In this document: in pieces, positions 1 through 48,315 of the stretch | How the letters are laid out: every line of letters begins with the position of its first letter | Position numbering within the stretch: position 1 is the first letter of the stretch | Source: a virus | Taxonomy: Duplodnaviria; Heunggongvirae; Uroviricota; Caudoviricetes | Length of the DNA: 48,315 nt | Virus record (IMG/VR): IMGVR_UViG_2565956711_000009 | Coordinates: 1-48,315 of that record | Strand: one strand, 5' to 3' | The notes under the pieces: generated by a model | The model's database searches: none | What the model was told of the DNA's origin: nothing | The model's input: the letters and a program-made list of their open reading frames with translations, nothing else | Made by a program: the position numbers and the translations under genes

Positions 1-390
1 TCACATCACCGGGCAATCATCAAACTCTGCATTCCTGGCGTCATTGATGATGTAAGTAAGCACCCCAAATACAGCGGGTGCAGAACTGTAACCGCCATCA
101 TCTACTGGCAGCGCCTCCTTTCTCCCGTTCTCCAGATTAACGAGGTGGGGTTGAGGATGTGTCCGATATCGCTTGATCCTAAATTCTCCGTCTATCGCGC
201 AGATCAGCAGCGAGCCATCACAGGCTGAAAGTGAGGCATCAACAACAAGCAGCGCCCCCTGAATTATCCCTTCCCTGAAATGTGAACGCGATGCACGCAT
301 GAAATAAGTCGCTGCGGGCTGGCTGATTAACTGCTGATCGAGGGAGATTCGTGTTTCAACGTAATCCGTAGCCGGCGAAGGAAAGCCCAT
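1..390 (-). CDS. UmuD'-like S24-family protein (LexA/UmuD C-terminal domain only)
   Basis: 129-aa ORF MGFPSPATDYVE...AIDGEFRIKRY; recalled UmuD motifs GFPSPAADYVE and GEFTVKKL; starts at the residue equivalent to the UmuD cleavage site; stop at 1-3; ATGA overlap with upstream ORF. Confidence 0.75.
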   Translation of the reverse strand: MGFPSPATDYVETRISLDQQLISQPAATYFMRASRSHFREGIIQGALLVVDASLSACDGSLLICAIDGEFRIKRYRTHPQPHLVNLENGRKEALPVDDGGYSSAPAVFGVLTYIINDARNAEFDDCPVM

Positions 391-629
391 TAGAAAACCC
401 TCCCCATGTTACGCAGGATCCAGTATCGGTTCTCGCTTCCGTTTGTCGTCTTATCAGCGAAGTCAGGCTGGTATCGCTCTATCCATGCATTGGCGTCATA
501 CTGGCTGAAATGCCAGTTTCTATCGCGTAATTCAGCAATAAATTTATTTGTATTAAGACAAAGATAGCCCTTCGGATTCTGTTGTATGGCCGCCAAAAAA
601 GCCGCATGGATATCATATTGACGAGGCAT
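390..629 (-). CDS. Hypothetical small protein translationally coupled to the UmuD'-like gene
   Basis: ORF 390..647; likely start at MPRQYDIH (ATG 629) preceded by GAGGG; stop overlaps downstream ATG; no family recognised. Confidence 0.5.
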   Translation of the reverse strand: MPRQYDIHAAFLAAIQQNPKGYLCLNTNKFIAELRDRNWHFSQYDANAWIERYQPDFADKTTNGSENRYWILRNMGRVF

Positions 630-655
630 AAGTGTCGCCCTCACCACACCATTGA

Positions 656-671
656 CTGTATGTATATACAG
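656..671. promoter_or_regulatory. LexA (SOS) box CTGT-N8-ACAG between divergent genes
   Basis: CTGTATGTATATACAG matches LexA consensus; overlaps + strand TTGACT(652-657)/TATTTT(675-680) promoter for the DinI-like gene; sits upstream of the minus-strand UmuD'-like operon. Confidence 0.7.
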
Positions 672-714
672 TGGTATTTTTGTTAGTACAGATCAAGTAA
701 GCGAGTATGATGTG

Positions 715-981
715 ATGTTAGTTGAACTGGTTTATGACAAGCGAAATGTTGAGGGACTCGAAGGGGCCAGAGAGATCATTCTGGCCGAGCTGACGAAGCG
801 GGTGCACCAGATTTTCCCTGATGCCGAAGTGAAGGTGAAGCCGATGCAGGCAAATGGCCTAAATAGCGATGCCAGCAAAAGCGATCGGGAAAAACTGAAC
901 CGCATGCTGGAGGAAATGTTTGAAGAGTCCGATATGTGGTTGGTTTCAGAGTTCCCGACTGTTCGCCAGGTTGGCCTATAA
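715..981 (+). CDS. dinI: DinI-family DNA-damage-inducible protein
   Basis: Translation ...FPDAEVKVKPMQANGL...EEMFEESDMWLVSE resembles recalled E. coli DinI (...FPDNEGHVSV...ETWESADDWFVSE); LexA box upstream. Confidence 0.8.
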   Translation: MLVELVYDKRNVEGLEGAREIILAELTKRVHQIFPDAEVKVKPMQANGLNSDASKSDREKLNRMLEEMFEESDMWLVSEFPTVRQVGL

Positions 982-1035
982 ATCTTGTTCGGGTAATATT
1001 CCCGGCGTTTGCTCGGGCATGAACACTGAGCAATC

Positions 1036-1078
1036 AACCGCCGCTCATTCTTACACAAAATGGACGGCGGTTTTTTTT
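1036..1078 (+). terminator. Rho-independent terminator after DinI-like gene
   Basis: Imperfect stem AACCGCCGCTCATT...AATGGACGGCGGTT followed by T8. Confidence 0.6.
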
Positions 1079-2345
1079 AAGACCCCTGTTCCTGCTTTAA
1101 AGCCTCTTCCGTTTGTTTCTGTTTCTTTTTCTGATTCCAGATGCTACTCGCTGGCATTTCTACACGAACGCTGACGAACTGATCGGCCGGGATGTCAACC
1201 GGATCGCCATCAGCCAATCCATCACGCTCATTCCTGGCAAATGCTGGAGCCGAAGGATGTTCGCGGTGATAGGTTTTTACCAGCACAGAGCCGTCTGCGT
1301 TAACCTCATAGTCCAGCCATATCAGCGGTTGCTTATTCCTGTCAGTGGGAATCTCAAAACCTCCGTCGATACCGCCCCAGGCAGCGTCAGAATTGAGCGC
1401 CTGACATCCCTCAATGTAGTATTGCCCCACATCCAGACGTGTGACTCTCACCCCTTCTGATTCGTCGTTAGTTTCAACGCGGCCATCACTAAAAATTTTT
1501 ACCACAGGTGAGGCTCTTTTGATGAAACCATTGCTATCAACAAATGTATTTTTGTCATGATACATTGTCATCAATACAATATTTCCGGTCGGCTGACTGG
1601 AACTATAAGAAGCTTTTGCAACATAAACTGTGTTTGAATTCCCATAACCAATTCCTATTTCACCCCATTCAGAGTTTGTAGGACCAGGAAGGACCTGAAT
1701 AACACAACTGTCAGGAAATAAGTTGCCAGATTGATATGGCTCGTAAATACAAGACCAGGTCTTTTGCTCAGGGTTTGCAGAATCCCTACGCCCAACCTGG
1801 ACTAATTGAACATCGCCGGGATTTAAACCCGTATTTTTTAATGCTGCACCTCCTAAACCGAGGTTTGTGCGAGCGCCTGATGCGGTTGTCGAACCGGTAC
1901 CGCCCTGGTTAACAGGTACGGCCCCGCCGCTCTTGGTTGCCATATTGTCAGACAGATATTTCCATGACGGACCGCTGAAGGTAGTGCCGTCTGGCAGCTT
2001 CACTGTGATATTTCCGGCGGCGCTGTAAACCTGCTGCCAGTTCTGTTTATCGTAATTCAGTCCACGCAGCGCTTCAGCACTTTGCGCCACCAGCGCGGCA
2101 GTTACCATGTTCAGTGCAACACGAGGAACCGCTGACCAGGCAGCACCGGCCTGAGTAGGGCCGGTAAAGTTGCTGACCAGCGTAAGTTGCGCATTACTCT
2201 CAACCGATTTAACTGGCAGCGTATAATCAACACCGCCCACAGTGGAGACAATAAAGTCACCTGCGGCGAGTTCAGTTGCGAATGAGGTTCCGGAACCGCC
2301 AACAATAGCGGACCCGTTTGTCAGGGTGATGGTGCCTGCCGACAT
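1077..2345 (-). CDS. Side tail fibre protein
   Basis: 422-aa ORF; N-terminus MSAGTITLTNGSAIVGGSGTSF typical of lambdoid tail fibre N-domains; AGGAG RBS; position distal to J. Confidence 0.75.
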   Translation of the reverse strand: MSAGTITLTNGSAIVGGSGTSFATELAAGDFIVSTVGGVDYTLPVKSVESNAQLTLVSNFTGPTQAGAAWSAVPRVALNMVTAALVAQSAEALRGLNYDKQNWQQVYSAAGNITVKLPDGTTFSGPSWKYLSDNMATKSGGAVPVNQGGTGSTTASGARTNLGLGGAALKNTGLNPGDVQLVQVGRRDSANPEQKTWSCIYEPYQSGNLFPDSCVIQVLPGPTNSEWGEIGIGYGNSNTVYVAKASYSSSQPTGNIVLMTMYHDKNTFVDSNGFIKRASPVVKIFSDGRVETNDESEGVRVTRLDVGQYYIEGCQALNSDAAWGGIDGGFEIPTDRNKQPLIWLDYEVNADGSVLVKTYHREHPSAPAFARNERDGLADGDPVDIPADQFVSVRVEMPASSIWNQKKKQKQTEEALKQEQGS

Positions 2346-2370
2346 AAAATACTCCTGAATTCAGATAATA

Positions 2371-2395
2371 AAAAACCCGCCGAGGCGGGTTCTTG
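2371..2395. terminator. Bidirectional rho-independent terminator
   Basis: A5-CCCGC-cgag-GCGGG-TTCTTGTTTT; on minus strand hairpin followed by T6; downstream of lipoprotein gene. Confidence 0.7.
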
Positions 2396-2401
2396 TTTTG
2401 T

Positions 2402-2641
2402 TCATTTTTTACAGGTCGAGCTGGCGAAGTTATTTTTACTTACCCACCGCCAGTTGAAAGGATATCCAGCTTTGTATTCAATCTGATTTGCTACCTGCCT
2501 TACACCATAGACCTGAACAGTCTGTTCTTGTCCACCGACAACTATTACGGCCTCGCATACTGGATTCTGCTTCTCAAGAAGACTGGATGAGCAAGCAGAA
2601 AGAAGAATGCAAAAAAGAAACATGACTAATATTTTTTTCAT
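2402..2641 (-). CDS. Small lipoprotein; candidate Cor/Llp-like superinfection-exclusion moron
   Basis: 79-aa ORF with signal peptide and lipobox LLSAC; sits between tail fibre genes where cor-type lipoproteins occur; function assigned by position only. Confidence 0.5.
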   Translation of the reverse strand: MKKILVMFLFCILLSACSSSLLEKQNPVCEAVIVVGGQEQTVQVYGVRQVANQIEYKAGYPFNWRWVSKNNFASSTCKK

Positions 2642-2712
2642 TATTTTACCCTGAGGTAATTAGTTTTATAAAAATTAACCTGACGGGGAGATTAATGAAA
2701 ATAGATTAAACA

Positions 2713-2750
2713 GATCAATATCAAAACATTGATCGTTTTAAACGATCAAT
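2713..2750. repeat. AT-rich perfect 10-bp inverted repeat containing three GATC sites
   Basis: ATTGATCGTT-tta-AACGATCAAT (2728-2750); GATC at 2713, 2731, 2744; lies between stop of upstream tail gene and lipoprotein gene. Confidence 0.6.
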
Positions 2751-3424
2751 TAATCAAATGCAGCCGTCTTGATAGCGGTCAAAGAAATTCCTGTGTTGGT
2801 TCCTCCGCCTGGTGATCCAGTTCCGGTAGATGTACCACCTGCATTTATTCTCGTACTGCCACCATTAAACCTACACGATGAATAGGCATTTATGGTGTAG
2901 ATAGTTGGGGGCTGAGTGGAGTTATTAACGATAATCGTCTGACCAAGCTGTGCTGGAGCAACAGCCCACGACCCGGACAGTGTCTGATCAATGTTAATCC
3001 CCCCGCTTGCACCAGGACTCCCAACAGTTTGAAGATCAGAAAGCACCCTTGATTCGTTCGTCAGAACAAGCTTACCGGAGGCATCCCAGATAGCAAATCC
3101 CCACGCAGGAAGTGTTTGCGGAAATATTGCAAATACATATGCTGTAAGCGTAAAGCTCTGGTTATAGGGATTTACGCCACTAATATAGACATTTCCTCCG
3201 ATGCGATATGACATGACGGGTGTCGGCTGCGCCGTATCAGTAGTTTTGATAAAAACCATTACCGGATAATCGGCAGGCACCGAAAGATATTGTGCCACCT
3301 GTTGGGAGCTGCCATTAGCTGAGGAATTAAATGAGTATTTCCCGTAGAGACAGAAAGGCGTTGATTGCGGAGTGACGAATGGATTCCCATTATCCATTAA
3401 TATCATTGCGCCAAAATCAGACAC
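2750..3424 (-). CDS. Tail-fibre-region protein, unknown function (coupled to J operon)
   Basis: 224-aa ORF, Gly/Thr/Ser-rich C-terminus; TGATG stop-start overlap with upstream ORF. Confidence 0.55.
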   Translation of the reverse strand: MSDFGAMILMDNGNPFVTPQSTPFCLYGKYSFNSSANGSSQQVAQYLSVPADYPVMVFIKTTDTAQPTPVMSYRIGGNVYISGVNPYNQSFTLTAYVFAIFPQTLPAWGFAIWDASGKLVLTNESRVLSDLQTVGSPGASGGINIDQTLSGSWAVAPAQLGQTIIVNNSTQPPTIYTINAYSSCRFNGGSTRINAGGTSTGTGSPGGGTNTGISLTAIKTAAFD

Positions 3425-3726
3425 TATGCTTTCTCCATAAAAACGATCAGCTCACATTTCGAGGCCGGATAATTACCAAGCCCAGTGTCAGATGCGGACG
3501 TCACAGTTATTGAGTTACCTGATGCAACAATTCTGCGCCCTACGCTGTTACCTCCTTCATCAAGAGAAACAACGAAACCAACTTTAAAACCTGTGGGCAC
3601 AGTGAAACTCCAGGAACCTGAGTTCTGACCTGCTGCAAGTGGAATGCGGCCTACTACCGATACTGGTTTAATGCCATAGTTATTAGGCCTTCCACTGGCA
3701 TCCCATGTTTGTATTCCCCATGACAT
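3424..3726 (-). CDS. Small tail-associated protein, unknown function
   Basis: 100-aa ORF translationally coupled to J stop (TGATG) and to downstream ORF. Confidence 0.5.
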   Translation of the reverse strand: MSWGIQTWDASGRPNNYGIKPVSVVGRIPLAAGQNSGSWSFTVPTGFKVGFVVSLDEGGNSVGRRIVASGNSITVTSASDTGLGNYPASKCELIVFMEKA

Positions 3727-6700
3727 CAGAATACTCCTGTCAGTTTTCCAATCTGTACGCGCAGGACGCCGTTAGCATCCCTGATACTGTCAGTAACATT
3801 CGTTGTCTTTCTTGCGCCCTGCCCGTCACTGCCATAGTTTTCCCAGGTGCCACCTTTATCCAGTTTCCATCCAGATTGCCCGGCAACGTAATTGTTGGAC
3901 TGGATAAAGTTACCGATTTTGGCATTGGTGATCGTGCCATCCTGAATAAACGCTGAGCTGATAAAGACCTGTCCATTAACCACAGCGAACGGCGAATACT
4001 GAGTATCACCACTGCCACTCATCAGTACGAACTGGTTAGCGTTGAAACCTACTCGGGTAACAATCGGCTGTCCTGCCTGCGCCAGCACGGCAATCGACAT
4101 CCCGGCGTTATACATGATGCCGTTTACCCTCACGCCTGCTTTGAGGGTATAAATCGCCGAAGCGCCGGAGGCATCAACGACGGCAGTAAGTTTGTCTTCC
4201 AGTGCAGCAGTAACGTCCTCAATCTGCGCCTGTACCTGCGTTGACAGTTCTGCCATTGCCTTATCAACTTCAGCAACTGTAGTTTTAACAACAAGGATAT
4301 CGGCACGCACTTCCCCGTATTGTGCCCACTGATGCTCAGCTGTTCCGTGGTTTGCCAGCGCGTTCTGCATTGCGGCTTCAAGATTGGTATCAATATCGCT
4401 GGTCAGACGGTCGCCGTCGGCAGAGGTTAGGAAATCGTCTGCGATATCGCCAAGATAATCATCGGCGTTATCATTTGACATGCCGCGAACCCAGTCGGTC
4501 CAATCACTCTGATTACCAATGCGGTCAACCAGGCGGGCCCGGTACCAAAATTCAACACCGGCCTTTAAGCCCAGTTGGGTATAGGTGTGTTGTGGATAAG
4601 GAACTCCGGCAAGCAACAGAGGGTTATCACCGTTGCCGTTTACCGAATACTGCAACTCGGTCTGGAGCGTGTCACCTGTATCAATCGGGAAGGACCAGTC
4701 AACCTGTATACCCCAGTTGATTGCAGTGGTACGAAGTCCAATCGGTTTTGGAACTTCACCGGTGCGGCCGGTAAGATGGGTCAACGCAGAGGTGGCCCAA
4801 AGGCTGGACGCTCCCCCAGAGTTAATCGCACGGACGCGCACAAGGTAATCGCCCTCGAAAATGCCAGGCACTTCGATATTTCGCAACCCGGTTTCAGGTA
4901 CGTTTACCCACTCGTTATTTCCACGCTTCCACTGTACCCGGTAGGCTATGACGTCCGACTGCAGTTTGCCGTCTTTATCAACTGGCGCATCCCATGAGGC
5001 GGTTAGTGTGGCCACGCGCTGCCCTTGGCGAACCGCATCATAGCTCGATACCACGATGTTGGTCGGCTGGTTCACGAGCCCGGTTGGAATCAGGCTTGTC
5101 GGCGGCGTATCAAGACGTGCATTGTTATCAACGGCGTCATATTTCGACGCGTTATACTCCGCTCCAGTGATGGTGAAGGTGTTTTCCTCATCATCAAATT
5201 TTAGGTTCGTTACCCTGAAATACTGTAGGCGCAGCTGACCAGCATCAATTACGAACACGGCATTAGGTAACGGCGCCGCCGTGAACGGCGTGGACACGAT
5301 CAGCTGCGTTCCATTTACGGCCTGTATCACCCGGCTTTCAACGGTACCGCCCTGGGTGCGAATCATCAGCGTATCGCCCGCCACCGCACTGGTGCCCCGG
5401 TCAGTGGTCACGGCCTTAAGACCTGCGTTATACCCGGTGATACGCCCGCCGTAAACGCGCCCTGACAGGCGTTCATCTGCAAACGCAAATACGGTGCCCG
5501 GCACGAATACAAAGCCATCAAGTCCAGTCTGAAGCGTGATAATGCGGTCAAGGGAGTTGGAATACACCGCCCACCCGCCACGCCGCTGCGCCTCGCTCTC
5601 ACGCGTACAACCGATCGCAGTGATTTGTGTCTGCTTAAACTTAAACTGCTTCACCAGTTCCGGAAACATCACTGCCGTGGCGCGGTCCTGGTAGTGGTTA
5701 TCCGGATCGCTGAAATTAATCAGCGCGCTGGAGAATCGGTTTTTCTCACTGCCACTCGAGTACACCGGCTTACCCACCACTGATGCGCGAGTGAGAATCT
5801 GCAACTTCGTAGTGTCCGCCGGCATGTCAGAGACAACATTGAACATGTTGTTGCCCCAGAAAGTCATTCCGTTGAAGCCCGCGGCAATATCTTTAATCAC
5901 CTGCCAGGCATCAGCCTGGGACTGGATGTAAACGTCAAACATGAAGCGTGGCTCGGTACCGCTTCCGCCTTTCCCGTCGGGTACCTTCTGGTCGCAGCGC
6001 TGGGCGATGCGATAGAGCTCCCACTTATCTAGCATTTCTGGCATCACGCGGCGCCCAAGACCGAAGCGCGGCTCAGTCAGAACATCGAACCAAATCCACG
6101 CCGGGTTATTCGTCCAGCCCCATTTAAACGTGCCGTCCCATGTTCCGCTATAAGTCCGCGCTATTGGATCATAGTTCGAAGGGATTCGGATGATGCGCCC
6201 CTTCGGCATGCAGGAAATCTTAGGGATGTTGTTGAATGACTTTGCGTTAAAGGACACATACAGCAGCGCGGTGTGTGGATATCGCAGGCGAGCATCGATC
6301 ACCTCAGTAATCGCTTGCACCTGCGTTTTGTTCTGCAGCATCTGGCTGGTGCTGTCATCGGTGTCACGCACCACTCGAATTTGCCATCCAGTACTGGCTT
6401 TGGGAAGATTAATACGGTGAGTTAGTTCATAGAGCGAACTGAGCTTCTCTGTGACGGTTTTAGTCATGACTGTCGAGTAAGCGCCACCGTCCACCGCCAG
6501 ATCAATATGGTACTGAACCGTAGTGCCGACGATATCCCCATCGTTTTCCTGCTGCTGTAACCCAGGGATGCCAATACGAACCAGCACCGCGTCAATCTGG
6601 GTGTTACTCAGTGCGCGGGTCCATGGTGTGGCCTTTGTCAGCGATACGCCAACCGTAGTTTCATTCTCGACTGCAGGGAATCCCGGTATTGGTGTCTGGG

Positions 6701-6935
6701 TCTGTGTGCCAGGCCGGAAATCCCATGACACATTTTCAAAATTCATCGTTCCGTCGGGGTTTCCCAACGGCGTACCGTCCAGGAATATCCGGGTCGCATC
6801 CAGGCCACCAGCAAACTCCCCCTCCCCGAGCGCCAGCAGCATGCGGCAGCGCGCCATTGACTGAGCCGAATCGGGCTGTTCTACAGGTGTGTGCTGCTTC
6901 TGGCTGCCACCCTTTGCACCAGTGATCGCTTCCAT
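3726..6935 (-). CDS. J: Host specificity protein J (central tail fibre / tail tip)
   Basis: About 1069 aa; recalled lambda gpJ similarity (e.g. IPSNYDP..YSGTWDGTFK); start taken at ATG MEAITG, the TTG upstream falls inside a terminator hairpin. Confidence 0.9.
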   Translation of the reverse strand: MEAITGAKGGSQKQHTPVEQPDSAQSMARCRMLLALGEGEFAGGLDATRIFLDGTPLGNPDGTMNFENVSWDFRPGTQTQTPIPGFPAVENETTVGVSLTKATPWTRALSNTQIDAVLVRIGIPGLQQQENDGDIVGTTVQYHIDLAVDGGAYSTVMTKTVTEKLSSLYELTHRINLPKASTGWQIRVVRDTDDSTSQMLQNKTQVQAITEVIDARLRYPHTALLYVSFNAKSFNNIPKISCMPKGRIIRIPSNYDPIARTYSGTWDGTFKWGWTNNPAWIWFDVLTEPRFGLGRRVMPEMLDKWELYRIAQRCDQKVPDGKGGSGTEPRFMFDVYIQSQADAWQVIKDIAAGFNGMTFWGNNMFNVVSDMPADTTKLQILTRASVVGKPVYSSGSEKNRFSSALINFSDPDNHYQDRATAVMFPELVKQFKFKQTQITAIGCTRESEAQRRGGWAVYSNSLDRIITLQTGLDGFVFVPGTVFAFADERLSGRVYGGRITGYNAGLKAVTTDRGTSAVAGDTLMIRTQGGTVESRVIQAVNGTQLIVSTPFTAAPLPNAVFVIDAGQLRLQYFRVTNLKFDDEENTFTITGAEYNASKYDAVDNNARLDTPPTSLIPTGLVNQPTNIVVSSYDAVRQGQRVATLTASWDAPVDKDGKLQSDVIAYRVQWKRGNNEWVNVPETGLRNIEVPGIFEGDYLVRVRAINSGGASSLWATSALTHLTGRTGEVPKPIGLRTTAINWGIQVDWSFPIDTGDTLQTELQYSVNGNGDNPLLLAGVPYPQHTYTQLGLKAGVEFWYRARLVDRIGNQSDWTDWVRGMSNDNADDYLGDIADDFLTSADGDRLTSDIDTNLEAAMQNALANHGTAEHQWAQYGEVRADILVVKTTVAEVDKAMAELSTQVQAQIEDVTAALEDKLTAVVDASGASAIYTLKAGVRVNGIMYNAGMSIAVLAQAGQPIVTRVGFNANQFVLMSGSGDTQYSPFAVVNGQVFISSAFIQDGTITNAKIGNFIQSNNYVAGQSGWKLDKGGTWENYGSDGQGARKTTNVTDSIRDANGVLRVQIGKLTGVF

Positions 6936-6946
6936 ATTACATCCAT

Positions 6947-6970
6947 AAAAAAAAGCACCCAATTGGGTGC
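6947..6970. terminator. Perfect palindromic hairpin with T8 between I and J
   Basis: GCACCCAATTGGGTGC followed on minus strand by TTTTTTTT immediately before J start. Confidence 0.6.
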
Positions 6971-6991
6971 TTGATATTCAGAAAGGAGTTT

Positions 6992-7585
6992 TCAGATGTC
7001 TTCTGCGACTATGCCGGCACTGATGATGGCGCCGCCAACCTCGCGTTCACCATAAAGAAGCGCGACCGGGTTACCCATCGCAAGGGTATTCACCGAGCCA
7101 CCGAAGGCATATGAGGGTTCATTGTCAGGATCGTCTCGCCCCTGTAGTCCTTTGGGCTGGGGCGAAAGCATCTGGTAAATTCCACCAGCCATCATTCCGA
7201 TACCAGCGGAGACCATTCCCGCGCCAATGACACCTGCTGAACCGAACGTCATGCCCGTGACGACGATGCCCGCCACAACCATGACAGCACCCAATATCGT
7301 CTGGAACAAACCAGCTTTTTTTGCCCCTTCCATCACTGGTGCTATGCGAATATCGGTGCTTCCGGCCAGGTTCTTAAAATCATCCGCGCCAATGTTGCGC
7401 CTGCCGCGAAACACCGCGAACGTCATGCCATTCTTTTTGGCGTTCAGAAGATAGCTTTCCAGCCCGTCCAGGTTGATGCAAAGCGCCTTTACCGCCTCAG
7501 CTGATGTCTGCACCGCCAGCCTGTGAACACGGCCAAACCGGGCTCCCAGCACACCGTACAATCGAATCGTGGTTAAACGCGCCAT
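6992..7585 (-). CDS. I: Tail assembly protein I
   Basis: 197-aa ORF with Gly/Ala-rich hydrophobic C-terminal segment; position between K and J. Confidence 0.8.
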   Translation of the reverse strand: MARLTTIRLYGVLGARFGRVHRLAVQTSAEAVKALCINLDGLESYLLNAKKNGMTFAVFRGRRNIGADDFKNLAGSTDIRIAPVMEGAKKAGLFQTILGAVMVVAGIVVTGMTFGSAGVIGAGMVSAGIGMMAGGIYQMLSPQPKGLQGRDDPDNEPSYAFGGSVNTLAMGNPVALLYGEREVGGAIISAGIVAEDI

Positions 7586-8304
7586 GGCTGAATCTCCTGC
7601 GGTAGCTCTTTGTGACGGACGCAGATCATCGTCCTGTCTTTGAAATAACCGCGCGCATACGGCGTGATGCAGGACGGCTGCCCGTACAGATGGTGAAGCA
7701 GCTCACCTTCCTCGGTAATGATCCCCGCGTGGTTCCACTTACTGGATTCAACCTGCATGATGACCATACAGCCTGGTGACGGGTCGCATTCGACAAACCC
7801 TTCCCGCTCCCAGTTGTCGAAATACAGGTTGTCCGGGTACTGGCTTTCCCACCATGGGTAATCGACGCGGAAATCGTTAAGCTTCACGCCTTGGGTGGCA
7901 TGCCAATCCATTACCAGTCCCCAGCAGTCATTTGAGCCCAGGATAAACGGACGCCCGATAAGGGGTACCGCCTCCGGCATTATCTCAGCGTATTCGTCGC
8001 TATCCGGCGCGTAAATACCCCAGACCACGCCGGAGTTGTTGCATTGCTGGCGATCCAGATCGGATGGAATCGGCCTTGCTCCATCGCCAGGATGGGAATG
8101 GATGACGCGCACAATCGTCCCGATATCTTCGGCGTTCGCCCAATGCTCGCCATCGATGCGGAAATGCTCTGTTGGATTTTCGTGAGTGTTTGGTACAGGA
8201 ATATAGCGCTGGCGACGGCCAGACTGAATAACGAATCCGCAGCTCTCGCGCGGGGATTCATCCAGTGCATGCGCCCGGATAGCTGCCATTATGGTTTTAT
8301 TCAT
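7573..8304 (-). CDS. K: Tail assembly protein K (JAB/MPN + NlpC/P60)
   Basis: HSHPGDGARPIPSDLD (JAMM-like motif) and Cys/His NlpC/P60-like segment GSNDCWGLV. Confidence 0.8.
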   Translation of the reverse strand: MNKTIMAAIRAHALDESPRESCGFVIQSGRRQRYIPVPNTHENPTEHFRIDGEHWANAEDIGTIVRVIHSHPGDGARPIPSDLDRQQCNNSGVVWGIYAPDSDEYAEIMPEAVPLIGRPFILGSNDCWGLVMDWHATQGVKLNDFRVDYPWWESQYPDNLYFDNWEREGFVECDPSPGCMVIMQVESSKWNHAGIITEEGELLHHLYGQPSCITPYARGYFKDRTMICVRHKELPQEIQPWRV

Positions 8305-8316
8305 TGGTACGTCCGG

Positions 8317-9087
8317 TTATCTGGAAAAAAGCACGGTGGCTGGATAGCCCCCAAAATCAAGGGTCGCGGTATTAGGCTCTGCCAGCCCGGCACCAAACCG
8401 CTTACGGCAGTCACTCAGGCAGCCGCCGCACACATCCAGCGCCGGGTCAGCGACAGGATTACCCTTCGCATCAAAATACGCCGTGCCGTTGTAGGTGCAT
8501 CCATCGCCGCTCCGGTACTGCCCGCGTAGCGCCCATTCGCAGAGCGAGGTGATTTGTCTGGTTGGGATAACAAGCCCCTGCAAGTCTGCGGGGCTACTGA
8601 GTGACCAGGTAACTACCTCGTCGTCTTCGGAGGTTTTGGTGTCAAGCCAGAAGGTCTGAAGTGTGAACATTGACGAATCAGCTGTAGGGTTTGCGCCACC
8701 AGGGTAATTCACAGCATCGAGATAGACCGCATAGGTATCGATAATGCTCACCCTGGCGTTAACCATGTCCTTAAATTGGAGGCACAGCGCCGTGATATGA
8801 CCGTCGAGGTTTGAGACGCTGAGAGACGGCTCCGCCGCCTGGTCTGTTGAAAGCTCCAGGCCTGCTACCTGAAACGGCCAAAAATCGTAGGTATTGCCAC
8901 CGAATACGATTGGCTTTGGTCCGAGCTTTTCTTCATCACCATTGGCAGCGTCGATCTCTTCCGGTGTATGGGGGAAAGGTGCGTAGTGGAAACGGTGAAT
9001 ACCGCCACTGAACTCTGAGGCGTCAACTTCAACCAGGCGTACTCTGCCACCCGGTGCCAGCATCGCCGCCTGATCGACTAATGCCAT
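8317..9087 (-). CDS. L: Minor tail protein L
   Basis: 256 aa; C-terminal Cys cluster CGGCLSDC; synteny M-L-K-I-J. Confidence 0.8.
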   Translation of the reverse strand: MALVDQAAMLAPGGRVRLVEVDASEFSGGIHRFHYAPFPHTPEEIDAANGDEEKLGPKPIVFGGNTYDFWPFQVAGLELSTDQAAEPSLSVSNLDGHITALCLQFKDMVNARVSIIDTYAVYLDAVNYPGGANPTADSSMFTLQTFWLDTKTSEDDEVVTWSLSSPADLQGLVIPTRQITSLCEWALRGQYRSGDGCTYNGTAYFDAKGNPVADPALDVCGGCLSDCRKRFGAGLAEPNTATLDFGGYPATVLFSR

Positions 9088-9437
9088 TATGCATACACTC
9101 CGTAAGCCCGTTTGATGGTGAACGTCAATTCAGCAAACTTGCTGCTGATCTGATTTTTCCGTACGGAATCGGCGACTACCCGATAAAGCCCCTTCTCTTC
9201 TCCCGGCGGCGTGATGATGAAGGCCTTCACGGTATGAGCCAGGAGGAAGTCGCGCACTGCGTTTACCTCAGACTCACTGCCAACGTGTTTCATTGGCACC
9301 TGGATCGCCGTGGAGTTGATGCCGTTCTCGGCCACCTGCTCATAGCCATCACCGAACTGCGCAGCGCGCACCGTTTGACTATATTCAATCGCCCCAGCAC
9401 CGAGCTGCGAGCGCCAGCTGTATGTTTCAACTGCCAT
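9087..9437 (-). CDS. M: Minor tail protein M
   Basis: 116 aa; synteny; stop-start overlap with L. Confidence 0.8.
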   Translation of the reverse strand: MAVETYSWRSQLGAGAIEYSQTVRAAQFGDGYEQVAENGINSTAIQVPMKHVGSESEVNAVRDFLLAHTVKAFIITPPGEEKGLYRVVADSVRKNQISSKFAELTFTIKRAYGVYA

Positions 9438-9509
9438 ATTTACTCCATAAAAAAAGCCCCGCGGATGCGAGGCGGTAATACTGTTTGGTTGCCTAGGCGT
9501 GGCCTGGGT

Positions 9510-9806
9510 TCATTTCTTACCAGGAAATAAAATTACGTTTGTCATATCAGGCTCTTCATCAACAGCATCTTTATATTGCCTGAATAACGAAAGCCCAATT
9601 TCAAGTTCTGCGCAGAGCACTGTGCGATTACCATCAAATCCTTGAGGTGATACAAGGCCGATATTTTCCATTAGTTCAACAAGTTGTCCTGCCCGGTTGT
9701 ACCCTATTCGAAAATTTCGCTGAATGCCCGATATGGAAACCTTCTGATTAATAACAACCCACTCGATTGCGGGTTCGATCAAAGGATCATCAAAGTAATT
9801 ATCCAT
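9510..9806 (-). CDS. Stand-alone FtsK gamma-domain (KOPS-binding winged helix) protein
   Basis: [58 protein letters not shown] closely matches recalled E. coli FtsK C-terminus (...[34 protein letters not shown]...); start taken at MDNYFDD. Confidence 0.75.
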   Translation of the reverse strand: [98 protein letters not shown]

Positions 9807-9813
9807 AAACAAA

Positions 9814-10230
9814 TTACTCCGAAGGGGTTGGGCCGCAGCGGCTGGCATAAGAGTTTCCGTCGAGATCTATCCACGATTCATCTCTTCCATCGGGATAAAT
9901 AGCTTTTTCTCCAACTTCATAACTCACACCTTTCGAAAACATCCCTTTCGAGGTCATCTTTAGATGAACATAAAAAGGATGATATCCAACATACGCACCA
10001 AACCCATTTTTGCCAGCGACTCTGCCACATACGAAACCACTGACAACATCCCCGGACTCCTGGTTCTTGTCCATGTTGAACCTAACCATTTTGAACTTGG
10101 CGCTATCCGGGTTCATCAACCCATTTGCAATTTCTTGCTGCCCAAGTTGAAGCGCTTTTTCCTCTGAAGGTTTACACGCAGCAAGTGCGATGCAGGCTAA
10201 GCTTAAGCAAATAATTTTTTTCACAATCAT
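9814..10230 (-). CDS. Lipoprotein of unknown function (moron)
   Basis: Signal peptide with lipobox LAAC (MIVKKIICLSLACIALAACK); own promoter upstream. Confidence 0.6.
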   Translation of the reverse strand: MIVKKIICLSLACIALAACKPSEEKALQLGQQEIANGLMNPDSAKFKMVRFNMDKNQESGDVVSGFVCGRVAGKNGFGAYVGYHPFYVHLKMTSKGMFSKGVSYEVGEKAIYPDGRDESWIDLDGNSYASRCGPTPSE

Positions 10231-10254
10231 CCCCTGACTATCATATTTTTTCTA

Positions 10255-10282
10255 ATAATAACCAGGGGATATGAGAATGTAA
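10255..10282 (-). promoter_or_regulatory. Candidate sigma70 promoter of the lipoprotein/FtsK-gamma moron
   Basis: Minus strand TTACAT-16 bp-TATTAT about 25 nt upstream of lipoprotein start. Confidence 0.45.
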
Positions 10283-10297
10283 CGCGATGAGCTGATA

Positions 10298-13200
10298 TTA
10301 CTTTTTCACAAACCTCCCGCCGATAGCCCCATCATCCCTGATGGCTCGGATGATGCCTTCCTGTACGTATTGCTTCATCCTCTCCGCTAACGCCCTGGCT
10401 GCCGCATCTCCTCCCACGCTAGTATTTGTTGTCGCGTTACCTTTGTTATCGACATAGATATCCACGTTGATTTGATGCCCAGAACCACCAGCACCATCCG
10501 CCCTCACACCGAGACGCCCCGCAGAATCACGAGTTAGCGGCATGATAGCTTCTTCACCAGCCTCTGCGAAAACACCGCCTTTCGCAAACTTCGATGCGCC
10601 CTGGAAGGTGAAATACTGAGGCGTATCGTAAACACCGTTAACATATTTACTGAGACCTGGGGAATCATAGACGCCACCTTTAGCGTTGAAGGTTACCCCA
10701 GCAGCGGCGTTTGCATATGCACCACCAGGCGTACTGCCACCACCACTGCCACCGCTTATCCAGCCCATTGCGGCCTGTACTGCATAGGCAACCAGTAACC
10801 GGTTGGTCACCTCGGCGATCATCTTTAACATGGATTTGGTGAATTCTTTGAGGCTGGCAGTTCCAGTTGTGACCAAACTGGTCAGCATGTCGGAAAGGCC
10901 ACTGAAGGTGGATCCAGCAACGTTACGCATTGCTTCGAATGTGTTAGTTGCAGAATCCGCATAATCAGCCCATCCGCGCTTTGCTCCAGCCTGCCAGTTA
11001 CTGCGAAGTTCGTCTTCCTTCCGGTATGTCTCTTCCTGCTGAGCCAAAACTTTTTTTTGCGCGTCAGGATTGAAGGCATAGGTCTCAGACAAACGCTGAC
11101 GTGTTGCCGCCCGCTCAGCCTCCCTGGTTGAAGTCCCTGCAGCTGCCGCATCAATTTCTGCTTGCTTAGCTGCCTGCTGCTGAGCAAATTTGGTCGCCTG
11201 ATCTGCAAGAGAATTCAGTTTCTGCTGCCTTGCAATCTGATCGCCCAATGCTGCATTAATATCAGCCTGCGCGAGAAGTTTATCCTTATTGGCGAGCAGT
11301 GACTTCTCATCAATGGTAAGCGCACGGCCTTTTGGATCATTTGCCGTTGCCTCGAGAATACTGATTTTGGATATCAGTTCCCATTGCTGCTTACGTTGCT
11401 GACTGATTACATCGTTAATATCACGATGTTCTTGAAGCGTTTTTAGCTGCGCTTGCAGAGCTAAAGTCTCAGCATTGTAAGTGTCGGTTGAGCGATCACC
11501 TGCAGACACCTTAACGGCTGGGGTTTTGGGCGTTTTATTTGGGTGAAACTGCTTGTTTATCGCGTCAACTGCCTGTTGGCGTTGTTGATCACTCCATTTA
11601 TCAGGAGCGAGTGCGACATTTTTCCATAATTCAGAAAGGGCTTTACTGCGTTTCTCTTGCCAGGTGGCAGATTGCTCGAGGATACGGTTTCTATAAATCA
11701 GCGCATCGGTGCGCTTATTATCAACCTCTATACCTTTTTGAACAGAAACATTGATATCTTCCTGAAGCTGTGCGGCTTGCTGAAGTGGCCCTATCTGAGC
11801 CTTCAAAGCGCTTATCGCAGATAATTGTGCTTTCCTACGAGCGTCATACTCCTGATCATTACTGCTCGTATCATAGCTGTACCCATAGCCTTGGCGCTGC
11901 CTTTCTGGAAGCAGTGCCTTTTCTCGTTCAGCCAGCTCTGCCTGCATTTTTCGAAGCATATCATTTGGAGCGTCAGGGCGACCGATATTCAGAAGCTCGT
12001 CCCACATCCCCTTGAGAGCTTTACTGACACTACCAGCAGCCCTCTCGATTAACCCCATATTGTCGAGGATTTGCTGACTTCGCTTCTGCTCAGCCTGGCT
12101 GTAGGCTTTGGCTGCCGCTTCCGCTGCGTCCTCTTTTTCACCGCGACGCTCCAGTGACGATATGTAGTCGTATTGCGAAGATGTCAGAAAGTGAAGGGTC
12201 GAATTAAGATCTTCTGCTGCCTTGGTTGGGCTGGCATATAGTTTTTGGAAGTTCTTAATAGTGGTATCTACAGACTGGCCAGTGGCCTCCTGCATAGCCA
12301 ACGCCGCTCTTGTGACTGTTTCGAGCTGTTCGGTTTTAAACGTACCGGCCCCAACCACCTCTGCGAGCGTACGAGCAGCTGCGGCAACTTTACCGCTTGA
12401 ACCACCAATTTTTTGGGCCAGGTCTGTCAGTTGGCTCGCTGATTTAGCAGAATAATTTCCGGTTAATATGAGCTGCTTATTAAACTCTCCGGCTTCTTGG
12501 CTGCCTTTGTACCAAGCTACAGCTATTGCCCCAAGGCCAACCACTAAGCCGCCAATCCCTACTGTCACCGGATTAATGAAACCAATCAGGGTGCGTAAAT
12601 AATCGCCTACACCAGTCAGCGCGCCCTTGACTCCACCGAACTGGTCTTTAATCTGCCCGCCCTGTTGCAGCAGGATCAGGAACGGCGACTGACCGCCAGC
12701 CAACTGCGTGGCGATATCGGTGAATTGCGCCGGAAGCGTGCGCATTGCTGCGCTGTACTGACCAACGGAGATTCCAGCGCGCCGGGCAGCAGCTTCCTGC
12801 CGGGATAGCGCCTCTGGTAGTACGTCAGCGACACCAGAGAGGCGCTCACGCGTCTGGTTAAGGATTGTGTTGAAGTGCTCGAACTGAGCACCGTTAATGC
12901 GCCCCGCTTCGAAGTGTGCCACCAGCTGCGCATGCTGCTCGTCCAGCGAGTTGAATGCGCGGATCGTCGGGTCGATGGAGCCGAGAAGGTTTTTCAGCGC
13001 TGCCGACTGTTTCTCAGCAGCCTGGGTGGCTGCCAGTTCAGCCTGGGCCCGCATTGATGCCTCAGCGGTTTCACCGAGTTTTTGCCGGGTGTTATCCAGT
13101 ATTGTCTGGTAACTCTTAAACTCCTCAGTATTGAGAAATCCCCCCGCATGGAATCTCTGCAAAGCAACCTGCTGGTCCTCGAGCTTTTCCAGCGCAATCA

Positions 13201-13429
13201 GCGTGGGGTTGATGTTCTCCAACAATCCCTTCAGCGCAGCCTGCTGCTCTTTTGCCCCTTGGGCACCCTGCTTGCCAGCTTCAGCGCCGGCACGAAAAAC
13301 ACTGTTAAGGTCATCCGCTTTATCGACAGCACCGGCCGCCGCCTGACCGAGTTTATCCAGCTCATTACTGGCTGTTTTCAGGTCAGAAACATCGGCCCGC
13401 AAAGTAATCGAGGCGATCTGGTCTGTCAT
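10298..13429 (-). CDS. H: Tail tape measure protein
   Basis: 1043 aa, coiled-coil rich, hydrophobic central segment; follows the G/GT chaperone. Confidence 0.9.
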   Translation of the reverse strand: MTDQIASITLRADVSDLKTASNELDKLGQAAAGAVDKADDLNSVFRAGAEAGKQGAQGAKEQQAALKGLLENINPTLIALEKLEDQQVALQRFHAGGFLNTEEFKSYQTILDNTRQKLGETAEASMRAQAELAATQAAEKQSAALKNLLGSIDPTIRAFNSLDEQHAQLVAHFEAGRINGAQFEHFNTILNQTRERLSGVADVLPEALSRQEAAARRAGISVGQYSAAMRTLPAQFTDIATQLAGGQSPFLILLQQGGQIKDQFGGVKGALTGVGDYLRTLIGFINPVTVGIGGLVVGLGAIAVAWYKGSQEAGEFNKQLILTGNYSAKSASQLTDLAQKIGGSSGKVAAAARTLAEVVGAGTFKTEQLETVTRAALAMQEATGQSVDTTIKNFQKLYASPTKAAEDLNSTLHFLTSSQYDYISSLERRGEKEDAAEAAAKAYSQAEQKRSQQILDNMGLIERAAGSVSKALKGMWDELLNIGRPDAPNDMLRKMQAELAEREKALLPERQRQGYGYSYDTSSNDQEYDARRKAQLSAISALKAQIGPLQQAAQLQEDINVSVQKGIEVDNKRTDALIYRNRILEQSATWQEKRSKALSELWKNVALAPDKWSDQQRQQAVDAINKQFHPNKTPKTPAVKVSAGDRSTDTYNAETLALQAQLKTLQEHRDINDVISQQRKQQWELISKISILEATANDPKGRALTIDEKSLLANKDKLLAQADINAALGDQIARQQKLNSLADQATKFAQQQAAKQAEIDAAAAGTSTREAERAATRQRLSETYAFNPDAQKKVLAQQEETYRKEDELRSNWQAGAKRGWADYADSATNTFEAMRNVAGSTFSGLSDMLTSLVTTGTASLKEFTKSMLKMIAEVTNRLLVAYAVQAAMGWISGGSGGGSTPGGAYANAAAGVTFNAKGGVYDSPGLSKYVNGVYDTPQYFTFQGASKFAKGGVFAEAGEEAIMPLTRDSAGRLGVRADGAGGSGHQINVDIYVDNKGNATTNTSVGGDAAARALAERMKQYVQEGIIRAIRDDGAIGGRFVKK

Positions 13430-14072
13430 TATTTCGTCTCCTTGTGCATTACCTTGAGAGCCTCGCTTTCCATAATTTGAAGGTCAGCCATGCAGGCCGC
13501 CGCATCCTCAACCCCGTGTAACTCGAACATCCAGGGGAGAACGTTGTAATCAAGGCCGGTCGCCCCGCTCGCGCCGACTCGCCACTGGGTCGCCAGGGAA
13601 GAGAAGATGGTGAAAGACTTCCACACAGAGGGCAGGATCCCCACCTCTTCCTCCACGTCCTCAGGCGTCAAACCAAAAGCGCTCAGCTCCGCGAGCGTCG
13701 GCCCCGGCGTATACAACGCTGCGGCGACCTGCCTCAGTTTTTTTCGCGGATACCCATAAGCTCTTTGGTGTAGGCCAGACCGATGCTGTCGAACGCGCGA
13801 GGATAGTTCTTCAGGAGGACAATAACGTTGTCGCGGGTGAACTCGTCAGGTAGTGCCCACCCCTCGACAATTTCCATGAGGTAGTCGGCCTGCGGCTCGA
13901 TAGCACCCTTTTTACCTTCAGCGGACTTTTGCAGCTTTTCGTCCATAGAGCGCAGCTCTTCCAGTGTCTTATGGCGGAAAGTGAAAGTCAGTTTGCCGTC
14001 TTCGGCGCCAGCGCGCGGAATGCTCGCGGTCACAGAAAATGTAGGAGTGGGGATGAGTGAGAACTTAGTCAT
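13429..14072 (-). CDS. Tail assembly chaperone G-T fusion made by programmed -1 frameshift
   Basis: G frame ends ...MGIREKN*; the -1 frame continues KKLRQVAAALYTPGPTLAEL... to stop at 13429; slippery A_AAA_AAC sits on the last codons of G. Confidence 0.7.
13734..14072 (-). CDS. G: Tail assembly chaperone G
   Basis: 112 aa; AAGGAA RBS; position before tape measure. Confidence 0.8.
   Translation of the reverse strand: MTKFSLIPTPTFSVTASIPRAGAEDGKLTFTFRHKTLEELRSMDEKLQKSAEGKKGAIEPQADYLMEIVEGWALPDEFTRDNVIVLLKNYPRAFDSIGLAYTKELMGIREKN
13737..13743 (-). other. -1 ribosomal frameshift slippery heptamer A_AAA_AAC
   Basis: Minus strand GAA AAA AAC TGA at end of G; + strand shows GTTTTTTT. Confidence 0.7.
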
Positions 14073-14086
14073 TTCGGTTCCTTAGA

Positions 14087-14115
14087 AAAAGAAAAACCCG
14101 CCGGAGCGGGTTGAA
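14087..14115 (-). terminator. Rho-independent terminator between the V-G insert gene and G
   Basis: Minus strand CCCGC-tccg-GCGGG followed by TTTTTCTTTTTCT. Confidence 0.6.
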
Positions 14116-14139
14116 TATACGAGTGTGTGATCGTGGGAG

Positions 14140-15069
14140 TTATCGTTTGTACAGCAGACCGCCTGGCTTCAGTGCGTTGCGAATAGCATCGCCCACTGCG
14201 TCATTCAGTGCCTGTTTCAAGTCAGAGGTTGAGGATTCCTGAGCAGCTATCGCAGTCTGAAGGGATGTGAACAGATCGCTTTCACGTACAGCCTTGAGAA
14301 CCAGTTCTTGCATCTCGTCGGTTAGTCGCGTCTTGGTGGCTGTGCCTGTCGCTGAAGCAATTGAACTGATTGGTTCAGCGGTGGCATTATTGCCATCAGC
14401 GGGATTAGCTCCATCATGACTAATTGCCCCAGGGAAACCACCAAAAGCCAGACCACCATTGAAGGCCGTCTCTTCATTATTGCTGGCTGATTGAGCGGCT
14501 TCATGTACCTTAAAGCGATCAGCCTTAAACGTTACCTGCTGCTTTCCTTCTTCAACTCCGAGGGTCATGCCAGCTTCGTGCGGCTTGCCTTTGCCGGCGA
14601 CATTTAATTTAACGCTGTAGCTCTTAGACAATACGGCATCGTCGATCTTCGCATCGGTAACGAACACCTCGCCGTTATTAATAATCAGCGTCCCGTTCTT
14701 TTCGAAAGACCAGCCATCTTTCAGGACTTTGAATGCATCGCTGTTACGGATCTCTTCGTCCAGCGCCTCAATAATCTCTTCGGTATCGACAGAAGAAACC
14801 CCTTCGATCCAGTCACCGGCTCGCCAATCTCGTGCTGAGCCATCTTCTGCAATTGGACGCAGGCGCACCTGCAATCTCTCACCAGCTTTGAGGCCGGAAA
14901 TAAGGCATACGGTAGCTGGCCAGAAGATGCGTTTTTTCATAAGTCGGCCATCTTCATGAAGGCATTGCAGTTCTAGCACCGCGCAGCCACCCGGCCATTT
15001 CCATTCGACGTCCACACCAAAAGGTTTGGGAGTGGTTTTTACGTAAGGGACGATTGAAGGTTCTGACAT
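14140..15069 (-). CDS. Unknown protein inserted between major tail protein and G chaperone
   Basis: 309 aa from MSEPSIVPYV with AAGGAAAA RBS; flanked by terminators on both sides; no family recognised. Confidence 0.6.
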   Translation of the reverse strand: MSEPSIVPYVKTTPKPFGVDVEWKWPGGCAVLELQCLHEDGRLMKKRIFWPATVCLISGLKAGERLQVRLRPIAEDGSARDWRAGDWIEGVSSVDTEEIIEALDEEIRNSDAFKVLKDGWSFEKNGTLIINNGEVFVTDAKIDDAVLSKSYSVKLNVAGKGKPHEAGMTLGVEEGKQQVTFKADRFKVHEAAQSASNNEETAFNGGLAFGGFPGAISHDGANPADGNNATAEPISSIASATGTATKTRLTDEMQELVLKAVRESDLFTSLQTAIAAQESSTSDLKQALNDAVGDAIRNALKPGGLLYKR

Positions 15070-15088
15070 TTTAATTTTCCTTTTAGAC

Positions 15089-15142
15089 GTGAGCCTGTCG
15101 CACGGCAAATCCGCCGAAAGTTAACGGTTTGCCCAGGCTCAC
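15089..15142. repeat. Nested inverted repeats in the leader of the V-G insert gene
   Basis: Outer arms GTGAGCCTG / CAGGCTCAC and inner arms GGCAAA / TTTGCC. Confidence 0.5.
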
Positions 15143-15182
15143 AGCTGAAAGACTTTCTTCGATGTGCGCGTGCGATGCGCAT

Positions 15183-15204
15183 AAAAAAGCCCGGCGTACC
15201 GGGC
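15183..15204 (-). terminator. Rho-independent terminator after major tail gene
   Basis: Minus strand GCCCGG-tacg-CCGGGC followed by T6. Confidence 0.75.
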
Positions 15205-15212
15205 CTGATTAG

Positions 15213-16145
15213 TTAGCTGATCGTGACAGTACACGCAGCCGAGGTGATGGTTTTGCCCGCGGCGTCGGTGACTTCACAGGTGTAAACGCCAGCATCACCG
15301 GATGCGACAGATGAAATGTTGAACGTCGATGCGGTTTTGCCCGGAATAGCGGTGCTGCCTTTCTTCCAAACGTAGGTGTAAGGTGCTGCGCCGCCCTTCA
15401 TTACCACCGCCAGATCCAGCGCTGCGCCTGTGGCAACCGATTTGGTGGCCGGCAGGTCGGTCAGGAACGCCAGCGGCGTCACGGATGAATCGGCGATCGG
15501 GTAAATCTGCATGTCCGATTCGAAGTTCATGCGCGCCTCGTTACTTTCCACGGCGTTGATTTCCGTGCGCGGTACGCGCTGGAACGATACTTTGGCTGAG
15601 TAGAAACGATCGGCTTTGCCGCGTGGGTTATGGAACCAGACCGCCGTTGTGTCGCTGGAGTCATCCAGGTCAATGAGGCGTTTGTAGATCGCCAGTTGAG
15701 GGTCGTGTGCAAAGGTGTAAACCTGAACCACCGCGTTTTTAAACGTTGGGATGGTTCGCGCTTTGTCATCTTCCAGGAACTGCACGCTGATGGTCTGCTG
15801 GTCACCACCTTCAGTTGATAGTGTCATCACCTGAGGCATGGTGATCCAGGAGTCGATTTTGCGCAGCGTGCCCGCGCCAGTGCCTGCCGGGAATTTGGTG
15901 GTGTCGGTAGTATCGAATGCTTCCAGCACGATTTTATTACTGGTCACCGATTTTACGCGCAGCACCATGTTATCGAGCTTTAACCAGCCGGAACTCACCT
16001 GAACTACGTCACCGGCCAGAATGCCGGAAGCCGATGCAACGGTCAGTTCGCATTCCGTCGCGTTAGAGGCTGCGGTAAAGGTGATTGGGGCTTGATAGGC
16101 CTTGGCCACGTTCACACGCGAGCCGTTAGGGATTGCGAATGCCAT
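15213..16145 (-). CDS. V: Major tail protein V with C-terminal Ig-like domain
   Basis: 310 aa; C-terminus ...YTYVWKKGSTAIPGK...AGVYTCEVTDAAGKTITSAACTVTIS is Ig-like; synteny. Confidence 0.85.
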   Translation of the reverse strand: MAFAIPNGSRVNVAKAYQAPITFTAASNATECELTVASASGILAGDVVQVSSGWLKLDNMVLRVKSVTSNKIVLEAFDTTDTTKFPAGTGAGTLRKIDSWITMPQVMTLSTEGGDQQTISVQFLEDDKARTIPTFKNAVVQVYTFAHDPQLAIYKRLIDLDDSSDTTAVWFHNPRGKADRFYSAKVSFQRVPRTEINAVESNEARMNFESDMQIYPIADSSVTPLAFLTDLPATKSVATGAALDLAVVMKGGAAPYTYVWKKGSTAIPGKTASTFNISSVASGDAGVYTCEVTDAAGKTITSAACTVTIS

Positions 16146-16191
16146 AGCACTCTCCTGAATTTAGCTAATAAAAAACCCGCCATCTGGCAGG

Positions 16192-16641
16192 TCAGTAGTC
16201 AGCGCGGTACTGCATGCTGACGGGAATGGTGTAGGTTATGGAGCCACTGGACCCGTTGGGCGCCGAGGTTGGCCGGTCCTGGATGGGTTGTCTCACCTGC
16301 GGCGGCCCGTTGATGTAAACCGTCAGATTACCGTCCACCAGCGGCAGCCCTTCGGGAAAAGCATCTGCGACCGACTTTGTCAGCCCTCTTGCCAGAGTCA
16401 CGCCGCTACCTGCTGGTGCAATGATATTGAGCTGGAGAATGCCCTGGTATGTACGCAACTGACCTTCCAGGTCCTGCCCCACGGTTTGCGCAGGTAAGAC
16501 ATAAACGCGCCCGTAAGGGGCATCATCAGGCGGGGTAAAAGCGATGTTAGGCCAGGCGATCGGCAATCCTAGCGACTCAGCGATAATCGCCACCCGGCTC
16601 TCCAGCAATTCAGCAATTCGCATGGACTGGTCACCGGCCAT
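16192..16641 (-). CDS. Tail terminator (gpU-like)
   Basis: 149 aa immediately upstream of V; assignment by position. Confidence 0.6.
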   Translation of the reverse strand: MAGDQSMRIAELLESRVAIIAESLGLPIAWPNIAFTPPDDAPYGRVYVLPAQTVGQDLEGQLRTYQGILQLNIIAPAGSGVTLARGLTKSVADAFPEGLPLVDGNLTVYINGPPQVRQPIQDRPTSAPNGSSGSITYTIPVSMQYRADY

Positions 16642-17230
16642 TGCGCACCTCGTTCATTGCCTCGCGGAAGTATTGGGCTGCATCCAATGCGGTCAACCCG
16701 ACCATACCTCCGGGCGCCTGGTTTGAATGTCCGTTCTCCAGTGCCTGGGCATATGGCAGGTTGTTAGTGAAGTAAATCGTGCTCACTTGCCCTACTTTGA
16801 ACACCTCAAGCACCGCCAGACCGCGGGAGTTTGAACCCTGCCCCGAAGCGTCCGGGGTATCGTTCGTCTCTGTTGGCTGGCTATCGAACCCAACATACCA
16901 GTTGTTCTTGAACCGACCACCGACATAACCCTCAGGCTTTTTGATGTCCATCGAGTCGTTTACACGCAAACCGCGCTTTAGTCGTCCCGATTTGGTCAGG
17001 TTGGCAGGATCATCGCGAAGGGCAGCATTATGTTCACGCACTGCAGTATTATAAGCAGAGGCCGTTTGGTTCACTTGCCAGGTCTCCGGCTGCCCGACTG
17101 GTGACATCTCCACCAATCTACCCAGGATTTTGATACCCGTCCGGCGCACCGCCTCGTCAATCTCCTGCTTTGAGCCATCAACGAACAGCTGAATAGCAGC
17201 CAGGAACGGCTGATTTGCAGAACTGGTCAT
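16631..17230 (-). CDS. Tail completion protein (HK97 gp10-like)
   Basis: 199 aa; position between head-tail adaptor and terminator. Confidence 0.6.
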   Translation of the reverse strand: MTSSANQPFLAAIQLFVDGSKQEIDEAVRRTGIKILGRLVEMSPVGQPETWQVNQTASAYNTAVREHNAALRDDPANLTKSGRLKRGLRVNDSMDIKKPEGYVGGRFKNNWYVGFDSQPTETNDTPDASGQGSNSRGLAVLEVFKVGQVSTIYFTNNLPYAQALENGHSNQAPGGMVGLTALDAAQYFREAMNEVRNGR

Positions 17231-17232
17231 AA

Positions 17233-17586
17233 TCAGGTCCTCAGCTGGATGTTGTAGGAGATCAGCACATCTGCGGGCTTAACCGGATTCGGCTGAACCA
17301 CGCGCCACTTTTTTCCGTCGATATCAATGAGGTCGCCAATGCGCACTTCCGTTTCAAACGTGGCCGCCAATTTTTTATCGCCCGTAGCAATCAGTGAACC
17401 GTCGATTTCACGCGTGGAGTATTCGGTGATAACGCCGGTAACGGTCGCTGTAATAGGCTCGGTGATAACCTCTTTCCCGTACTGATCGCGGGTGGTGGTT
17501 CCGCCGCGAGTCAGTTGGTAGGCTTTGCCGTTCTCCGTCAGTAGCCGCGTTGCCGTAGCGCGCATGCGGCGATAGTCGATTGCCAT
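17233..17586 (-). CDS. Head-tail adaptor / head closure protein
   Basis: About 117 aa from MAIDYRRM; synteny. Confidence 0.55.
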   Translation of the reverse strand: MAIDYRRMRATATRLLTENGKAYQLTRGGTTTRDQYGKEVITEPITATVTGVITEYSTREIDGSLIATGDKKLAATFETEVRIGDLIDIDGKKWRVVQPNPVKPADVLISYNIQLRT

Positions 17587-17587
17587 G

Positions 17588-18070
17588 CTACCCCCTTTCG
17601 ATCCGGACCTGGTTGCCGCCCACCACAAGCCCGCGCAGCGAGGAATAGAACCAGGGGAATGATGGAGTAGCCTTATTCGTTCCCGGCTCGTACTGCACAG
17701 AGACCGCCCCCTGTACGCTCTCAGCTATGACCGCGCCGCCACCGGAGACCGACGGCGTGAGGTCAATCTCCTGCGACTCGATAGCCAGGCGGCATTGGGC
17801 ATCAATCAGGCGCTGTGGAATAGCATCATCCGGCAGGTCCACACCATCGAAGCGTACGCCGGAGCGCGGCCACGACAGCGGCTGAGATGTGCTGGAGCGC
17901 TGACCGCGCCAGGCCTGCCCTTCCAGAAAGTCCATCGCTTGCATCAACAACATGCCGCACTCGCCGTCATCGGCAGGTATGGTATATCCGCGCCCGGCGG
18001 CAAATGCCCGCAGGTCGGACACGCTGGCGTAGCTGTTAAAGTCCGGCGAATGGGGATCGGCAACCAGCAT
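17588..18070 (-). CDS. Head-tail connector protein (gp6-like)
   Basis: 160 aa; synteny after capsid. Confidence 0.55.
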   Translation of the reverse strand: MLVADPHSPDFNSYASVSDLRAFAAGRGYTIPADDGECGMLLMQAMDFLEGQAWRGQRSSTSQPLSWPRSGVRFDGVDLPDDAIPQRLIDAQCRLAIESQEIDLTPSVSGGGAVIAESVQGAVSVQYEPGTNKATPSFPWFYSSLRGLVVGGNQVRIERG

Positions 18071-18072
18071 GG

Positions 18073-18258
18073 TTATTCCTCCAGACGCCAGTCCAGCGCC
18101 AGCCAGTTATCCACTTCATCAGGATGAACATCTGCACGCAGCGGGCCGCCGGGGAACTCTGGGGTGTCACGCACCATGACCACCAGCTCAATACCCTGCT
18201 GAGCTGCAAGCTTTTCCGCGTCACGCTGCGCGCGCTGCTCTCTGGTTAATCCGGCCAT
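18073..18258 (-). CDS. Small phage structural-module protein
   Basis: 61-aa ORF directly after capsid terminator. Confidence 0.45.
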   Translation of the reverse strand: MAGLTREQRAQRDAEKLAAQQGIELVVMVRDTPEFPGGPLRADVHPDEVDNWLALDWRLEE

Positions 18259-18271
18259 TGGGCCTCCTGAA

Positions 18272-18292
18272 AAACAAAGGGGCCGAAGCCCC
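18272..18292 (-). terminator. Rho-independent terminator after major capsid gene
   Basis: Minus strand GGGGC-UUCG-GCCCC followed by TTTGTTTT. Confidence 0.75.
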
Positions 18293-18297
18293 CTGGG

Positions 18298-19437
18298 TTA
18301 ACCCATGATGATGGCGGAATGACGTGGCGCCACAGCAGCCACACCCCATGCCAGACCAACTTCATAACGCACCTGACGGTACTGGCGGTACAGCGCAACC
18401 TGGAAGGTGATGCCAGATACCGGGTCGGTCACATTCATGACGTCATCAGCAGTATCGCCACCTTCAGGCATCGCCGGGGTACGACTGGCCAGCAGGAATG
18501 CCCCGCGGTCAAACGCCATGTTCGGTACAAATTCGCTCAACACAGTGACATCAGCCTGGTCTGCCAGATCCTGACGGAGCCCCGGCGCGCTGATGGTGAT
18601 AGTGGAAGACGTAGCCGCAACAACCAGATACTGATTGTCATCACCAGCGAACTTCACCGCAGTACCTGCAGCAATACCGCCGGTGCCGGCAGAGATAGCG
18701 ATGATGATATCGCCCTCTTTCTTCTCGCCATTGACCTTATAGCCAGCAGCAGCGCTTTTCGCGGTACGCTTGATGCTGAAGGATTCGTGGAGGTTGAAGC
18801 CCATGATGCGACCGATAACACCTTCACGCAGCAGCTGGTCGGTTCCCGCTTCGTTCGCTTTGAAGAGGACAGCCTGTTTACCACGGATGGATGCCATCGC
18901 TTCGCCACCAAGCACCATACGCAAATCGGTAGTCGGCGCACCGTTATCGGTCAGGATTTGACGCGCCAACGCAGCATCAGTCAGATCGTCTTTGATGCTG
19001 AACGGGGTATTCTTCGGCGCGCCAACAGCGCGGGAGGAGTTGAGGTACAGCGCAGCGAGGTCTGCATCCACTTCGTTCGCCAGCGCTCGGAAAGCCTGCT
19101 TGAACTGGTCAGCCAGGATGGTGTTGTAGGTACCAGCCGGGCCCAAAGCCAATTGCTCTTCACCATTCCATTTGACCGGGGCCATCTTGGATTTGGTGAT
19201 TTTGACATCCACACCACCGATGGTCTGGTCGCCAGAATTAGGTGCTGACGGACCAGGGACAATATCTTCAGTGGTGGCTGCAGGTGCGACTGGCGCACGT
19301 ACGGTCTGGTCTTTTGCAGCAGCATCCGCTTTCGCGTCACGCGCCACCGCAGGAATAAAACCAGTTTGCTCGCGGGACACTACGTCCAGCGCGGTATAGA
19401 TGGTCGGGATCAGACCAGTAAGGGTATTGCCTGCCAT
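18298..19437 (-). CDS. Major capsid (coat) protein
   Basis: 379 aa following scaffold gene and followed by a strong terminator. Confidence 0.8.
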   Translation of the reverse strand: MAGNTLTGLIPTIYTALDVVSREQTGFIPAVARDAKADAAAKDQTVRAPVAPAATTEDIVPGPSAPNSGDQTIGGVDVKITKSKMAPVKWNGEEQLALGPAGTYNTILADQFKQAFRALANEVDADLAALYLNSSRAVGAPKNTPFSIKDDLTDAALARQILTDNGAPTTDLRMVLGGEAMASIRGKQAVLFKANEAGTDQLLREGVIGRIMGFNLHESFSIKRTAKSAAAGYKVNGEKKEGDIIIAISAGTGGIAAGTAVKFAGDDNQYLVVAATSSTITISAPGLRQDLADQADVTVLSEFVPNMAFDRGAFLLASRTPAMPEGGDTADDVMNVTDPVSGITFQVALYRQYRQVRYEVGLAWGVAAVAPRHSAIIMG

Positions 19438-19454
19438 TTATGGCTCCTTTCGAT

Positions 19455-20207
19455 TTAATCGACGATGCTGACGCCGTCTTTCAGCGCTGCTTGCTTGCCA
19501 GCGTTATCCAGGGAATCAAACGCATCGCGTTTCATGGTTTTTTGCCCGGCCTGGTGCTGCGACTGGTGAGAACCGCCGCCGCTGTTACCGGACGCTTTGA
19601 GGATGTAATCTTTCTGCGGATGCGACTCGATCAGTGACTCCAGCGCTTCGTCGAAGCTAGCCAGCTCGCCAGGCTTGGTGCGAGAGAACACCTTATTGCC
19701 CTGACCGTCGAAGGCCACGACCTTGCCGTCTTCGATTTTGAAGTTCTGCCCGAAGTACGAACGCACGAACTCAGCCGGGATCGCCATCTTCTCTGAAATG
19801 AATTTGGAGCCACCGAAGCGGCCGCCGATCATCTCGTCGTAGAGCTGGCTTTCGAGCTGTTTGGTCTTGCCGTTCGCTTCATCCAGCTGCTGCTGGAATA
19901 CCTTGGTAATCTCAGCCTTAACCTGGTCAACAGCGCCAGCGTCGATCAGTTTTTTCTGGTCGATTTTGGTCATCATCTCCAGGGCTTCGAGCGCCTTGGT
20001 CGGATCGGTGATGCCAGAGAATTTCGCGAGACTGGCTTCCGCCGCCTCCTTCGCTTCACGGTGAGTTTTAGCTTCACCATTCAGGGAGGTGATTTTGGTC
20101 ATCGCTGCGGCTGCGTCGAACGGGATTTCTTTGCCATCATCATGGATGTACACAGGCATACCGTTTTCAACGACCACATTTCCGTTAGCATCAAGTTTCA
20201 GTTTCAT
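19455..20207 (-). CDS. Scaffolding protein
   Basis: 250 aa, acidic and helical, upstream of capsid gene. Confidence 0.75.
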   Translation of the reverse strand: MKLKLDANGNVVVENGMPVYIHDDGKEIPFDAAAAMTKITSLNGEAKTHREAKEAAEASLAKFSGITDPTKALEALEMMTKIDQKKLIDAGAVDQVKAEITKVFQQQLDEANGKTKQLESQLYDEMIGGRFGGSKFISEKMAIPAEFVRSYFGQNFKIEDGKVVAFDGQGNKVFSRTKPGELASFDEALESLIESHPQKDYILKASGNSGGGSHQSQHQAGQKTMKRDAFDSLDNAGKQAALKDGVSIVD

Positions 20208-20287
20208 TGTTTTTGCTCCAGCCTTCCGGCCATTGGTAATAGGTCATCCGACCCGGTCACCGCGTCGCATCCGCTCAGCGGCAGGCA

Positions 20288-20313
20288 TAAAAAAGGCCAC
20301 CCGAAGGCAGCCT
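20288..20313 (-). terminator. Rho-independent terminator inside the head module
   Basis: Minus strand AGGCUGCC-uucg-GGUGGCCU followed by T6, right after the 69-aa ORF stop. Confidence 0.6.
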
Positions 20314-20314
20314 G

Positions 20315-20524
20315 TTAGATAAATTCGACGGTTATTACGCCGCGCAGTTTGCGGGTATAGACTTCATCGCGCTTTCGCTTATGGACCCGAATGGGGTATG
20401 GGTAGAAGCATGCTATTCCTCGCTTAACATCCGCCCATACGCAGCGCTTGACCTCGTTGCCGTTAACGAACACTCGGCGCTTACCGCGGCCATCATCCAC
20501 ATGGTGAAAATCGTCGTTGCGCAT
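20315..20524 (-). CDS. Small basic protein, unknown function (moron-like)
   Basis: 69 aa MRNDDFHHVDDGRGKRRVF...; GAGGGG RBS; 3 nt after head-morphogenesis stop; followed by terminator. Confidence 0.5.
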   Translation of the reverse strand: MRNDDFHHVDDGRGKRRVFVNGNEVKRCVWADVKRGIACFYPYPIRVHKRKRDEVYTRKLRGVITVEFI

Positions 20525-20527
20525 ACC

Positions 20528-21634
20528 CTACCCCTCAAACGCCGACGCATCCACGCGGCGCAGTTCGTCCAGGGTCAGGAACTCCCCGGCATCGTTGAAC
20601 ATTTCCGGCACAGTGATTTTCCCGTCACGCAGCATCATGGCGCGGGTAACGCCCAGCACCTGCTCCTGCCGCGCGTACGGTTGCCGGGTAAGCCATTCGG
20701 CATAGCTGGTATGCGCTGGCACCTGCCCGTCCATAGCGGCGCGTGTGGCAGTGCTCAGCTCGCCAGAGGCTATCTGCAACTCCTCCCACGATTTGGTAAT
20801 CAGGATTTCGCCGGAACGGCAGCAGAAGTGGATTTTGCCGGGCCCGCGCAGATACGGCACCACATGCCCCAGCGGCTTGCCGTCGAGGGTGTAGAGCTTG
20901 CGGTCGCGGATGATGCACCACTGGCTGGTATGAGTGTCCAGCGTTGAGGACCACTGTTTGGCCTTTACGATATCGCTGTTGCCCTGTGCGAACTCCTGAC
21001 GCGCAGTAGCGGCCATGTGATTTACAGCCGTGCGGGCCACCACCGCCAGGTCGCGACGGGATGTGTTGATCACCCCGTCCTCGCGATTTCTCTGCGGCGT
21101 ACCCGCTACGCGCCGGACAATCTGCTCTACCGTTTCGCCCTGGAGGAAACCGGAGCGTACAGCGTTGGTGATTTTGTCCAGCCGATCCAATTCAAGCTTC
21201 TGACTCCACTCTTTCAGCAACCGCCCCTGAAAGGGCTGCGCCACTGCTGAGGCGTAAACCTGTTCTGCCGCAATGCTCTGGAGCGGCACATGCTTGAGGA
21301 TCTGTTTAGGGATGATGCTGCTGAACAGGTCCAGCTGATACCCGGTCTCATATTCAACGTAGCGCGTCAGTTCGCGCGTCAGCGCAGCATTAACCGGTTC
21401 ATAGGCCTGCTGATTCAGGTCGCGCACGCCAGCCAGCAGCGAAGCTAGGCGGCGGGCGCTGTAGGTGTCGGCACGCTTGCCGTCCAGCAGCACCAGCAGT
21501 TTTGCAGCAAGGTCAGCATCCAGCCTGTTCAGCAACGACACCATGCGCCGGGCGACGCCAGTACCGTAGCGGTTCACATAAAGCCCGTGCGCTATGGTTT
21601 CGTCCTGAAGCCTGTCATTGACGGAACGGGCCAT
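20528..21634 (-). CDS. Head morphogenesis protein (Mu F / SPP1 gp7-like)
   Basis: 368 aa directly after portal. Confidence 0.75.
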   Translation of the reverse strand: MARSVNDRLQDETIAHGLYVNRYGTGVARRMVSLLNRLDADLAAKLLVLLDGKRADTYSARRLASLLAGVRDLNQQAYEPVNAALTRELTRYVEYETGYQLDLFSSIIPKQILKHVPLQSIAAEQVYASAVAQPFQGRLLKEWSQKLELDRLDKITNAVRSGFLQGETVEQIVRRVAGTPQRNREDGVINTSRRDLAVVARTAVNHMAATARQEFAQGNSDIVKAKQWSSTLDTHTSQWCIIRDRKLYTLDGKPLGHVVPYLRGPGKIHFCCRSGEILITKSWEELQIASGELSTATRAAMDGQVPAHTSYAEWLTRQPYARQEQVLGVTRAMMLRDGKITVPEMFNDAGEFLTLDELRRVDASAFEG

Positions 21635-21635
21635 A

Positions 21636-23039
21636 TCACACCTCGCCTATCGTTCTGGTATCCAGCGAGGAGGATTCAGCCAATAACTCGTCCAGGACCT
21701 TTTCTGGGTCTGCGTCTGCATCAATCAGGTTAAGCTTCTGCAGCGCCTTAATGGCATCGATACGGCGGAGGTCGCCACCCTGGCGAAGTGACTGAATAGC
21801 CAGCGCCGCAGGCGGGTTAAACTCTTTCGACTCGACATCCAGCTCAGTGCGAACATCAACGTTGCCACCATCTTTCTCGCCGATGTACTCAGCCATGATT
21901 TGCAGGATGTTGTCGATCGCATCTTCAAGGCTGGTAGCCATGGTGTAGAGCGGTGACTGCTCCTGCATTTTCTCTTCAGAGGTCTGGTCTACCGATTTGG
22001 TAGAGGTGTTCTCTGTACGCAGCAACTTCGCGCCCGCCTGGCGCATCTGCTCCACAAGTTCTGCCAGCGACTCTTTACCAGCACCGATGGAGGAGCCTGT
22101 ATGCTCGACGTATTCCAGACCCTGCTTTTGCCGATCAGTGAACGACGTAGCTGAAGACGAGCCAATTATCAGCTCTTGCCCCTCTTCCAAACCGAACACC
22201 GTGAGCAACGGCACCCTGGCGACGTGCAGAATGTTGTCCTGCTCGCTCTGGCTCTGCCAGTGCTTGATGTTCAGCAGGGCCATGTTGAGCAGTGGCGGTG
22301 AACCACACATAAACCCGGTGCGTTTGGTGTAGAGCGTGACCAGAGTGATATCCTGGCGGGATGTCTGCCACCCATCGAATAGCGCCCAGGTCGCGGCACC
22401 GTCAGCATCTTTAGCCTTGCGGTAAATTTCCACCTTTCCGGGTGTCAGGTATCGGATTTGCTCGACTTTGGTCTGCCCGAAGTCGTCGCCGTCTTCGACC
22501 ACAACCTCTTTGATACGCAGCGCAGTCAGCACCACTTTTCCGTCCACCATTTTCGACTTCCAGCCAATTACCTGGCGTGGATTAAGCATGGTGACATAGG
22601 GGCGCGCGCCGGTAGCTTTCTCTTCAGCTTTGGTTTTCACCTTTTCGGTGTCCACCCTGGGATAATCCACCAGCGCGTGGGAGAGTCCATACTGCATCGC
22701 CAGACCGAAGAATGCCTGCGCCCATACGTCCAGGCGCGTCCCCTCAAGGTCGAAGTTTTTCGCATACTCTCGCAGCTGATCAGGCACATTCTCGGCAAGC
22801 TTAATGGGCTCGGCGAATACACGCCCGATGTTTTGCTTAATGGTCTCTTCGTAGGCTGGCAGAAGCGTGGCCACGGCGAGGCGTTTTTTGTAATCCTCTT
22901 TGTCTTCCTTGGGCCAGCGAGGGAGATAGGACTCGCCCAGCTGGCGCATATACAGCGTGCCGCCCATCAGGGCATCGTTGATATCCCACGCCTCGACCAT
23001 GTTCCCATAGTCCAGATTTGGGGTTGAAATATCAGGCAT
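21636..23039 (-). CDS. Portal protein
   Basis: About 467 aa from MPDISTPNL; between terminase large subunit and head morphogenesis protein. Confidence 0.8.
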   Translation of the reverse strand: MPDISTPNLDYGNMVEAWDINDALMGGTLYMRQLGESYLPRWPKEDKEDYKKRLAVATLLPAYEETIKQNIGRVFAEPIKLAENVPDQLREYAKNFDLEGTRLDVWAQAFFGLAMQYGLSHALVDYPRVDTEKVKTKAEEKATGARPYVTMLNPRQVIGWKSKMVDGKVVLTALRIKEVVVEDGDDFGQTKVEQIRYLTPGKVEIYRKAKDADGAATWALFDGWQTSRQDITLVTLYTKRTGFMCGSPPLLNMALLNIKHWQSQSEQDNILHVARVPLLTVFGLEEGQELIIGSSSATSFTDRQKQGLEYVEHTGSSIGAGKESLAELVEQMRQAGAKLLRTENTSTKSVDQTSEEKMQEQSPLYTMATSLEDAIDNILQIMAEYIGEKDGGNVDVRTELDVESKEFNPPAALAIQSLRQGGDLRRIDAIKALQKLNLIDADADPEKVLDELLAESSSLDTRTIGEV

Positions 23040-23043
23040 GGGA

Positions 23044-24615
23044 TTAGATCCGTAGGTTGGTGACTTTGCCGACTTTCTTCGGCGGTGAATGCAGGACGGC
23101 ATATCTAGTGCCATCCCAGTCGTGATCTTCCTGCTGAGTGTCTACGTCATCAGGGTTCTTACTGTCGCGAACGAGCACCGGAACACGGCTTATCCAGCCG
23201 CGGCAATAGTCGAAGACGTAGAATGCTGGTTTCTCAGGTACACCAGATTCCAGCTTCTTACCCTCAATGACGGCCTCCAGCATGTCAGCAAAGAGGGCCG
23301 CTCCGTTTACGCGCGATCCCGGTTTCTTGTTGGATGGAACCCACTTAACGCCCTGCGATTCCATCTTCTGGGCAATAGAGAGCTCGTCATCGCCAGTGTT
23401 GTAGATGGCACCGTCAGCTGGGCCCGGCACAACCTTTTTGCAGATACCGGGCATGATGTTCAGTTGCCCCTGAGTTATCCCATTGAGTTTTATCTCTTCA
23501 GGTTCAGGCAGCTCTTCGCCCATCAGCCGCTTATCAATCCAGGCCACACCCTTGGCGACGTTTGTCGAGCTCATATTGAGCCCTTTGTTCAGCTCGTCAG
23601 GTGGACAGCCATACCACTCGCCAATCAGGATCAGCGACCCGGCAGGCGGGCAGAACTGGCGACCATCAGGCAGTTCTGCGGCAGTACCGTCGGCTCGCGC
23701 CCACCAGAGGTTAGAGAACGGCTTCGACTCACCCCAGTCATGGGAACGGTCAACCGTCCAGCTATCCGGGATGCGGAACGGCTTAATGACGTGCAGCGAT
23801 GCATTCCACAGGTGGTCAAAGCGCCCACCGCTGGTGACATCCCAGGAGCCCTCTACCCAAGCTTTGCGGCGGTTCGGGTCTTTGATGGCCATCAGCGTTG
23901 CGATGTACTGGGGATCCAGATACGGGTTCTCTTTGAACGAGCCGTGAATAGCCACGCGCGTCAGCGTCACATCCTCTTCGCGCTCAGTTTGCGGGTTAAA
24001 CACCTGCTGCGTTTCACGAATGATGGTGCCGCGGGGCGCTGGCTCGATGAAGCGTTTCTTCACCCAGGTGTGGCCGATGCCAAACGGGTTAGTGGTGCTG
24101 AACGTCTCCAGGGGAATAGGCTTAAGTAACGAACCGTCACCCAGCGGGTAATTCTCAGGCCGGAACGAGGAGCGCCGGCAAGAGAACATCATCTCGTAGA
24201 ATTCAGGGGACTGCTGCTTGGTCAGCTCGTTAAAGCCGATGAACGGAAACTCCTGGCCGTGATAGTCCCAGTAGTCACCCTCTTCTTTCCCGAAGCGGAA
24301 CAGCAGCTCCTCTCCAGTCGGCCACACCCAGCGCAGTTCAGATGCTGACGCCAGATAGCGTGCGCCGTCGTTAAACAGGCGATACATGCGCTTTGACTGG
24401 GTAATGATATCGGTGAGGTTCTTATACTCGGTATCGAAAATGACACCGCGCCAGAACGAACCATAGCCCAGACCAACCAGACGACGAAAGCGCGCCAGCT
24501 GCGCGGCAGTTTTACCCGGCCCGCGCGTGCCCTCGTAGAGAATTTCGTTACATGGACAGCTCAGGGAGAGCGATTGCGATCCCGGCAAGGGTTTCCAGAC
24601 GGCTTTGTAATTCAT
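23044..24615 (-). CDS. Terminase large subunit
   Basis: Walker A GTRGPGKT; ATGA overlap with small subunit stop; start taken at MNYKAVW. Confidence 0.85.
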   Translation of the reverse strand: MNYKAVWKPLPGSQSLSLSCPCNEILYEGTRGPGKTAAQLARFRRLVGLGYGSFWRGVIFDTEYKNLTDIITQSKRMYRLFNDGARYLASASELRWVWPTGEELLFRFGKEEGDYWDYHGQEFPFIGFNELTKQQSPEFYEMMFSCRRSSFRPENYPLGDGSLLKPIPLETFSTTNPFGIGHTWVKKRFIEPAPRGTIIRETQQVFNPQTEREEDVTLTRVAIHGSFKENPYLDPQYIATLMAIKDPNRRKAWVEGSWDVTSGGRFDHLWNASLHVIKPFRIPDSWTVDRSHDWGESKPFSNLWWARADGTAAELPDGRQFCPPAGSLILIGEWYGCPPDELNKGLNMSSTNVAKGVAWIDKRLMGEELPEPEEIKLNGITQGQLNIMPGICKKVVPGPADGAIYNTGDDELSIAQKMESQGVKWVPSNKKPGSRVNGAALFADMLEAVIEGKKLESGVPEKPAFYVFDYCRGWISRVPVLVRDSKNPDDVDTQQEDHDWDGTRYAVLHSPPKKVGKVTNLRI

Positions 24616-25100
24616 CCACCAAGAACCTCGCTCTGCTGCTTCTGCGCTGCTGCTTCCCACTCATTCACGTTATCGCAGGATGGGACCGGCATAACGTTAT
24701 GAGTGGCAACCACTGTTTGCTCTACTTTTTGTTTGTTCGTGTAAGCATCGCCAACTTCCTTGGCCGCCTGCTCCATCAGGGCGGCAGTAAGGGCCATGTT
24801 TTTCATTCCCTCTGCTTTCGTAGCCATCCTGTCGAGTACACGCAGCCGATATGCCTTATTGGCGATCGGGATATCGGAAATTTCATTCTGGAAGCGTTCG
24901 CGAGTTGCGTTGAAAAGTTCGACCCACTTTTTTGCGAGCGTCTTACCGCTGGCCTTCGTAGGGTCGTGAGATTCGGCCTGTTGTCGGGTTATATTGATCC
25001 CGAATTCTTTTTGGACAGCCTCGACCACCTGCGATGGCGTGTCATAACACGCAAGCGACTGAATGATGAAGGCTTTCACATCAGGTTTTAATGCAGCCAT
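24612..25100 (-). CDS. Terminase small subunit
   Basis: 162 aa upstream of and coupled to large subunit. Confidence 0.7.
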   Translation of the reverse strand: MAALKPDVKAFIIQSLACYDTPSQVVEAVQKEFGINITRQQAESHDPTKASGKTLAKKWVELFNATRERFQNEISDIPIANKAYRLRVLDRMATKAEGMKNMALTAALMEQAAKEVGDAYTNKQKVEQTVVATHNVMPVPSCDNVNEWEAAAQKQQSEVLGG

Positions 25101-25131
25101 AAATCACCATTCGTCTTATACAGTCCAGTAT

Positions 25132-25770
25132 TTAAGCCAGTTTCAGCATGCACGTCCCGCATGCTCTGGCGATGTTAAGTTTTGCCACCTCTGCAGGTTG
25201 ATTGGCTGCGTCCACCAGCTCTTGCACGTCAGTGCTCGCCCCGTATCGACGTACTACACCGACAAACTCTTCGACATCGTGGCCGCGCAATGTGAGAACT
25301 GGCTGCCCGGTCTCTTTGTTGAACTTAGGTGCGCCGAAATCATCGGTGGCCTGGGCAATGTGGTAAAGCTCATGCTCTACCAGGGCGCAGAATTCAAGGT
25401 CGCTGCATTGTGAGCAGTAGTCGGCTGCCAGCGTGATGATGAACTTCGGGATGCGTCCGAACCATTCATACATCTGCTGTTCCATTCTGGCTTTCTGCCA
25501 ACCACCTGCGCGGAGCATTACCTGTTCGGCCTGTCCGAGAACGTAGCGCCCTTTCTTCGCGAATGAGTCAGAAGCCCACATAAAACACAAATCAGCTTCC
25601 ATTAAATGGGCGTGGTCTGGGTTATGGATGCTTCCGCTATCGCTGAGGATTTGATGGCTTATCCAGTCATGCACTTCATTGGCGGGAATCAATCTGGTGT
25701 AGGGCTGCCAGTTATCAGGGCCAATGAAATTAACTGGTGGAAGTGGCCTGCGCTCGTCTTCGTTCACCAT
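25132..25770 (-). CDS. HExxH-motif protein, putative zinc metallopeptidase
   Basis: 212 aa; motif LVEHELYHIAQ. Confidence 0.5.
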   Translation of the reverse strand: MVNEDERRPLPPVNFIGPDNWQPYTRLIPANEVHDWISHQILSDSGSIHNPDHAHLMEADLCFMWASDSFAKKGRYVLGQAEQVMLRAGGWQKARMEQQMYEWFGRIPKFIITLAADYCSQCSDLEFCALVEHELYHIAQATDDFGAPKFNKETGQPVLTLRGHDVEEFVGVVRRYGASTDVQELVDAANQPAEVAKLNIARACGTCMLKLA

Positions 25771-25773
25771 GAG

Positions 25774-26160
25774 TTAATCCTGTTTTATATACGGCAAAAA
25801 TGCCGAAAACATTCTGTCGAGCAGATAGCAGTAGGTTTCGTTTGCGTCTTCCGGCTTGGTCGTTACGCCCACATCAGAGCAGACGTAAAAACATACGTGA
25901 GCGCATTCGTGAACGAGAGTTGATATCTGCTGATCGAATACTCCAATCAGGTAAACTCGCTCTCCCGTATCGGTGTTTTCATAGTTGTTTGCCAGTCCAC
26001 AGTTGAATGGCCTTTCCTCTCCGCTACCACCAAGGAATTTATCAGCGTGCTGAAACTGTTCTCTGGTTGTTGCGAGGTAGACATGCGCACTTTGAAACAG
26101 CGGAATGGTGAATGCCGGAAGTCTGTGCCATTTGGCTTTTGCCATTTGTTGCTCCGTCAT
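25774..26160 (-). CDS. HExxH-motif protein, putative zinc metallopeptidase-like
   Basis: 128 aa; motif TLVHECAHVCFY. Confidence 0.45.
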   Translation of the reverse strand: MTEQQMAKAKWHRLPAFTIPLFQSAHVYLATTREQFQHADKFLGGSGEERPFNCGLANNYENTDTGERVYLIGVFDQQISTLVHECAHVCFYVCSDVGVTTKPEDANETYCYLLDRMFSAFLPYIKQD

Positions 26161-26244
26161 TATCCGTTGCAGGGGTTATTTTTGATTTATCCGCTCAGGG
26201 GGATATCCATTATCAAGCCCACCAGCAGGTGAGCTTTGGAATGG

Positions 26245-26445
26245 CTACTGGCGGTCATTATGCTCGTAACGAGATACCGTCTTCCCGTTCTGGTTCATCA
26301 CGTAGGCGACCTCGCCAGGTTTCAGGAATACATTTTTGTCCATTCCCGATACCGCGATGCTCTGCTGCCCCGGATTGAACCCTACACTCAACCCGCAATG
26401 AATCTCTTCACCGCCACCTGGCGACATTACTTTTACTGTTAACAT
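26245..26445 (-). CDS. Small hypothetical protein
   Basis: 66 aa; GGAGAAGAAGC RBS; follows lysis terminator. Confidence 0.45.
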   Translation of the reverse strand: MLTVKVMSPGGGEEIHCGLSVGFNPGQQSIAVSGMDKNVFLKPGEVAYVMNQNGKTVSRYEHNDRQ

Positions 26446-26471
26446 GCTTCTTCTCCTGCTTCTTCTGGGAA

Positions 26472-26497
26472 TAAAAAAGCCCGACCGAAGTCAGGCT
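26472..26497 (-). terminator. Rho-independent terminator after lysis cassette
   Basis: Minus strand AGCCUGAC-UUCG-GUCGGGCU followed by T6. Confidence 0.75.
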
Positions 26498-26516
26498 CTG
26501 TTATTTGGGTGACGAA

Positions 26517-26981
26517 TCACTTAAGACACTGCTCTTTGATGTAGTCCTGCATGCCGCGAATCATTTTGTCAGCGGTTGCGATTCCGTCCCGGTGATCGAA
26601 ATAATTCCGTCGAGCGTCTGGAGTAAGTTCGGGGGCTCCTGCATCATCCACGCCGGTGGAGGAGGTGGCTTTTGGCACTCCAGGGCAGGTTGCGGCGATG
26701 CGCAGCCGTTTAGCGCCAGAATCGACATCACGACGCAAATCGTTAATGGTCTTTTTCGCATCGGACAATTCCTTCGTGTATTTGGCATCCAGTGCAGCGA
26801 CATCACGCTGGCGGGTCTGCATATCTTTGATGGTGGCATTAGCCAGGCGGAGGTTCTTTGTGGCTTTATCGCGCTGGTCTTTGTAGGTGATGGCGTTGTC
26901 GCGGTAGTGGTTAATGGCCCAGGCCATGGAAACCAGCAGGCAGATAACGACAGCGCAGATGATTGCGGTTAATCGGCTCAT
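26517..26981 (-). CDS. Rz: i-spanin Rz
   Basis: N-terminal TM helix [20 protein letters not shown] then coiled coil; embedded Rz1. Confidence 0.8.
26561..26761 (-). CDS. Rz1: o-spanin Rz1 (lipoprotein embedded in Rz, +1 frame)
   Basis: [20 protein letters not shown] lipobox then Pro-rich PPPPP segment. Confidence 0.75.
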
Positions 26982-27472
26982 TTCTGGCCCCACTCGCAGA
27001 CTTCACGCTCAATCTCGCGCCGGGTGATCAGCCCCTTCCACTGCTTGCCGCCAGCATAAGTCCAGCGCTGCAGTTCTTTACACGCACCCGGAACATCACC
27101 GGAGTTCAGCTTCTTCAGCAGCGTCGAGCTGGCAAAAGCACCAGAGCCAACGTTATAGGTGAAGGAGTAAAGCGCGGCGCGGGTTGGCTCAGGGATGCGA
27201 ACCTTGATCAGCGGGTCGATGGCGCTTGCCACCTTTCGCAGATCTGCCTTAAGCAGGTTGTCACACTCTTTGTCGGTATATCGGTGACCGCGGCGAATGT
27301 CGGTACCAGTGTGCCCATCGCAAACGGTCCAGACGCCGACCACATCCTGATAGGCGTAATAACGCCGACCTTCGAGTCCATCCGCATTGCCCAGCATTAC
27401 TGCAGCAATAGTGATTGCCCCTGATCCGCCAACAATGGCACCCACCAGCTTATTCCTCAACGTTGGGTTCAT
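26978..27472 (-). CDS. R: SAR endolysin (T4-type lysozyme, GH24)
   Basis: N-terminal weakly hydrophobic Gly/Ala-rich SAR segment [19 protein letters not shown]; phage-21-type lysis cassette. Confidence 0.8.
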
Positions 27473-27674
27473 CTCGGCTCCTGCTGCGGCGGTTGTCTTC
27501 GCGGATTTTGAAATAGAGATTTGTCAGATACGTCATTACGGCAATGATGATACCCACCAGCACGCCGATAGCGTTCCACTGCTCGGGGCTGTAGGCATTC
27601 AACATGCCGTTTAGGATGCTCCCGGCTGAAGCGCCATAGGCAGCACCAGTGGTTAGTTTGTCCATGCGATACAT
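27450..27674 (-). CDS. S: Class II holin (S21-like pinholin) with dual-start motif
   Basis: [19 protein letters not shown]...[15 protein letters not shown] resembles recalled S21 MKSMDKISTGIAYGTSAGS...[12 protein letters not shown]; Met1 and Met4 separated by Arg. Confidence 0.85.
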
Positions 27675-27710
27675 ACTCTCACCTCGCTTTGTGCGAGTGC
27701 TGTTGCTAGG

Positions 27711-27737
27711 AATAAAAAAGGCCGCCGAACGGCAGCC
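27711..27737 (-). terminator. tR'-like terminator just upstream of lysis genes
   Basis: Minus strand AGGCUGCCG-uu-CGGCGGCCU followed by UUUUUU, 37 nt before holin start. Confidence 0.7.
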
Positions 27738-27935
27738 TTGTATTGATTGATAGTTTCCGGAGCTTCTTTCTCGCTAGGAAAGCAAAAAATTAAACAATCC
27801 TTAAGAATAGCCAGTTGATGCAAAAAATAATTAGCTTTTCAAATAGTTTTTAGCTGTTACCATTTCCACTAAGTTATGGCTTTACCTCTTTGTGGATAAA
27901 AGAAAGACAAGCGGGTATGAGATTGAGTCGTTATT

Positions 27936-27970
27936 GCGGAGAGGGGTGATGTCGTTCTCCGCGTTTTTTT
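27936..27970 (+). terminator. Plus-strand terminator-like hairpin antisense to the late leader
   Basis: GCGGAGAG-loop-CTCCGC followed by GTTTTTTT; no + strand ORF upstream. Confidence 0.45.
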
Positions 27971-27996
27971 GGCTCGAAGCGATTTAGGCCACAAAG

Positions 27997-28030
27997 AAAT
28001 AAAAAAAGCCCAAGGCGTTAACCTCGGGCT
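27997..28030 (-). terminator. Terminator-like hairpin downstream of Q
   Basis: Minus strand AGCCCGAGG-uuaacg-CCUUGGGCU followed by T7. Confidence 0.6.
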
Positions 28031-28152
28031 TGAATTTTTTTGGCTTCGGAACGACTGAACGGATTCCCAGCGTTAGAGATGAATCTATCCAGTTTTTCCG
28101 CGAAATGCAATACCTATTTCCTATATATTTTCAACATTAGGGAAAATTATTT

Positions 28153-28962
28153 TCATCTCGTTACTTTTGAGAGAATGGAATCAGCCATAGACTCCTGTTT
28201 ATGGCATTCGGCGACCAACTCCTCAAATAGCGGCTGAAGTTGCTCATATGCCGCCGTTTTCTTTATCTCCGCAACAGTATTAACGCCCTCAATTACCGTT
28301 GAGAACTTAAGCCTGGCGTAACCTCTACCACCGCAGCGGTCGCAGGCTTTCATTACTGGAACGCCCTGGCGATCGCTTTCTGCCTTGTCCAGCACCTTAC
28401 CTTTGCCATGGCAGCGACACGAATTGCTGATAACGCCTTTTCCGTTACACGGCTTGCACTTAACTCGCACCACCTCACGCGCCTGTGTCCAGCTCTCCCA
28501 GTCGCTTGGGCGAACGGCACGCGACATTTTCGACCAGTAAGGCGGTTTCCCCCATGGGTATGAGACCTTGTTGGTAAACACTTGCGCCTCTGTAAATCCG
28601 CCACCATCACAGCAATCACATTTTCGAGTGCTGGCAGCACTTCTTGAATAATCCTGGTATGCAAAAGCGCAGAGAACCTTAAGCACGCCTGACCGAGCTG
28701 ATTCATCGAGTTCAGACAGTGCTCTGAATTTACCTGATAACTTACGTGCCTGCTCATAGAGTCTCTCCAGTGCTATATCTGGGCTGCTAATGCCGATTTT
28801 CGAGAGGTAAAGATCGAAACCAAACCCGCACTTGTGGCCAGCAAGGCCAAGCGCCGCCATAACGTCAGTGCCGGTGAGACTGTCTGATGCGGTTGCGCGA
28901 GGAGAGTCACTGAACATCGGTGATTTAGGCGCAAAGTATTTAGCGATTGATTCGAGGTTCAT
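28153..28962 (-). CDS. Q: Late antiterminator Q (phage-82 type)
   Basis: MNLESIAKYFAPKSPMFSDSPRATASDSLTGTDVMAA... matches recalled Q82 N-terminus; Cys-rich zinc motifs. Confidence 0.85.
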   Translation of the reverse strand: MNLESIAKYFAPKSPMFSDSPRATASDSLTGTDVMAALGLAGHKCGFGFDLYLSKIGISSPDIALERLYEQARKLSGKFRALSELDESARSGVLKVLCAFAYQDYSRSAASTRKCDCCDGGGFTEAQVFTNKVSYPWGKPPYWSKMSRAVRPSDWESWTQAREVVRVKCKPCNGKGVISNSCRCHGKGKVLDKAESDRQGVPVMKACDRCGGRGYARLKFSTVIEGVNTVAEIKKTAAYEQLQPLFEELVAECHKQESMADSILSKVTR

Positions 28963-29074
28963 TATGCGGCTTCCTTCTGTGGCTGGTGGGTTTTGGTCTG
29001 GCTGTGCTTTACTATTGGCGGCATGCTGGCGCGCTTAACGCTTTCTGCCTGGTAACGGAGGAAATCGGCTTGGT

Positions 29075-29716
29075 TCATGCGGCCTCCCACTGTTTCAGTG
29101 CTTTGAGCTTGGCGCGGTATTCATCGCGGATCCGAATGAAGTCTTCACGGCGGTAGTTGGTCATTTCGTGGGGGCCGTTGAGCCAGTCCACGTACTCCTG
29201 CCCGTAACGAGCGACCAGACCAGCTTCGTATTGCTGCGCTACCGTCGCCTCTTTGGCGGTATATTTGCCCGCTCCGGCATTACAGGATTTGCACTGCTTA
29301 TGGGCATTGCGCTCTTCAAAGCGCAGTTCAGGGTAAGCACCTACTGTTTTGAAGTGGCCGCAGTCCCATTGGCCGCCATGCAGATCTGGCGGGTTGGTCT
29401 CTCCGCAGCTGATGCATGGCAAATCAGCATCGCGCGCACGGATGTAGGCGTTGAATGCCTGCTGAGCCTGCGCTTTGTAGTAACCTGCTGGGCGTAGCTC
29501 TGCCAGCCTCTCCTTGCGGCGTTTGCGCCCGGCCTTCTCTGCCTCCTTCTGCTCCTTAATGCGCTTAGCAGCGGCTTTCACCTTCTCCTTTTGACGTTCT
29601 TCCATCGCGAGGATTGCGCCGTGCTCCTGGCTGCACCAGCGGATCCGGATATCGTGGAATTTCGGCACGAAGTATTCCCCGCATACTTTGCACTTACGGC
29701 GGGATGGTTTACGCAT
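29075..29716 (-). CDS. ninG: NinG / Rap recombination protein
   Basis: KCKVCGEYF...LPCISCGE...[27 protein letters not shown] matches recalled lambda NinG cysteine motifs. Confidence 0.8.
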
Positions 29717-30377
29717 GTTCACCGCCTTGCACCTTTACCAGCGTGAGGTTTCCGCAGAACACGGCGCCGGTGTCGATGTACATCTGGTTGGCATACTTCA
29801 GGGGCTGGCGCGCTGGGGTGTGGCCGAAGATAAACAGATCAGCACCGGCTATCGTCGATACAATGCCGTCCTGTACGTCGCTAACCCTCTCACGATTCCA
29901 GATGACCATATCTTTCGGGATGGGCTTATCGAACGCATATTCGTTATGCGGGTAGTCAGCGTGGCAGATAACGATTTTACGCTCAGCGGTAACCAGCTCG
30001 ATGACGAGTGGCAGCTCAGCTGCTTTGTGAACCAGAGCCTTAGCCAGCACTTCTTTGTCATAGTCGAGATTGAAGAACCAGCCGCCACCATTTGCCAACC
30101 AGTGATTGACGTTCCCATACTCCGATAGCCCATCAATCATCATCTGCTCATGGTTTCCTCGCACAGCCCGGAACCAAGGCATAGTAATCAGCTCCAGGCG
30201 CTCGACGTTTTCCGCGCCGCGGTCAACAAGGTCTCCAACCGAAATCAGCAAATCACACGCAGGGTCGAACGAAACTTTTCCGAGCTCATTCATCAGCAGC
30301 GTGTAGCACCCATGCAGATCGCCGACGACGAAAATATTGCGCCAGTCAGCGCCATTAATGCGTTGATACATGCTCAT
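29709..30377 (-). CDS. Ser/Thr protein phosphatase (lambda NinI-like metallophosphoesterase)
   Basis: Motifs GDLHG, GDLVDRG, GNHE; start taken at MSMYQRING. Confidence 0.8.
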
Positions 30378-30544
30378 GCAGATTTTCTCCTCGCCGCGAG
30401 TCGCAGCCATTTCTGATCCACCAGGCGGGCGGTGTAGCCCTTCAATGTTGGGATATCAGACGGCTTAATCGCGGGCTTACGCTTACGGCGCGCCGGAACG
30501 CGGAAAATTTCGTTGGTGATGACGCGGGATAGTGGAGTAGACAT
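30374..30544 (-). CDS. NinE-like small protein
   Basis: 56-aa ORF below the track cutoff ([30 protein letters not shown]...), ATGA-coupled to NinB stop; NinE assignment from memory only. Confidence 0.45.
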
Positions 30545-30999
30545 CACGCCTCCTGCTTATCGCGCAGCTGCTGGTATTCGCAACCGTTCGGAATTGTCAG
30601 GGCCAGACCGAACTGGGCGCACCACATTTCAACCTTCACCAGGAAGATATGCATTTCGCCTGTATCGAGGTCGGCGGTGTGGCGTGGCTCCCAGGTCGTG
30701 GTTTTCTCACCGGTGATGAAGTCGGTGTAGGTCACCTCTTCACAGCCGAGATAGGTTTTCTTGAGGTTGCGCTTAACCCACTCCGGAGTCGCGTCGGTAC
30801 GTCCGGAGCTAACCAGGTACTCGCTGATTTCCGTGTACCACATGTGGCTGAGCGCGTTCTGCGACAGGCTGCGCTTCTCGCGCCATGGCTTAACCTGAAG
30901 GCGGAAACATTGCCCGGCATCCAGCAATGGCTGAATCTGCTGGCCAATGGCCGCGAAGTTGCCGCGATGGAGTTTGATACCGTCTACTGGCAGAGTCAT
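30544..30999 (-). CDS. ninB: NinB recombination protein
   Basis: 151 aa; synteny within nin region. Confidence 0.7.
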   Translation of the reverse strand: MTLPVDGIKLHRGNFAAIGQQIQPLLDAGQCFRLQVKPWREKRSLSQNALSHMWYTEISEYLVSSGRTDATPEWVKRNLKKTYLGCEEVTYTDFITGEKTTTWEPRHTADLDTGEMHIFLVKVEMWCAQFGLALTIPNGCEYQQLRDKQEA

Positions 31000-31009
31000 A
31001 CGGCCTCCT

Positions 31010-31215
31010 TAATGGAAACCGCAGAATGCAGAAAATCGCAGGTGCATTTCTGCATCTGTGACAAGGTGAGAAGTTCATATTGTGGTCGCATTTAAGTCCC
31101 CTTAAATGCGCAGAAGTCACTGACGGGTGTTCAGGCCGTCAGTACAGATAGTATGGACGGTTGATTCAACAAAATCAACGCAAGAGAAAGGCCTCCGAAA
31201 AGGCCTGTTTCTTAT
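31010..31215. promoter_or_regulatory. Intergenic leader with consecutive stem-loops upstream of nin genes
   Basis: Inverted repeats ATGCAGAAA/TTTCTGCAT, CGCATTTAAG/CTTAAATGCG, CTGACGG/CCGTCAG, GTTGAT/ATCAAC, AGGCC/GGCCT. Confidence 0.4.
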
Positions 31216-31227
31216 GCGTCGGATGGG

Positions 31228-31476
31228 TTAGGCATCCGGCACCTTTAGCGCAGCTTCAGGAACGGTGTCAGCAATCCAACCGGAGCACTTCCTGCACCGA
31301 AAAACCGTTACACCATCCTGCGAATAAATAAACTGACCTATCACCTCGGGCTCTACATTCTCATCCGGATAAAACGGCCTCTTCCTGTCGGTGCGTCCGC
31401 ATGACTTCGGATGGGCGTTTAACTCGATGCTGATTGGCTCGCCGCAGCTGCATGTACCCTGGATGATTTCCATCAC
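31228..31476 (-). CDS. Small zinc-ribbon protein, unknown function
   Basis: 82 aa with CxC...CxxC pattern. Confidence 0.5.
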   Translation of the reverse strand: MMEIIQGTCSCGEPISIELNAHPKSCGRTDRKRPFYPDENVEPEVIGQFIYSQDGVTVFRCRKCSGWIADTVPEAALKVPDA

Positions 31477-32201
31477 TTCTCCTCCTTCTTCGCCAGCTCC
31501 CGCATGGCATCGCCATAACGTTCCATGCCTTTGGCAAGCGCCTGAGTAACCTCCTGCTGCGGTGCTGCTGGATACGCGCTACCTTCCTGACCTGGTTCAT
31601 TGCTTCCGGTGCATGCATTACGGTGGTCATTGGCATGAGGGCAGCGCTTGTTACCGCATTCAGGGCAAACGACGAAGCGCATGTCGGAAATGGTCACCGG
31701 GCGGCAGGTGCGGCACCAGCAATCAGGAGCGTTGAGAGCATCGCGCTCTGCAAAGATTTTCTCAGCGTCGATTTCAATGCCGGAGTTACGAATGGTTTCC
31801 ACCGCATCGCGCAACTTGTAAGCCGTCGTTACAGGTTTGGCACCCTGAAGCATTGCTGCGCGATAGGCGTTCCAGCCGACAGCTTTTCCGTGTTCAAACG
31901 CGCTGTCAAAGTCATCATCAATTTCCATCGCAGCGGGCACAGATACCGGCGCTGGCGGGGCGGTGTAAAGCGGCGTTACTTCTCGCAGCGGGTCGGCATA
32001 AGCATTGCCACTATCGAAGCTGACGTTGTTTTTTGCCCCGCCTCCTGACAGCAACCACGCCACCGGCTCCGCTTCGAGCGATGCCAGCGCTATACGCGCC
32101 ATCTCTTTGACAACGTCACAGTTTTTATTTCCTTCGCAATCATCCATCAAAAGCCAATCGTCATTGATTATTTCTTTAATCTTATCCCGTGAAAGTTCCA
32201 T
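31473..32201 (-). CDS. Hypothetical phage protein with C-terminal Cys/His cluster
   Basis: 242 aa; C-terminal CPECGNKRCPHANDHRNACTGSNEPGQ. Confidence 0.55.
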   Translation of the reverse strand: MELSRDKIKEIINDDWLLMDDCEGNKNCDVVKEMARIALASLEAEPVAWLLSGGGAKNNVSFDSGNAYADPLREVTPLYTAPPAPVSVPAAMEIDDDFDSAFEHGKAVGWNAYRAAMLQGAKPVTTAYKLRDAVETIRNSGIEIDAEKIFAERDALNAPDCWCRTCRPVTISDMRFVVCPECGNKRCPHANDHRNACTGSNEPGQEGSAYPAAPQQEVTQALAKGMERYGDAMRELAKKEEK

Positions 32202-32401
32202 TAATTCACCGCCTTAGCTTTACGCTCTGCTTCACTAAAATCCCAGTCAACACGATGCGATATTTCAATTGCCGCCCTAACGGAATGCTCAATCATGATG
32301 TCGAGCTTTTGAAGTGTCATGGCCATATTTGGATTTCGAGCCAATATTTCTGCGCGAAGAATTTGCCAGTCATTGCATGTTTCAAGTAATGAATTAGCCA
32401 T
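32201..32401 (-). CDS. Small hypothetical protein
   Basis: About 66 aa from MANSLLETCNDWQ; coupled to neighbours. Confidence 0.35.
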   Translation of the reverse strand: MANSLLETCNDWQILRAEILARNPNMAMTLQKLDIMIEHSVRAAIEISHRVDWDFSEAERKAKAVN

Positions 32402-32783
32402 TATCTTTACCCCGCGCTCCATATGCAGATAAGCACTCTTCAAATCCAGCCTGATTATCCGTTTGACCAAAACTGAAGCCATGCTGAAGACCATGACGAA
32501 ATGCGCTATCTTGCAATTTATCTGCGCTATCGAGCTTCGCTTCCAGTTCAGCGATTCGCTTCTCTGCGGCTTCCAGCGATGCCAGCAGCGCCAGCACGGT
32601 GGCGGGGTTGGCTGCGGCGATAAATGCAGCATCACGCGCTTCGTTTTCACTGAATACCATGGCTATTTGCTCATGGTTCACGCCGTCAGTGGAGTAAATC
32701 TCATCGTCGAACTCAACAGCCCACCGGCCTTTCGTCGCCTTCTCCGCCGCTTCACGCAGAGCCTGGTAATTAATCTCGCTCAC
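32394..32783 (-). CDS. Ead/Ea22-like protein
   Basis: 129 aa MSEINYQALREAAEKATKGRW...; assignment from memory. Confidence 0.5.
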   Translation of the reverse strand: MSEINYQALREAAEKATKGRWAVEFDDEIYSTDGVNHEQIAMVFSENEARDAAFIAAANPATVLALLASLEAAEKRIAELEAKLDSADKLQDSAFRHGLQHGFSFGQTDNQAGFEECLSAYGARGKDNG

Positions 32784-33394
32784 TGGTTGCCTCCTTTGCG
32801 AAGCTGGGCGGCGATATCTTCGAGAACGCCATCAGAGAATGAGCGGTCAAAATCGCCTTCCGGCGCATTAGCCATAAACTCAGTAGAGGTAAGAATCATC
32901 CTGGCAATATCCGCGGCGTTCTTTGCAGTATCATCAATAAAACCAGCTTCCCAGGCAGCCAGCATTCTGTTCGCCACAAAGTAAGCTCCCTCCTTGCGTG
33001 CTTCAGTCTTCACTTCAGCCAGGAAAGCGTCGGTGGCTGGGGTTTTGTTATCTGACTCCAGCCACTGGTTGTAGTAATAATCGAACATGCCAGTAGGATA
33101 ACCACATCCGCTGTGCACGTGGTCTTTCATAGCAGAACCACACATGCAGTAGTCATTGTCAGTATTGCTAATGATGTCGATAAGTTGCTGTGTCCGTTGC
33201 TTCAACATCGCATTCTCCGCAGCCAGCGCCGCGCATCTGGCTTTAAGCTCTGATAATCGGTCACTGCATTCCGCCAGCACCACATCAACATCGGTATCAA
33301 GCGGAGGAACATGCATGCTGGCGCGGCCTTTGGTGAAGTCTTCAAGTGCCTTTTCGATTCGTTCTTTCAGTGCTGGCTGTGTATTATTTTTCAT
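32780..33394 (-). CDS. Hypothetical phage protein
   Basis: About 204 aa from MKNNTQPALKERIEKA; ATGA coupling with upstream gene. Confidence 0.5.
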   Translation of the reverse strand: MKNNTQPALKERIEKALEDFTKGRASMHVPPLDTDVDVVLAECSDRLSELKARCAALAAENAMLKQRTQQLIDIISNTDNDYCMCGSAMKDHVHSGCGYPTGMFDYYYNQWLESDNKTPATDAFLAEVKTEARKEGAYFVANRMLAAWEAGFIDDTAKNAADIARMILTSTEFMANAPEGDFDRSFSDGVLEDIAAQLRKGGNQ

Positions 33395-33732
33395 GCTCTC
33401 ACCCCGTATACGCTTAAAATTCTTCTCATCGCCGCGCTGTTGCGGCACTCCTGGCAGATCACGTTTGCCTCTGTACGCTGCACCAGCTTCGAATTTCCCT
33501 TCGGCATAGCCGGGATTGTTTCTGGTGCGTATTTCATGCCGTAATCGGTCAGCCGATAAAGCCGCTGTCCGTGCTTGCCTTCGAACTCGATCAAGCCGTC
33601 TGCCAGCAGCGTGCTCACCGTTCCGGATATCTTTTTGGTGGTCATGCCGATCATGCTGGCAATACGAGCACTGTTCAGGCCCGGGTTGTTACGCAGGGCT
33701 GCAAGAATCTGCCCGCGGATTGTTATGGTCAT
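33391..33732 (-). CDS. Winged-helix DNA-binding protein
   Basis: 113 aa; N-terminal wHTH-like segment ILAALRNNPGLNSARIASMIGMTTKKISGTVSTLLADGLI. Confidence 0.5.
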   Translation of the reverse strand: MTITIRGQILAALRNNPGLNSARIASMIGMTTKKISGTVSTLLADGLIEFEGKHGQRLYRLTDYGMKYAPETIPAMPKGNSKLVQRTEANVICQECRNSAAMRRILSVYGVRA

Positions 33733-34583
33733 GCTGCCCCCTTAGAACGGTAAGAATCCCACGTGAATGACAGAGTGCACCCGCCGCCATCGCTCATGCG
33801 GTCAAGAACGCGCTCGCCGATGAATGCTGCCAGCTCTTCCCTTGTCTGGTTGCTGATCAGGATGGTCGGCTTCATCCGCTCGTACCGGGTGTTGATGATT
33901 TCGAACATGATCAGCTTCTCGGCCTCGCTGCCGAACTGGACGCCAACCTCGTCGATGATCAAAAGGTCCGGAGTGGTGAAGTGCGCAATCACGTCGTTCT
34001 CGCTGCGCGTCGCAGTTTTCGACCACGTTGATTTGAACTCACGGGCAATCTTCAGCGCGGTGGTAAAAATTACCGGGCTCTGGTGTTTCTCGATGACATC
34101 ACGGGCGATCGCCAGGGCAAGGTGGTTTTTACCGGTTCCCGGCTTGCCGCACATCACCAGACCACCTCCCTGCTTCAGCCGCTCGGGCCACTTCGCGGCA
34201 TACGCCTGACAAACCCGCAGCGCACGTTCTGACTCCTTGCCAACCGGCTGATAGTTTTCCAGCGTGCACGTCACAAAGCGCTCAGGGATTTCGAGCTGAC
34301 GCAGCAGGCGATCGATGTTCTGCTGGCGAGTGCGGTCTTCCCAACGCTTTTTCTCGTCATACAGGAAGCTCAGCTCATCGCGAAGGCAGCCCGGACAACG
34401 AGTCGGCGGCGACGGCAGCTTGATTAGGCTGCTGGTAAGCACGCGTTTACGCTGTTCGTATTCGCCGTGTTTCTCGCAAAGCACCGTTTCGAAGACGGTC
34501 TCGCAGTTAGGGAGTTGCTCTGGCGGCCTGCCGAGAACTTCCAGCATTTTTTCGATAGCGTCGATTTTTTCGAGCAGCTCCAT
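33729..34583 (-). CDS. Replication protein, DnaC/IstB-like AAA+ helicase loader
   Basis: Walker A GKPGTGKNHLA and Walker B LLIIDEVG; start taken at MELLEKID. Confidence 0.8.
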   Translation of the reverse strand: MELLEKIDAIEKMLEVLGRPPEQLPNCETVFETVLCEKHGEYEQRKRVLTSSLIKLPSPPTRCPGCLRDELSFLYDEKKRWEDRTRQQNIDRLLRQLEIPERFVTCTLENYQPVGKESERALRVCQAYAAKWPERLKQGGGLVMCGKPGTGKNHLALAIARDVIEKHQSPVIFTTALKIAREFKSTWSKTATRSENDVIAHFTTPDLLIIDEVGVQFGSEAEKLIMFEIINTRYERMKPTILISNQTREELAAFIGERVLDRMSDGGGCTLSFTWDSYRSKGAA

Positions 34584-34585
34584 AC

Positions 34586-35440
34586 TCAGTCCCTCGCCCA
34601 TGACGGGATTTCAGTCTGGCCATAGTCCTTGCCAGCGAAGTTCTCGGATACGCGAGTCTGATTGCGGGCTGGCTGCTTGATGCCTTTCGGTTCAAACAAT
34701 CCCTGCCAGCCGTTCGCAATGCTCTGGTTGATGATTTCTTCAGGCTGATATCCGCTGCACTTGCAACGCTCGAGCAGGTTGATGGCCTGGGTAACCGTCT
34801 GCTGAGACTTGATCGGTTTCTTCAGGTCGCGACGATAATCGACCCATGACTTCCAGACTGAAACTGACAGCCATTCAGGAAGGTCAACACCGGCCGGATC
34901 GAACGAAGCCGGTTTGGGGGATTTAGGGGGTTTATTAATATTGTCTTTATTGTCTTTTGTATGTTTGTCTTTTGTGTTTACCTGATTTGGGTAAGTGTCG
35001 TTACCTGATTCGGGTAAACATTTCTTACCTGATACGGGTAAATTTACCTCTTTCAGGTAAACTTTATTTTCGTTACCTGATTTGGGTAATTTCACCCATT
35101 CGCTGACCGCTTTGTTAATCCCCACAGTTCGCCCGATTTGGGTAAATACCCCGCGCTTAACTAACGCGCTTTTAGCAGCAGAGCATTTGTGTGGGAGGAT
35201 GCCGGTCAGGGCAGATAACTGATCATTGCTTACCCAGTCTGCCTTTTTGTTGAAACCGTATGTTTTGCGCATTACTGCCATGAAGACCAGCAGCTGATGC
35301 TGAGACAATCCAGCCAGCATGACAGCCTCCAGAAGTTCATTGGCGATGCGCGTATAGCCATCATCAAGATCTGCCACGCGCGGCTCCTTAGGTGCCACGT
35401 CAGGCACAGGGAAATTGATTACTTCGGCAGTGTTTGCCAT
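34586..35440 (-). CDS. Replication initiator (lambda O-like) containing ori
   Basis: 284 aa; iterons and AT-rich tract embedded mid-gene. Confidence 0.75.
   Translation of the reverse strand: MANTAEVINFPVPDVAPKEPRVADLDDGYTRIANELLEAVMLAGLSQHQLLVFMAVMRKTYGFNKKADWVSNDQLSALTGILPHKCSAAKSALVKRGVFTQIGRTVGINKAVSEWVKLPKSGNENKVYLKEVNLPVSGKKCLPESGNDTYPNQVNTKDKHTKDNKDNINKPPKSPKPASFDPAGVDLPEWLSVSVWKSWVDYRRDLKKPIKSQQTVTQAINLLERCKCSGYQPEEIINQSIANGWQGLFEPKGIKQPARNQTRVSENFAGKDYGQTEIPSWARD
34930..35089. repeat. Origin of replication: five 17-bp iterons plus AT-rich tract
   Basis: TTACCTGATNNGGGTAA at 34978, 35001, 35025, 35044, 35073; AT-rich 34930-34977 with TTGTCTTT x3. Confidence 0.8.
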
Positions 35441-35525
35441 AATTGCTCCTGTGAATTGATCCAGTTAATTCCACCAGAAAGCTGTTGGTGTTCGAGCACC
35501 ACAGCTTTCGCCATTTCTGTTGTTC

Positions 35526-36068
35526 TCACATAACCCCCAGCATCGATGTCACCATCGTCATCAGCGGCCCTACCTGCTCCGGCATGAGGCGAAACAATGA
35601 CGCTATGCCCTCGCTTACCTCCTTCATTTTCTGGTGCTCAGGCGCGTTCAGGAGAACGGCTTGCTTTGCTTCTGAACATTCCTTCATGGCAGATGCGATC
35701 AGCGACATGGTGTCGTTCTGCGGCGCCAGGCGTGTACGAAACTCAACAGGAAGAACAGCCATGATTGCCGGGGTCAGTTCTCTAACGTTCTCGCGGTACT
35801 GATCGGAGTCGAAGCGGTTATCCAGAAAGCGAAAAAGTTTCTGGCGCGCCCTGCTGATGTCTTCTGGGAAGCTGATGGCGGTACCGCCCTGCTCCCGGTA
35901 TTCGTTGATGATCAGCGCTGACACTACGTCCTGATTGTCCAGGGACGACGACCATGCACGGACCGCATCGCGGATTTTGTCGTGACCTGGCTCCGCCTTA
36001 GGTTGAGCGCGGTTTATCATCGCTCCCGGGTGTATTCCGGTATTGTGTTGATACGCAAGTGAATGCAT
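35526..36068 (-). CDS. CII-position regulatory protein, possibly YdaT-family
   Basis: 180 aa downstream of cro-like gene; family from weak recollection. Confidence 0.4.
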   Translation of the reverse strand: MHSLAYQHNTGIHPGAMINRAQPKAEPGHDKIRDAVRAWSSSLDNQDVVSALIINEYREQGGTAISFPEDISRARQKLFRFLDNRFDSDQYRENVRELTPAIMAVLPVEFRTRLAPQNDTMSLIASAMKECSEAKQAVLLNAPEHQKMKEVSEGIASLFRLMPEQVGPLMTMVTSMLGVM

Positions 36069-36098
36069 TGCTTTCCCTTTCGTGGTTAGGGCCGCCGG

Positions 36099-36344
36099 TC
36101 AGGCGGCTGTCGATTCATTTTTAATTCGGTCAGGGTTTGCAGCCTGTAGTAGCCACTCTGCCGTAAACTGCCCTTTTGATGCGTCAGCCAAAAGCTGTGA
36201 ATAGTTGGTTTTCTCTGTGTACTCAGTGCGAGGCAACGCCGCGTTCTTTACCCACTTGTGAATAGCAACATTCGACAGACCACATAGGCGTGCCGCTGCG
36301 GTTTGTCCGCCTACAGCTTCGATTGCAAATTGCATTGGGTTCAT
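36099..36344 (-). CDS. cro: Cro-like HTH regulator
   Basis: 81 aa with HTH QTAAARLCGLSNVAIHKWVKN; divergent from cI. Confidence 0.7.
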   Translation of the reverse strand: MNPMQFAIEAVGGQTAAARLCGLSNVAIHKWVKNAALPRTEYTEKTNYSQLLADASKGQFTAEWLLQAANPDRIKNESTAA

Positions 36345-36428
36345 AGTGTTTTCCGTTAACTATATTAACTACGAGTTAAGGTTATATCTTAACTGACAGT
36401 TATGTCAACTCTAATTGATAATTAACAC
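36345..36428. promoter_or_regulatory. Immunity region: divergent pR / pRM promoters and operator palindromes
   Basis: Minus strand TTGACA-16-TATAAC (pR); + strand CTGACA-18-GATAAT ending 7 nt before cI ATG; palindrome GTTAAG-N7-CTTAAC at 36375-36393. Confidence 0.6.
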
Positions 36429-37205
36429 ATGGTTAAAAAAGACGATTTAAAAGAAGAATTCTCGAAGAGACTTCGCGCTGCATTGCTTGATGCTGGCGTG
36501 GGTGGGCGTGGGCAGGCTGGCAGGATCAGGGAAGCTATGAAGTCCCAAGGGATTGCTGTATCTGAGCCCGGGATCTGGAAGTGGCTTAACGCATCAGCAA
36601 TACCAGACCAAACCAATATCCTTGCACTTAGCCGCTGGCTTGGGGTTCGCCCTGAGTGGCTGGAATACGGAAGGAATGATCCTGAACCTGAACTGCACAG
36701 GGTATCATCCATCCCGCCTGAATCTGAGTGGGGAACTGTCGACGCTTGGGACAAAAATACCCCCCTACCTGACGATGAGGTGGAAGTACCGTTTCTGAAG
36801 GATATCGAGTTTGCGTGTGGTGATGGACGAGTACACGATGAGGATCACAATGGTTTTAAGCTCAGGTTCTCAAAGGCAACCCTCCGCCGCGTTGGAGCTA
36901 ACACAGATGGGTCTGGCATCCTGTGTTTCCCTGCTACTGGCGACAGCATGGAACCTGTGATACCGGATGGTACGACTGTAGCCGTCGATACGAACAACAA
37001 ACGCATAGTTGATGGGAAACTGTATGCCATTGGTCAGACAGATGGCGGGAATGGTCAACTCAAGCGCATTAAACAGCTGTATCGTAAGCCAGGTGGGAAG
37101 CTGATCATCCGCAGCTACAACAATGAGGCCTACCCTGATGAAGAAGCTGACATTGATGATGTTGAGATAATCGGCCGCCTCTTCTGGTACTCGGTACTGC
37201 TGTAG
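36429..37205 (+). CDS. cI: CI-type repressor (HTH + S24 peptidase domain)
   Basis: 258 aa; N-terminal HTH; C-terminal GDSMEP and LKRI catalytic motifs; no RBS, likely leaderless. Confidence 0.85.
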   Translation: MVKKDDLKEEFSKRLRAALLDAGVGGRGQAGRIREAMKSQGIAVSEPGIWKWLNASAIPDQTNILALSRWLGVRPEWLEYGRNDPEPELHRVSSIPPESEWGTVDAWDKNTPLPDDEVEVPFLKDIEFACGDGRVHDEDHNGFKLRFSKATLRRVGANTDGSGILCFPATGDSMEPVIPDGTTVAVDTNNKRIVDGKLYAIGQTDGGNGQLKRIKQLYRKPGGKLIIRSYNNEAYPDEEADIDDVEIIGRLFWYSVLL

Positions 37206-37321
37206 ATACAAAGCTGCGGCTGGTCTGATCGGCAAGGTGTTTTGGTCGGCGTATAGTTGGTGATTGGCTATGATTTGTCATTTCGATGGCGGCAAATCAA
37301 GCTAAAGCTTAGAATGAAGGT

Positions 37322-37906
37322 ATGAAAATGATTACAGGAATCGAAGCGCTAGCTTTACAGGCTACAGATATCCTTGCAGCCTCCAGGGCGGCGCAGCAAA
37401 TAGTTTCCCCACTTGCCAGAGCTAACTCGAGACTGGCACAGTCTGCCATGCCTGAAAATCCTGATGAAGTTAAGCACGCCTTAGATCGTGCCTCTATTGC
37501 GATTGCAGGTGTAGAGCGCAAATTAGTTGAGTGCAATGAAATAGTTAATTCATTAAACACACTTTCTGATGAAGATCTTCATTTCACCAATGAGTTTCTC
37601 ATTGAATTAAAGGTTAGGGCTGAAATGCTGACTGGGCACATAGAGAATTTACGCGATGTGTTTTCTCTAGTTGAAACGTCGAGCGCTTGGAAGCCTTACA
37701 TGCCATTGGTTTATGAAAAAAAACGCAAAGCAATTCGCTCTGTTTCTGATCTGCGAAATGCATATCTAAACATTGCTCTCCTGGCAGAGCAATTTGTCTC
37801 ACCCGTGCCGACCGTAAGCAGTAGTGTTGAGGGTAACTCAGAGGAATTTTCATCTGCACTCTCCGCATCACGCCAGCTGCTAAAAATCGGCTCGGAGTGG
37901 AGATAA
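37322..37906 (+). CDS. Unknown helical protein, first gene of cI-linked accessory operon
   Basis: 194 aa, no TM segments or recognised motifs; same strand as cI; stop overlaps next start (TAATG). Confidence 0.6.
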   Translation: MKMITGIEALALQATDILAASRAAQQIVSPLARANSRLAQSAMPENPDEVKHALDRASIAIAGVERKLVECNEIVNSLNTLSDEDLHFTNEFLIELKVRAEMLTGHIENLRDVFSLVETSSAWKPYMPLVYEKKRKAIRSVSDLRNAYLNIALLAEQFVSPVPTVSSSVEGNSEEFSSALSASRQLLKIGSEWR

Positions 37907-38316
37907 TGGCAAGAGTTAGTATCCATTCATCATTAAATAATTCGGCGTTTATACAAGGGCTTGCCAGAGAACTATCTCTTTATCTTAACGGCATCTCTTT
38001 ATCCGGACGCCTTGGAAGAAATGGCGGCTTTGAACGTAATAATTCAGCGCAAACATCCGGCATCCTCAAAATCCACTTCAAAGCACCAGGAGAAGGTTTT
38101 TGGACTGATGCTATGCGACAATCAACCAGAACGAGCAATAACTACATAGTATATGCGCGTCACTGGGATAAGGCTGATGCATTTCAAATCATCGCTGTGA
38201 TTGCACCAGACGCTCACGAAACGGCTGACGCACTCCTGCCCAGGATTATTGATATTACGGAACAAGATTTTCACTCGCTAAGTGAGAGTCAAATAGATCG
38301 CCTAGAACATTATTAA
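37906..38316 (+). CDS. Unknown protein with YoeB/RelE-like toxin-fold motifs
   Basis: 136 aa; segment KAPGEGFWTD...NNYIVYARHWDKADAFQIIAVIAPDAHE resembles recalled YoeB GFWSRRITEEHRLVYAV...LLIAACRYHY; unverified. Confidence 0.55.
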   Translation: MARVSIHSSLNNSAFIQGLARELSLYLNGISLSGRLGRNGGFERNNSAQTSGILKIHFKAPGEGFWTDAMRQSTRTSNNYIVYARHWDKADAFQIIAVIAPDAHETADALLPRIIDITEQDFHSLSESQIDRLEHY

Positions 38317-38340
38317 CCCGGCCACCGCGCCGGGTTTTTT
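38317..38340 (+). terminator. Rho-independent terminator ending the cI accessory operon
   Basis: CCCGGC-caccgc-GCCGGG followed by T6. Confidence 0.8.
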
Positions 38341-38344
38341 GTGC

Positions 38345-38554
38345 CTACTTCACAGCTTTACTACCCTTCCTGACTATCTCCGCCGCATCCCTGTTCACCC
38401 CCTTCCCTATCACGTTTCCCGTTTCCTTCCGGTACCGTTCCAGCTTGTCGATGATGTTTTGCTGGGTCATAGGTAAATCTGCCAGTGACAACTCCATGAC
38501 CGCCCGCCCCATGGCGTGAACCATCATGTTCACTCTTTCTTCATCCAAGTCCAT
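38345..38554 (-). CDS. Small hypothetical protein convergent with the cI operon
   Basis: 69 aa; strong AAGGAG RBS. Confidence 0.5.
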   Translation of the reverse strand: MDLDEERVNMMVHAMGRAVMELSLADLPMTQQNIIDKLERYRKETGNVIGKGVNRDAAEIVRKGSKAVK

Positions 38555-38620
38555 TACCCACTCCTTTTTGATGTTTTTTTCAGCATATCACGTGCCAAGC
38601 AAATCCATAACAAAACTAAA

Positions 38621-38705
38621 TTAACCAATAAATCATAACCTTAATAACCAACACAGAAATAATTAACCATTGGTTATTGACTGAAAATAACCATTAGTTA
38701 ATAAT
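38621..38705 (+). promoter_or_regulatory. pL-like early-left promoter with TAACC repeats and palindromic operator-like sites
   Basis: TTGACT(38677-38682)-17-AATAAT(38700-38705); palindromes TAACCA-T-TGGTTA (38664-38676) and TAACCA-T-TAGTTA (38688-38700); five same-orientation TAACC copies. Confidence 0.5.
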
Positions 38706-38751
38706 CAATCCATCGAAACGAAACATCGACAGCTGAGCGAAGTTAGCCAGC

Positions 38752-38782
38752 GGCGGACAGCAAGTCGCCTGCTTTTTAACAA
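38752..38782 (+). promoter_or_regulatory. Leader hairpin followed by rrn-type boxA-like element
   Basis: Hairpin GGCGGAC-agcaa-GTCGCC then TGCTTTTTAACAA (one mismatch to rrn boxA TGCTCTTTAACAA). Confidence 0.4.
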
Positions 38783-39006
38783 CATGCAAAGTCGGAACAG
38801 CACTCAGTAATCCTGTTTAGACCCCAACGTACAAATTCGGCGCAGCACCGGGCGCGATCCGGTCGGTGTGAGGCTACCACCTCGCGAGAGCGATAAAGGC
38901 GTGGGAACGGGCAACACTGGCGGGATGAGAGGTGCGAAGCGCAAACAGATTTATTCCAGTCCATTCGAAGTTGAGTGGGCTGGGCTGAATCACAAGAGGA
39001 TTTTTT

Positions 39007-39219
39007 ATGACTCAGACATACATTCCGGCGTGTTTAAGAGACCTTCCTAAGAAGCGTCAGAAGCCACGCAAACAGGCGATTAAAGAAGCGCAAGTGGAAG
39101 TTCTGAATAAGGCAATCGCATCGATAAAAGACGATATGCGTGCGTTCAAAACAGAAGAGCAGCGTCGCGGTCATTACCAGGCGATCAGCACACTCTCACA
39201 GATTCGTGATGAGTTGTAG
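39007..39219 (+). CDS. Small basic protein, first gene of early-left operon
   Basis: 70 aa with basic patch KKRQKPRKQ; AAGAGGA RBS. Confidence 0.5.
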   Translation: MTQTYIPACLRDLPKKRQKPRKQAIKEAQVEVLNKAIASIKDDMRAFKTEEQRRGHYQAISTLSQIRDEL

Positions 39220-39244
39220 AAGCTGATAGATAAAGCATTTCTCC

Positions 39245-39260
39245 CGCATCAGCGGGTAAC
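39245..39260 (+). repeat. Conserved intercistronic stem-loop 16-mer, copy 1
   Basis: CGCATCAGCGGGTAAC forming CCCGC-auca-GCGGG, upstream of next start codon. Confidence 0.6.
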
Positions 39261-39276
39261 TAAGTGGAGAGTACGT

Positions 39277-39465
39277 ATGCACAAGTGTCAATTCTGTGGG
39301 TACTTTCTGGCATCTGAAGAGATGCAGAGAATATCTGTAAACATGGTTGGCAGGCCTTACAACATCTGCATTCCATGCTCAGAAAAGTACAAAAAGAAAG
39401 GCCTGTGGGATTCGGCAAAAAACGATATCGACTGGAAATCACTTCCATGCGTCGATGAGACATAA
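39277..39465 (+). CDS. Small zinc-ribbon protein
   Basis: 62 aa with CQFC...CIPC. Confidence 0.5.
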   Translation: MHKCQFCGYFLASEEMQRISVNMVGRPYNICIPCSEKYKKKGLWDSAKNDIDWKSLPCVDET

Positions 39466-39466
39466 C

Positions 39467-39482
39467 CGCATCAGCGGGTAAC
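39467..39482 (+). repeat. Conserved intercistronic stem-loop 16-mer, copy 2
   Basis: Identical CGCATCAGCGGGTAAC 222 bp after copy 1. Confidence 0.6.
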
Positions 39483-39498
39483 GACAGAGGGTAAGTCA

Positions 39499-40167
39499 AT
39501 GATTCGTCTTAACAACGAAATTAAAAATCAGCTATGCCATAACCTGCTTCTCGCATCCCCATTGTTTGAGAAAGCGAAAGCTGCGGTTAATGAGAGGGCG
39601 AAAATTGTTGAAGAAATTCGACAGGCATTGCTCAAGCAGGAAAACACTAGCGATGAGCAAATAACTAAGGCTCGGGAAGATTTCAAAGATAACTCCTTCA
39701 TCAAGATGCAGGTCGGCGCTAAAACTGCAACTTTAAAGGTCATTATTAATGGTGAGTATCACGAATTAGCCAGGAACGGTTTGGATCATCGCTATCGCCA
39801 CCGTGGAAAACATATTGGTAAGCACGATCTTGAAAGCGACCTGTTCTTCGGAGCTTCCTTCGCGCCTGTAATTGATTCGGGTTTCGTTCCTGAAAGTTAC
39901 AGCACGCTGAAGAAAGTTGGAAAATTACACGACCGACTCACTGAATCGACGGTAACCATCAACGTTCTTTACGATGAAGTTGATGCCTTCCAATTGCAGG
40001 TTAAAGGTGCTCTAACCAAAGTCTCAACTGTTAAAAAACTGGCTGAGATGTGGCCTGAGGCAGTGCCATATTTGCCTGAGGTGGAACGCCGTGAAGCGAC
40101 CAGCACCGCACTTGCCATTCCCGTTGAAACGCTAAACGCCCTTTGCGGCATACCAAAGAATGAATGA
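39499..40167 (+). CDS. Hypothetical protein, unknown function
   Basis: 222 aa; GAGGG RBS; followed by terminator. Confidence 0.55.
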   Translation: MIRLNNEIKNQLCHNLLLASPLFEKAKAAVNERAKIVEEIRQALLKQENTSDEQITKAREDFKDNSFIKMQVGAKTATLKVIINGEYHELARNGLDHRYRHRGKHIGKHDLESDLFFGASFAPVIDSGFVPESYSTLKKVGKLHDRLTESTVTINVLYDEVDAFQLQVKGALTKVSTVKKLAEMWPEAVPYLPEVERREATSTALAIPVETLNALCGIPKNE

Positions 40168-40187
40168 CCCGCTCCGGCGGGTTTTTT
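40168..40187 (+). terminator. Rho-independent terminator
   Basis: CCCGC-tccg-GCGGG followed by T6. Confidence 0.75.
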
Positions 40188-40310
40188 ATCGGCCATACAT
40201 AGGCAGATTTTCGAGTCTGCCCATTTATGACAATCGGCGGTCATCCACCGCCCATAAGCGCAGAAGTCTTTGTTAACGTTCAGCGGCGCGGCTTAAGCGC
40301 GGAGATGATT

Positions 40311-40820
40311 ATGACTCTTATCGAATTGACCAAAAAGAAAATGGCAATTGAAGCCGAACTGGCTCAGTTGAAGGCGAAGTTTGTTGATGACACCTCACGC
40401 ATCGGTAAAGAGCTGATTGCCGTGTCTGAAGGTATCAACCAGGCCAATAAAGGCCTAACGGTTGAGATGGTTAAGCATGGCATGACGATCATTAACTTCG
40501 GTGACCCGAAACAAAGCATGGAGCGGCGCGGGTGTGTTGAAGACGCGATTAACGACATTGCGTCGGGGTTCACCCGTCTGAGCAAGCGTTATTTTGGCAC
40601 AAAAAACTACGCCCATTGGAGTGATCAGCGCGAAGACCATCGTTATGGATATGGCCCTAAACACGGTTCTATCTGCTTCAGAATCGGCTTAACTGGCACC
40701 GCACTTAATAAGCTGGCAAGCGGCGGGTTGAGTGATTACGACGCTGAATGCGCAATCTACTGCCTGATGAACATTGACTCCATTAATGCGGCAAATGCCA
40801 AAGCCCGGGAGGCATCATGA
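40311..40820 (+). CDS. Hypothetical protein with N-terminal coiled coil (possibly Gp157-like)
   Basis: About 169 aa from MTLIELTKKKMAIEAELAQLKAK; GGAG RBS; family from weak recollection. Confidence 0.45.
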   Translation: MTLIELTKKKMAIEAELAQLKAKFVDDTSRIGKELIAVSEGINQANKGLTVEMVKHGMTIINFGDPKQSMERRGCVEDAINDIASGFTRLSKRYFGTKNYAHWSDQREDHRYGYGPKHGSICFRIGLTGTALNKLASGGLSDYDAECAIYCLMNIDSINAANAKAREAS

Positions 40821-40975
40821 AAGTCACCCACAACGGCAAGCAGTACACCGCCAAAAAGCTCAACGATAACGAGTGGCAGCTGACGTCGGTATCTGCACCG
40901 CGTGAAAAGTTGGTACTTAACCGCTGGCAGATGCATATGGCTGGCCTCCTGGTACAGGTTGAGGTGAAGGTATGA
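40817..40975 (+). CDS. Small hypothetical protein
   Basis: 52-aa ORF below the track cutoff (MKVTHNGKQYTAKKLNDNEWQL...); GGGAGG RBS; ATGA overlaps at both ends. Confidence 0.4.
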   Translation: MKVTHNGKQYTAKKLNDNEWQLTSVSAPREKLVLNRWQMHMAGLLVQVEVKV

Positions 40976-41478
40976 TGCGAAAGCACAAGTTGCCAAGTGC
41001 TGAGGAGATAGATTCCTTGCTGGATTACAACCCTGAAACCGGAGTATTTACGTGGAAAGTGACGAAATCAGGATGGGTTGTAAAGGGGCGGCCTGCTGGT
41101 TCAAAAAACAATAATGGCTATCTCCGAGTTGGTATTGGAAGAAGGCACTACTTCCTTTCTCGAATCGCATTTTTCTTATGCACCGGGGAATCACCTGAAG
41201 AAGTAGACCATATCAATGGTGACAGAACAGATAACAGGGCGTGCAACTTAAGAGCCGCAAGCCGTCATGAAAACTGCCTCAATAAGTCGGTAAGAAGCGA
41301 CAGCAGGACTGGTGTAAAGGGCGTCTCATGGCGACCGGATGTTAAAAAATGGTCTGCACGATCAACTGATTCATCGGGGAAGAGAGTGTTTTTAGGTTAC
41401 TACCGCACCATCAGAGATGCGGTGGCTGTCCTTAATGATTTTCGGAGAGAACAGCATGGTGAGTTTGCAAAAAATTAG
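40972..41478 (+). CDS. HNH homing-type endonuclease with AP2-like domain
   Basis: YLRVGIGRRHYFLSRIAFFL...VDHINGDRTDNRACNLR...HEN motifs. Confidence 0.75.
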   Translation: MMRKHKLPSAEEIDSLLDYNPETGVFTWKVTKSGWVVKGRPAGSKNNNGYLRVGIGRRHYFLSRIAFFLCTGESPEEVDHINGDRTDNRACNLRAASRHENCLNKSVRSDSRTGVKGVSWRPDVKKWSARSTDSSGKRVFLGYYRTIRDAVAVLNDFRREQHGEFAKN

Positions 41479-41689
41479 CAGCAACTTGCACTACGGCACC
41501 ACCCCGCTCATTCGCCAGTGCGTCACGCCAGGCATGATGGCATTGCATGAAGGCCGCACCTATCGCGTCTCAGCAGTCATTCAGGAGCGCAAATGGGTGT
41601 ACCTGCACACCGATGCAGAAATTATCCGCCTCAGTGACTGCGTGATTGACGTCCTTCTGGACGGTCACGGAAACCCTATCCAGCACTAA
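41456..41689 (+). CDS. Small hypothetical protein
   Basis: About 77 aa from MVSLQKISSNLH; overlaps HNH gene end. Confidence 0.35.
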   Translation: MVSLQKISSNLHYGTTPLIRQCVTPGMMALHEGRTYRVSAVIQERKWVYLHTDAEIIRLSDCVIDVLLDGHGNPIQH

Positions 41690-41758
41690 CCACCCTATTC
41701 ATCCGATCGGCCTGGCTTCTGCGGGCGGGATCTGCACATCCAAATTTCAGGAGAAACC

Positions 41759-42730
41759 ATGAGCGAAGTAACGGACTTAACTGTCATCGAAATCAAGCCG
41801 GAACAGGCCCCAGTGCTTTACGTAGCGGGCGGCCTTGACGCGTACCTTGAGCAAATCCGCCAGGCTGTAAACGAAGTGCCGGACCTGTCCACGAAGAAAG
41901 GCCGTGACCGTGTTGCCTCTCTGGCAGCGCAGGTGTCCCGCAGCAAGACGGCAATCGAAAAGCCGGGCCGTGAGTACCTGAAGCGCCTGAAAGAGGCTGT
42001 GCGTCCGGCTGAGGCCGAAATTAAGCGATTCGTTGATGCCTGCGACGAGCTGCGCGATGCGACCCGCCGCCCACTCACCGAATGGGAAGCCGAGCAGGAA
42101 CGCATTAAGGCTGAAGAAGCCATGAACGCGATGCACGCCGAAGCGCTGGAGATGAACATCAGGTTCGATCAGGAGCTGGCTGCCAAGTTCGAAGCGGACC
42201 ACGAAATGGCTCTACTGATGAACAAGGATTTTGACCGTGACCGCGAAGAGCAGCGCCGTCTGGCGGAACAGGCTCAGCGTGAACGTGATGAGCGGCTGAA
42301 ACAGGAAGCGGCAGAACAAGCCCGCCGCGATGCCGAAGCGAAGCACAAAGCGGAGATTGAAGCCGCAGCGCGCCGTGAAGCCGAAGAGAAAGCCCGCGCT
42401 GAACTGGCGGAGCGCCAGCGCGTCGAAGCGGAACAGCGTGCAGCTCGCGAGAAGCAGGAAGCGGAAGCCCGGGCGGAACGCGAAAAAGCCGCGGCGGTTG
42501 AAGCCGAGCGCCTGAAGGCCAAACAGGCCGAAGATGCCCGCCTGGCCGAAGAGAAGCGCCTCGCCGATGAGCAGGCAAAGCGTGAAGCTGACGTTAAGCA
42601 CCGCAAGACGGTCGGCACCAACATCGTTAACGCGCTCACCAGCCAAACCAGCTTAACCCGCGAGCAGGCTATCGAAGTGCTTACCGCTCTGAAAGATAAC
42701 CTGATCCCCTGCGCGAAAATTCATTACTGA
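41759..42730 (+). CDS. Coiled-coil protein with Ala/Glu/Arg/Lys-rich repeats
   Basis: 323 aa; low-complexity central region; AGGAGA RBS; upstream of gam-bet-exo. Confidence 0.55.
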   Translation: MSEVTDLTVIEIKPEQAPVLYVAGGLDAYLEQIRQAVNEVPDLSTKKGRDRVASLAAQVSRSKTAIEKPGREYLKRLKEAVRPAEAEIKRFVDACDELRDATRRPLTEWEAEQERIKAEEAMNAMHAEALEMNIRFDQELAAKFEADHEMALLMNKDFDRDREEQRRLAEQAQRERDERLKQEAAEQARRDAEAKHKAEIEAAARREAEEKARAELAERQRVEAEQRAAREKQEAEARAEREKAAAVEAERLKAKQAEDARLAEEKRLADEQAKREADVKHRKTVGTNIVNALTSQTSLTREQAIEVLTALKDNLIPCAKIHY

Positions 42731-42737
42731 GGCAACC

Positions 42738-43022
42738 ATGAACGCATACCTCACTTACGACCGCATCGAAGATCGGCGCTGGGCTGAGCAGCAGATCACC
42801 GACGAGAAAGAGAAGTGGATCGACGACCGGGCGCAGAAAATCATCGACATGATGCCTAAAGAGCCGTCCGGCCTCTTCCACTTCACGATCCCGATAGACT
42901 CCAGCCCATACGAAGGGCTTCGCAGCGATAAAGCTGGCGAGGCCTACAACGATTTCATTTCGGCAGTTGCTTACGCCCAGGCGGAATACGACTGGGAACA
43001 CCGTACCGGCTGCCCGTTTTAA
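42738..43022 (+). CDS. gam: Gam-like host nuclease (RecBCD) inhibitor
   Basis: N-terminus MNAYLTYDRIEDRRWAEQQ resembles recalled lambda Gam short form [21 protein letters not shown]; directly upstream of bet. Confidence 0.55.
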   Translation: MNAYLTYDRIEDRRWAEQQITDEKEKWIDDRAQKIIDMMPKEPSGLFHFTIPIDSSPYEGLRSDKAGEAYNDFISAVAYAQAEYDWEHRTGCPF

Positions 43023-43040
43023 TTTTTGAGGGATTTAACA

Positions 43041-43787
43041 ATGAGTACAGCACTTTCCACCATGGCCGGGAAACTGGCCGCACGCCTCGGCATGGATGCC
43101 GGTACAGACCTGATGAATACGCTGAAGAATACAGCGTTCAAAGGTGGCAACGTCACGGACGAGCAATTTACAGCCCTGCTAATCGTCGCCAACCAGTACG
43201 GCCTGAACCCATGGACCAAAGAGATTTATGCCTTTCCAGATAAAGGCGGGATTGTCCCGGTCGTCGGCGTTGATGGATGGGCTCGCATTATCAACGAACA
43301 TCCTCAGTTTGACGGCATGGAATTCTCTTACGACAAGGAGGAAGGCGCGTGTACCTGCAAGATTTACCGCAAAGACCGTAAGCACCCGACCATCGTCACC
43401 GAGTACATGGGAGAGTGCAAACGCAACACTCAGCCATGGCAGTCCCACCCTACCCGCATGCTTCGCCACAAGACGCTGATCCAGTGCGCGCGTCTGGCCT
43501 TTGGTTTCGCTGGCATCTTCGACCAGGACGAGGCAGAGCGAGTAATTGAAGGAACAACGGCAGAGGTTCATGCGGGCCATGAATCAGATAGCCGCCGCCC
43601 GGAACTGATCGCAAAAGGTGAGTCCGCCGCGCGCCTTGGAACCGTTAAGTATCAGGAGTTCTGGGTGGCGCTGAGCGCCGAAGAGAAACAGGTGATCGGC
43701 GCAGTTGAGAAACGACGCATGTATGACATGAGTCTTGCTGTCGACAACGCCGAACCTGTCAATGTCGCAGAGACGGAGGCTGAATGA
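43041..43787 (+). CDS. bet: Bet (Red-beta) single-strand annealing recombinase
   Basis: MSTALSTMAGKLAARLGMD...LLIVANQYGLNPWTKEIYAFPDK...PVVGVDGW...MLRHKTLIQCARLAFGFAGI matches recalled lambda Bet. Confidence 0.9.
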   Translation: MSTALSTMAGKLAARLGMDAGTDLMNTLKNTAFKGGNVTDEQFTALLIVANQYGLNPWTKEIYAFPDKGGIVPVVGVDGWARIINEHPQFDGMEFSYDKEEGACTCKIYRKDRKHPTIVTEYMGECKRNTQPWQSHPTRMLRHKTLIQCARLAFGFAGIFDQDEAERVIEGTTAEVHAGHESDSRRPELIAKGESAARLGTVKYQEFWVALSAEEKQVIGAVEKRRMYDMSLAVDNAEPVNVAETEAE

Positions 43788-44401
43788 TAGAGCAACGCAC
43801 CCCTGAATGGTTTGCTGCGCGCTGCGGCAAGGTCACAGCCAGTCGCCTGGCTGATGTCATGGCCCGGACTAAGTCGGGCTACTCCACCAGCCGCCAGAAC
43901 TACATGGCCGAGCTGATTTGCCAACGGCTGACCGGGAAGCTGGAGGAAGGGTTTTCGAATGCCGCGATGATGCGCGGCACTGAACTTGAGCCAGTGGCAC
44001 GCGAAATGTACGCGCTGAATGAGTTCAATGCGGCAATCACTGAAGTTGGACTCATCGATCACCCAACCATACCCGGATTCGCAGCCAGCCCGGACGGACT
44101 TGTCAACGACGACGGGCTTATCGAAATCAAATGCCCCAACACCTGGACCCATCTTGAAACGCTGAAAACTGGTGAGCCAAAGCGCCAGTACATGCTGCAA
44201 ATGCATGCACAGATGATGTGCACCGGGCGGAAATGGTGTGATTTCGTTAGTTTCGATGATCGCCTGCCGCCTGACCTCGCCTATTTCAAGAAGCGGATTC
44301 ATTTCGATGAAGAGCTGGCGCGCGAAATCGAATCTGAGGTTAAGAGCTTCCTTGCAGATCTGGAATCTGAAATTCAGAAAATCACAGAGCGTGCAGCATG
44401 A
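43784..44401 (+). CDS. YqaJ-type recombination exonuclease
   Basis: 205 aa; ATGA-coupled to bet; not lambda Exo-like in sequence. Confidence 0.7.
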   Translation: MIEQRTPEWFAARCGKVTASRLADVMARTKSGYSTSRQNYMAELICQRLTGKLEEGFSNAAMMRGTELEPVAREMYALNEFNAAITEVGLIDHPTIPGFAASPDGLVNDDGLIEIKCPNTWTHLETLKTGEPKRQYMLQMHAQMMCTGRKWCDFVSFDDRLPPDLAYFKKRIHFDEELAREIESEVKSFLADLESEIQKITERAA

Positions 44402-44492
44402 AGGCACTCATCACCCGGGAGCTTAAAGCTCCTTTTTTATTGCTGGCGTTCACCTTCAACCGAATTAACCGACAGTTCCGGGAGCATTGACC

Positions 44493-44716
44493 ATGGACAT
44501 CATCGATACCGCAGCAGAGATTGAAGAGCTTCAGCGTAACGCTGCCCTTTCCGCTCACCGCATCGACCACAGCGCAGTATCAGCTGAGCATTGTGAAGAA
44601 TGCGACGAACCAATTCCCGAGCCGAGCCGCGCCGCGCTGCCGTTCCCGGCTGCAAGACGTGCTCCAGTTGCCAGGAAGAAATCGAATTGAGGAATAAGCA
44701 GAGGGGGATCCAGTGA
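44493..44716 (+). pseudogene. TraR/DksA-type zinc-finger gene (lambda orf73-like) with apparent frameshift
   Basis: Frame 0 gives HCEECDEPIPE...ALPFPAARR* (stop 44690); second Cys pair GCKTCSSCQEEIE is in the -1 frame ending 44716. Confidence 0.5.
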
Positions 44717-44727
44717 AAGATCGTGGA

Positions 44728-45399
44728 ATGATTTTTAATGAGTATCAGGTGCGCGCCTTGCTTGATGGCAGCATGACGCAGGTTCGGCGCCCTATCAAAT
44801 GGCGTCATACTCGGGCTACTGAAATTGCAGAGCGCGACGACGGAAGCATGTGGCCATGGAGCGAAGATGAGGAGCACGTGTGCGATTACTGGCATCCATG
44901 TCCATTCGGTGCAGTTGGCGATGCGATTTATGTCAGAGAGTCATTTTCACGGCTCGACGCATTTAACTTCTTTGATCCGGCAGTTCCTCAAGAAGTCCCG
45001 GACTTCTGGTATTGGGCCGATGGTGAGCCAGAATGGGGAGACTGGACACGTCCACAATCTGGCGCAGTAATGCCTCGCGCCGCCAGCCGAATCACCCTGG
45101 AGATAACCGGCATCCGAGTCGAGAAACTTCAGACGGCTAATGAATCAGACTTGCTGAATGACCTTGGCGACATGCTCGAACACTGCGAAACCGTAGCTGG
45201 ACGAGCCTTCAACCATGCCGAGCATTATGCGATCGCTGGCGTTCCGGTAGGGCTGTGTCCAGAAATGCACGGCTTTAAAGCGTGGTGGGATAAGGCCAAT
45301 GGCGAAGGTAGCTTCGACTCCAACCCTTGGGTCTGGGTAATCGAATTTAAGGTGGTGCCCAATGTTCCAGCTAATTCAACGGGGTCAGATTTACGCTGA
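44728..45399 (+). CDS. ASCH/PUA-like domain protein
   Basis: N-terminus MIFNEYQVRALLDGSMTQVRRPI resembles ASCH-domain signature; 223 aa. Confidence 0.5.
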   Translation: MIFNEYQVRALLDGSMTQVRRPIKWRHTRATEIAERDDGSMWPWSEDEEHVCDYWHPCPFGAVGDAIYVRESFSRLDAFNFFDPAVPQEVPDFWYWADGEPEWGDWTRPQSGAVMPRAASRITLEITGIRVEKLQTANESDLLNDLGDMLEHCETVAGRAFNHAEHYAIAGVPVGLCPEMHGFKAWWDKANGEGSFDSNPWVWVIEFKVVPNVPANSTGSDLR

Positions 45400-45601
45400 C
45401 CAGCACGGTTGGCCCGTCATCATCCACAGTTGCACTTCTAAGATAGTCCGCTATTGGCGACAGGGCCGGATCAACACCGCGTCAATCGACCGCTTTAATA
45501 ACGATTTCGAGCACCTCGACCCACACGAGGCGGCACAGATACGAGCCGAACTTGAAACAGCAGAACACTTAAAACGCCTCCGCGCTATGCGGGCGGCATG
45601 A
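45362..45601 (+). CDS. Small hypothetical protein (possibly DUF4222-like)
   Basis: 79 aa; overlaps upstream ORF by 38 nt. Confidence 0.35.
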   Translation: MFQLIQRGQIYADQHGWPVIIHSCTSKIVRYWRQGRINTASIDRFNNDFEHLDPHEAAQIRAELETAEHLKRLRAMRAA

Positions 45602-45610
45602 GGGATAGCA

Positions 45611-46228
45611 ATGTCAGATCAAAGCAAATTTTACGATTACTACATGGTGGAAGGCGATGATGTGAAATCGCTGATTGATGGATATGAGGAAATTAGTAAA
45701 CAAAGGAACGCCATTCTTCCTGATGCAGTAGGAAAAGTTGGTGCTATCGCATGGACAACATCAAGCGGATGGGGTGGTGGAGGTGGATTGCTCAGTGGCT
45801 TTGTGTGGGAAAAGGGATATGAATTCCCCTGCCCCATGACCATTAAGCGAGAACAAATGTTTGATGGTAAGCGCGTAATCCTTGGTAGAGGAAAAGGAAA
45901 CACGAAAGAAGGCAGGGCTTACAACAAAGTGCTCGACGCCGTGAAGGAAGAGGCAAATAAAAAGCTTAAATCACTTCCTGAGTGGAATGACTACATAGTC
46001 AACCATTACGGAATTATGCGTACGGGTATTGGTGGTCAGTCTGGCAGAGGTTTCGGATTTGCCATGCTATCCACATATGGAGGAAAGCATCCTAAGCGCG
46101 ATGATTGTCTGGTTTTTGCAATACCTAACGATAAAGAAGAACGGCACGGTGACGTAGTGATACCGGATAACTTCCAGAAGATAACCTACGGTCAGTTTTA
46201 CGACATCGTTAACACACCACATGAATGA
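45611..46228 (+). CDS. Gly-rich hypothetical protein, unknown function
   Basis: 205 aa; GWGGGGGLLSG and GIGGQSGRGFGF segments; GAGGGA RBS. Confidence 0.55.
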   Translation: MSDQSKFYDYYMVEGDDVKSLIDGYEEISKQRNAILPDAVGKVGAIAWTTSSGWGGGGGLLSGFVWEKGYEFPCPMTIKREQMFDGKRVILGRGKGNTKEGRAYNKVLDAVKEEANKKLKSLPEWNDYIVNHYGIMRTGIGGQSGRGFGFAMLSTYGGKHPKRDDCLVFAIPNDKEERHGDVVIPDNFQKITYGQFYDIVNTPHE

Positions 46229-46337
46229 CGCAACTGATAGCCAGTTATGAGCTGGCTATTGGGTGCGAATGCACTGCCACGTTATCACCCATTTTGCCCT
46301 CCAGTGTGAGGGCATTCTTTTTTGCCTGGAGAAAAGC

Positions 46338-46697
46338 ATGCAAACAACAATCAGCATTCAGCCGGTTCTCGTTAACCGTGAGCGCGTTCAGGAGATGCTT
46401 GGTGGTATCTCCAGAACCACGTTTTATCGTAAGAGAAGGCAATGGAAGCAATCTGGAACACCATTCCAGCCTGAAGTTAAGGAAATTCACCCACCAAAAG
46501 GTGGCGCGCCAGCATGTCATTGTGACGACGTTATCTGCAGAGGTGAAGTAATGCACAAAGCATTTGAAATATGGGTGCGCCAACGGTACGACAGCCGTTA
46601 CGACCTTACGCGAGATTGCGACGGTTTTTACTGTAGGGAAGTGGTAAAGCGGATGTTTGATGTGTGGCGCCACTGCCGTGGCCTTGACTTGGTGTGA
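46338..46697 (+). CDS. AlpA/excisionase-family HTH protein with Cys/His-rich C-terminus
   Basis: N-terminal LVNRERVQEMLGGISRTTFYRKRRQ; GGAGA RBS; about 119 aa. Confidence 0.5.
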   Translation: MQTTISIQPVLVNRERVQEMLGGISRTTFYRKRRQWKQSGTPFQPEVKEIHPPKGGAPACHCDDVICRGEVMHKAFEIWVRQRYDSRYDLTRDCDGFYCREVVKRMFDVWRHCRGLDLV

Positions 46698-46706
46698 GGC
46701 GGGTAT

Positions 46707-46943
46707 ATGAGCAATGTTATTCAGTTAGCTCCTAACGATTGGGTTTGTGAAAGTGTTCTGATCGCGGTGACCGGGCTCAAGCCCGGTACCATCCTCCGGG
46801 CCAGAAAAGAATGCTGGATGATTGGGAGGGAGTATATCCACGTATCGCCTGACGGAAATCCTAAACCTTCCAGTGAGTGCATGTATAACAGAAAGGCTGT
46901 AGATGCCTGGGTCGCTTCAATGAAAAGCAAGCAGCCAGGGTGA
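46707..46943 (+). CDS. xis: Excisionase-like protein
   Basis: 78 aa MSNVIQLAPNDWVCESVLIAVTGLKPGTILRARKE...; immediately upstream of integrase. Confidence 0.65.
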   Translation: MSNVIQLAPNDWVCESVLIAVTGLKPGTILRARKECWMIGREYIHVSPDGNPKPSSECMYNRKAVDAWVASMKSKQPG

Positions 46944-47001
46944 TTTGATGCCATGAAAAAGGTAAGCTCGTATCGCTCTTGGGCGTCTGGAGGTAACACC
47001 A

Positions 47002-48315
47002 ATGGATAAAGTCACATATCCAACAGGCGTCGAAAACCACGGTGGCACATTACGCATCTGGTTTAATTTTAAAGGTAAGCGTGTCAGGGAAAGTCTCGGT
47101 GTCCCTGACACCGCTAAGAACAGAAAGATAGCCGGGGAACTGCGGACATCAGTATGTTTTGCCATCCGCACAGGAACCTTTGATTATGCAACCCAGTTTC
47201 CTGACTCCCCTAACCTCAAGGCTTTTGGTGTAAGTAAAAAAGACATTACAGTGAAAGAACTTGAAGAAAAATGGCTGGATCTGAAACGGATGGAAATCTG
47301 CGCGAACGCATTCAATCGCTATGAATCTGTCGCAAGGAATATGGTGCCGAGGATCGGAGGTAATCGCCTGGTGTCAGCAGTAACCAAAGAGGAATTGCTG
47401 TATCTCAGGAAAGATTTGCTAACTGGTTATCAGAGTCCGACGAAAAATAAAGCCCCGGCAAAAGGGCGAAGCGTTGTTACTGTGAACTATTACATGACGA
47501 CAATGGCCGGAATGTTTCAGTTTGCTGCGGATCACGGTTACTTAGAGGTGAACCCATTCGAGGGAATTAAACCTCTGAAAAAAGCCAGGGCAGAACCAGA
47601 TCCTCTGTCTCGTGATGAATTTATTCGCCTGATAGATGCATGCCGGCATCAGCAGACGAAAAACCTGTGGTCATTAGCAGTGTACACAGGAATGCGTCAC
47701 GGGGAACTGGTCTCCCTGGCCTGGGAAGATATCGACCTGAAGGCGGGAACAATTACCGTCAGGCGTAATTATACGAAACTTGGTGAGTTCACTCTACCGA
47801 AAACCGAGGCAAGCACAGATCGAGTGGTGCATCTTATCCAGCCCGCAATCAGCATCCTGAAAAATCAGGCTGAAATGACAAGGCTGGGCAGGCAATATCA
47901 CATTGAAGTGCAGTTACGTGAGTACGGTCGTTCGGTGACCCATGAGTGTACATTCGTCTTTAACCCGCATGTGGTCAGACGCAGTAAGCAGGTCGGATTT
48001 ATCTACCGGGTCGATTCAGTAGGCGACTCATGGGAAGCGGCACTAAAGCGCGCGGGGATCAGACACAGAAAGGCGTACCAGTCACGACATACCTATGCGT
48101 GCTGGTCATTATCTGCTGGTGCAAACCCGAGTTTTATTGCCAGTCAGATGGGGCATGCGAGCGCGCAGATGGTGTTCAATGTTTACGGTGCATGGATGGC
48201 TGACAGCAGCGCAGAGCAGATCGCAATGCTGAATCAGAAGCTGGCAGATTTTGCCCCATTGATGCCCCATAGCCACGAGAGCAGTACTGGAGGATTATTA
48301 AAATCAGTAAGTTAA
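47002..48315 (+). CDS. int: Tyrosine-type integrase
   Basis: 437 aa; C-terminal catalytic segment with R...HxxR...Y (KAYQSRHTYACWS; NVYGAWM); GGAGG RBS; stop at window end. Confidence 0.85.
   Translation: MDKVTYPTGVENHGGTLRIWFNFKGKRVRESLGVPDTAKNRKIAGELRTSVCFAIRTGTFDYATQFPDSPNLKAFGVSKKDITVKELEEKWLDLKRMEICANAFNRYESVARNMVPRIGGNRLVSAVTKEELLYLRKDLLTGYQSPTKNKAPAKGRSVVTVNYYMTTMAGMFQFAADHGYLEVNPFEGIKPLKKARAEPDPLSRDEFIRLIDACRHQQTKNLWSLAVYTGMRHGELVSLAWEDIDLKAGTITVRRNYTKLGEFTLPKTEASTDRVVHLIQPAISILKNQAEMTRLGRQYHIEVQLREYGRSVTHECTFVFNPHVVRRSKQVGFIYRVDSVGDSWEAALKRAGIRHRKAYQSRHTYACWSLSAGANPSFIASQMGHASAQMVFNVYGAWMADSSAEQIAMLNQKLADFAPLMPHSHESSTGGLLKSVS

What the first reader, a model, noticed from the sequence alone, without database searches (positions are those of the whole stretch)
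1..981. LexA-box-controlled SOS cassette: DinI-like gene divergent from a small ORF coupled to a naturally truncated UmuD'-like protein
A consensus LexA box (CTGTATGTATATACAG, 656-671) lies between a DinI-family gene and a minus-strand operon of a 79-aa unknown protein ATGA-coupled to an S24-family protein. That protein starts at MGFPSPATDYVE, the residue equivalent to the one after the RecA-facilitated cleavage site in UmuD, so it would be made already in the activated UmuD' form, as reported for phage P1 HumD. My alignment places the putative catalytic Ser (RSHF) and Lys (EFRIKRY). The upstream partner is uncharacterised, and the pairing is not the canonical umuD-umuC arrangement.
Basis: partly seen in the sequence, partly recalled or inferred. 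Interest (0 to 1): 0.55.

Follow-up and report, generated by a model that had tools for sequence, protein, structure and literature searches.

The report
SOS-controlled prophage HumD and DinI genes
At one end of an E. coli prophage sits a DNA-damage-inducible cluster encoding a ready-activated copy of the mutagenesis protein UmuD (a known "HumD" protein), a DinI-like RecA modulator and a small winged-helix partner; the first two are ordinary and already annotated, and only the partner's function is unknown.

Summary
A strong LexA box (656-671) lies between a DinI-family gene (715-981, +) and a minus-strand operon: a 79-aa ORF (390-629), then a 129-aa S24 protein (1-390) that begins at the residue matching UmuD Gly25.

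The interpretation also holds, but it is not new. The S24 protein is a full-length member of NCBI's curated HumD family (219 bits, cut-off 120) and is 71% identical to P1 HumD. The window is 100% identical to E. coli MEI4O1-23, where RefSeq already names these genes HumD family and DinI family. Phage HK140 carries the same three genes. phiKO2 has the dinI / LexA-box / umuD' arrangement annotated.

Corrections:
- The gene overlap is TAATG, not ATGA.
- The Ser assignment depends on the alignment, and that position is Thr in other HumD proteins.

New here:
- One LexA box covers two overlapping divergent promoters.
- orf79 is an orphan protein restricted to Enterobacterales, with a confidently predicted winged-helix fold.
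- orf79 is almost always LexA-boxed and stop/start-overlapped with an "MGFPSPAxDY" pre-truncated S24 protein. That partner is either HumD or a shorter form lacking the catalytic loop.

The role of orf79 remains unknown. Overall this is an ordinary SOS "moron" cassette of low to moderate interest.

The parts
1..390 (-). humD: a 129-aa HumD-family protein (pre-truncated UmuD'). ATG at 390-388, stop at 3-1.
   Evidence: NCBIfam NF051876 219 bits, positions 1-129 of 129. Pfam Peptidase_S24. 71% identical to P1 HumD. Aligns to UmuD' from Gly25. In-frame TAA at 411-409 rules out an extension. RefSeq names it HumD family.
399..403 (-). GGAGG Shine-Dalgarno sequence for humD, 8 nt before its ATG, embedded in the last codons of orf79 (…MGRVF).
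   Evidence: Read directly from the sequence. It explains the conserved orf79 C-terminus (…NMGRVx / …NPNGGx) seen.
390..629 (-). orf79: a 79-aa orphan protein with a predicted winged-helix fold. Its TAA stop (392-390) overlaps the humD ATG by one base (TAATG).
638..642 (-). GAGGG Shine-Dalgarno sequence for orf79, 8 nt before the ATG at 629-627.
   Evidence: A similar purine-rich element is present in the homologous loci.
656..671 (.). LexA operator (SOS box) CTGTATGTATATACAG; the 20-mer spans 654-673.
   Evidence: 17 of 20 matches to the consensus, unique in the window, 0 of 100 shuffles. An equivalent box lies 29-42 nt upstream of the orf79 ATG in 24 of the 30 loci with upstream sequence (plus near-matches in three of the rest), in three distant loci and in a fourth lacking the S24 partner. 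P1, N15 and phiKO2 humD also have one.
668..696 (-). Predicted sigma-70 promoter of orf79-humD: -35 TTGATC (696-691), 17-nt spacer, -10 CACTGT (673-668). The -10 element and the expected start site lie inside the LexA box.
   Evidence: Coordinates. The TTGATC-N17-TACTGT/CACTGT layout is conserved in most of the aligned upstream regions, including loci that lack dinI. The consensus scanner did not report it because the -10 is weak.
652..680 (+). Predicted sigma-70 promoter of dinI: -35 TTGACT (652-657), 17-nt spacer containing the LexA box, -10 TATTTT (675-680) preceded by TG.
   Evidence: The only promoter-like site found in 1-1200. Coordinates checked.
715..981 (+). DinI-family gene (88 aa; MsgA/DinI-like RecA-filament binder).
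   Evidence: Pfam PF06183 80 bits. PHROG 189. Below the E. coli DinI equivalog cut-off, 40.7 versus 111 bits. RefSeq names it 'DinI family protein'.
1036..1080 (+). Probable rho-independent terminator after dinI (GC stem followed by T8), between dinI and the convergent tail-fibre gene.
   Evidence: RNA fold of 975-1085 gives -35.2 kcal/mol, z=-3.97, with a hairpin followed by U8. The simple scanner missed it because the apical part of the hairpin is long and imperfectly paired.

Best explanation
This is an SOS-inducible accessory ('moron') cassette at the tail-fibre/attachment-site end of a lambdoid (HK97/HK140-like) E. coli prophage.

One strong LexA operator is overlapped by two divergent sigma-70 promoters. 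In an undamaged lysogen, host LexA should shut off both. After DNA damage, RecA-stimulated LexA cleavage would release two transcripts:
(a) the DinI-family gene, whose product binds RecA filaments;
(b) orf79-humD.

HumD is made already in the UmuD' form. It can therefore pair with host UmuC to form a Pol V-type translesion polymerase without the slow RecA-dependent UmuD cleavage step. It also escapes any DinI block on that step. This follows P1 HumD, for which functional complementation of UmuD' is annotated and published.

orf79 is a small winged-helix protein made from the same mRNA and translationally coupled to HumD. It is most likely an accessory or regulatory partner of the pre-truncated S24 protein, but its activity is unknown.

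Shown here: the sequence features, family memberships, promoter/operator geometry and their conservation. Inferred: LexA binding, induction, the UmuC partnership and any orf79-HumD contact.
For: - HumD membership: NF051876 219 bits over 1-129 of 129, the same as P1 HumD; 71% identity to P1 HumD.
- The P1 record annotates HumD as 'functionally complements E. coli UmuD'' and marks a LexA site shared with lxr. The published title of McLenigan 1999 is cited in PMC11541004.
- Gly2 matches UmuD Gly25, and no upstream start is possible.
- The UmuD residues that contact RecA in the cryo-EM structure (F26, P29, Y52, D91, E93, F94; PMC9926225) are identical in the window protein (alignment).
- LexA box: 17 of 20 matches, unique, 0 of 100 shuffles. 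It sits over the -10 of P(orf79) and inside the spacer of P(dinI).
- The box and the TTGATC -35 are conserved across loci whose orf79 is only 37-90% identical.
- phiKO2 has dinI, an annotated lexA site and an umuD-like gene in the same divergent layout. PMC7556043 reports LexA control of the phiKO2 din-like gene.
- HK140 carries the identical three-gene cassette beside attP.
- RefSeq annotates this exact sequence.
Against: - Nothing was tested experimentally for this locus.
- The -10 of the orf79 promoter is weak (CACTGT).
- The S24 catalytic motif GxSM is degenerate, and the nucleophile position is Ser or Thr across HumD proteins. This is harmless for a UmuD' role, but it shows the family has drifted.
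- The commoner partner of orf79 is a shorter S24 derivative that lacks the catalytic loop and scores below every family cut-off. The conserved orf79 module may therefore not be about Pol V at all.
- No umuC is present in the prophage.
Confidence: 0.75

Rival explanations
1. RecA*/SOS modulator rather than mutagenesis factor. HumD (and especially the short S24 derivatives), together with orf79 and DinI, occupy the RecA-filament groove or heterodimerise with host UmuD, LexA or CI C-terminal domains. This would tune SOS and prophage induction, and translesion synthesis would be incidental.
For: - It is co-regulated from one operator with a DinI-family RecA-filament binder.
- All UmuD residues that contact RecA are retained.
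- LexA, UmuD, CI and DinI all bind the same RecA groove (PMC9926225).
- orf79 pairs even more often with a short S24 form that has lost the catalytic loop and Lys but keeps the GFPSPAxDY arm.
- The phage has no umuC.
Against: The close orthologue P1 HumD is annotated and published as functionally complementing UmuD'. There is no direct evidence for competition with LexA or CI.
Confidence: 0.15
2. Two-piece LexA-like regulator. orf79 (winged-helix) and the S24 dimerisation domain, which starts exactly at the cleavage-site Gly, associate non-covalently to form a DNA-binding repressor or activator. This would be equivalent to a LexA/UmuDAb-type protein split at its cleavage site.
For: - orf79 has a winged-helix fold.
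- It is strictly adjacent to an S24 protein beginning at the cleavage-site Gly, with a stop/start overlap, across 37-90% sequence divergence.
- Acinetobacter offers a precedent for a UmuD homologue acting as a repressor with a small co-repressor, DdrR (PMC11332147).
Against: - There is no profile similarity between orf79 and LexA (hhalign probability 0.1%).
- The recognition helix is not basic.
- HumD orthologues in P1, N15 and phiKO2 function or exist without orf79.
- The LexA-like 'GRV' at the orf79 C-terminus is explained by the embedded GGAGG ribosome-binding site.
- The only fused ORFs found look like indel artefacts.
Confidence: 0.06
3. orf79 is a LexA-controlled antirepressor (like 186 Tum, N15 AntC or Gifsy GfoA/GftA) that inactivates a prophage repressor after DNA damage. 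Its linkage to humD would be incidental.
For: Small LexA-controlled antirepressor genes lie next to dinI homologues in Gifsy prophages, and Tum is an antirepressor-DinI fusion (PMC3121763). orf79 is small, LexA-boxed and next to dinI.
Against: - This prophage's CI-like repressor carries an S24 self-cleavage domain, so it needs no antirepressor.
- No phage record outside the orf79 family itself matched orf79 by tblastn, so no Gifsy, 186 or N15 antirepressor.
- orf79 is tied to the S24 gene rather than to dinI; most loci lack dinI.
Confidence: 0.04

Closest known systems
Bacteriophage P1 HumD (lxr / LexA site / humD)
   Same: 129 aa, 71% identical end to end, same start at the UmuD Gly25 equivalent and same C-terminal EFDDCPV tail. 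A LexA box lies 30-40 nt upstream and serves a divergent gene pair. Same NCBIfam equivalog family.
   Different: In P1 the divergent partner is lxr, not dinI, and no orf79 lies between the LexA box and humD. P1 is a plasmid prophage, whereas this is an integrated lambdoid prophage.
Klebsiella phage phiKO2 gp22 (DinI) / lexA site / gp23 (UmuD-like); N15 gp26
   Same: dinI and a HumD-family gene diverge from one annotated LexA site next to the tail-fibre genes. The HumD proteins are 64-67% identical to the window protein.
   Different: They have no orf79, so humD follows the operator directly. They are linear-plasmid prophages, with sopAB downstream instead of an attachment site.
Enterobacteria phage HK140 gp26-gp28 (also E. 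hormaechei B17-3 locus L009)
   Same: Identical three-gene architecture (DinI / LexA box / orf79 / HumD) between the tail fibre and attP. 81% DNA identity over 969 bp, with the same TAATG overlap.
   Different: It differs only in sequence: HumD is 70% identical and has Thr instead of Ser at the nucleophile position. HK140 annotates orf79 as hypothetical.
E. coli UmuD' (processed UmuD, PDB 1UMU/1AY9; the Pol V subunit)
   Same: S24 fold, 41% identity (alignment to UmuD'). Begins at the same Gly. The N-terminal GFPSPAxDYVE arm, the RecA-contact residues and Lys97 are conserved.
   Different: It is made directly rather than by RecA-stimulated self-cleavage. The GxSM active-site motif is degenerate. 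It has an extra 12-residue C-terminal tail. It is not in an operon with umuC.
Short 'MGFPSPAxDY' S24 derivatives of mEp390, HK225, Klebsiella RothD, Erwinia Midgardsormr38 and Cronobacter phiES15
   Same: Same position downstream of an orf79 homologue, same stop/start overlap, same LexA box, same N-terminal arm and a similar C-terminal …DDCPV(I/M) end in many members.
   Different: They are 105-108 aa, the 12-residue catalytic loop is deleted and Lys is not conserved. They are only 22-32% identical and fall below the HumD, UmuD and S24 cut-offs. The window carries the long HumD form instead.
LexA-controlled dinI-antirepressor operons of Gifsy prophages / 186 Tum
   Same: A prophage SOS locus pairing a DinI homologue with a small LexA-controlled protein (PMC3121763).
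   Different: No sequence relationship to orf79 was detected. Here the small protein is transcribed divergently from dinI and is coupled to an S24 protein. The resident repressor is of the cleavable type.

Membership tests
HumD family (NCBIfam NF051876, equivalog) | Full-length profile match above the curated cut-off | tested here: met
   219.2 bits versus a cut-off of 120, positions 1-129 of 129. P1 HumD itself scores 221.5.
HumD family (NCBIfam NF051876, equivalog) | Translation starts at the residue after the UmuD Cys24-Gly25 cleavage site, with no pro-peptide | tested here: met
   Gly2 aligns with UmuD' residue 1 and UmuD residue 25. An in-frame stop lies seven codons upstream of the ATG, with no alternative start.
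HumD family (NCBIfam NF051876, equivalog) | LexA box in the promoter region | tested here: met
   Box at 656-671 over the operon's -10. P1, N15 and phiKO2 have boxes 32-62 nt upstream of humD.
HumD family (NCBIfam NF051876, equivalog) | Substitutes for UmuD' with UmuC in SOS mutagenesis | not testable with these tools
   Known only for P1 HumD, from the record note and the title of McLenigan 1999 cited.
Peptidase S24 (PF00717) as an active self-cleaving protease | Ser-Lys catalytic dyad within the G-x-S-M motif | tested here: inconclusive
   The Pfam match passes its cut-off (35 versus 23.3 bits) and Lys73 aligns with K97. MAFFT aligns Ser36 with S60, whereas HMMER aligns His37 there. The Gly and Met of the motif are lost, and HK140, N15 and phiKO2 have Thr. 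Catalysis is not needed for a pre-cut protein.
DinI family (PF06183) | Domain match above the gathering score | tested here: met
   80.4 bits versus 24.2.
E. coli DinI equivalog (NF007893) | Score above the curated equivalog cut-off | tested here: not met
   40.7 bits versus 111. It is a phage MsgA/DinI-like paralogue, not the chromosomal DinI.
LexA operator (gammaproteobacterial SOS box) | CTGT-N8-ACAG palindrome with an AT-rich spacer, close to the 20-mer consensus and overlapping a promoter | tested here: met
   17 of 20 matches, 0 of 100 shuffles. It overlaps both predicted promoters and is conserved in position across divergent loci.
LexA operator (gammaproteobacterial SOS box) | Bound by LexA, with damage-inducible transcription | not testable with these tools
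   No expression or binding data are available here.
Winged-helix (wHTH) fold, for orf79 | H1-b1-H2-H3-b2-b3 topology and structural matches to winged-helix proteins | tested here: met
LexA N-terminal DNA-binding domain (split-LexA idea) | Detectable sequence or profile similarity of orf79 to the LexA N-terminal domain | tested here: not met
   hhalign probability 0.1%. No LexA_DNA_bind hit in any of 27 members at E<=10.
LexA-controlled antirepressors (Tum/AntC/GfoA type) | Resident repressor lacks a self-cleavage domain, and there is homology to known antirepressors | tested here: not met
   The CI-like protein at 36429-37205 has a Peptidase_S24 domain. No phage record outside the orf79 family matched orf79 by tblastn.

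The most novel reading that the evidence does not exclude
orf79 is a dedicated winged-helix partner of pre-truncated UmuD'-like proteins. Together they would form a previously unrecognised two-component SOS effector. Possibilities are a non-covalent LexA/UmuDAb-like DNA-binding regulator, or an adaptor that directs the S24 dimer to UmuC, RecA* or a repressor. Pol V activation would then be only one output of the module, and the catalytically dead short S24 forms would be its main form.
Probability: 0.15. Interest if true: 0.6.

Novelty: new member of a known kind. Interest (0 to 1): 0.25.

Why it matters
As it stands this is a textbook-type prophage SOS moron. It adds another instance of phage-borne, ready-activated UmuD' under LexA control, which could raise damage-induced mutagenesis, and so the adaptability, of its lysogen. 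The one item worth a specialist's attention is the conserved, LexA-boxed, translationally coupled pairing of an orphan winged-helix protein with two classes of pre-truncated S24 proteins in Enterobacterales prophages. If the two proteins act together, that would reveal a new accessory layer of SOS and Pol V control carried by phages.

Tried and rejected
1. N-terminal extension of HumD. Rejected: an in-frame TAA lies seven codons upstream of the ATG with no start codon between.
2. Programmed -1 frameshift fusing orf79 to HumD at GTTTTCTAA. Rejected: the T-run is not conserved (many loci read gttcacTGAtg), and the few fused ORFs in databases are noisy singletons.
3. Split-LexA origin of orf79. 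No profile similarity to LexA. The 'GRV' resemblance is explained by the embedded GGAGG.
4. Antirepressor role. The resident CI is of the cleavable type.
5. Defence-system membership. No PADLOC hits.
6. Non-coding RNA in the window. No Rfam hits.
7. Deeper homology for orf79. The exhaustive phmmer search found only 96 clusters, all within the family. The profile search found 364 proteins; the 120 best listed carry no Pfam hit and are named hypothetical or 'DNA polymerase V'. BFVD gave only its own orthologue, and the PDB sequence search gave nothing.
8. Co-folding orf79 with HumD as a linked chain.
9. The afdb50 fold library was unavailable.
11. The primary papers on P1 HumD and phiKO2 are not held in the library.

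Full report
**What is there.** Positions 1-981 hold three real genes and one regulatory hub.
- On the minus strand, a 129-aa ORF (390 to 1) starts MGFPSPATDYVE.
- It is preceded by a 79-aa ORF (629 to 390).
- On the plus strand there is an 88-aa ORF (715-981).
- Pfam assigns the first to Peptidase_S24 and the third to DinI, and finds nothing for the 79-aa protein.
- The 16-mer CTGTATGTATATACAG is at 656-671.
- Its 20-mer (654-673) matches the E. coli LexA consensus at 17 of 20 positions. It is the only such site in 48 kb and never appeared in 100 shuffles. The bare CTGT-N8-ACAG pattern would not be significant on its own.

- The two minus-strand genes overlap as TAATG (stop TAA 392-390, start ATG 390-388), not ATGA.
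- The catalytic Lys assignment holds: K73 aligns with UmuD K97.
- The Ser assignment depends on where a one-residue gap is placed. MAFFT aligns the Ser of RSHF with UmuD S60, while HMMER aligns the following His.
- In either case the S24 G-x-S-M motif is gone. HK140, N15, phiKO2 and an Enterobacter orthologue have Thr at that position.
- This fits relaxed selection on a protease site that a pre-cut protein no longer needs.

**Identity of the S24 protein.**
- It matches NCBI's curated equivalog model 'HumD family translesion DNA polymerase' (NF051876) from residue 1 to 129 with 219 bits (cut-off 120). P1 HumD scores 221.5.
- It is 71% identical to P1 HumD over its whole length, and 64-70% identical to N15 gp26, phiKO2 gp23 and HK140 gp28.
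- Against solved structures, Gly2 aligns with the first residue of crystallised UmuD' and with Gly25 of full-length UmuD.
- An in-frame TAA seven codons upstream of the ATG, with no start between, rules out a longer form.
- The UmuD residues shown by cryo-EM to contact the RecA filament (F26, P29, Y52, D91, E93, F94; PMC9926225) are all identical in the window protein.

**Source and prior annotation.**
- The window is 100% identical to the chromosome of E. coli MEI4O1-23. RefSeq already labels the three genes 'HumD family translesion DNA polymerase', 'hypothetical protein' and 'DinI family protein'.
- The prophage lies next to yecD/aspS. The window begins at the humD stop codon only because it was cut at a gene boundary.
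- Phage HK140 has the same three-gene cassette between its tail-fibre gene and attP, annotated UmuD-like / hypothetical / DinI.
- phiKO2 has dinI and an umuD-like gene diverging from an annotated lexA site. [quoted passage not shown]
- P1 annotates a LexA site shared by lxr and humD, and notes that HumD functionally complements UmuD'.
- All three HumD orthologues carry a CTGT-N8-ACAG box 32-62 nt upstream.

**Regulatory geometry (new detail).**
- The only sigma-70-like site the scanner found in 1-1200 is TTGACT(652-657)-17-TATTTT(675-680) on the plus strand. This is the dinI promoter, with the LexA box in its spacer.
- On the minus strand, TTGATC(696-691)-17-CACTGT(673-668) places the -10 and the expected start of the orf79-humD transcript inside the box.
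- This second promoter is weak in the window. However, its TTGATC -35, the 17-nt spacing and a TACTGT -10 fused to the LexA box are conserved upstream of orf79 homologues in most of the other loci examined. These include loci with no dinI and with orf79 only 37-39% identical.
- One LexA dimer should therefore shut both divergent promoters.
- Each minus-strand gene has its own ribosome-binding site: GAGGG for orf79 and GGAGG for humD. The humD site is encoded within the last codons of orf79, which explains the conserved …MGRVF / …NGG(I/F) C-termini.
- A GC-rich hairpin followed by T8 after dinI (1036-1080) looks like a terminator.

**The 79-aa partner.**
- It belongs to PHROG 3893 (unknown function).
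- It has no Pfam, NCBIfam, PADLOC or PDB sequence match.
- An exhaustive phmmer search of 1.84 billion representatives found only 96 clusters.
- A profile search found 364 proteins. The 120 best listed are hypothetical or misnamed 'DNA polymerase V'. Where an organism is named, nearly all family members come from Enterobacterales or their phages, apart from two metagenome bins labelled otherwise.
- AlphaFold with a 27-sequence alignment gives a confident model (pLDDT 88.7) with helix-strand-helix-helix-strand-strand topology.
- BFVD returns only its own orthologue.

**Genomic linkage (new).**
- I examined 31 loci: 25 species genomes, five phages and the window.
- In all but two of the 29 loci with a called downstream ORF, the orf79 stop overlaps the ATG (T(A/G)ATG) of a protein that begins M(G/A)F(P/V/A)SPAxD(Y/F).
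- That partner is either the long HumD form (window, HK140, L009, L017) or, more often, a 105-108-aa form.
- Three further homologues at 37-39% identity keep the partner and the LexA box; one lacks the partner.
- The short form has the 12-residue catalytic loop deleted and lacks the Lys. It falls below all family cut-offs but keeps the N-terminal arm and, in many members, a …DDCPV(I/M) tail.
- orf79 is far better conserved than its partner. mEp390 orf79 is 89% identical to the window's, but its partner is only 26% identical. DNA similarity between the window and mEp390 stops about 30 nt into the S24 gene. The modules therefore recombine at the conserved GFPSPAxDY codons.
- HumD orthologues exist without orf79 (P1, N15, phiKO2), whereas orf79 almost never occurs without an S24 partner.

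**Mechanism.**
- Most likely (about 0.75): a LexA-repressed, damage-induced cassette. It supplies ready-made UmuD' for host UmuC, bypassing RecA-dependent processing, alongside a DinI-type RecA-filament binder. orf79 is a co-translated accessory factor of unknown activity.
- RecA*/SOS modulator rival (about 0.15). It is supported by the catalytically dead short partners and the retained RecA contacts.
- Two-piece LexA-like regulator (about 0.06). It is weakened by the absence of any similarity to LexA and by orf79-less HumD genes.
- LexA-controlled antirepressor, by analogy with the Gifsy, 186 and N15 loci (PMC3121763) (about 0.04). It is weakened because the resident CI-like repressor has an S24 self-cleavage domain and because orf79 tracks the S24 gene rather than dinI.

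**Verdict.** The HumD/DinI/LexA cassette is already known and annotated. The only open item is the function of the conserved winged-helix partner and of the short S24 derivatives it usually accompanies.

Noticed in passing
Loci L002, L006-L008, L010-L031, L038-L040 (downstream of orf79 homologues): A second, commoner class of pre-truncated S24 derivatives (105-108 aa). They start MGFPSPAxDY, the catalytic loop is deleted and the Lys is absent. They score below Pfam and NCBIfam cut-offs and are usually annotated 'UmuD-like' or hypothetical. Their function is unknown, and they cannot be proteases.
   Followed up: partly
window 37322-38316 (+): A YafO-family toxin gene (37897-38316) overlaps the end of a 194-aa ORF with no Pfam hit (37322-37906). 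This is a possible toxin-antitoxin pair just downstream of the CI-like repressor. There is no LexA box nearby, unlike the E. coli dinB-yafNOP operon.
   Followed up: no
window 36429-37205 (+) and 35526-36068 (-): A CI-like repressor with a Peptidase_S24 domain (a cleavable, lambda-type switch), and a YdaT-family gene on the opposite strand next to the replication genes (O-like at 34586-35440, a DnaC/IstB-like ATPase at 33729-34601).
   Followed up: partly
window 39499-40167 (+) and 40972-41478 (+): An Nmad5 (nucleotide-modification-associated domain 5) protein and an HNH endonuclease in the early/recombination region. These may be DNA-modification or anti-restriction functions.
   Followed up: no
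L036 2403-2953 (E. coli MEI4O1-23, just outside the window start): The prophage lies beside yecD/aspS. A truncated ORF follows yecD and is the likely attachment site. A tiny YnaM/YnfT-family gene sits between that junction and humD, so the true prophage end is a few hundred bases beyond window position 1. In HK140 the annotated attP overlaps the 3' end of its humD homologue.
   Followed up: partly
one search hits H123-H129 (Stx-converting phages, record ends): Unannotated matches to HumD residues 73-128 lie at the extreme ends of several Stx phage records. They look like humD remnants next to attachment sites.
   Followed up: no
Upstream of orf79 in L006, L008, L017, L022, L030, L032: In loci lacking dinI, a second TTGATAGG element lies about 20 bp upstream of the conserved TTGATC -35. 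This direct repeat of TTGAT could be a second promoter or a binding site, perhaps for the winged-helix protein.
   Followed up: no
P0132 and P0205: Database ORFs that fuse an orf79-like N-terminus to an MGF(P/S)SPA… S24 sequence through a frame change. They are noisy singletons and probably indel artefacts rather than natural fusions.
   Followed up: partly

What the first reader, a model, noticed from the sequence alone, without database searches (positions are those of the whole stretch)
2371..2752. Cor/Llp-like lipoprotein between tail-fibre genes with a GATC-rich perfect palindrome upstream
A 79-aa lipoprotein (lipobox LLSAC) with its own AT-rich upstream region and a downstream terminator sits between the side tail fibre and the J-coupled tail proteins. 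This is where lambdoid phages carry receptor-blocking lipoproteins such as Cor. Just upstream is a perfect 10-bp inverted repeat ATTGATCGTT-tta-AACGATCAAT, and the region holds three GATC sites within 35 bp. Clustered Dam sites in a regulatory palindrome suggest methylation-sensitive, possibly phase-variable, control.
Basis: partly seen in the sequence, partly recalled or inferred. Interest (0 to 1): 0.5.

Follow-up and report, generated by a model that had tools for sequence, protein, structure and literature searches.

The report
Cor exclusion gene with Dam/OxyR-type switch
A prophage gene for a small lipoprotein that blocks the phage receptor FhuA sits behind a conserved DNA site that closely matches known methylation-sensitive OxyR on/off switches, so this phage-resistance trait is probably switched on and off epigenetically, which has not been tested.

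Summary
On the minus strand, 2641..2402 encodes a 79-aa lipoprotein that is a clear Cor superinfection-exclusion protein (NCBIfam equivalog 135 bits against a cut-off of 31; 51-55% identical to phi80 and N15 Cor). It is a low-GC moron with its own terminator, in the canonical slot between the N15 gp23-like gene and the tail fibre gene.

The palindrome is best read not as a terminator but as one half of a 46-bp bipartite OxyR-type operator (2701-2746):
- It scores 16/20 against the OxyR consensus, the unique maximum in the window. The tested agn43 site also scores 16/20.
- Its three GATCs have the 13/18-bp spacing of the Mu mom OxyR site.
- The palindrome has the same form as the P22 gtr OxyR half-sites.
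- The site is about 73% identical to the agn43 operator.

Exactly this GATC geometry is kept in 26 of 43 diverged cor lineages across eight genera, phi80 included. A -10-like hexamer always lies 69 nt downstream, which puts the half-site centres near -74 and -43.

I infer Dam/OxyR-controlled, probably bistable, cor expression. The sign of control is unknown, and no binding or methylation data exist. The same cassette precedes other phage morons. I found no paper reporting this.

The parts
2371..2394 (-). Intrinsic terminator of the cor moron (G+C-rich hairpin AAGAACCCGCCTCGGCGGGTTTTT followed by T-run)
   Evidence: scan (10 pairs, 5 G-C). Terminators are annotated at the same place in phi80, N15, mEp213 and HK225.
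2402..2641 (-). cor: 79-aa outer-membrane-type lipoprotein, superinfection exclusion protein Cor (lipobox LSAC, lipidated Cys17; invariant C29, C77, and P61, F62, W64 of the PFNW motif)
2649..2652 (-). Shine-Dalgarno-like AGGG, 8 nt before the ATG
   Evidence: Read from the sequence. A GG-containing block is kept at this place across cor loci.
2672..2677 (-). Predicted -10 hexamer TAATTT of the cor promoter. Predicted transcription start about 2665.
   Evidence: A TAnnnT, often preceded by TGn, lies exactly 69 nt from the operator start in every cor lineage that has the site. Inferred, not mapped.
2701..2715 (-). OxyR-type half-site 2, ATCTGTTTAATCTAT (8/10 to ATAGnTnnnAnCTAT). It overlaps the third GATC (2713-2716). 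Predicted centre about -43.
2732..2746 (-). OxyR-type half-site 1, ATCGTTTAAAACGAT (8/10). Predicted centre about -74.
   Evidence: Same form as the tested P22 gtr half-sites A and C and the agn43 half-site.
2701..2747 (.). Whole bipartite operator with three GATC sites. Start-to-start spacing 13 and 18 bp; half-site centres 31 bp apart.
   Evidence: Scores 16/20, the unique maximum in the window on both strands; the next best is 13. Conserved in 26 of 43 cor lineages.
2750..3424 (-). Upstream late tail-region gene (N15 gp23 / HK022 gp25-like, PHROG 425). Its stop codon abuts the operator.
3424..3726 (-). N15 gp22-like gene (PHROG 557)
3726..6962 (-). J-type tail tip / host specificity protein. 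Its C-terminal 200 aa are 96.5% identical to N15 gp21.
1077..2345 (-). Side tail fibre gene downstream of the moron

Best explanation
The region is a cor moron: a self-contained, low-GC transcription unit (operator, promoter, gene, terminator) inserted in the late tail operon of a lambdoid prophage.

The gene. Cor is a small lipoprotein that inactivates the outer-membrane ferrichrome receptor FhuA. This protects the lysogen from FhuA-dependent phages and from colicin M, at the cost of ferrichrome uptake (function taken from the characterised phi80, N15, HK022 and mEp167 proteins). This phage's own J tip is nearly identical to that of N15, so Cor most likely masks the phage's own receptor.

The site. 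The GATC-rich palindrome is not a stand-alone element. It is the distal half-site of a 46-bp bipartite binding site of the OxyR type. Two 15-bp half-sites have centres 31 bp apart, and the site holds three Dam sites: two in half-site 1 and one in half-site 2. A conserved -10 hexamer 69 nt downstream places the half-sites at about -74 and -43.

Inferred mechanism, by analogy with agn43, P22 gtr, opvAB and Mu mom:
- Reduced OxyR binds the unmethylated site and shields its GATCs from Dam.
- Once the GATCs are methylated, OxyR cannot bind.
- The competition after each replication gives two heritable states, so a lysogen population would contain Cor-ON cells (FhuA masked) and Cor-OFF cells (FhuA usable).

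Sign of control. I think activation by OxyR (ON = unmethylated and OxyR-bound) is somewhat more likely than repression. The -74/-43 position is that of an activator site. HK022, whose lysogens show the Cor phenotype, keeps the OxyR-like site but has lost two of the three GATCs.

Shown here: the gene's identity, the synteny, the site's sequence, geometry and conservation, and its similarity to tested sites. Inferred: OxyR binding, methylation sensitivity, promoter position, sign of control and bistability.
For: Cor identity:
- PHROG 1119 E 8e-27; NCBIfam equivalog NF047972, 135 bits against a cut-off of 31.
- 51% and 55% identity to phi80 and N15 Cor; invariant Cys17, Cys29, Cys77 and P61, F62, W64 of the PFNW motif (N63 nearly invariant).
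- Same synteny in five annotated phages.
- Function of Cor: PMC3594210 and PMC11436027.
- J C-terminus 96.5% identical to N15 gp21.
- Moron signature: GC 37% against 52% in the flanks; terminator.

Operator, within the window:
- 2701-2746 scores 16/20 (8+8) against two ATAGnTnnnAnCTAT half-sites with a 16-nt gap. This is the unique maximum in 48 kb on both strands; the next best is 13.
- By the same scoring the tested agn43 site gives 16/20 (gap 17) and Mu mom gives 14/20 (gap 16).
- GATC spacing 13/18 equals that of mom; agn43 has 13/19.

Operator, against tested sites:
- The P22 gtr half-sites A and C are ATTGATCG-N7-CGATCAA, the same form as the palindrome, with GATC pairs 13 bp apart. Their methylation abolishes OxyR binding (PMC2909390).
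- Local alignment to the agn43 operator scores 54 against shuffles of 24 +/- 4.7 (maximum 42), about 73% identity over 60 nt.

Operator, conservation:
- The exact tri-GATC geometry is present in 40 of 65 cor loci retrieved by protein similarity. That is 26 of 43 upstream-sequence clusters, from Enterobacter, Citrobacter, Phytobacter, Kluyvera, Siccibacter, Dryocola, Buttiauxella and Escherichia, including phi80.
- Positions that were not used for selection and are nevertheless conserved coincide with positions the consensus specifies: T6 and A10 of half-site 1; A10, C12, A14 and T15 of half-site 2.
- A -10-like TAnnnT lies at a fixed +69 offset in every lineage that has the site. This puts the centres at about -74/-43, the same as opvAB OBSC/OBSD at -75/-43 (PMC4856963).

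Contrast cases:
- Virulent T1-like phages and SSU5 carry cor without the site.
- The same operator, in several cases with the same -10 offset, precedes unrelated morons.
Against: - No experimental data of any kind: OxyR binding, methylation state, transcription start and expression heterogeneity are all inferred.
- Half-site centres are 31 bp apart, not the 32 bp seen in agn43, gtr and opvAB (mom is 31).
- Relative to the regulated gene the operator is inverted compared with agn43 and mom: here the 13-bp GATC pair is distal.
- The T-N11-A dyad is common to LysR-type regulators, so another regulator of that family cannot be excluded.
- phi80 lysogens are classically described as resistant to T1. 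That fits poorly with a large Cor-OFF fraction unless switching is strongly biased to ON.
- N15 and HK022 express cor with degenerate or GATC-poor sites, so the switch is dispensable for cor function.
- The host, and therefore its Dam and OxyR, is not in the window.
- The three-GATC cluster is not statistically unusual in this sequence taken alone.
Confidence: 0.6

Rival explanations
1. The palindrome is an intrinsic terminator or attenuator. It would end read-through from the tail genes just after the stop codon of the gp23-like gene and insulate the moron. The GATCs would be incidental.
For: - The consensus scan flags 2750..2728 on the minus strand as terminator-like, with the tail GTTTTGATAT.
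- It lies directly after a stop codon.
Against: - The hairpin has only 3 G-C pairs. The fold of the region is not better than shuffles (z -1.5, 18 of 200 shuffles as good), and the minimum-energy structure is not the simple hairpin.
- Across 26 lineages the inner pair 5-11 is mismatched in 9 and shows no compensatory changes. The U-tract is not conserved: typically 3-5 T in the next 10 nt.
- This reading does not explain the third GATC at a fixed 18 bp, the conserved second block, or the resemblance to OxyR sites.
- The tail fibre gene downstream on the same strand needs late transcription to pass through.
Confidence: 0.07
2. The site is a real methylation-sensitive operator, but it is read by something other than OxyR: another LysR-type regulator, a phage-encoded protein, or SeqA/Dam alone acting on a GATC cluster.
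For: - ATC-N9-GAT (T-N11-A) dyads are generic for LysR-type regulators (established knowledge).
- HdfR is another LysR-type factor whose binding is blocked by GATC methylation (std operon; abstract of PMC6735912).
- SeqA is an ancillary factor at opvAB.
- GATCs 13, 18 and 31 bp apart could bind SeqA when hemimethylated.
Against: - The match is specifically to the OxyR consensus at its specified positions: 16/20, as good as agn43.
- It also matches three experimentally verified OxyR sites in sequence as well as geometry.
- No regulator gene travels with the cassette in the different phage contexts.
Confidence: 0.15
3. The motif is conserved as a junction or recombination scar of the moron (shared ancestry or a hot spot for module exchange) and has no regulatory role today.
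For: - It always sits at the boundary between the conserved tail gene and the variable moron.
- Similar sequence precedes different cargo genes.
- It is collinear with the agn43 operator, which lies in a cryptic prophage.
Against: - The flanks on both sides have diverged to near randomness (information 0.3 bit per position in the upstream coding 3' end against 1.37 in the motif), while GATCs, spacing and consensus positions are kept. That is purifying selection on specific bases rather than recent common descent.
- A fixed-offset -10 element accompanies it.
Confidence: 0.06
4. Chance: an AT-rich intergenic region that happens to contain a palindrome and three GATCs.
For: Three GATCs within 35 bp are expected about 1.4 times per 48 kb.
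Against: - The exact geometry occurred in 0 of 100 simulations, and the perfect inverted repeat is rare.
- The OxyR score is the unique maximum in the window.
- The site is conserved in 26 independent lineages.
Confidence: 0.01

Closest known systems
Cor of phages phi80, N15, HK022 and mEp167 (FhuA-inactivating exclusion lipoprotein; NCBIfam NF047972, PHROG 1119)
   Same: - Full-length family match; 51-55% identity to the characterised proteins.
- Lipobox, conserved cysteines and the PFNW motif.
- Same slot between the gp23-like gene and the tail fibre gene; own terminator.
   Different: - It is a diverged allele from a non-E. coli (probably Enterobacter-type) prophage: no megablast match in 5,426 complete E. 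coli genomes.
- The exclusion phenotype is not tested here.
- Unlike N15 and HK022, it keeps all three GATCs of the upstream operator.
agn43 (flu) Dam/OxyR phase-variation switch of E. coli
   Same: - One OxyR site with three GATCs.
- Half-site ATCGTTTATATCGAT against ATCGTTTAAAACGAT here.
- 16/20 consensus score for both; about 73% identity over 60 nt.
   Different: - GATC spacing is 13/19 (centres 32 bp apart) against 13/18 (31 bp) here.
- In agn43 the site acts as a repressor site.
- Here it is inverted relative to the gene and predicted to lie upstream of the promoter, at -81 to -36.
Phage Mu mom regulatory region (OxyR binding blocked by Dam at three GATCs)
   Same: - Phage accessory gene; three GATCs with identical 18/13 spacing; half-site centres 31 bp apart.
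- The site lies upstream of the promoter: GATCs at about -87, -69 and -56 in mom by my count from the fetched sequence, and about -82, -69 and -51 here.
   Different: - The orientation is reversed.
- mom also needs the activator C, and OxyR is a repressor there.
- The mom site scores lower (14/20).
- It is not known whether mom expression phase-varies.
P22 gtrABC and Salmonella opvAB (Dam/OxyR phase variation of surface modification that affects phage sensitivity)
   Same: - The gtr half-sites A and C have the same ATTGATCG-N7-CGATCAA form, with GATC pairs 13 bp apart.
- opvAB has half-sites centred at -75 and -43, like the prediction here, and OxyR is required for its expression.
- All are prophage-borne or horizontally acquired surface functions.
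   Different: - gtr and opvAB have three or four half-sites, which give alternative OxyR positions for ON and OFF. cor has one two-half-site operator.
- Centres are 32 bp apart there and 31 bp here.
Llp of phage T5 (FhuA-blocking lipoprotein)
   Same: The same job by established knowledge: a small lipoprotein that inactivates FhuA, the phage's own receptor.
   Different: No detectable sequence relationship: no PDB chain matched at E up to 10 other than a signal-peptide-only hit, and there was no Llp family hit. T5 is virulent, and Llp is expressed early in infection rather than from a prophage.

Membership tests
Cor superinfection exclusion lipoprotein (NF047972 / PHROG 1119) | Full-length match to the curated family model above its cut-off | tested here: met
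   NCBIfam equivalog: 135.4 bits against a cut-off of 31, residues 1-79 on profile 1-78. PHROG 1119 E 8.3e-27.
Cor superinfection exclusion lipoprotein (NF047972 / PHROG 1119) | Lipoprotein signal peptide with lipobox cysteine, plus the conserved mature-protein residues | tested here: met
   LLSAC with Cys17. C17, C29, C77, P61, F62 and W64 are invariant in 15 diverse homologues.
Cor superinfection exclusion lipoprotein (NF047972 / PHROG 1119) | Moron position between the N15 gp23-like gene and the side tail fibre gene in lambdoid/N15-type phages | tested here: met
   Same order in phi80, N15, HK022, mEp213 and HK225.
Cor superinfection exclusion lipoprotein (NF047972 / PHROG 1119) | Inactivates FhuA and excludes FhuA-dependent phages | not testable with these tools
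   Phenotype known for phi80, N15 and HK022 (PMC3594210; PMC11436027). Indirect support here: the J tip is 96.5% identical to N15 gp21. That N15 uses FhuA is from my own knowledge.
Llp (T5) family | Sequence similarity to Llp | tested here: not met
   A profile of 15 Cor homologues finds no PDB chain except a weak signal-peptide match to DotD, E 1.6. No Llp family appears in PHROGs, Pfam or NCBIfam. Fold was not compared.
Dam/OxyR epigenetic switches (agn43, gtr, opvAB, mom) | Two OxyR half-sites close to ATAGnTnnnAnCTAT with centres about three helical turns apart | tested here: met
   8/10 + 8/10 with a 16-nt gap (centres 31 bp apart), the unique top score in the window. agn43 scores 8+8, mom 7+7, and the gtr GATC-bearing half-sites 8/10 by the same scoring.
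Dam/OxyR epigenetic switches (agn43, gtr, opvAB, mom) | GATC sites inside the half-sites, including a pair 13 bp apart in one half-site | tested here: met
   GATCs at 2744 and 2731 in half-site 1 and at 2713 in half-site 2. The 13-bp pairs in gtr are described in PMC2909390.
Dam/OxyR epigenetic switches (agn43, gtr, opvAB, mom) | GATCs and regulator contacts conserved among homologous loci | tested here: met
   26 of 43 cor lineages keep the exact geometry. The conserved positions are the ones the consensus specifies.
Dam/OxyR epigenetic switches (agn43, gtr, opvAB, mom) | Site placed so that it can control the gene's promoter | tested here: inconclusive
   A conserved TAnnnT at +69 predicts centres at -74/-43, like opvAB. 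The transcription start is not mapped, and the mEp213 record annotates a different -10.
Dam/OxyR epigenetic switches (agn43, gtr, opvAB, mom) | OxyR binds; methylation blocks binding; GATCs are undermethylated in one state; ON/OFF lineages are heritable | not testable with these tools
   Needs band-shift assays, methylation-sensitive digestion or long-read 6mA calls, and single-cell reporters.
Intrinsic (rho-independent) terminator | Stable G+C-rich stem followed by a U-tract, conserved as a structure | tested here: not met
   3 G-C pairs; fold z -1.5; no covariation and no conserved U-tract in 26 lineages. Only the simple consensus scan flags it.
Moron (independent transcription unit inserted in a late operon) | Deviant base composition, own promoter and own terminator | tested here: met
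   GC 37% against 52%; terminator; conserved -10-like element (inferred promoter).

The most novel reading that the evidence does not exclude
The 46-bp operator plus its fixed-offset -10 element is a portable Dam/OxyR epigenetic switch cassette, and temperate phages of Enterobacteriaceae place it in front of many different lysogenic-conversion genes.

Genes found behind it here:
- cor
- small membrane proteins in the P2 tail-fibre/sheath moron slot
- other lipoproteins
- an O-antigen-type acyltransferase
- a GT25 glycosyltransferase
- a phage dam gene

If so, receptor masking and surface conversion by prophages would be phase-variable bet-hedging traits rather than constitutive ones. For cor, OxyR would act as activator. 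Lysogen populations, including phi80 lysogens and phi80-carrying laboratory strains, would split into FhuA-masked cells (resistant to phage and colicin M) and FhuA-proficient cells (able to take up ferrichrome).
Probability: 0.4. Interest if true: 0.75.

Novelty: new member of a known kind. Interest (0 to 1): 0.6.

Why it matters
Cor is a textbook example of superinfection exclusion by receptor inactivation, and it is treated as a constitutive prophage function. A 2024 review lists it that way and does not mention phase variation.

If cor sits behind a Dam/OxyR switch, then in these lysogens resistance to FhuA-dependent phages, colicin M and FhuA-imported antibiotics would be a heterogeneous, heritable and reversible trait. 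It would trade against ferrichrome iron uptake, the same logic as opvAB and gtr in Salmonella.

It would add a phage-receptor-masking gene to the short list of Dam/OxyR-controlled loci. It would also point to a reusable switch cassette spread among phage morons.

The idea is immediately testable in phi80 and in common laboratory strains that carry the phi80-type site, for example XL10-Gold.

Tried and rejected
- Terminator reading of the palindrome: rejected after folding and after checking stem covariation and U-tracts in 26 lineages.
- Single-sequence statistics for the GATC cluster: not significant on their own, so I did not rely on them.
- A contiguous OxyR site with N7 between the half-sites: only 13/20, no better than background. 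The 16-nt gap is the arrangement that fits.
- The promoter proposed by the simple scan (TTTATA-18-TAAAAT, with the -10 ending 2 nt before the ATG) and the '-10' annotated in mEp213 between the Shine-Dalgarno sequence and the ATG: not conserved, and incompatible with the conserved Shine-Dalgarno block. Set aside in favour of the +69 element.
- Known RNA families: only sub-threshold hits.
- Phage-encoded Dam in the window: no [DNS]PP[YFW] motif in any of the non-overlapping ORFs of 100 aa or more that were screened.
- Megablast of the locus against complete E. coli genomes: no match.
I ran no further search on it.
- Five literature searches and checks of three genome or methylome papers found nothing linking cor to Dam or OxyR. 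The Enterobacter FR-phi paper mentions FhuA but not Cor.
Full report
**What is there**

All relevant genes lie on the minus strand. In order of transcription they are:
- a J-type tail tip gene (6962..3726);
- two small tail-region genes of the N15 gp22 and gp23 type (3726..3424 and 3424..2750; PHROGs 557 and 425);
- a 108-bp AT-rich spacer;
- a 79-aa ORF (2641..2402);
- a strong hairpin with T-run (2394..2371);
- a tail fibre gene (2345..1077).

GATC sites are at 2713, 2731 and 2744.

**The gene**

The ORF is a Cor superinfection-exclusion lipoprotein.
- It matches NCBIfam's equivalog model lamb_exclu_cor over its whole length at 135 bits (cut-off 31) and PHROG 1119 at E 8e-27.
- It is 51% identical to phi80 Cor and 55% to N15 Cor.
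- It has the lipobox cysteine, and the cysteines and the P61, F62 and W64 residues of the PFNW motif that are invariant in 15 diverse homologues.

phi80, N15, HK022, mEp213 and HK225 carry cor in exactly this slot, followed by an annotated terminator. The unit is 37% GC against 52% in the flanking tail genes, which is the moron signature.

Cor of phi80, N15 and HK022 protects lysogens against FhuA-dependent phages by inactivating FhuA. It reduces ferrichrome uptake and protects against colicin M (PMC3594210; PMC11436027).

The last 200 residues of this phage's J protein are 96.5% identical to N15 gp21. The phage therefore probably uses the receptor that its Cor masks; that N15 uses FhuA is from my own knowledge.

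There is no sequence link to T5 Llp or to any solved structure. 'Cor' is right; 'Llp-like' holds only in the functional sense.

**Is the GATC cluster more than chance?**

Not on this sequence alone.
- Three GATCs within 35 bp are expected 1.4 times in a window of this size and composition.
- The exact spacing was never seen in 100 simulations, and perfect 10-bp inverted repeats are about five-fold enriched.

The decisive evidence is comparative. I retrieved cor loci by protein similarity from three sources:
- viral contigs (36 loci);
- one-genome-per-species bacterial contigs (24 loci);
- five characterised phages.

Of the 65 loci analysed (one truncated genome locus was left out), 40 have GATC-N9-GATC-N14-GATC immediately after the stop codon of the upstream gene. 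That is 26 of 43 clusters defined by upstream sequence, from Enterobacter, Citrobacter, Phytobacter, Kluyvera, Siccibacter, Dryocola, Buttiauxella and Escherichia. The founding cor of phi80 has it.

The coding 3' end upstream carries about 0.3 bit per position; the motif carries 1.37.

The perfect 10-bp symmetry is not what is conserved. Close relatives already break it (AATGATC, GATCGAT). The constant part is GATCG-N7-CGATC plus a third GATC 18 bp further on and a second conserved block.

**What the motif is**

The constant part reads ATCGnTnnnAnCGAT. This is the OxyR half-site ATAGnTnnnAnCTAT with the symmetric A-to-C and T-to-G change that creates two GATCs. The third GATC starts a second half-site, ATCT(a/g)TnnnAnC(a/t)AT, whose centre is 31 bp from the first.

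I scored the whole window on both strands against two half-sites with a 16-nt gap.
- 2701-2746 gets 16/20 (8+8). Nothing else exceeds 13.
- The experimentally established agn43 site, fetched from MG1655, scores 16/20 at a 17-nt gap.
- The Mu mom site scores 14/20 at a 16-nt gap.

The GATC spacing of cor (13 and 18 bp) is identical to mom; agn43 has 13 and 19.

The P22 gtr regulatory region was studied by Broadbent et al. Its GATC pairs are 13 bp apart within OxyR half-sites, and methylation abolishes OxyR binding (PMC2909390). It contains the half-sites aaATTGATCGgtaacaaCGATCAAtt and ATTGATCGcttgtatCGATCAAa.

A local alignment of the cor operator with the agn43 operator scores 54 against 24 +/- 4.7 for shuffles (maximum 42). 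That is about 73% identity over 60 nt with a single 1-nt gap.

In the cor alignment, the conserved positions that were not used for selecting the loci are T6 and A10 of half-site 1 and A10, C12, A14 and T15 of half-site 2. These are exactly the positions the OxyR consensus specifies. The unspecified positions vary.

**Promoter geometry (inferred)**

In every cor lineage that has the site, a TAnnnT hexamer lies exactly 69 nt from the operator start, usually preceded by TGn. In the window it is TAATTT at 2677..2672.
- This predicts a transcription start near 2665.
- The leader would be about 24 nt and contain the conserved GG-rich Shine-Dalgarno block.
- The half-site centres fall near -74 and -43.

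This is the position of opvAB half-sites OBSC and OBSD (-75 and -43), a locus that requires OxyR for expression (PMC4856963). It is also the usual layout for a LysR-type activator.

The promoter proposed by the simple scan, and the '-10' annotated in the mEp213 record, lie between the Shine-Dalgarno block and the ATG and are not conserved. I set them aside.

**Mechanism proposed**

OxyR, in its reduced form as at agn43, gtr and opvAB, binds the unmethylated operator and shields its three GATCs. Dam methylation of those GATCs prevents binding. After replication the two proteins compete, which gives two self-perpetuating states and hence Cor-ON and Cor-OFF cells.

I favour OxyR as activator, at roughly 60:40, for two reasons.
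- The -74/-43 placement is that of an activator site.
- HK022, whose lysogens show Cor exclusion, keeps an OxyR-like site (15/20) but only one GATC. That should lock the site OxyR-bound.

A repressor role, as at agn43 and mom, is not excluded. Every step beyond the sequence features is inference.

**Rivals**

- Terminator. The hairpin has three G-C pairs. The fold is no better than shuffles (z -1.5). The inner stem pair shows no compensatory change and is mismatched in 9 of 26 lineages. The U-tract is not conserved. Late transcription must also pass through here to reach the tail fibre gene.
- Another LysR-type regulator or SeqA. This cannot be excluded without experiments. However, the match is specific to OxyR-specified positions and to three tested OxyR sites.
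- A junction scar without function. This does not fit the base-specific conservation amid diverged flanks.
- Chance. Excluded by the comparative data.

**Context that sharpens the picture**

- Virulent T1 and a Dhillonvirus carry cor on the opposite strand, with no GATC and no site.
- The phage-plasmid SSU5 has cor 11 nt behind the gp23-like gene, again without the site.
- N15 has a degenerate site.

The operator therefore goes with the lambdoid moron arrangement and is not needed for Cor function as such.

A pattern scan of viral contigs for GATCG-N7-CGATC-N14-GATC was cut at 120 loci. The scores were bimodal, and 45 places scored 14-16 of 20. Fifteen of the scanned places have cor downstream; most of the other high scorers precede other accessory genes:
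- a 120-aa lipoprotein next to a tail fibre gene;
- 55-56-aa single-pass membrane proteins next to a P2-type tail sheath gene;
- a 95-100-aa membrane protein;
- a D12-class adenine methylase;
- a GT25 glycosyltransferase;
- an Acyl_transf_3 membrane protein.

Several of these keep the -10-like element at +69. This looks like a reusable switch cassette.

**Novelty and limits**

Cor is known, and Dam/OxyR switches are known. The combination appears unreported. Five full-text searches and checks of three genome or methylome papers gave nothing linking cor to Dam, OxyR or phase variation. A 2024 review of superinfection exclusion lists cor without any such regulation. The library does not cover subscription journals, so earlier work could exist.

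The phi80-type cor with an intact site is present in 45 of 5,426 complete E. coli genomes, including the laboratory strain XL10-Gold. The prediction is therefore cheap to test.

I rate this as a new member of a known kind, with moderate to good interest.

Noticed in passing
L050, L152, L106, L125, L077, L058, L145, L149, L066, L102 (motif coordinates): The same tri-GATC OxyR-type operator precedes other phage accessory genes. Several cases have a TAnnnT at about +69.
- A 120-aa lipoprotein.
- 55-56-aa membrane proteins ending ECPYE, beside a P2-type tail sheath gene (the P2 Z/fun moron slot; that assignment is from memory).
- A 95-100-aa membrane protein.
- A D12 Dam-type methylase.
- A GT25 glycosyltransferase.
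- An Acyl_transf_3 protein.
This suggests a portable epigenetic switch cassette.
   Followed up: partly
L187 (HK022) and L188 (N15), upstream of cor: The two best-studied cor phages have decayed versions of the site. HK022 keeps an OxyR-like site (15/20) but only one GATC. N15 keeps half-site 1 with one GATC, and its second half-site is displaced. This may be natural 'locked' variation of the switch.
   Followed up: partly
L193 (T1), L194 (Dhillonvirus jat), L195 (SSU5): In the virulent phages T1 and Dhillonvirus jat, cor is on the opposite strand to the gp23-like gene, with no GATC upstream. In SSU5 it follows that gene by 11 nt. None has the operator. Most of the 238 phage records with a Cor match appear to be T1-like phages.
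   Followed up: partly
L196 (E. coli XL10-Gold NZ_CP081008.1, 1859611-1859645): A common laboratory strain carries a phi80-type cor with the intact three-GATC operator. 45 of 5,426 complete E. coli genomes have this allele. Existing long-read data could therefore be mined for methylation state.
   Followed up: partly
window 2663-2767 (-): Weak sub-threshold Rfam hit to RF00124 IS102 (23.7 bits, gathering score 46, E 0.097). From memory this family is IsrC, the RNA annotated just upstream of flu/agn43, so the hit would echo the operator similarity. It was not reproduced when a shorter stretch was searched.
   Followed up: partly
window 6953-6972: Perfect 20-bp palindrome AAGCACCCAATTGGGTGCTT between the tail assembly gene (6992..7585) and the J gene start.
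   Followed up: no
window 31087-31110: Perfect 10-bp inverted repeat CGCATTTAAG-tccc-CTTAAATGCG in an intergenic gap between ORFs 30544-30999 and 31473-32201.
   Followed up: no
window 9814-10230 (-): A second candidate lipoprotein moron (138 aa, MIVKKIICLSLACIALAAC...) between the tape measure gene and the minor tail genes. No NCBIfam hit.
   Followed up: partly
window 1-390 (-), 652-981 (+), 47002-48315 (+): The window starts with a UmuD/S24-peptidase-like ORF and a DinI-like ORF next to the tail fibre gene, and ends with an ORF that reads like a lambda-type integrase (judged from its N-terminal sequence only). This fits an integrated lambdoid prophage with an N15-like tail module. The closest plasmid-borne relatives are from Enterobacter.
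   Followed up: no
window 42771-42818: The only other loose GATC cluster (3 within 60 bp) lies in a G+C-rich stretch covered by a large ORF on the opposite strand and has no OxyR-like features.
   Followed up: yes

What the first reader, a model, noticed from the sequence alone, without database searches (positions are those of the whole stretch)
25132..26160. Two adjacent HExxH-motif proteins between the lysis cassette and terminase
Consecutive ORFs of 128 aa (LVHECAHVCFY) and 212 aa (LVEHELYHIAQ) each carry a zinc-metallopeptidase-type HExxH motif. They sit between the Rz terminator and the terminase small subunit, a known moron slot, together with a 66-aa ORF. Function is unknown; candidates include processing peptidases, anti-defence or toxin-like enzymes.
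Basis: seen in the sequence. Interest (0 to 1): 0.4.

Follow-up and report, generated by a model that had tools for sequence, protein, structure and literature searches.

The report
Two unrelated small phage zinc-protease-like genes
Two neighbouring late genes of a lambda-like prophage each encode a small, conserved, zinc-protease-like protein of untested function. They are not a pair: one always travels with a particular small terminase gene, and the other is an optional accessory gene related to P22/HK620 hkcC.

Summary
Two adjacent minus-strand genes, 25132-25770 (212 aa) and 25774-26160 (128 aa, probably 123 aa from M6), carry two of the only three HExxH motifs in the six-frame translation of the window.

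**The motifs are functional.**
- p212 is a clear member of Pfam PF18894 (147 bits). H133, E134, H137, H164 and D165 are invariant down to 27% identity, and dN/dS is about 0.07.
- p128 has no Pfam family. It is homologous to P22/HK620 hkcC and ST64T Orf-129. H84, E85, H88 and E108 are the only invariant columns among 116 distant relatives.
- The confident p128 model has a small protease-like layout and matches phage proteins named SprT-like or PolyVal metallopeptidase.

**The "conserved pair in a moron slot" reading fails.**
- The two families are not detectably related (hhalign probability 5.5%).
- They co-occur in only 2-8 of 80 loci per sample.
- p212 lies directly upstream of a DUF2280-type small terminase in 157 of 160 sampled loci, whatever the large terminase. 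All 80 sampled DUF2280 loci have it upstream.
- Phage-database counts match genus by genus, except Salinibacter phages.

p128 is a patchy, low-GC accessory gene. Substrates and activities are unknown. Both are ordinary members of known kinds, and the terminase linkage is a modest new lead.

The parts
25132..25770 (-). p212: PF18894 putative phage metallopeptidase, long subfamily linked to the small terminase
   Evidence: Pfam PF18894, E=5.3e-43, 146.8 bits against a cut-off of 23.7. PHROG 513, labelled 'transposase', E=5e-101. 3664 homologues. dN/dS about 0.07.
25360..25374 (-). p212 HExxH (H133 E134 L Y H137)
   Evidence: Invariant in 73 sequences down to 27% identity and in 152 of 152 unique long-form sequences.
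25276..25281 (-). p212 H164-D165 in the GHDVEEF motif, the candidate third zinc ligand
   Evidence: H164 and D165 are invariant in alignment A6. The ligand role is inferred. Minigluzincins use His as third ligand (my knowledge of Lopez-Pelegrin et al. 2013). HHpred links a homologue to 4JIU.
25405..25416 (-). p212 C119-x-x-C122
   Evidence: Conserved in 150 and 151 of 152 long-form sequences and absent from short forms. A structural zinc site or a cysteine switch is inferred.
25150..25161 (-). p212 C-terminal C204-G-T-C207
   Evidence: Conserved in 152 of 152 long-form sequences. The tail is missing in short forms.
25774..26160 (-). p128: hkcC/Orf-129 family small zincin-like protein, probable true start at 26145 (123 aa)
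   Evidence: PHROG 1365, E=1.8e-36. No Pfam family. 669 clusters at 50% identity. 56% identical to ST64T Orf-129 and 34% to HK620 HkcC. AlphaFold2 pLDDT 86.9.
25897..25911 (-). p128 HExxH (H84 E85 C A H88)
   Evidence: Invariant in 116 representatives of 25-51% identity. Lies on predicted helix 79-96.
25837..25839 (-). p128 E108 (N-E-T-Y-C-Y), the candidate third zinc ligand
   Evidence: The only other invariant column. It is the first residue of predicted helix 108-125, 20 residues after H88. The ligand role is inferred.
26245..26445 (-). p66: small ORF of unknown function, optional
   Evidence: PHROG 3909, E=8e-37, no Pfam. Present in only 8 of 81 loci scanned that carry p128.
26476..26499 (-). 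Intrinsic-terminator-like hairpin after Rz
   Evidence: 10-pair stem followed by a T run. p66, p128, p212 and the terminase genes lie downstream of it. Read-through by the Q-like antiterminator is inferred.
24612..25100 (-). DUF2280 protein, presumed small terminase and constant partner of p212
   Evidence: PF10045, E=2.5e-51. Weak match to the PHROG 5334 small terminase family. Overlaps the large terminase gene by 49 nt. Annotated as terminase small subunit in Burkholderia phages.
23044..24660 (-). Large terminase subunit (context)
   Evidence: Annotated 'terminase' in the 95.7%-identical E. coli prophage.

Best explanation
These are two independent genes of the late operon. Each encodes a small cytoplasmic enzyme built like a minimal zinc metalloprotease (the minigluzincin / Wss1-SprT-like kind). 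Their adjacency here is a product of phage mosaicism.

**p212**
- It is a PF18894 protein. H133 and H137 with H164 would hold the catalytic zinc, and E134 would act as the general base.
- The long subfamily also has five conserved cysteines (C119, C122, C128, C204, C207). These probably form a second zinc site or a cysteine switch.
- The gene forms a fixed two-gene cassette with the DUF2280-type small terminase in phages of Proteobacteria.
- I infer that it acts at or just before DNA packaging, most likely as a protease working on a protein bound to phage DNA or to the terminase. It is not lysogenic-conversion cargo.

**p128**
- It belongs to the hkcC/Orf-129 family, a minimal HExxH...E enzyme.
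- The gene moves among temperate enterobacterial phages as an optional late gene.
- I infer that it cleaves some host or phage protein late in infection.

**Shown:** family membership, invariant residues, purifying selection, synteny and the lack of pairing.

**Inferred:** zinc binding, proteolysis, timing and substrates.
For: **Motifs and folds**
- Motif rarity.
- p212 is PF18894. H133, E134, H137, H164 and D165 are invariant to 27% identity. Cysteines are conserved in 150-152 of 152 long forms. dN/dS is 0.07.
- Published HHpred of a homologue about 51% identical hits proabylysin 4JIU with probability 93.7 (PMC12860723 Table S7).
- Wss1 and Spartan are classed as minigluzincins with a cysteine switch (PMC4559962 abstract).
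- p128: only H84, E85, H88 and E108 are invariant in 116 representatives. Model pLDDT is 86.9 with a small protease-like layout.
- p128 has 29 BFVD matches at E<=1e-3, including proteins named SprT-like and PolyVal metallopeptidase, plus IrrE and metalloprotease just above that.
- Its profile gives a weak hit to myroilysin and astacins over residues 4-111, E=0.007.

**Synteny**
- A DUF2280 gene lies directly downstream of p212 in 79/80 viral loci and 78/80 species-representative genomes. The three exceptions are a contig or record end or a truncated gene.
- p212 lies directly upstream in 80/80 DUF2280 loci.
- The order is the same in ZF40, PAShipCat1 and an Acinetobacter phage at 47-71% identity.
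- Genus counts for p212 versus DUF2280 in the phage database are identical or nearly so: Acinetobacter 62/62, Pseudomonas 44/44, Vibrio 8/8, Burkholderia 7/7.
- The large terminase matches the window's in only 7 of 80 loci, so the link is to the small terminase.

**Lack of pairing**
-, and hhalign probability 5.5%.
- No promoter-like site on the minus strand in 24500-28200.
Against: - No activity, zinc content or substrate has been measured for any member of either family. Literature searches found only annotation-level mentions.
- My own structure prediction of p212 failed (pLDDT 43.7).
- My sequence and profile searches of the PDB found no protease for p212. The fold claim for p212 therefore rests on Pfam, the motif pattern and one published HHpred hit.
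- Foldseek of the p128 model against the PDB gave nothing significant. Spartan 6mdx appeared only at E=0.94.
- SprT-like Pfam scores for p128 are below threshold.
- A DUF2280 terminase works without PF18894 in 181 Salinibacter phage records, so p212 is not intrinsically required.
- Alleles of p212 and the small terminase N-terminal domain reshuffle. Pairs of p212 at >=95% identity have small terminase N-domains of 59-100% identity. This argues against a tight, allele-specific protein contact.
- Short-form PF18894 genes are not adjacent to a terminase. They lie 1.5-4.3 kb upstream, or have none within 5 kb.
Confidence: 0.6

Rival explanations
1. The two HExxH proteins form one functional unit, such as a protease with its regulator or substrate-adaptor, or a two-enzyme anti-defence or toxin module carried together.
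For: The genes are 3 nt apart on the same strand and in the same operon. Both have protease-like motifs. Ten of 5426 complete E. coli genomes carry the whole block at about 96% identity.
Against: - A p128 relative accompanies p212 in 4/80, 2/80 and 8/80 loci.
- p128 has at least ten different kinds of downstream neighbour.
- In several loci p212 is 99% identical while p128 is only 60% identical, so the two recombine independently.
- In E. coli most matches cover only the p212 and small terminase half.
- The families are not detectably related.
Confidence: 0.05
2. Both genes are morons or accessory cargo (anti-defence, superinfection exclusion or virulence-type enzymes) with no role in virion production. 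The link between p212 and the small terminase is only positional.
For: - p128 is patchy, has low G+C (46.8% against 52.4%), and has homologues in the P22/HK620 'ant moron' next to sieA.
- A published paper lists the PF18894 gene among accessory genes.
- Salinibacter DUF2280 phages lack PF18894, so it could serve a need specific to proteobacterial hosts, such as countering a host or satellite factor.
Against: - For p212: near 1:1 co-occurrence and fixed adjacency with DUF2280 across Enterobacterales, Pseudomonas, Acinetobacter, Burkholderia and Vibrio phages.
- No promoter-like site on its strand and no terminator after it.
- Genome-like G+C and very slow protein evolution. These features are unlike typical cargo.
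Confidence: 0.25
3. The p212 and small terminase linkage reflects a cis-acting element, such as the pac site or a recombination-module boundary in or near the 3' end of p212. It would not reflect cooperation between the proteins.
For: - A mosaic junction falls inside the small terminase gene. Residues 1-129 are conserved while the C-terminal part changes with the large terminase type.
- In other pac phages such as SPP1 and P22 the pac site lies in or just upstream of the small terminase gene (my knowledge).
Against: - Small terminase N-domain alleles reshuffle freely against nearly identical p212 alleles. This is not expected if the DNA-binding domain had to match a site inside p212.
- A cis site would not keep a whole 212-codon gene under dN/dS of 0.07.
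- It would also not keep gene order down to 47% protein identity.
Confidence: 0.1
4. One or both proteins are metal-dependent enzymes that are not proteases, for example a nuclease of the YbeY type or an HExxH-type hydroxylase.
For: - p128 has a sub-threshold match to TIGR04267, an aKG-HExxH peptide hydroxylase (E=0.0067, 16.4 bits against a cut-off of 40).
- The terminase context of p212, often beside an HNH endonuclease in Acinetobacter phages, would suit a DNA-acting enzyme.
- No proteolysis has ever been shown for either family.
Against: - The TIGR04267 match covers only the motif region.
- The named structural neighbours of p128 are all peptidase families.
- PDB profile hits for p128 are astacin-type proteases.
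- The HHpred hit for the p212 family is a peptidase.
Confidence: 0.1

Closest known systems
Pfam PF18894 PhageMetallopep (putative phage metallopeptidase), PHROG 513
   Same: p212 matches the full-length model far above threshold. All 73 aligned relatives do too.
   Different: The family itself is uncharacterised. PHROG 513 and several GenBank and RefSeq records call it 'transposase', for which I found no support. The window's protein belongs to a long subfamily with an extra N-terminal segment, five conserved cysteines and a fixed DUF2280 neighbour. Short forms lack these.
Minigluzincins (proabylysin 4JIU, projannalysin) and the Wss1/Spartan/SprT group
   Same: These are small soluble HExxH enzymes of about 100-200 residues whose third zinc ligand lies on the helix after the active-site helix. 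p212 has an invariant His there (H164) and p128 a Glu (E108). HHpred probability is 93.7 for a p212 homologue. The p128 model matches phage proteins named SprT-like. Wss1 has a cysteine switch and is activated by DNA. p212 has conserved cysteines and a DNA-packaging context.
   Different: There is no significant sequence or Foldseek match to any solved member in my searches. p128 scores 13.6 bits against the 25.6 cut-off for Pfam SprT-like. No DNA dependence or repair role is shown.
P22/HK620 hkcC and ST64T Orf-129
   Same: p128 is homologous to them: 34% and 56% identity over about 96% of its length, with the same HExxH and NETYCY motifs. ST64T Orf-129 sits in the same slot between the lysis and terminase genes.
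   Different: hkcC sits in the immI 'ant moron' between gene 16 and the tailspike gene, not next to the terminase. The literature lists it only as a gene of unknown function.
HK97 gp74-type HNH endonucleases that assist terminases (Kala et al. 2014, from memory)
   Same: A small metal-binding enzyme gene fixed next to the terminase genes, independent of the rest of the head module. This is analogous to p212 with DUF2280.
   Different: A different fold and motif (HNH rather than HExxH). In Acinetobacter phages an HNH gene and the PF18894 gene are both present, side by side. No evidence shows that p212 touches DNA or the terminase.
ImmA/IrrE repressor-cleaving metalloproteases
   Same: Small phage- or element-encoded HExxH proteases. 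One BFVD neighbour of the p128 model is named IrrE (E=2.6e-3, TM 0.35).
   Different: No Pfam match. ImmA/IrrE genes sit beside their repressor gene, whereas these lie in the late operon between the lysis and packaging genes.

Membership tests
Pfam PF18894 (PhageMetallopep) | Score above the curated gathering threshold over the whole model | tested here: met
   p212: 146.8 bits against 23.7, model positions 2-134 of 134. p128: no match.
Pfam PF18894 (PhageMetallopep) | Conserved HExxH in the family core | tested here: met
   H133, E134 and H137 are invariant in 73 sequences to 27% identity, together with H164 and D165.
Zincin / gluzincin-type metallopeptidase (clan MA) | HExxH on an alpha-helix preceded by a beta-sheet, with the third zinc ligand on a following helix | tested here: met
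   Met for p128 only. AlphaFold2 pLDDT is 86.9, with strands 16-18, 26-30, 55-61 and 68-74, helix 79-96 carrying H84, E85 and H88, and helix 108-125 starting at invariant E108. For p212 the model was unusable (pLDDT 43.7), so this is inconclusive for p212.
Zincin / gluzincin-type metallopeptidase (clan MA) | Zinc binding and peptide-bond hydrolysis | not testable with these tools
   No experimental data were found for either family.
Minigluzincins (proabylysin/projannalysin; Wss1/Spartan) | Detectable similarity to a solved member | tested here: inconclusive
   My PDB sequence, profile and Foldseek searches found none (Spartan 6mdx at E=0.94 for p128). A published HHpred run on a homologue about 51% identical to p212 gives 4JIU at probability 93.7.
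Minigluzincins (proabylysin/projannalysin; Wss1/Spartan) | Histidine, not glutamate, as third zinc ligand | tested here: inconclusive
   p212 has invariant H164 27 residues after H137, which is compatible. p128 has invariant E108 instead, which is classical gluzincin-like. The ligand roles are not verified.
Pfam PF10263 SprT-like | Score above the gathering threshold | tested here: not met
   p128: 13.6 bits against 25.6, motif region only. 4 of 116 relatives match at E<=0.01. p212: no match.
ImmA/IrrE repressor proteases | Family HMM match and a neighbouring repressor gene | tested here: not met
   No Pfam match. The neighbours are lysis and terminase genes.
Moron (autonomous cargo gene with its own promoter and terminator, patchy distribution, atypical composition) | Own promoter and terminator, variable presence, deviant G+C | tested here: not met
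   For p212: no promoter-like site on the minus strand in 24500-28200 and no terminator after it. G+C is 53.2% against 52.4% for the genome. The position is fixed. For p128 the test is inconclusive: patchy presence and 46.8% G+C, but no promoter of its own was detected.
Conserved two-gene system of p128 plus p212 | Co-occurrence of the two genes across relatives | tested here: not met
   4/80, 2/80 and 8/80 loci with p212 or the small terminase carry p128. 19 of 80 p128 loci carry p212 directly downstream.
PF18894-DUF2280 cassette (proposed here) | DUF2280 gene immediately downstream, on the same strand | tested here: met
   In the window the gap is 31 nt. 79/80, 78/80 and 80/80 in three samples. 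Confirmed in three annotated phages.

The most novel reading that the evidence does not exclude
The long form of PF18894 may be a dedicated accessory enzyme of DUF2280-type terminases in phages of Proteobacteria. It would be a DNA- or terminase-associated protease, possibly regulated by a cysteine switch. It would clear or process a protein at the start of genome packaging, or defeat a host or satellite factor that targets the small terminase. That would make it a protease counterpart of the HNH partners of HK97-like terminases.
Probability: 0.2. Interest if true: 0.65.

Novelty: new member of a known kind. Interest (0 to 1): 0.33.

Why it matters
Taken alone, these are two more uncharacterised small phage enzymes.

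**What this analysis adds**
- It separates them. One is optional cargo of the hkcC family, which is present even in P22 but has never been assigned a fold. The other belongs to a two-gene cassette with a widespread but unstudied class of small terminase.
- It corrects a 'transposase' label that is spreading through databases.

**If the cassette reflects a real partnership**
- It would point to a proteolytic step in packaging initiation, or to a counter-measure protecting the terminase.
- It could be tested in tractable phages such as JBD44 or ZF40.

Tried and rejected
**Searches and models that led nowhere**
- AlphaFold2 of p212 with 45 sequences of 73-95% identity failed (pLDDT 43.7). Foldseek on that model gave meaningless hits. 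No further prediction jobs were available to retry with the more diverse alignment A6.
- PDB sequence and profile searches found nothing for p212.
- For p128 they gave only weak astacin/myroilysin hits.
- Foldseek of the good p128 model against the PDB found nothing below E=0.25.
- NCBIfam and PADLOC gave no meaningful matches, so neither protein is a known defence-system component.

**Ideas considered and rejected**
- That the two proteins are distant paralogues. hhalign probability is 5.5% and only the motif helix aligns.
- A universal Cys4 zinc ribbon in PF18894. The cysteines are confined to the long subfamily.
- That PF18894 is required by every DUF2280 terminase. Salinibacter phages have a membrane protein upstream instead.
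- Allele-level co-variation between p212 and the small terminase N-domain. The overall r of 0.54 reflects host clades. Within near-identical p212 the small terminase varies from 59 to 100% identity.

**Literature**
- Searches on PF18894, DUF2280, hkcC, HExxH with terminase, and SprT-like with anti-defence found no functional study.
Full report
**1. Observation**

The window carries a lambdoid late region on the minus strand. Its genes, in order:
- a Q-like antiterminator (28153-28962)
- holin (27450-27674)
- lysozyme (26978-27472)
- Rz (26517-26993)
- a 66-aa ORF, p66 (26245-26445)
- the 128-aa ORF, p128 (25774-26160)
- the 212-aa ORF, p212 (25132-25770)
- a DUF2280 protein (24612-25100) that overlaps the large terminase gene by 49 nt
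- the large terminase (23044-24660)
- the portal (21636-23114)

A 95.7%-identical block lies in an E. coli prophage with the same order and a P22-type head module.

The quoted motifs are present. LVHECAHVCFY has its motif codons at 25897-25911, and LVEHELYHIAQ at 25360-25374. The six-frame translation of the whole window (96,626 residues) holds only three HExxH motifs. Two of them are these, and the third is in no ORF of 130 aa or more.

p128 probably starts at its sixth codon (ATG at 26145). A GGAG lies six bases upstream of it. Most homologues are 123 aa and start MAK.KW, and PGAP aa in the E. coli copy.

A terminator-like hairpin follows Rz at 26499-26476. No sigma-70-like site was found on the minus strand between 24500 and 28200. 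The three small genes and the terminase genes therefore appear to be read from the late promoter. That reading is an inference.

**2. p212**

It matches Pfam PF18894 ('putative phage metallopeptidase') end to end, with E=5e-43 and 146.8 bits against a cut-off of 23.7. It also matches PHROG 513, whose label 'transposase' has no support that I could find. The word-indexed protein search found 3664 relatives.

I built a deliberately diverse alignment of 73 sequences reaching 27% identity. It includes a short subfamily recovered with the Bordetella phage PHB04 protein. The invariant columns are L130, H133, E134, H137, H164, D165, F169 and G177. The pattern is therefore HExxH, then 26 residues, then HD within GHDVEEF.

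The long subfamily, to which the window's protein belongs, keeps additional residues in 150-152 of 152 unique sequences. These are C119, C122, C128, C204, C207, H53 and H55. Short forms lack them.

Against 65 relatives, dN/dS is about 0.07 at dS of about 0.9. This is a protein under strong constraint.

My structure prediction failed because the permitted alignment was shallow (pLDDT 43.7). PDB sequence and profile searches were empty.

A published supplementary table reports HHpred probability 93.7 between a Burkholderia phage homologue and proabylysin (4JIU), a minigluzincin (PMC12860723 Table S7). That homologue is 51% identical over the tblastn match. Minigluzincins use His as third zinc ligand (my recollection of Lopez-Pelegrin et al. 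2013), which fits H164. Wss1 and Spartan are classed with minigluzincins, and Wss1 has a cysteine switch (PMC4559962 abstract).

**3. p128**

It has no Pfam, NCBIfam or PADLOC family. Its SprT-like score is 13.6 bits, below the 25.6 cut-off. It belongs to PHROG 1365.

A full HMMER scan with a family profile found 669 clusters at 50% identity. Nearly all are stand-alone proteins of 105-160 aa. In 116 of these, at 25-51% identity to p128, the only invariant columns are H84, E85, H88 and E108.

The AlphaFold2 model is confident (pLDDT 86.9, pTM 0.81). It shows two strands, a helix, two strands, then helix 79-96 carrying HExxH, then helix 108-125 starting at E108. This is the layout of a minimal gluzincin. 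The 20-residue spacing from the second His to the Glu equals that of thermolysin (H146 to E166, from memory).

Foldseek found nothing significant in the PDB. It found 29 matches at E<=1e-3 among predicted viral structures. Most are unnamed, and the named ones at or just above that E-value are 'SprT-like', 'PolyVal metallopeptidase', 'IrrE' and 'metalloprotease'.

The family profile gives weak PDB hits only to zinc endopeptidases: myroilysin at E=0.007 over residues 4-111, and BMP1/tolloid.

Known homologues are ST64T Orf-129 (56%, in the same slot between lysis and terminase) and HK620 HkcC (34%). There is also an intact ORF in P22 between sieA and orf59a that the RefSeq record does not annotate. 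The P22-group literature lists hkcC as a gene of unknown function in the 'ant moron' (PMC2629481).

**4. The two genes are not a pair**

Profile-profile comparison of the two families gives 5.5% probability, with only the motif helix aligned.

Distribution of p128 homologues across the loci scanned:

| Sample | Loci with a p128 homologue |
|---|---|
| 80 viral loci holding p212 | 4 |
| 80 species-representative genome loci holding p212 | 2 |
| 80 loci fetched through the small terminase | 8 |

Conversely, of 80 viral loci holding p128, 19 have p212 as the next gene. The rest have at least ten other kinds of neighbour, including other small terminase types and small ORFs.

In several loci p212 is 99% identical to the window's copy while p128 is only 60% identical. 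Of the 67 E. coli genomes with a match, 10 carry the whole block, and most of the rest match only the half holding p212 and the small terminase.

p128 has 46.8% G+C against 52.4% for the window, while p212 has 53.2%.

**5. p212 is tied to the DUF2280 small terminase**

- A DUF2280 gene follows p212 directly in 79 of 80 viral loci. The exception ends at the end of the linear record.
- It does so in 78 of 80 genome loci. The exceptions are a 684-bp contig and a truncated gene.
- All 80 loci fetched through the small terminase have p212 directly upstream. These were close relatives, at 79% identity or more.
- The same order holds at 47-71% p212 identity in Pectobacterium phage ZF40, Pseudomonas phage PAShipCat1 and an Acinetobacter phage.
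- In the GenBank phage collection the genus counts for p212 and for the DUF2280 N-domain match closely: Acinetobacter 62/62, Pseudomonas 44/44, Vibrio 8/8, Burkholderia 7/7, Klebsiella 8/9, and 2/2 for Salmonella, Pectobacterium, Cronobacter and Rhizobium.
- Only 7 of 80 loci share the window's large terminase. In most loci only residues 1-129 of the small terminase are conserved. The link is therefore to the small terminase N-terminal domain, not to the head type.

Limits to this link:
- 181 Salinibacter phage records have DUF2280 but no PF18894. The upstream gene there encodes a hydrophobic, probably membrane, protein.
- Short-form PF18894 genes lie 1.5-4.3 kb upstream of GpA-type large terminases, or in one case nowhere near one.
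- Alleles reshuffle. Pairs of p212 at >=95% identity go with small terminase N-domains of 59-100% identity, median 74%.

That DUF2280 is the small terminase is itself inferred. The grounds are its position, a weak match to the PHROG 5334 small terminase family, and annotation in two Burkholderia phages.

**6. Interpretation**

Both proteins are best read as small cytoplasmic zinc hydrolases of the minigluzincin / Wss1-SprT-like kind, from two separate families.

p212 is part of the packaging-gene block of a large group of proteobacterial temperate phages. I infer a role at or just before packaging. A protease acting on a DNA- or terminase-bound protein is the most economical guess, given the SprT/Wss1 analogy and the conserved cysteines. 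The Salinibacter exception and the allele shuffling leave room for a role specific to proteobacterial hosts instead, such as a counter-measure.

p128 is optional late-operon cargo whose substrate is unknown.

None of this has been tested experimentally. I found no functional study of either family.

**7. Verdict**

The metallopeptidase-type context is supported: firmly for p128's fold, and by family, motif and a published HHpred hit for p212. The reading of a conserved pair in a moron slot is not supported.

Both genes are new members of known kinds, and the interest is modest. The PF18894-DUF2280 cassette is the one lead worth an experiment.

Noticed in passing
L162 3001-3378 (+), which is NC_002371.2 13849-14226 (Salmonella phage P22): An intact 125-codon ORF (GTG start) homologous to HK620 hkcC and to p128, with HECAH and NETYCY motifs. 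It lies between sieA and orf59a but has no CDS feature in the P22 RefSeq record. Other P22-like records and the literature do name hkcC.
   Followed up: partly
window 24612-25100 (-), and loci L082-L161 and L249-L328: A mosaic junction falls inside the small terminase gene. Residues 1-129 (the DUF2280 part) are conserved at 63-100% identity across loci. The C-terminal 30 or so residues, the large terminase and the portal are replaced by unrelated types in most loci.
   Followed up: partly
PHROG 513, and records JQ177065 (ZF40 gp39), NC_024365, NC_018279, NC_031098, NC_047861, PP067092: PF18894 proteins are annotated 'transposase' or 'putative transposase' in PHROGs and in several GenBank and RefSeq phage records. 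Nothing in the sequence analysis supports a transposase, so this looks like a propagated mis-annotation.
   Followed up: partly
L335 (Salinibacter phage 1_25, OR896199.1 20464-27823): 181 Salinibacter ruber phage records encode a DUF2280 protein (38% identical) directly upstream of the likely large terminase but have no PF18894 gene. The gene upstream encodes a 172-aa hydrophobic protein.
   Followed up: yes
window 28031-28006, 27739-27718 and 26499-26476 (minus strand): Three strong intrinsic-terminator-like hairpins lie in the late operon: after the Q-like gene, before the holin and after Rz. This is consistent with transcription that depends on antitermination.
   Followed up: no
window 26245-26445 (-): The 66-aa ORF (PHROG 3909, no Pfam) is also optional: it occurs in 8 of 81 loci scanned that carry p128. 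Its DNA is 91% identical to a segment of Escherichia phage Fraca, and short pieces match ECP1, SaltyDalty and Aeromonas phage AsXd-1. Function unknown.
   Followed up: no
window 26561-26839 (-): An ORF embedded in Rz in another frame contains a lipobox-like LALNGC followed by a proline-rich stretch, as expected of an Rz1 spanin subunit that starts at an internal Met.
   Followed up: no
L167 3062-4139 (Acinetobacter phage Ab105-2phi), and several Acinetobacter and Burkholderia records: In Acinetobacter and some Burkholderia phages an HNH endonuclease gene sits immediately upstream of, and overlaps, the PF18894 gene. The order is HNH, PF18894, DUF2280, large terminase.
   Followed up: no
L207 (Citrobacter sp. 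Cu233, NZ_JAOWIF010000043.1): A p212 copy 97% identical but truncated after residue 157, with no DUF2280 gene downstream. This is probably a decayed or rearranged prophage.
   Followed up: no

What the first reader, a model, noticed from the sequence alone, without database searches (positions are those of the whole stretch)
28962..29078. Cryptic 38-aa ORF bridging NinG and Q, translationally coupled at both ends
Between the NinG stop and the Q start is a 38-codon ORF ([38 protein letters not shown]). Its ATG overlaps the NinG stop (ATGA) and its TAA overlaps the Q ATG (TAATG). It is below the ORF-track cutoff. It may be a real micro-protein or a coupling device setting Q translation, and so the lysis decision, to nin-region translation.
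Basis: seen in the sequence. Interest (0 to 1): 0.2.

Follow-up and report, generated by a model that had tools for sequence, protein, structure and literature searches.

The report
Conserved 38-codon gene just before Q
The 38-codon reading frame between NinG and the late-gene antiterminator Q is a real, conserved phage micro-protein gene that databases already list (without a known function) and that sits, with overlapping stop and start codons, directly in front of Q genes of four unrelated families.

Summary
The genes are on the minus strand. The ORF runs 29078..28962 and encodes [38 protein letters not shown]. Its ATG overlaps the NinG stop (ATGA) and its TAA overlaps the Q start (TAATG).

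It is not an accidental open frame. Homologues of 36-42 aa occur in hundreds of lambdoid (pro)phages of Enterobacteriaceae. Substitutions concentrate at third codon positions. Sense-frame pN/pS is 0.25-0.43, against 1 or more in the non-wobble-sharing frames. Indels are multiples of three, and no broken copy turned up in a sample chosen through Q alone.

The gene lies between variable upstream genes (NinG, RusA, Lar, HNH) and Q genes of four unrelated families. Its stop overlaps the Q start in almost every case. In other phages the unrelated YlcG fills the same slot.

It has a strong Shine-Dalgarno; Q has a weaker one. The mRNA shows no stable structure. AlphaFold gives one confident helix (residues 3-18, invariant Y9/E12/S13/R16) followed by a disordered basic tail.

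It is not cryptic. PGAP often calls it "hypothetical protein", and recent RefSeq records name the family "PPVAKH motif-containing phage-derived small protein". Its function is unknown.

Best reading: a real micro-protein gene and the last link of the coupled nin chain, handing ribosomes to Q. Interest is modest.

The parts
29075..29722 (-). NinG/Rap recombination gene, the upstream neighbour. Its last codons (…W-E-A-A-stop) contain the Shine-Dalgarno and the start of the small ORF.
   Evidence: ORF list; Pfam PF05766 NinG E=1.7e-56; 95% DNA identity to phi80 rap.
29083..29088 (-). Shine-Dalgarno GGGAGG of the small ORF, 4 nt before its ATG and inside the NinG coding sequence.
   Evidence: Sequence read. 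SD/anti-SD duplex energy is -10.2 kcal/mol in the window and averages -9.5 over 86 unique loci; random positions average -2.5.
28962..29078 (-). The 38-codon gene (38 aa plus TAA). It belongs to the family RefSeq now calls 'PPVAKH motif-containing phage-derived small protein'; this copy has PPIVKH.
   Evidence: Translation; homologues; coding signature; RefSeq names; exact sequence already in NCBI as a hypothetical protein on 160 contigs.
29075..29078 (-). ATGA junction: the small-ORF start overlaps the NinG stop.
   Evidence: The same 4-nt overlap (ATGA or GTGA) is present in 101 of 102 related loci, whatever the upstream gene.
29028..29057 (-). Codons 8-17 (RYQAESVKRA), the conserved core of the predicted helix. 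Y9, E12, S13 and R16 are invariant even in the most divergent members.
   Evidence: Alignments; pN/pS 0.05 with synonymous variation at every codon; AlphaFold helix 3-18 with mean pLDDT 91-93 over the first 20 residues; variability peaks at positions 11, 15 and 18, giving a helical period of 90-100 degrees.
28965..29015 (-). Codons 22-38: a polar, basic, low-complexity tail (IVKHSQTKTHQPQKEAA) predicted to be disordered. As RNA it is A/C-rich and G-poor, and it forms the leader of Q.
   Evidence: pLDDT falls to 61 and then 50. In-frame indels and K/T/N/Q/H/P swaps are confined to this part. The C/G ratio is about 2, the 97th-98th percentile of the window.
28970..28976 (-). Shine-Dalgarno-like AAGGAAG of Q, inside the last codons (Q-K-E-A) of the small ORF. 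AGGA lies 9 nt before the Q ATG.
   Evidence: Duplex energy is -5.7 in the window and averages -5.9 over the loci, weaker than that of the small ORF. The junction …GGA(A)GCCGCATAATGAA… is shared with YlcG-Q loci and with lambda-type Q loci.
28960..28964 (-). TAATG junction: the small-ORF stop overlaps the Q start.
   Evidence: In the first 106 loci the downstream start overlaps the stop in all 106 (69 ATGA, 37 TAATG). In 75 more divergent loci, 67 overlap in the same way.
28153..28962 (-). Late-gene antiterminator Q (269 aa, phage 82/phi80 type), the downstream neighbour.
   Evidence: Pfam PF03589 E=1.3e-34; same protein annotated in phi80 and DH10B.

Best explanation
This is a genuine, translated micro-protein gene. 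It is the last link of the translationally coupled nin-gene chain of a phi80-like prophage.

Shown by the data:
- The reading frame, its length, its start and its stop are conserved across hundreds of lambdoid phages.
- Its amino-acid sequence is under purifying selection.
- It always sits immediately 5' of a Q antiterminator gene with overlapping stop and start, whichever of four unrelated Q families follows and whichever gene precedes.

Inferred mechanism, in two layers:
1. In cis. Ribosomes arrive by reinitiation after NinG (ATGA) or load on the strong GGGAGG. They translate the 38 codons and terminate on UAAUG, where they can reinitiate on Q, whose own Shine-Dalgarno is weaker. Q synthesis, and with it late-gene and lysis timing, would then be tied to translation of the delayed-early operon. 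The C-rich, unstructured Q leader would also stay covered by ribosomes.
2. In trans. The peptide is a single helix (residues 3-18) with an invariant polar surface (Y9, E12, S13, R16, plus Q10, V14, A17), followed by P-P, a K-H-S motif and a disordered basic tail. This suggests a helix that docks on a partner. Because the Q families differ, the partner is more likely a host or common phage component than Q itself, and it is unknown.

My estimates: real protein-coding gene under selection, about 0.9. Ribosome hand-over to Q contributes to Q expression, about 0.6. The peptide has a trans-acting function, about 0.5.
For: Frame and sequence.

Spread:
- 162 clusters, nearly all 36-40 aa.
- 20 species genomes of Enterobacter, Citrobacter, Lelliottia, Raoultella, Huaxiibacter and Escherichia.
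- 540 stretches in IMG/VR.
- Divergent members in Klebsiella phages such as Mulock.

Coding signature:
- Diversity by codon position is 0.083/0.068/0.189. Minimum mutations are 31/33/69; chi-square 20.6, 2 d.f., p about 3e-5 by my arithmetic.
- pN/pS is 0.25 in the sense frame. It is 1.27-2.1 in the other frames, except the antisense frame that shares wobble positions (0.36), which carries stops in 42 of 77 copies.
- Q in the same loci gives 0.25-0.27.
- In a sample chosen only through the Q protein and DNA identity, 31 of 31 copies are intact, pN/pS is 0.43, and minimum mutations are 23/14/43.
- Of 78 phi80-type Q genes, 42 are preceded by this ORF, 36 by YlcG, and none by a broken copy.

Position:
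- Downstream genes fall in PF06323, PF06530, PF03589 and phrog_753.
- Upstream genes are NinG, two RusA types, Lar, HNH and others, giving at least 20 combinations.
- Overlaps at both ends.

Translation signals: SD -9.5 for the small ORF against -5.9 for Q.

Peptide shape: helix 3-18 at high confidence, tail disordered. Variable positions 11, 15 and 18 lie on one helical stripe. Invariant residues persist in divergent members.

Precedents:
- 4-nt overlaps link the lambda nin genes, including NinI/Q.
- A small upstream ORF drives translation of a prophage regulator by coupling in Gifsy-1 (orf45-anrP).
- Uncontrolled Q (AntQ) is toxic (PMC4825925).
Against: - There is no direct evidence of translation. 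I found no ribosome profiling or proteomics for this ORF, and no paper mentions the family.
- Q has its own SD-like AGGA, and the region folds less well than shuffled sequence (z=+1.46). Q could therefore be initiated independently, and coupling may add little.
- The same Q gene works behind the unrelated YlcG. In L183 an HNH gene separates the small ORF from the region where Q is expected. This particular peptide is therefore not required for Q expression.
- Most loci were fetched with sense-frame peptide patterns, which inflates conservation of the core. The frame-agnostic sample gives the weaker ratio of 0.43.
- Codons 18-27 show little synonymous change (pS 0.09, ratio 0.64), so some constraint may act on nucleotides.
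- Tail substitutions keep A/C-rich codons. That could reflect RNA composition rather than peptide function.
Confidence: 0.6

Rival explanations
1. Pure spacer or coupling ORF. Only the act of translating it matters, delivering ribosomes to Q and shielding the leader from Rho or RNases. The peptide itself has no function.
For: - Stop/start overlaps are universal.
- The small ORF has a strong SD and Q a weaker one.
- The unrelated YlcG can replace it in front of the same Q.
- The tail is low-complexity and tolerates indels, tail swaps and chimeras with the YlcG C-terminus.
- The mRNA is C-rich and G-poor here.
Against: - A spacer needs only to stay open. Yet the core RYQAESVKRA has pN/pS 0.05 with synonymous changes at every codon.
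- Y9, E12, S13 and R16 are invariant in members only 33-47% identical overall.
- Whole-ORF pN/pS equals that of Q.
- Variability follows a helical period.
Confidence: 0.2
2. Cis-acting regulatory nascent peptide (leader or arrest peptide). The conserved residues act inside the ribosome exit tunnel to pause translation, for example at the P-P codons, and so gate reinitiation on Q.
For: - It sits immediately upstream of Q whatever the Q family. That fits control of Q translation better than control of Q protein.
- There is a contiguous run of about ten conserved residues just N-terminal to P20-P21.
- The sequence R-A-x-x-P-P loosely recalls the RAPP/RAGP arrest motifs of ApdA, ApdP and SecM. That comparison rests on my own knowledge of the field, not on a test here.
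- Short E. coli sORFs acting as arrest peptides are documented (PMC11890864).
Against: - P-P is not conserved in divergent members (MTAI, KQKAV, LKAI, MPAV, LPAV).
- The two residues next to the prolines (positions 18 and 19) are among the most variable, the reverse of known arrest motifs.
- No mRNA structure exists that a stalled ribosome could remodel.
- The conservation pattern is helical, and AlphaFold predicts a confident free helix.
Confidence: 0.08
3. The functional element is on the other strand or is not a protein. Candidates are a small hydrophobic peptide (28947..29156 +, or the 24-aa MRLPSVAGGFWSGCALLLAACWRA from ATG 28964 with a GAGG 6 nt upstream), an anti-Q antisense RNA like lambda paQ, or a structured RNA or terminator.
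For: - The antisense translations look like membrane helices, and one has an SD-like GAGG.
- The codon-aligned antisense frame is open in 69 of 77 copies.
- Lambda has an antisense promoter inside Q. This is from my own knowledge.
Against: - Antisense frames show pN/pS of 1.75 and 2.1, and 1.26 and 1.28 in the unbiased sample. Variation is lowest where those frames would have their wobble positions. The hydrophobic look is what the complement of K/Q/T/H/P codons is expected to give.
- There are no promoter-like sites on either strand of 27600..29800, and no terminator in the ORF.
- No CII-type TTGCN6TTGC lies near Q.
- No Rfam family matches in the ORF.
- The RNA folds less well than shuffled controls.
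Confidence: 0.02
4. A conserved 'linker' kept because it provides homology for recombination. This would let nin modules and Q/late modules be shuffled among lambdoid phages, and the coding appearance would be secondary.
For: - It forms a conserved island between two mosaic junctions, with at least 20 combinations of flanking genes.
- The N-terminal 7 codons track the upstream gene, and the tail tracks the Q variant.
- The junction motif GGAGGCC(G/A)xCATGA recurs at gene ends. It flanks the Lar cassette that phi80 has and this window lacks.
Against: - Homology for recombination would constrain all three codon positions equally. Third positions vary 2-3 times more.
- Selection for future recombination is not a plausible direct cause. 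Shuffling is better seen as a consequence of a conserved gene.
Confidence: 0.05

Closest known systems
'PPVAKH motif-containing phage-derived small protein' (RefSeq/PGAP product name, e.g. WP_094158653.1, WP_089518698.1)
   Same: - It occupies the same slot: after NinG or Lar and overlapping the start of Q.
- It has the same length, 38 aa.
- It has the same core RYQAESVKRA and the same tail KHSQTKT.QP.KEAA.
- By my count it is about 71% identical to the window peptide. Closer members are 84-97% identical.
   Different: - The window copy reads PPIVKH, as in phi80, rather than PPVAKH.
- Its own database entries (ASG49935.1 and others) are still 'hypothetical protein'.
- The name is only descriptive. 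No function and no paper are attached.
- The model is absent from the NCBIfam release I could search.
YlcG family (46 aa; DLP12 ylcG between rusA and quuD; phrog_2705)
   Same: - It occupies exactly the same slot, between the Holliday-junction resolvase gene and Q.
- It has the same overlaps at both ends and a near-identical junction, …GGAGCCGCATAATG.
- In a Q-anchored sample the two families split the slot 42 to 36.
- Natural chimeras exist that join the N-terminal part of this ORF to the YlcG C-terminus.
   Different: There is no detectable homology: hhalign probability 0.2%, and no NCBIfam, Pfam or PHROG hit for the 38-aa peptide. YlcG is arginine-rich and predicted helical throughout, with no polar disordered tail.
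The chain of overlapping, translationally coupled nin genes of phage lambda (Kröger & Hobom 1982, cited from my own knowledge), including NinH (68 aa) after NinG and the NinI/Q overlap
   Same: Successive genes are linked by 4-nt ATGA overlaps, with the SD of each gene inside the end of the previous one. Q is the last gene of the chain.
   Different: Lambda has no homologue of this peptide. There Q is coupled to the 221-aa phosphatase NinI, not to a micro-ORF.
orf45-anrP of Salmonella prophage Gifsy-1 (PMC4825925)
   Same: A small upstream ORF in a prophage regulatory operon must be translated for the downstream regulator to be translated, by translational coupling. The same paper shows that unregulated Q-type antiterminator is toxic.
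   Different: It is a different locus (an anti-repressor, not Q), with no sequence similarity, and it is controlled by an sRNA and an RNA structure. No structure is predicted here.

Membership tests
PPVAKH motif-containing phage-derived small protein (RefSeq name) | Small protein of about 36-42 aa encoded in a lambdoid (pro)phage | tested here: met
   38 aa. The window is 95% identical to phi80 over this region. Family lengths are 36-40 aa for 115 of the 120 listed clusters.
PPVAKH motif-containing phage-derived small protein (RefSeq name) | The PPVAKH motif itself | tested here: inconclusive
   The window has PPIVKH, matching 4 of 6 residues. A record carrying the RefSeq name has PPIAKH, so variants are accepted. 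In 254 unique peptides, position 22 is V in 198 and I in 54, and position 23 is A in 198 and V in 25.
PPVAKH motif-containing phage-derived small protein (RefSeq name) | Full-length sequence similarity to named members | tested here: met
   The named members MTREQIARYQAESVKRANLPPVAKHSQTKTNQPQKEAA and MTSDQIARYQAESVKRASLPPIAKHSQTKTNQPKKEAA align without gaps to the window peptide. Members of that type were found with E=1e-10 to 1e-15.
PPVAKH motif-containing phage-derived small protein (RefSeq name) | Score above the cut-off of NCBI's own model or rule for this name | not testable with these tools
   NCBIfam release 20.0 returned no family for four members, even at E<=10. The model or rule behind the name is not in the library provided.
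YlcG family | Sequence or profile similarity to YlcG (NCBIfam name, phrog_2705) | tested here: not met
   hhalign probability is 0.2%. phrog_2705 hits YlcG at 1.5e-22 but not the 38-aa peptides. NCBIfam gives no hit.
YlcG family | Position between the resolvase gene and Q, with overlapping ends | tested here: met
   This is a shared position only and does not establish membership.
Translationally coupled nin-gene chain (lambda ninR type) | Start codon overlaps the upstream stop, the stop overlaps the downstream start, and the SD lies inside the preceding gene | tested here: met
   ATGA and TAATG in the window; 101 of 102 and 106 of 106 in relatives; SD energies; lambda reference.
Translationally coupled nin-gene chain (lambda ninR type) | Translation of the downstream gene depends on translation of the upstream one | not testable with these tools
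   This needs a nonsense or start-codon mutant and a Q reporter.
Ribosome arrest peptides of the RAPP/RAGP type (SecM, ApdA, ApdP) | Contiguous, conserved R-A-(P/G)-P at the arrest site | tested here: not met
   The sequence is R-A-S-M-P-P. Positions 18 and 19 are variable, and P-P is lost in divergent members.
Ribosome arrest peptides of the RAPP/RAGP type (SecM, ApdA, ApdP) | An mRNA structure that masks the downstream start and is opened by the stalled ribosome | tested here: not met
   MFE is -32.6 against a shuffle mean of -38.4 (z=+1.46). 188 of 200 shuffles fold at least as well.
Ribosome arrest peptides of the RAPP/RAGP type (SecM, ApdA, ApdP) | Demonstrated elongation or termination arrest | not testable with these tools
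   This needs toeprinting or peptidyl-tRNA detection.
Antisense small hydrophobic (type I toxin-like) peptide | A conserved reading frame under purifying selection on the plus strand | tested here: not met
   pN/pS is 1.75 and 2.1, and 1.26 and 1.28 in the unbiased sample. No promoter-like site was found.

The most novel reading that the evidence does not exclude
The peptide is a dedicated gatekeeper of the late switch that works independently of Q family. One version is a trans-acting helix that binds a component common to all Q-dependent antitermination or its timing, such as RNA polymerase/sigma70, NusA or the ribosome. The other is a nascent peptide that meters reinitiation on Q. Either would explain why one 38-aa module is kept glued to the start codon of four structurally unrelated antiterminators. 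It would also explain why natural in-frame fusions to a Q-like protein exist (L114, L150).
Probability: 0.15. Interest if true: 0.6.

Novelty: already known. Interest (0 to 1): 0.3.

Why it matters
Q sets the time of late transcription and lysis, and excess Q-type antiterminator is toxic to the cell (PMC4825925). How Q synthesis is metered is therefore a real question.

This work shows three things. The small frame in front of Q is a selected gene rather than noise. It travels with Q genes of four unrelated families. A second, unrelated micro-ORF (YlcG) is its positional alternative.

That gives a clean and cheap experimental handle: nonsense, missense and synonymous mutants of a 38-codon gene in phi80, a classical phage that is also present as a remnant in DH10B and DH5alpha. 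These mutants would show whether micro-ORFs at the nin/Q boundary control the late switch.

It also matters for annotation. The gene is called in some genomes and missed in identical loci of others, and it is missing from the phi80 reference records. The existence of the family is already recorded in RefSeq, so the novelty is limited to context and evolutionary evidence.

Tried and rejected
1. Antisense hydrophobic ORFs (28947..29156 +, and the 24-aa peptide from ATG 28964 with a GAGG upstream). Rejected on codon-position variation and pN/pS above 1.
2. Structured RNA, terminator or known RNA family. The fold is weaker than shuffles, no terminator or promoter lies in the ORF, and there is no Rfam hit there.
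3. A lambda paQ-like CII site near the Q 5' end. None found.
4. Homology to YlcG. None.
5. Any Pfam, NCBIfam, PHROG, PADLOC or PDB relative. None.
6. Remnant of a larger protein. A profile search of 1.84 billion representatives found only 29 hits. All were short peptides or read-through fusions, plus one repetitive 724-aa protein that looks like chance.
7. Polyproline or RAPP-like stalling. Weakened because P-P and the adjacent residues are not conserved.
8. Rho-utilisation site. The C/G ratio is about 2, only the 97th-98th percentile of the window. This is suggestive and was kept as a side idea.
9. Literature searches for phi80/Lula, YlcG, ninR coupling, Ribo-seq of prophage sORFs and 'PPVAKH'. 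None mentions this ORF.
10. The NinG pN/pS values come from ungapped slices of genes of unequal length. I discard them as unreliable.
11. Searches failed because the queries were too short. They were redone with the 42-aa GTG-extended frame and with alignments.
Full report
**1. The observation**

The three genes lie on the minus strand. Reading that strand shows …CAGTGGGAGGCCGC**ATGA**ACCAAGCC… at 29090-29065 and …GAAGGAAGCCGCA**TAATG**AACCTC… at 28977-28954.

The ATG (29078-29076) overlaps the stop of a 215-aa NinG (PF05766, E=1.7e-56). The TAA (28964-28962) shares an A with the ATG of a 269-aa Q (PF03589, E=1.3e-34).

A 38-codon open frame has a chance probability of roughly 0.16. The frame alone proves nothing, and the question is whether it is conserved as a frame.

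**2. Relatives**

The window is 95% identical to phage phi80 here.

In phi80 a 68-aa Lar-like gene sits between rap (NinG) and the same 38-codon frame, MTRDEITRYQAESVKRAS… (L001:2026-2142). That frame overlaps the Lar stop (ATGA) and the Q start (TAATG). Neither phi80 record annotates it.

The window lacks the Lar cassette. The deletion or insertion lies between two copies of the junction motif GGAGGCC..CATGA.

PGAP calls the frame 'hypothetical protein' in DH10B (WP_085903671.1) and in many other E. coli genomes. It does not call it in the 100%-identical ABWA45 locus.

More distant copies were found by tblastn in phage HK639 (after RusA, GTGA start, unannotated), Klebsiella phage ST974-OXA48phi18.2 and phage Mulock.

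Wider searches gave:
- 162 clusters at 90% identity in the large protein collection, nearly all 36-40 aa.
- 20 species-representative genomes across Enterobacter, Citrobacter, Lelliottia, Raoultella, Huaxiibacter, Pseudescherichia and Escherichia.
- 540 confirmed stretches in IMG/VR.
- 29 representatives at 50% identity from a profile search of 1.84 billion proteins. All were short peptides or read-through artefacts, so the peptide is not a fragment of a larger family.

**3. Is it coding, and on which strand?**

This needed care, because the complementary strand reads as membrane-like peptides. One of them has an ATG preceded by GAGG.

On 84 unique DNA copies:
- Nucleotide diversity by sense codon position is 0.083, 0.068 and 0.189.
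- Minimum mutation counts are 31, 33 and 69 (chi-square 20.6, p about 3e-5 by my arithmetic).

Pairwise Nei-Gojobori estimates on 77 ungapped copies:

| Frame | pN/pS | Copies with internal stops |
|---|---|---|
| Sense | 0.25 | 0 of 77 |
| Two shifted sense frames | 1.27-1.28 | 77 and 71 of 77 |
| Codon-aligned antisense | 1.75 | 8 of 77 |
| Antisense with the 24-aa ATG peptide | 2.1 | 71 of 77 |
| Antisense sharing wobble positions | 0.36 | 42 of 77 |

Q in the same loci gives 0.25-0.27.

Most of these loci had been fetched with sense-frame peptide patterns. I therefore repeated the test on loci fetched only through the Q protein, taking the 117 nt that end at the Q start and keeping those at least 70% identical in DNA. 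In that sample 31 of 31 are intact ORFs, sense pN/pS is 0.43, the other frames are 1 or more apart from the wobble-sharing one, and mutations by codon position are 23/14/43.

Length variants (36, 37, 40 and 42 aa) are all in frame.

The sense frame is a protein-coding gene under purifying selection. The antisense ORFs are mirror-image artefacts of K/Q/T/H/P codons.

**4. Anatomy of the peptide**

- Residues 2-7 are variable and track the upstream gene.
- Residues 8-17 (RYQAESVKRA) have pN/pS 0.05, with synonymous variation at every codon.
- Y9, E12, S13 and R16 stay invariant in members only 33-47% identical overall.
- AlphaFold2 with the family alignment predicts one helix, residues 3-18 (mean pLDDT 91-93 over the first 20 residues), and a disordered tail.
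- The variable positions inside the helix (11, 15, 18) lie on one stripe. The variability spectrum peaks at 90-100 degrees (with the caveat that the anchoring pattern fixes several positions).
- After P20-P21 comes (V/I)(A/V)KHS(Q). Then follows a K/T/N/Q/H/P-rich tail that tolerates indels, swaps and even replacement by the YlcG C-terminus.
- The final K-E-A-A-stop coincides with the SD and start of Q. The same '…EAA-stop' ending is found on NinG and on other genes of the region. Conservation there is probably dictated by the junction rather than by the peptide.

**5. Context**

In the first 106 loci the stop overlaps the start of the next gene in all 106 (69 ATGA, 37 TAATG). The start overlaps the previous stop in 101 of 102. 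In 75 more divergent loci, 67 show the same overlaps.

The next gene is always a Q-type antiterminator, but of four unrelated families:
- PF06323 (phage 21 type).
- PF06530 (lambda type).
- PF03589 (82/phi80 type).
- phrog_753 ('Q-like', no Pfam).

The previous gene is NinG, either of two RusA types, Lar, an HNH endonuclease or others. At least 20 flank combinations occur.

In the Q-anchored sample of 78 phi80-type Q genes, 42 are preceded by this ORF and 36 by a YlcG-family ORF. All have an overlapping or abutting stop and start, and none is broken.

YlcG is not homologous: hhalign probability is 0.2%, and the YlcG PHROG does not hit this peptide. It shares the junction …GGAGCCGCATAATG.

Rare exceptions exist:
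- An HNH gene between the small ORF and the expected position of Q (L183).
- A stop displaced 14 nt into Q (L116, L247).
- In-frame fusions with a phrog_753 Q-like gene (L114 and L150, and L128 with an A8 run where L159 has A7).

**6. Translation signals and RNA**

- The small ORF has GGGAGG 4 nt before its ATG. Duplex energy is -10.2 kcal/mol in the window and averages -9.5 over the loci.
- Q has AAGGAAG with AGGA 9 nt before its ATG. Energy is -5.7 in the window and averages -5.9. Random positions average -2.5, with a 5th percentile of -6.9.
- The 186-nt mRNA segment folds less well than dinucleotide shuffles (z=+1.46). No structure hides the Q start.
- No Rfam family, promoter-like site or terminator falls in the ORF.
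- The 3' half and the start of Q are C-rich and G-poor: the C/G ratio is about 2, at the 97th-98th percentile of the window. This is compatible with a Rho-loading tract that translation would mask. The evidence for that is weak.

**7. Explanation**

What is shown: this is a conserved, selected protein-coding micro-gene at a fixed position, overlapping Q.

What is inferred:
- (i) It is translated as the last link of the nin chain. The chain's 4-nt overlaps are the rule in lambda, including NinI/Q (the classic description by Kröger & Hobom 1982 is cited from my own knowledge). Termination on UAAUG then hands ribosomes to the weaker Q start.
- (ii) The helix, with its invariant polar face, acts on a partner that does not depend on the Q family.

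A precedent for small-ORF-driven coupling in a prophage regulatory operon, and for the toxicity of unregulated Q, is Gifsy-1 orf45-anrP/AntQ (PMC4825925).

Rivals:
- A pure spacer is contradicted by the core conservation.
- A nascent-peptide gate is not excluded, but P-P and its neighbours are not conserved and there is no RNA switch.
- An antisense or RNA element is rejected.
- A recombination linker is a consequence of the conserved gene rather than its cause.

**8. Comparison with what is known**

The family already exists in public annotation. The exact window peptide is in NCBI and UniRef as 'hypothetical protein' on 160 contigs. Recent RefSeq genomes name close relatives 'PPVAKH motif-containing phage-derived small protein'.

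The model behind that name is not in the NCBIfam release available here. No paper in the library mentions the motif. The window copy is the phi80-type variant, PPIVKH.

The coupling architecture is the ordinary nin-region pattern. New here are the evidence for selection, the exclusion of the antisense readings, the association with four unrelated Q families, and the positional alternation with YlcG.

**9. Verdict**

The ORF is real, already catalogued and of unknown function. Interest is modest (0.3). The more exciting reading, a Q-family-independent gatekeeper of the late switch, is possible (about 0.15) and easy to test genetically.

Noticed in passing
window 29075-29090 compared with L001:1823-2029 (phi80): phi80 carries a 68-aa Lar-like restriction-alleviation gene between rap and the small ORF, and this window lacks it. 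The roughly 204-bp cassette is bounded by two copies of the junction motif GGAGGCC(G/A)xCATGA. This looks like cassette gain or loss by recombination between gene-end repeats.
   Followed up: partly
window 28947-29156 (+) and 28964-29038 (+): The complement of the small ORF reads as hydrophobic, membrane-like peptides. One is 24 aa (MRLPSVAGGFWSGCALLLAACWRA) with an ATG and a GAGG 6 nt upstream. Substitution patterns show no selection on these frames, so they are mirror images of K/Q/T/H/P codons.
   Followed up: yes
window 28005-28083 (-), with a hairpin plus T-run at 28031-28006 (-): There is a sub-threshold Rfam match to isrJ (23.8 bits against a gathering score of 37, E=0.12). It overlaps a strong terminator-like hairpin about 70-150 nt downstream of Q, where phi80 has pR' and its first terminator. 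It may be the short late leader RNA.
   Followed up: no
L114:2485-3199, L150:2485-3199, L128:2500-3211 compared with L159:2500-2611: In three viral contigs the small ORF is fused in frame to the downstream phrog_753 Q-like gene. In L114 and L150 there is no stop before the GTG of the Q-like gene. L128 differs from the unfused L159 by one extra A in an A7 run (GGAAAAAAA(A)CAATGA). That could be a sequencing error, or a slippage-prone site producing a fusion protein.
   Followed up: partly
L228 (upstream of the Q start) and protein P0107: Natural chimeras join residues 1-33 of this family to the last 13 residues of YlcG (…KANQPKNFVRIYQTLGETA). P0107 stands for 22 member sequences on 9 contigs, from Klebsiella pneumoniae. 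The 3' end of the slot therefore travels with the Q variant, and the tail is interchangeable.
   Followed up: partly
window 28945-28962 (-) compared with L004:1349-1366 and L005:1317-1334: Q genes of unrelated families (PF03589 and PF06530) begin with similar nucleotides and residues: ATGAACCTCGAATCAATC (MNLESI) against ATGAAACTGGAATTAACC (MKLELT). Junction homology thus seems to extend a few codons into Q.
   Followed up: no
L110 (E. coli ABWA45, 100% identical locus) compared with L003 (DH10B) and L266/L267: Annotation of this gene is inconsistent. It is absent in ABWA45, in 30EVA1 and in both phi80 phage records. It is 'hypothetical protein' in DH10B, DH5alpha and many others. It is 'PPVAKH motif-containing phage-derived small protein' in 2026-era RefSeq records.
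   Followed up: yes
protein cluster of P0149: The phi80 version of the peptide appears on at least 1000 contigs, and one UniRef entry assigns it to Streptococcus salivarius. The most likely cause is contamination of assemblies with phi80-bearing E. coli cloning-strain DNA. The same 90% cluster also lists a 474-aa 'fumarate hydratase', an obvious clustering artefact.
   Followed up: no
L267:969-1176: In E. coli 23CRST004 about 208 nt between NinG and the small ORF carry no annotated gene. That is the size of the Lar cassette, so it may be a decayed or uncalled Lar-like gene.
   Followed up: no
L116, L118, L120, L122, L247, L248, L256: In one Klebsiella/Enterobacter-type lineage the small ORF (…KQPKGVAACALNQ) ends 14 nt inside the phi80-type Q gene rather than at its ATG. 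This gives a 17-nt out-of-frame overlap, a different coupling geometry.
   Followed up: partly
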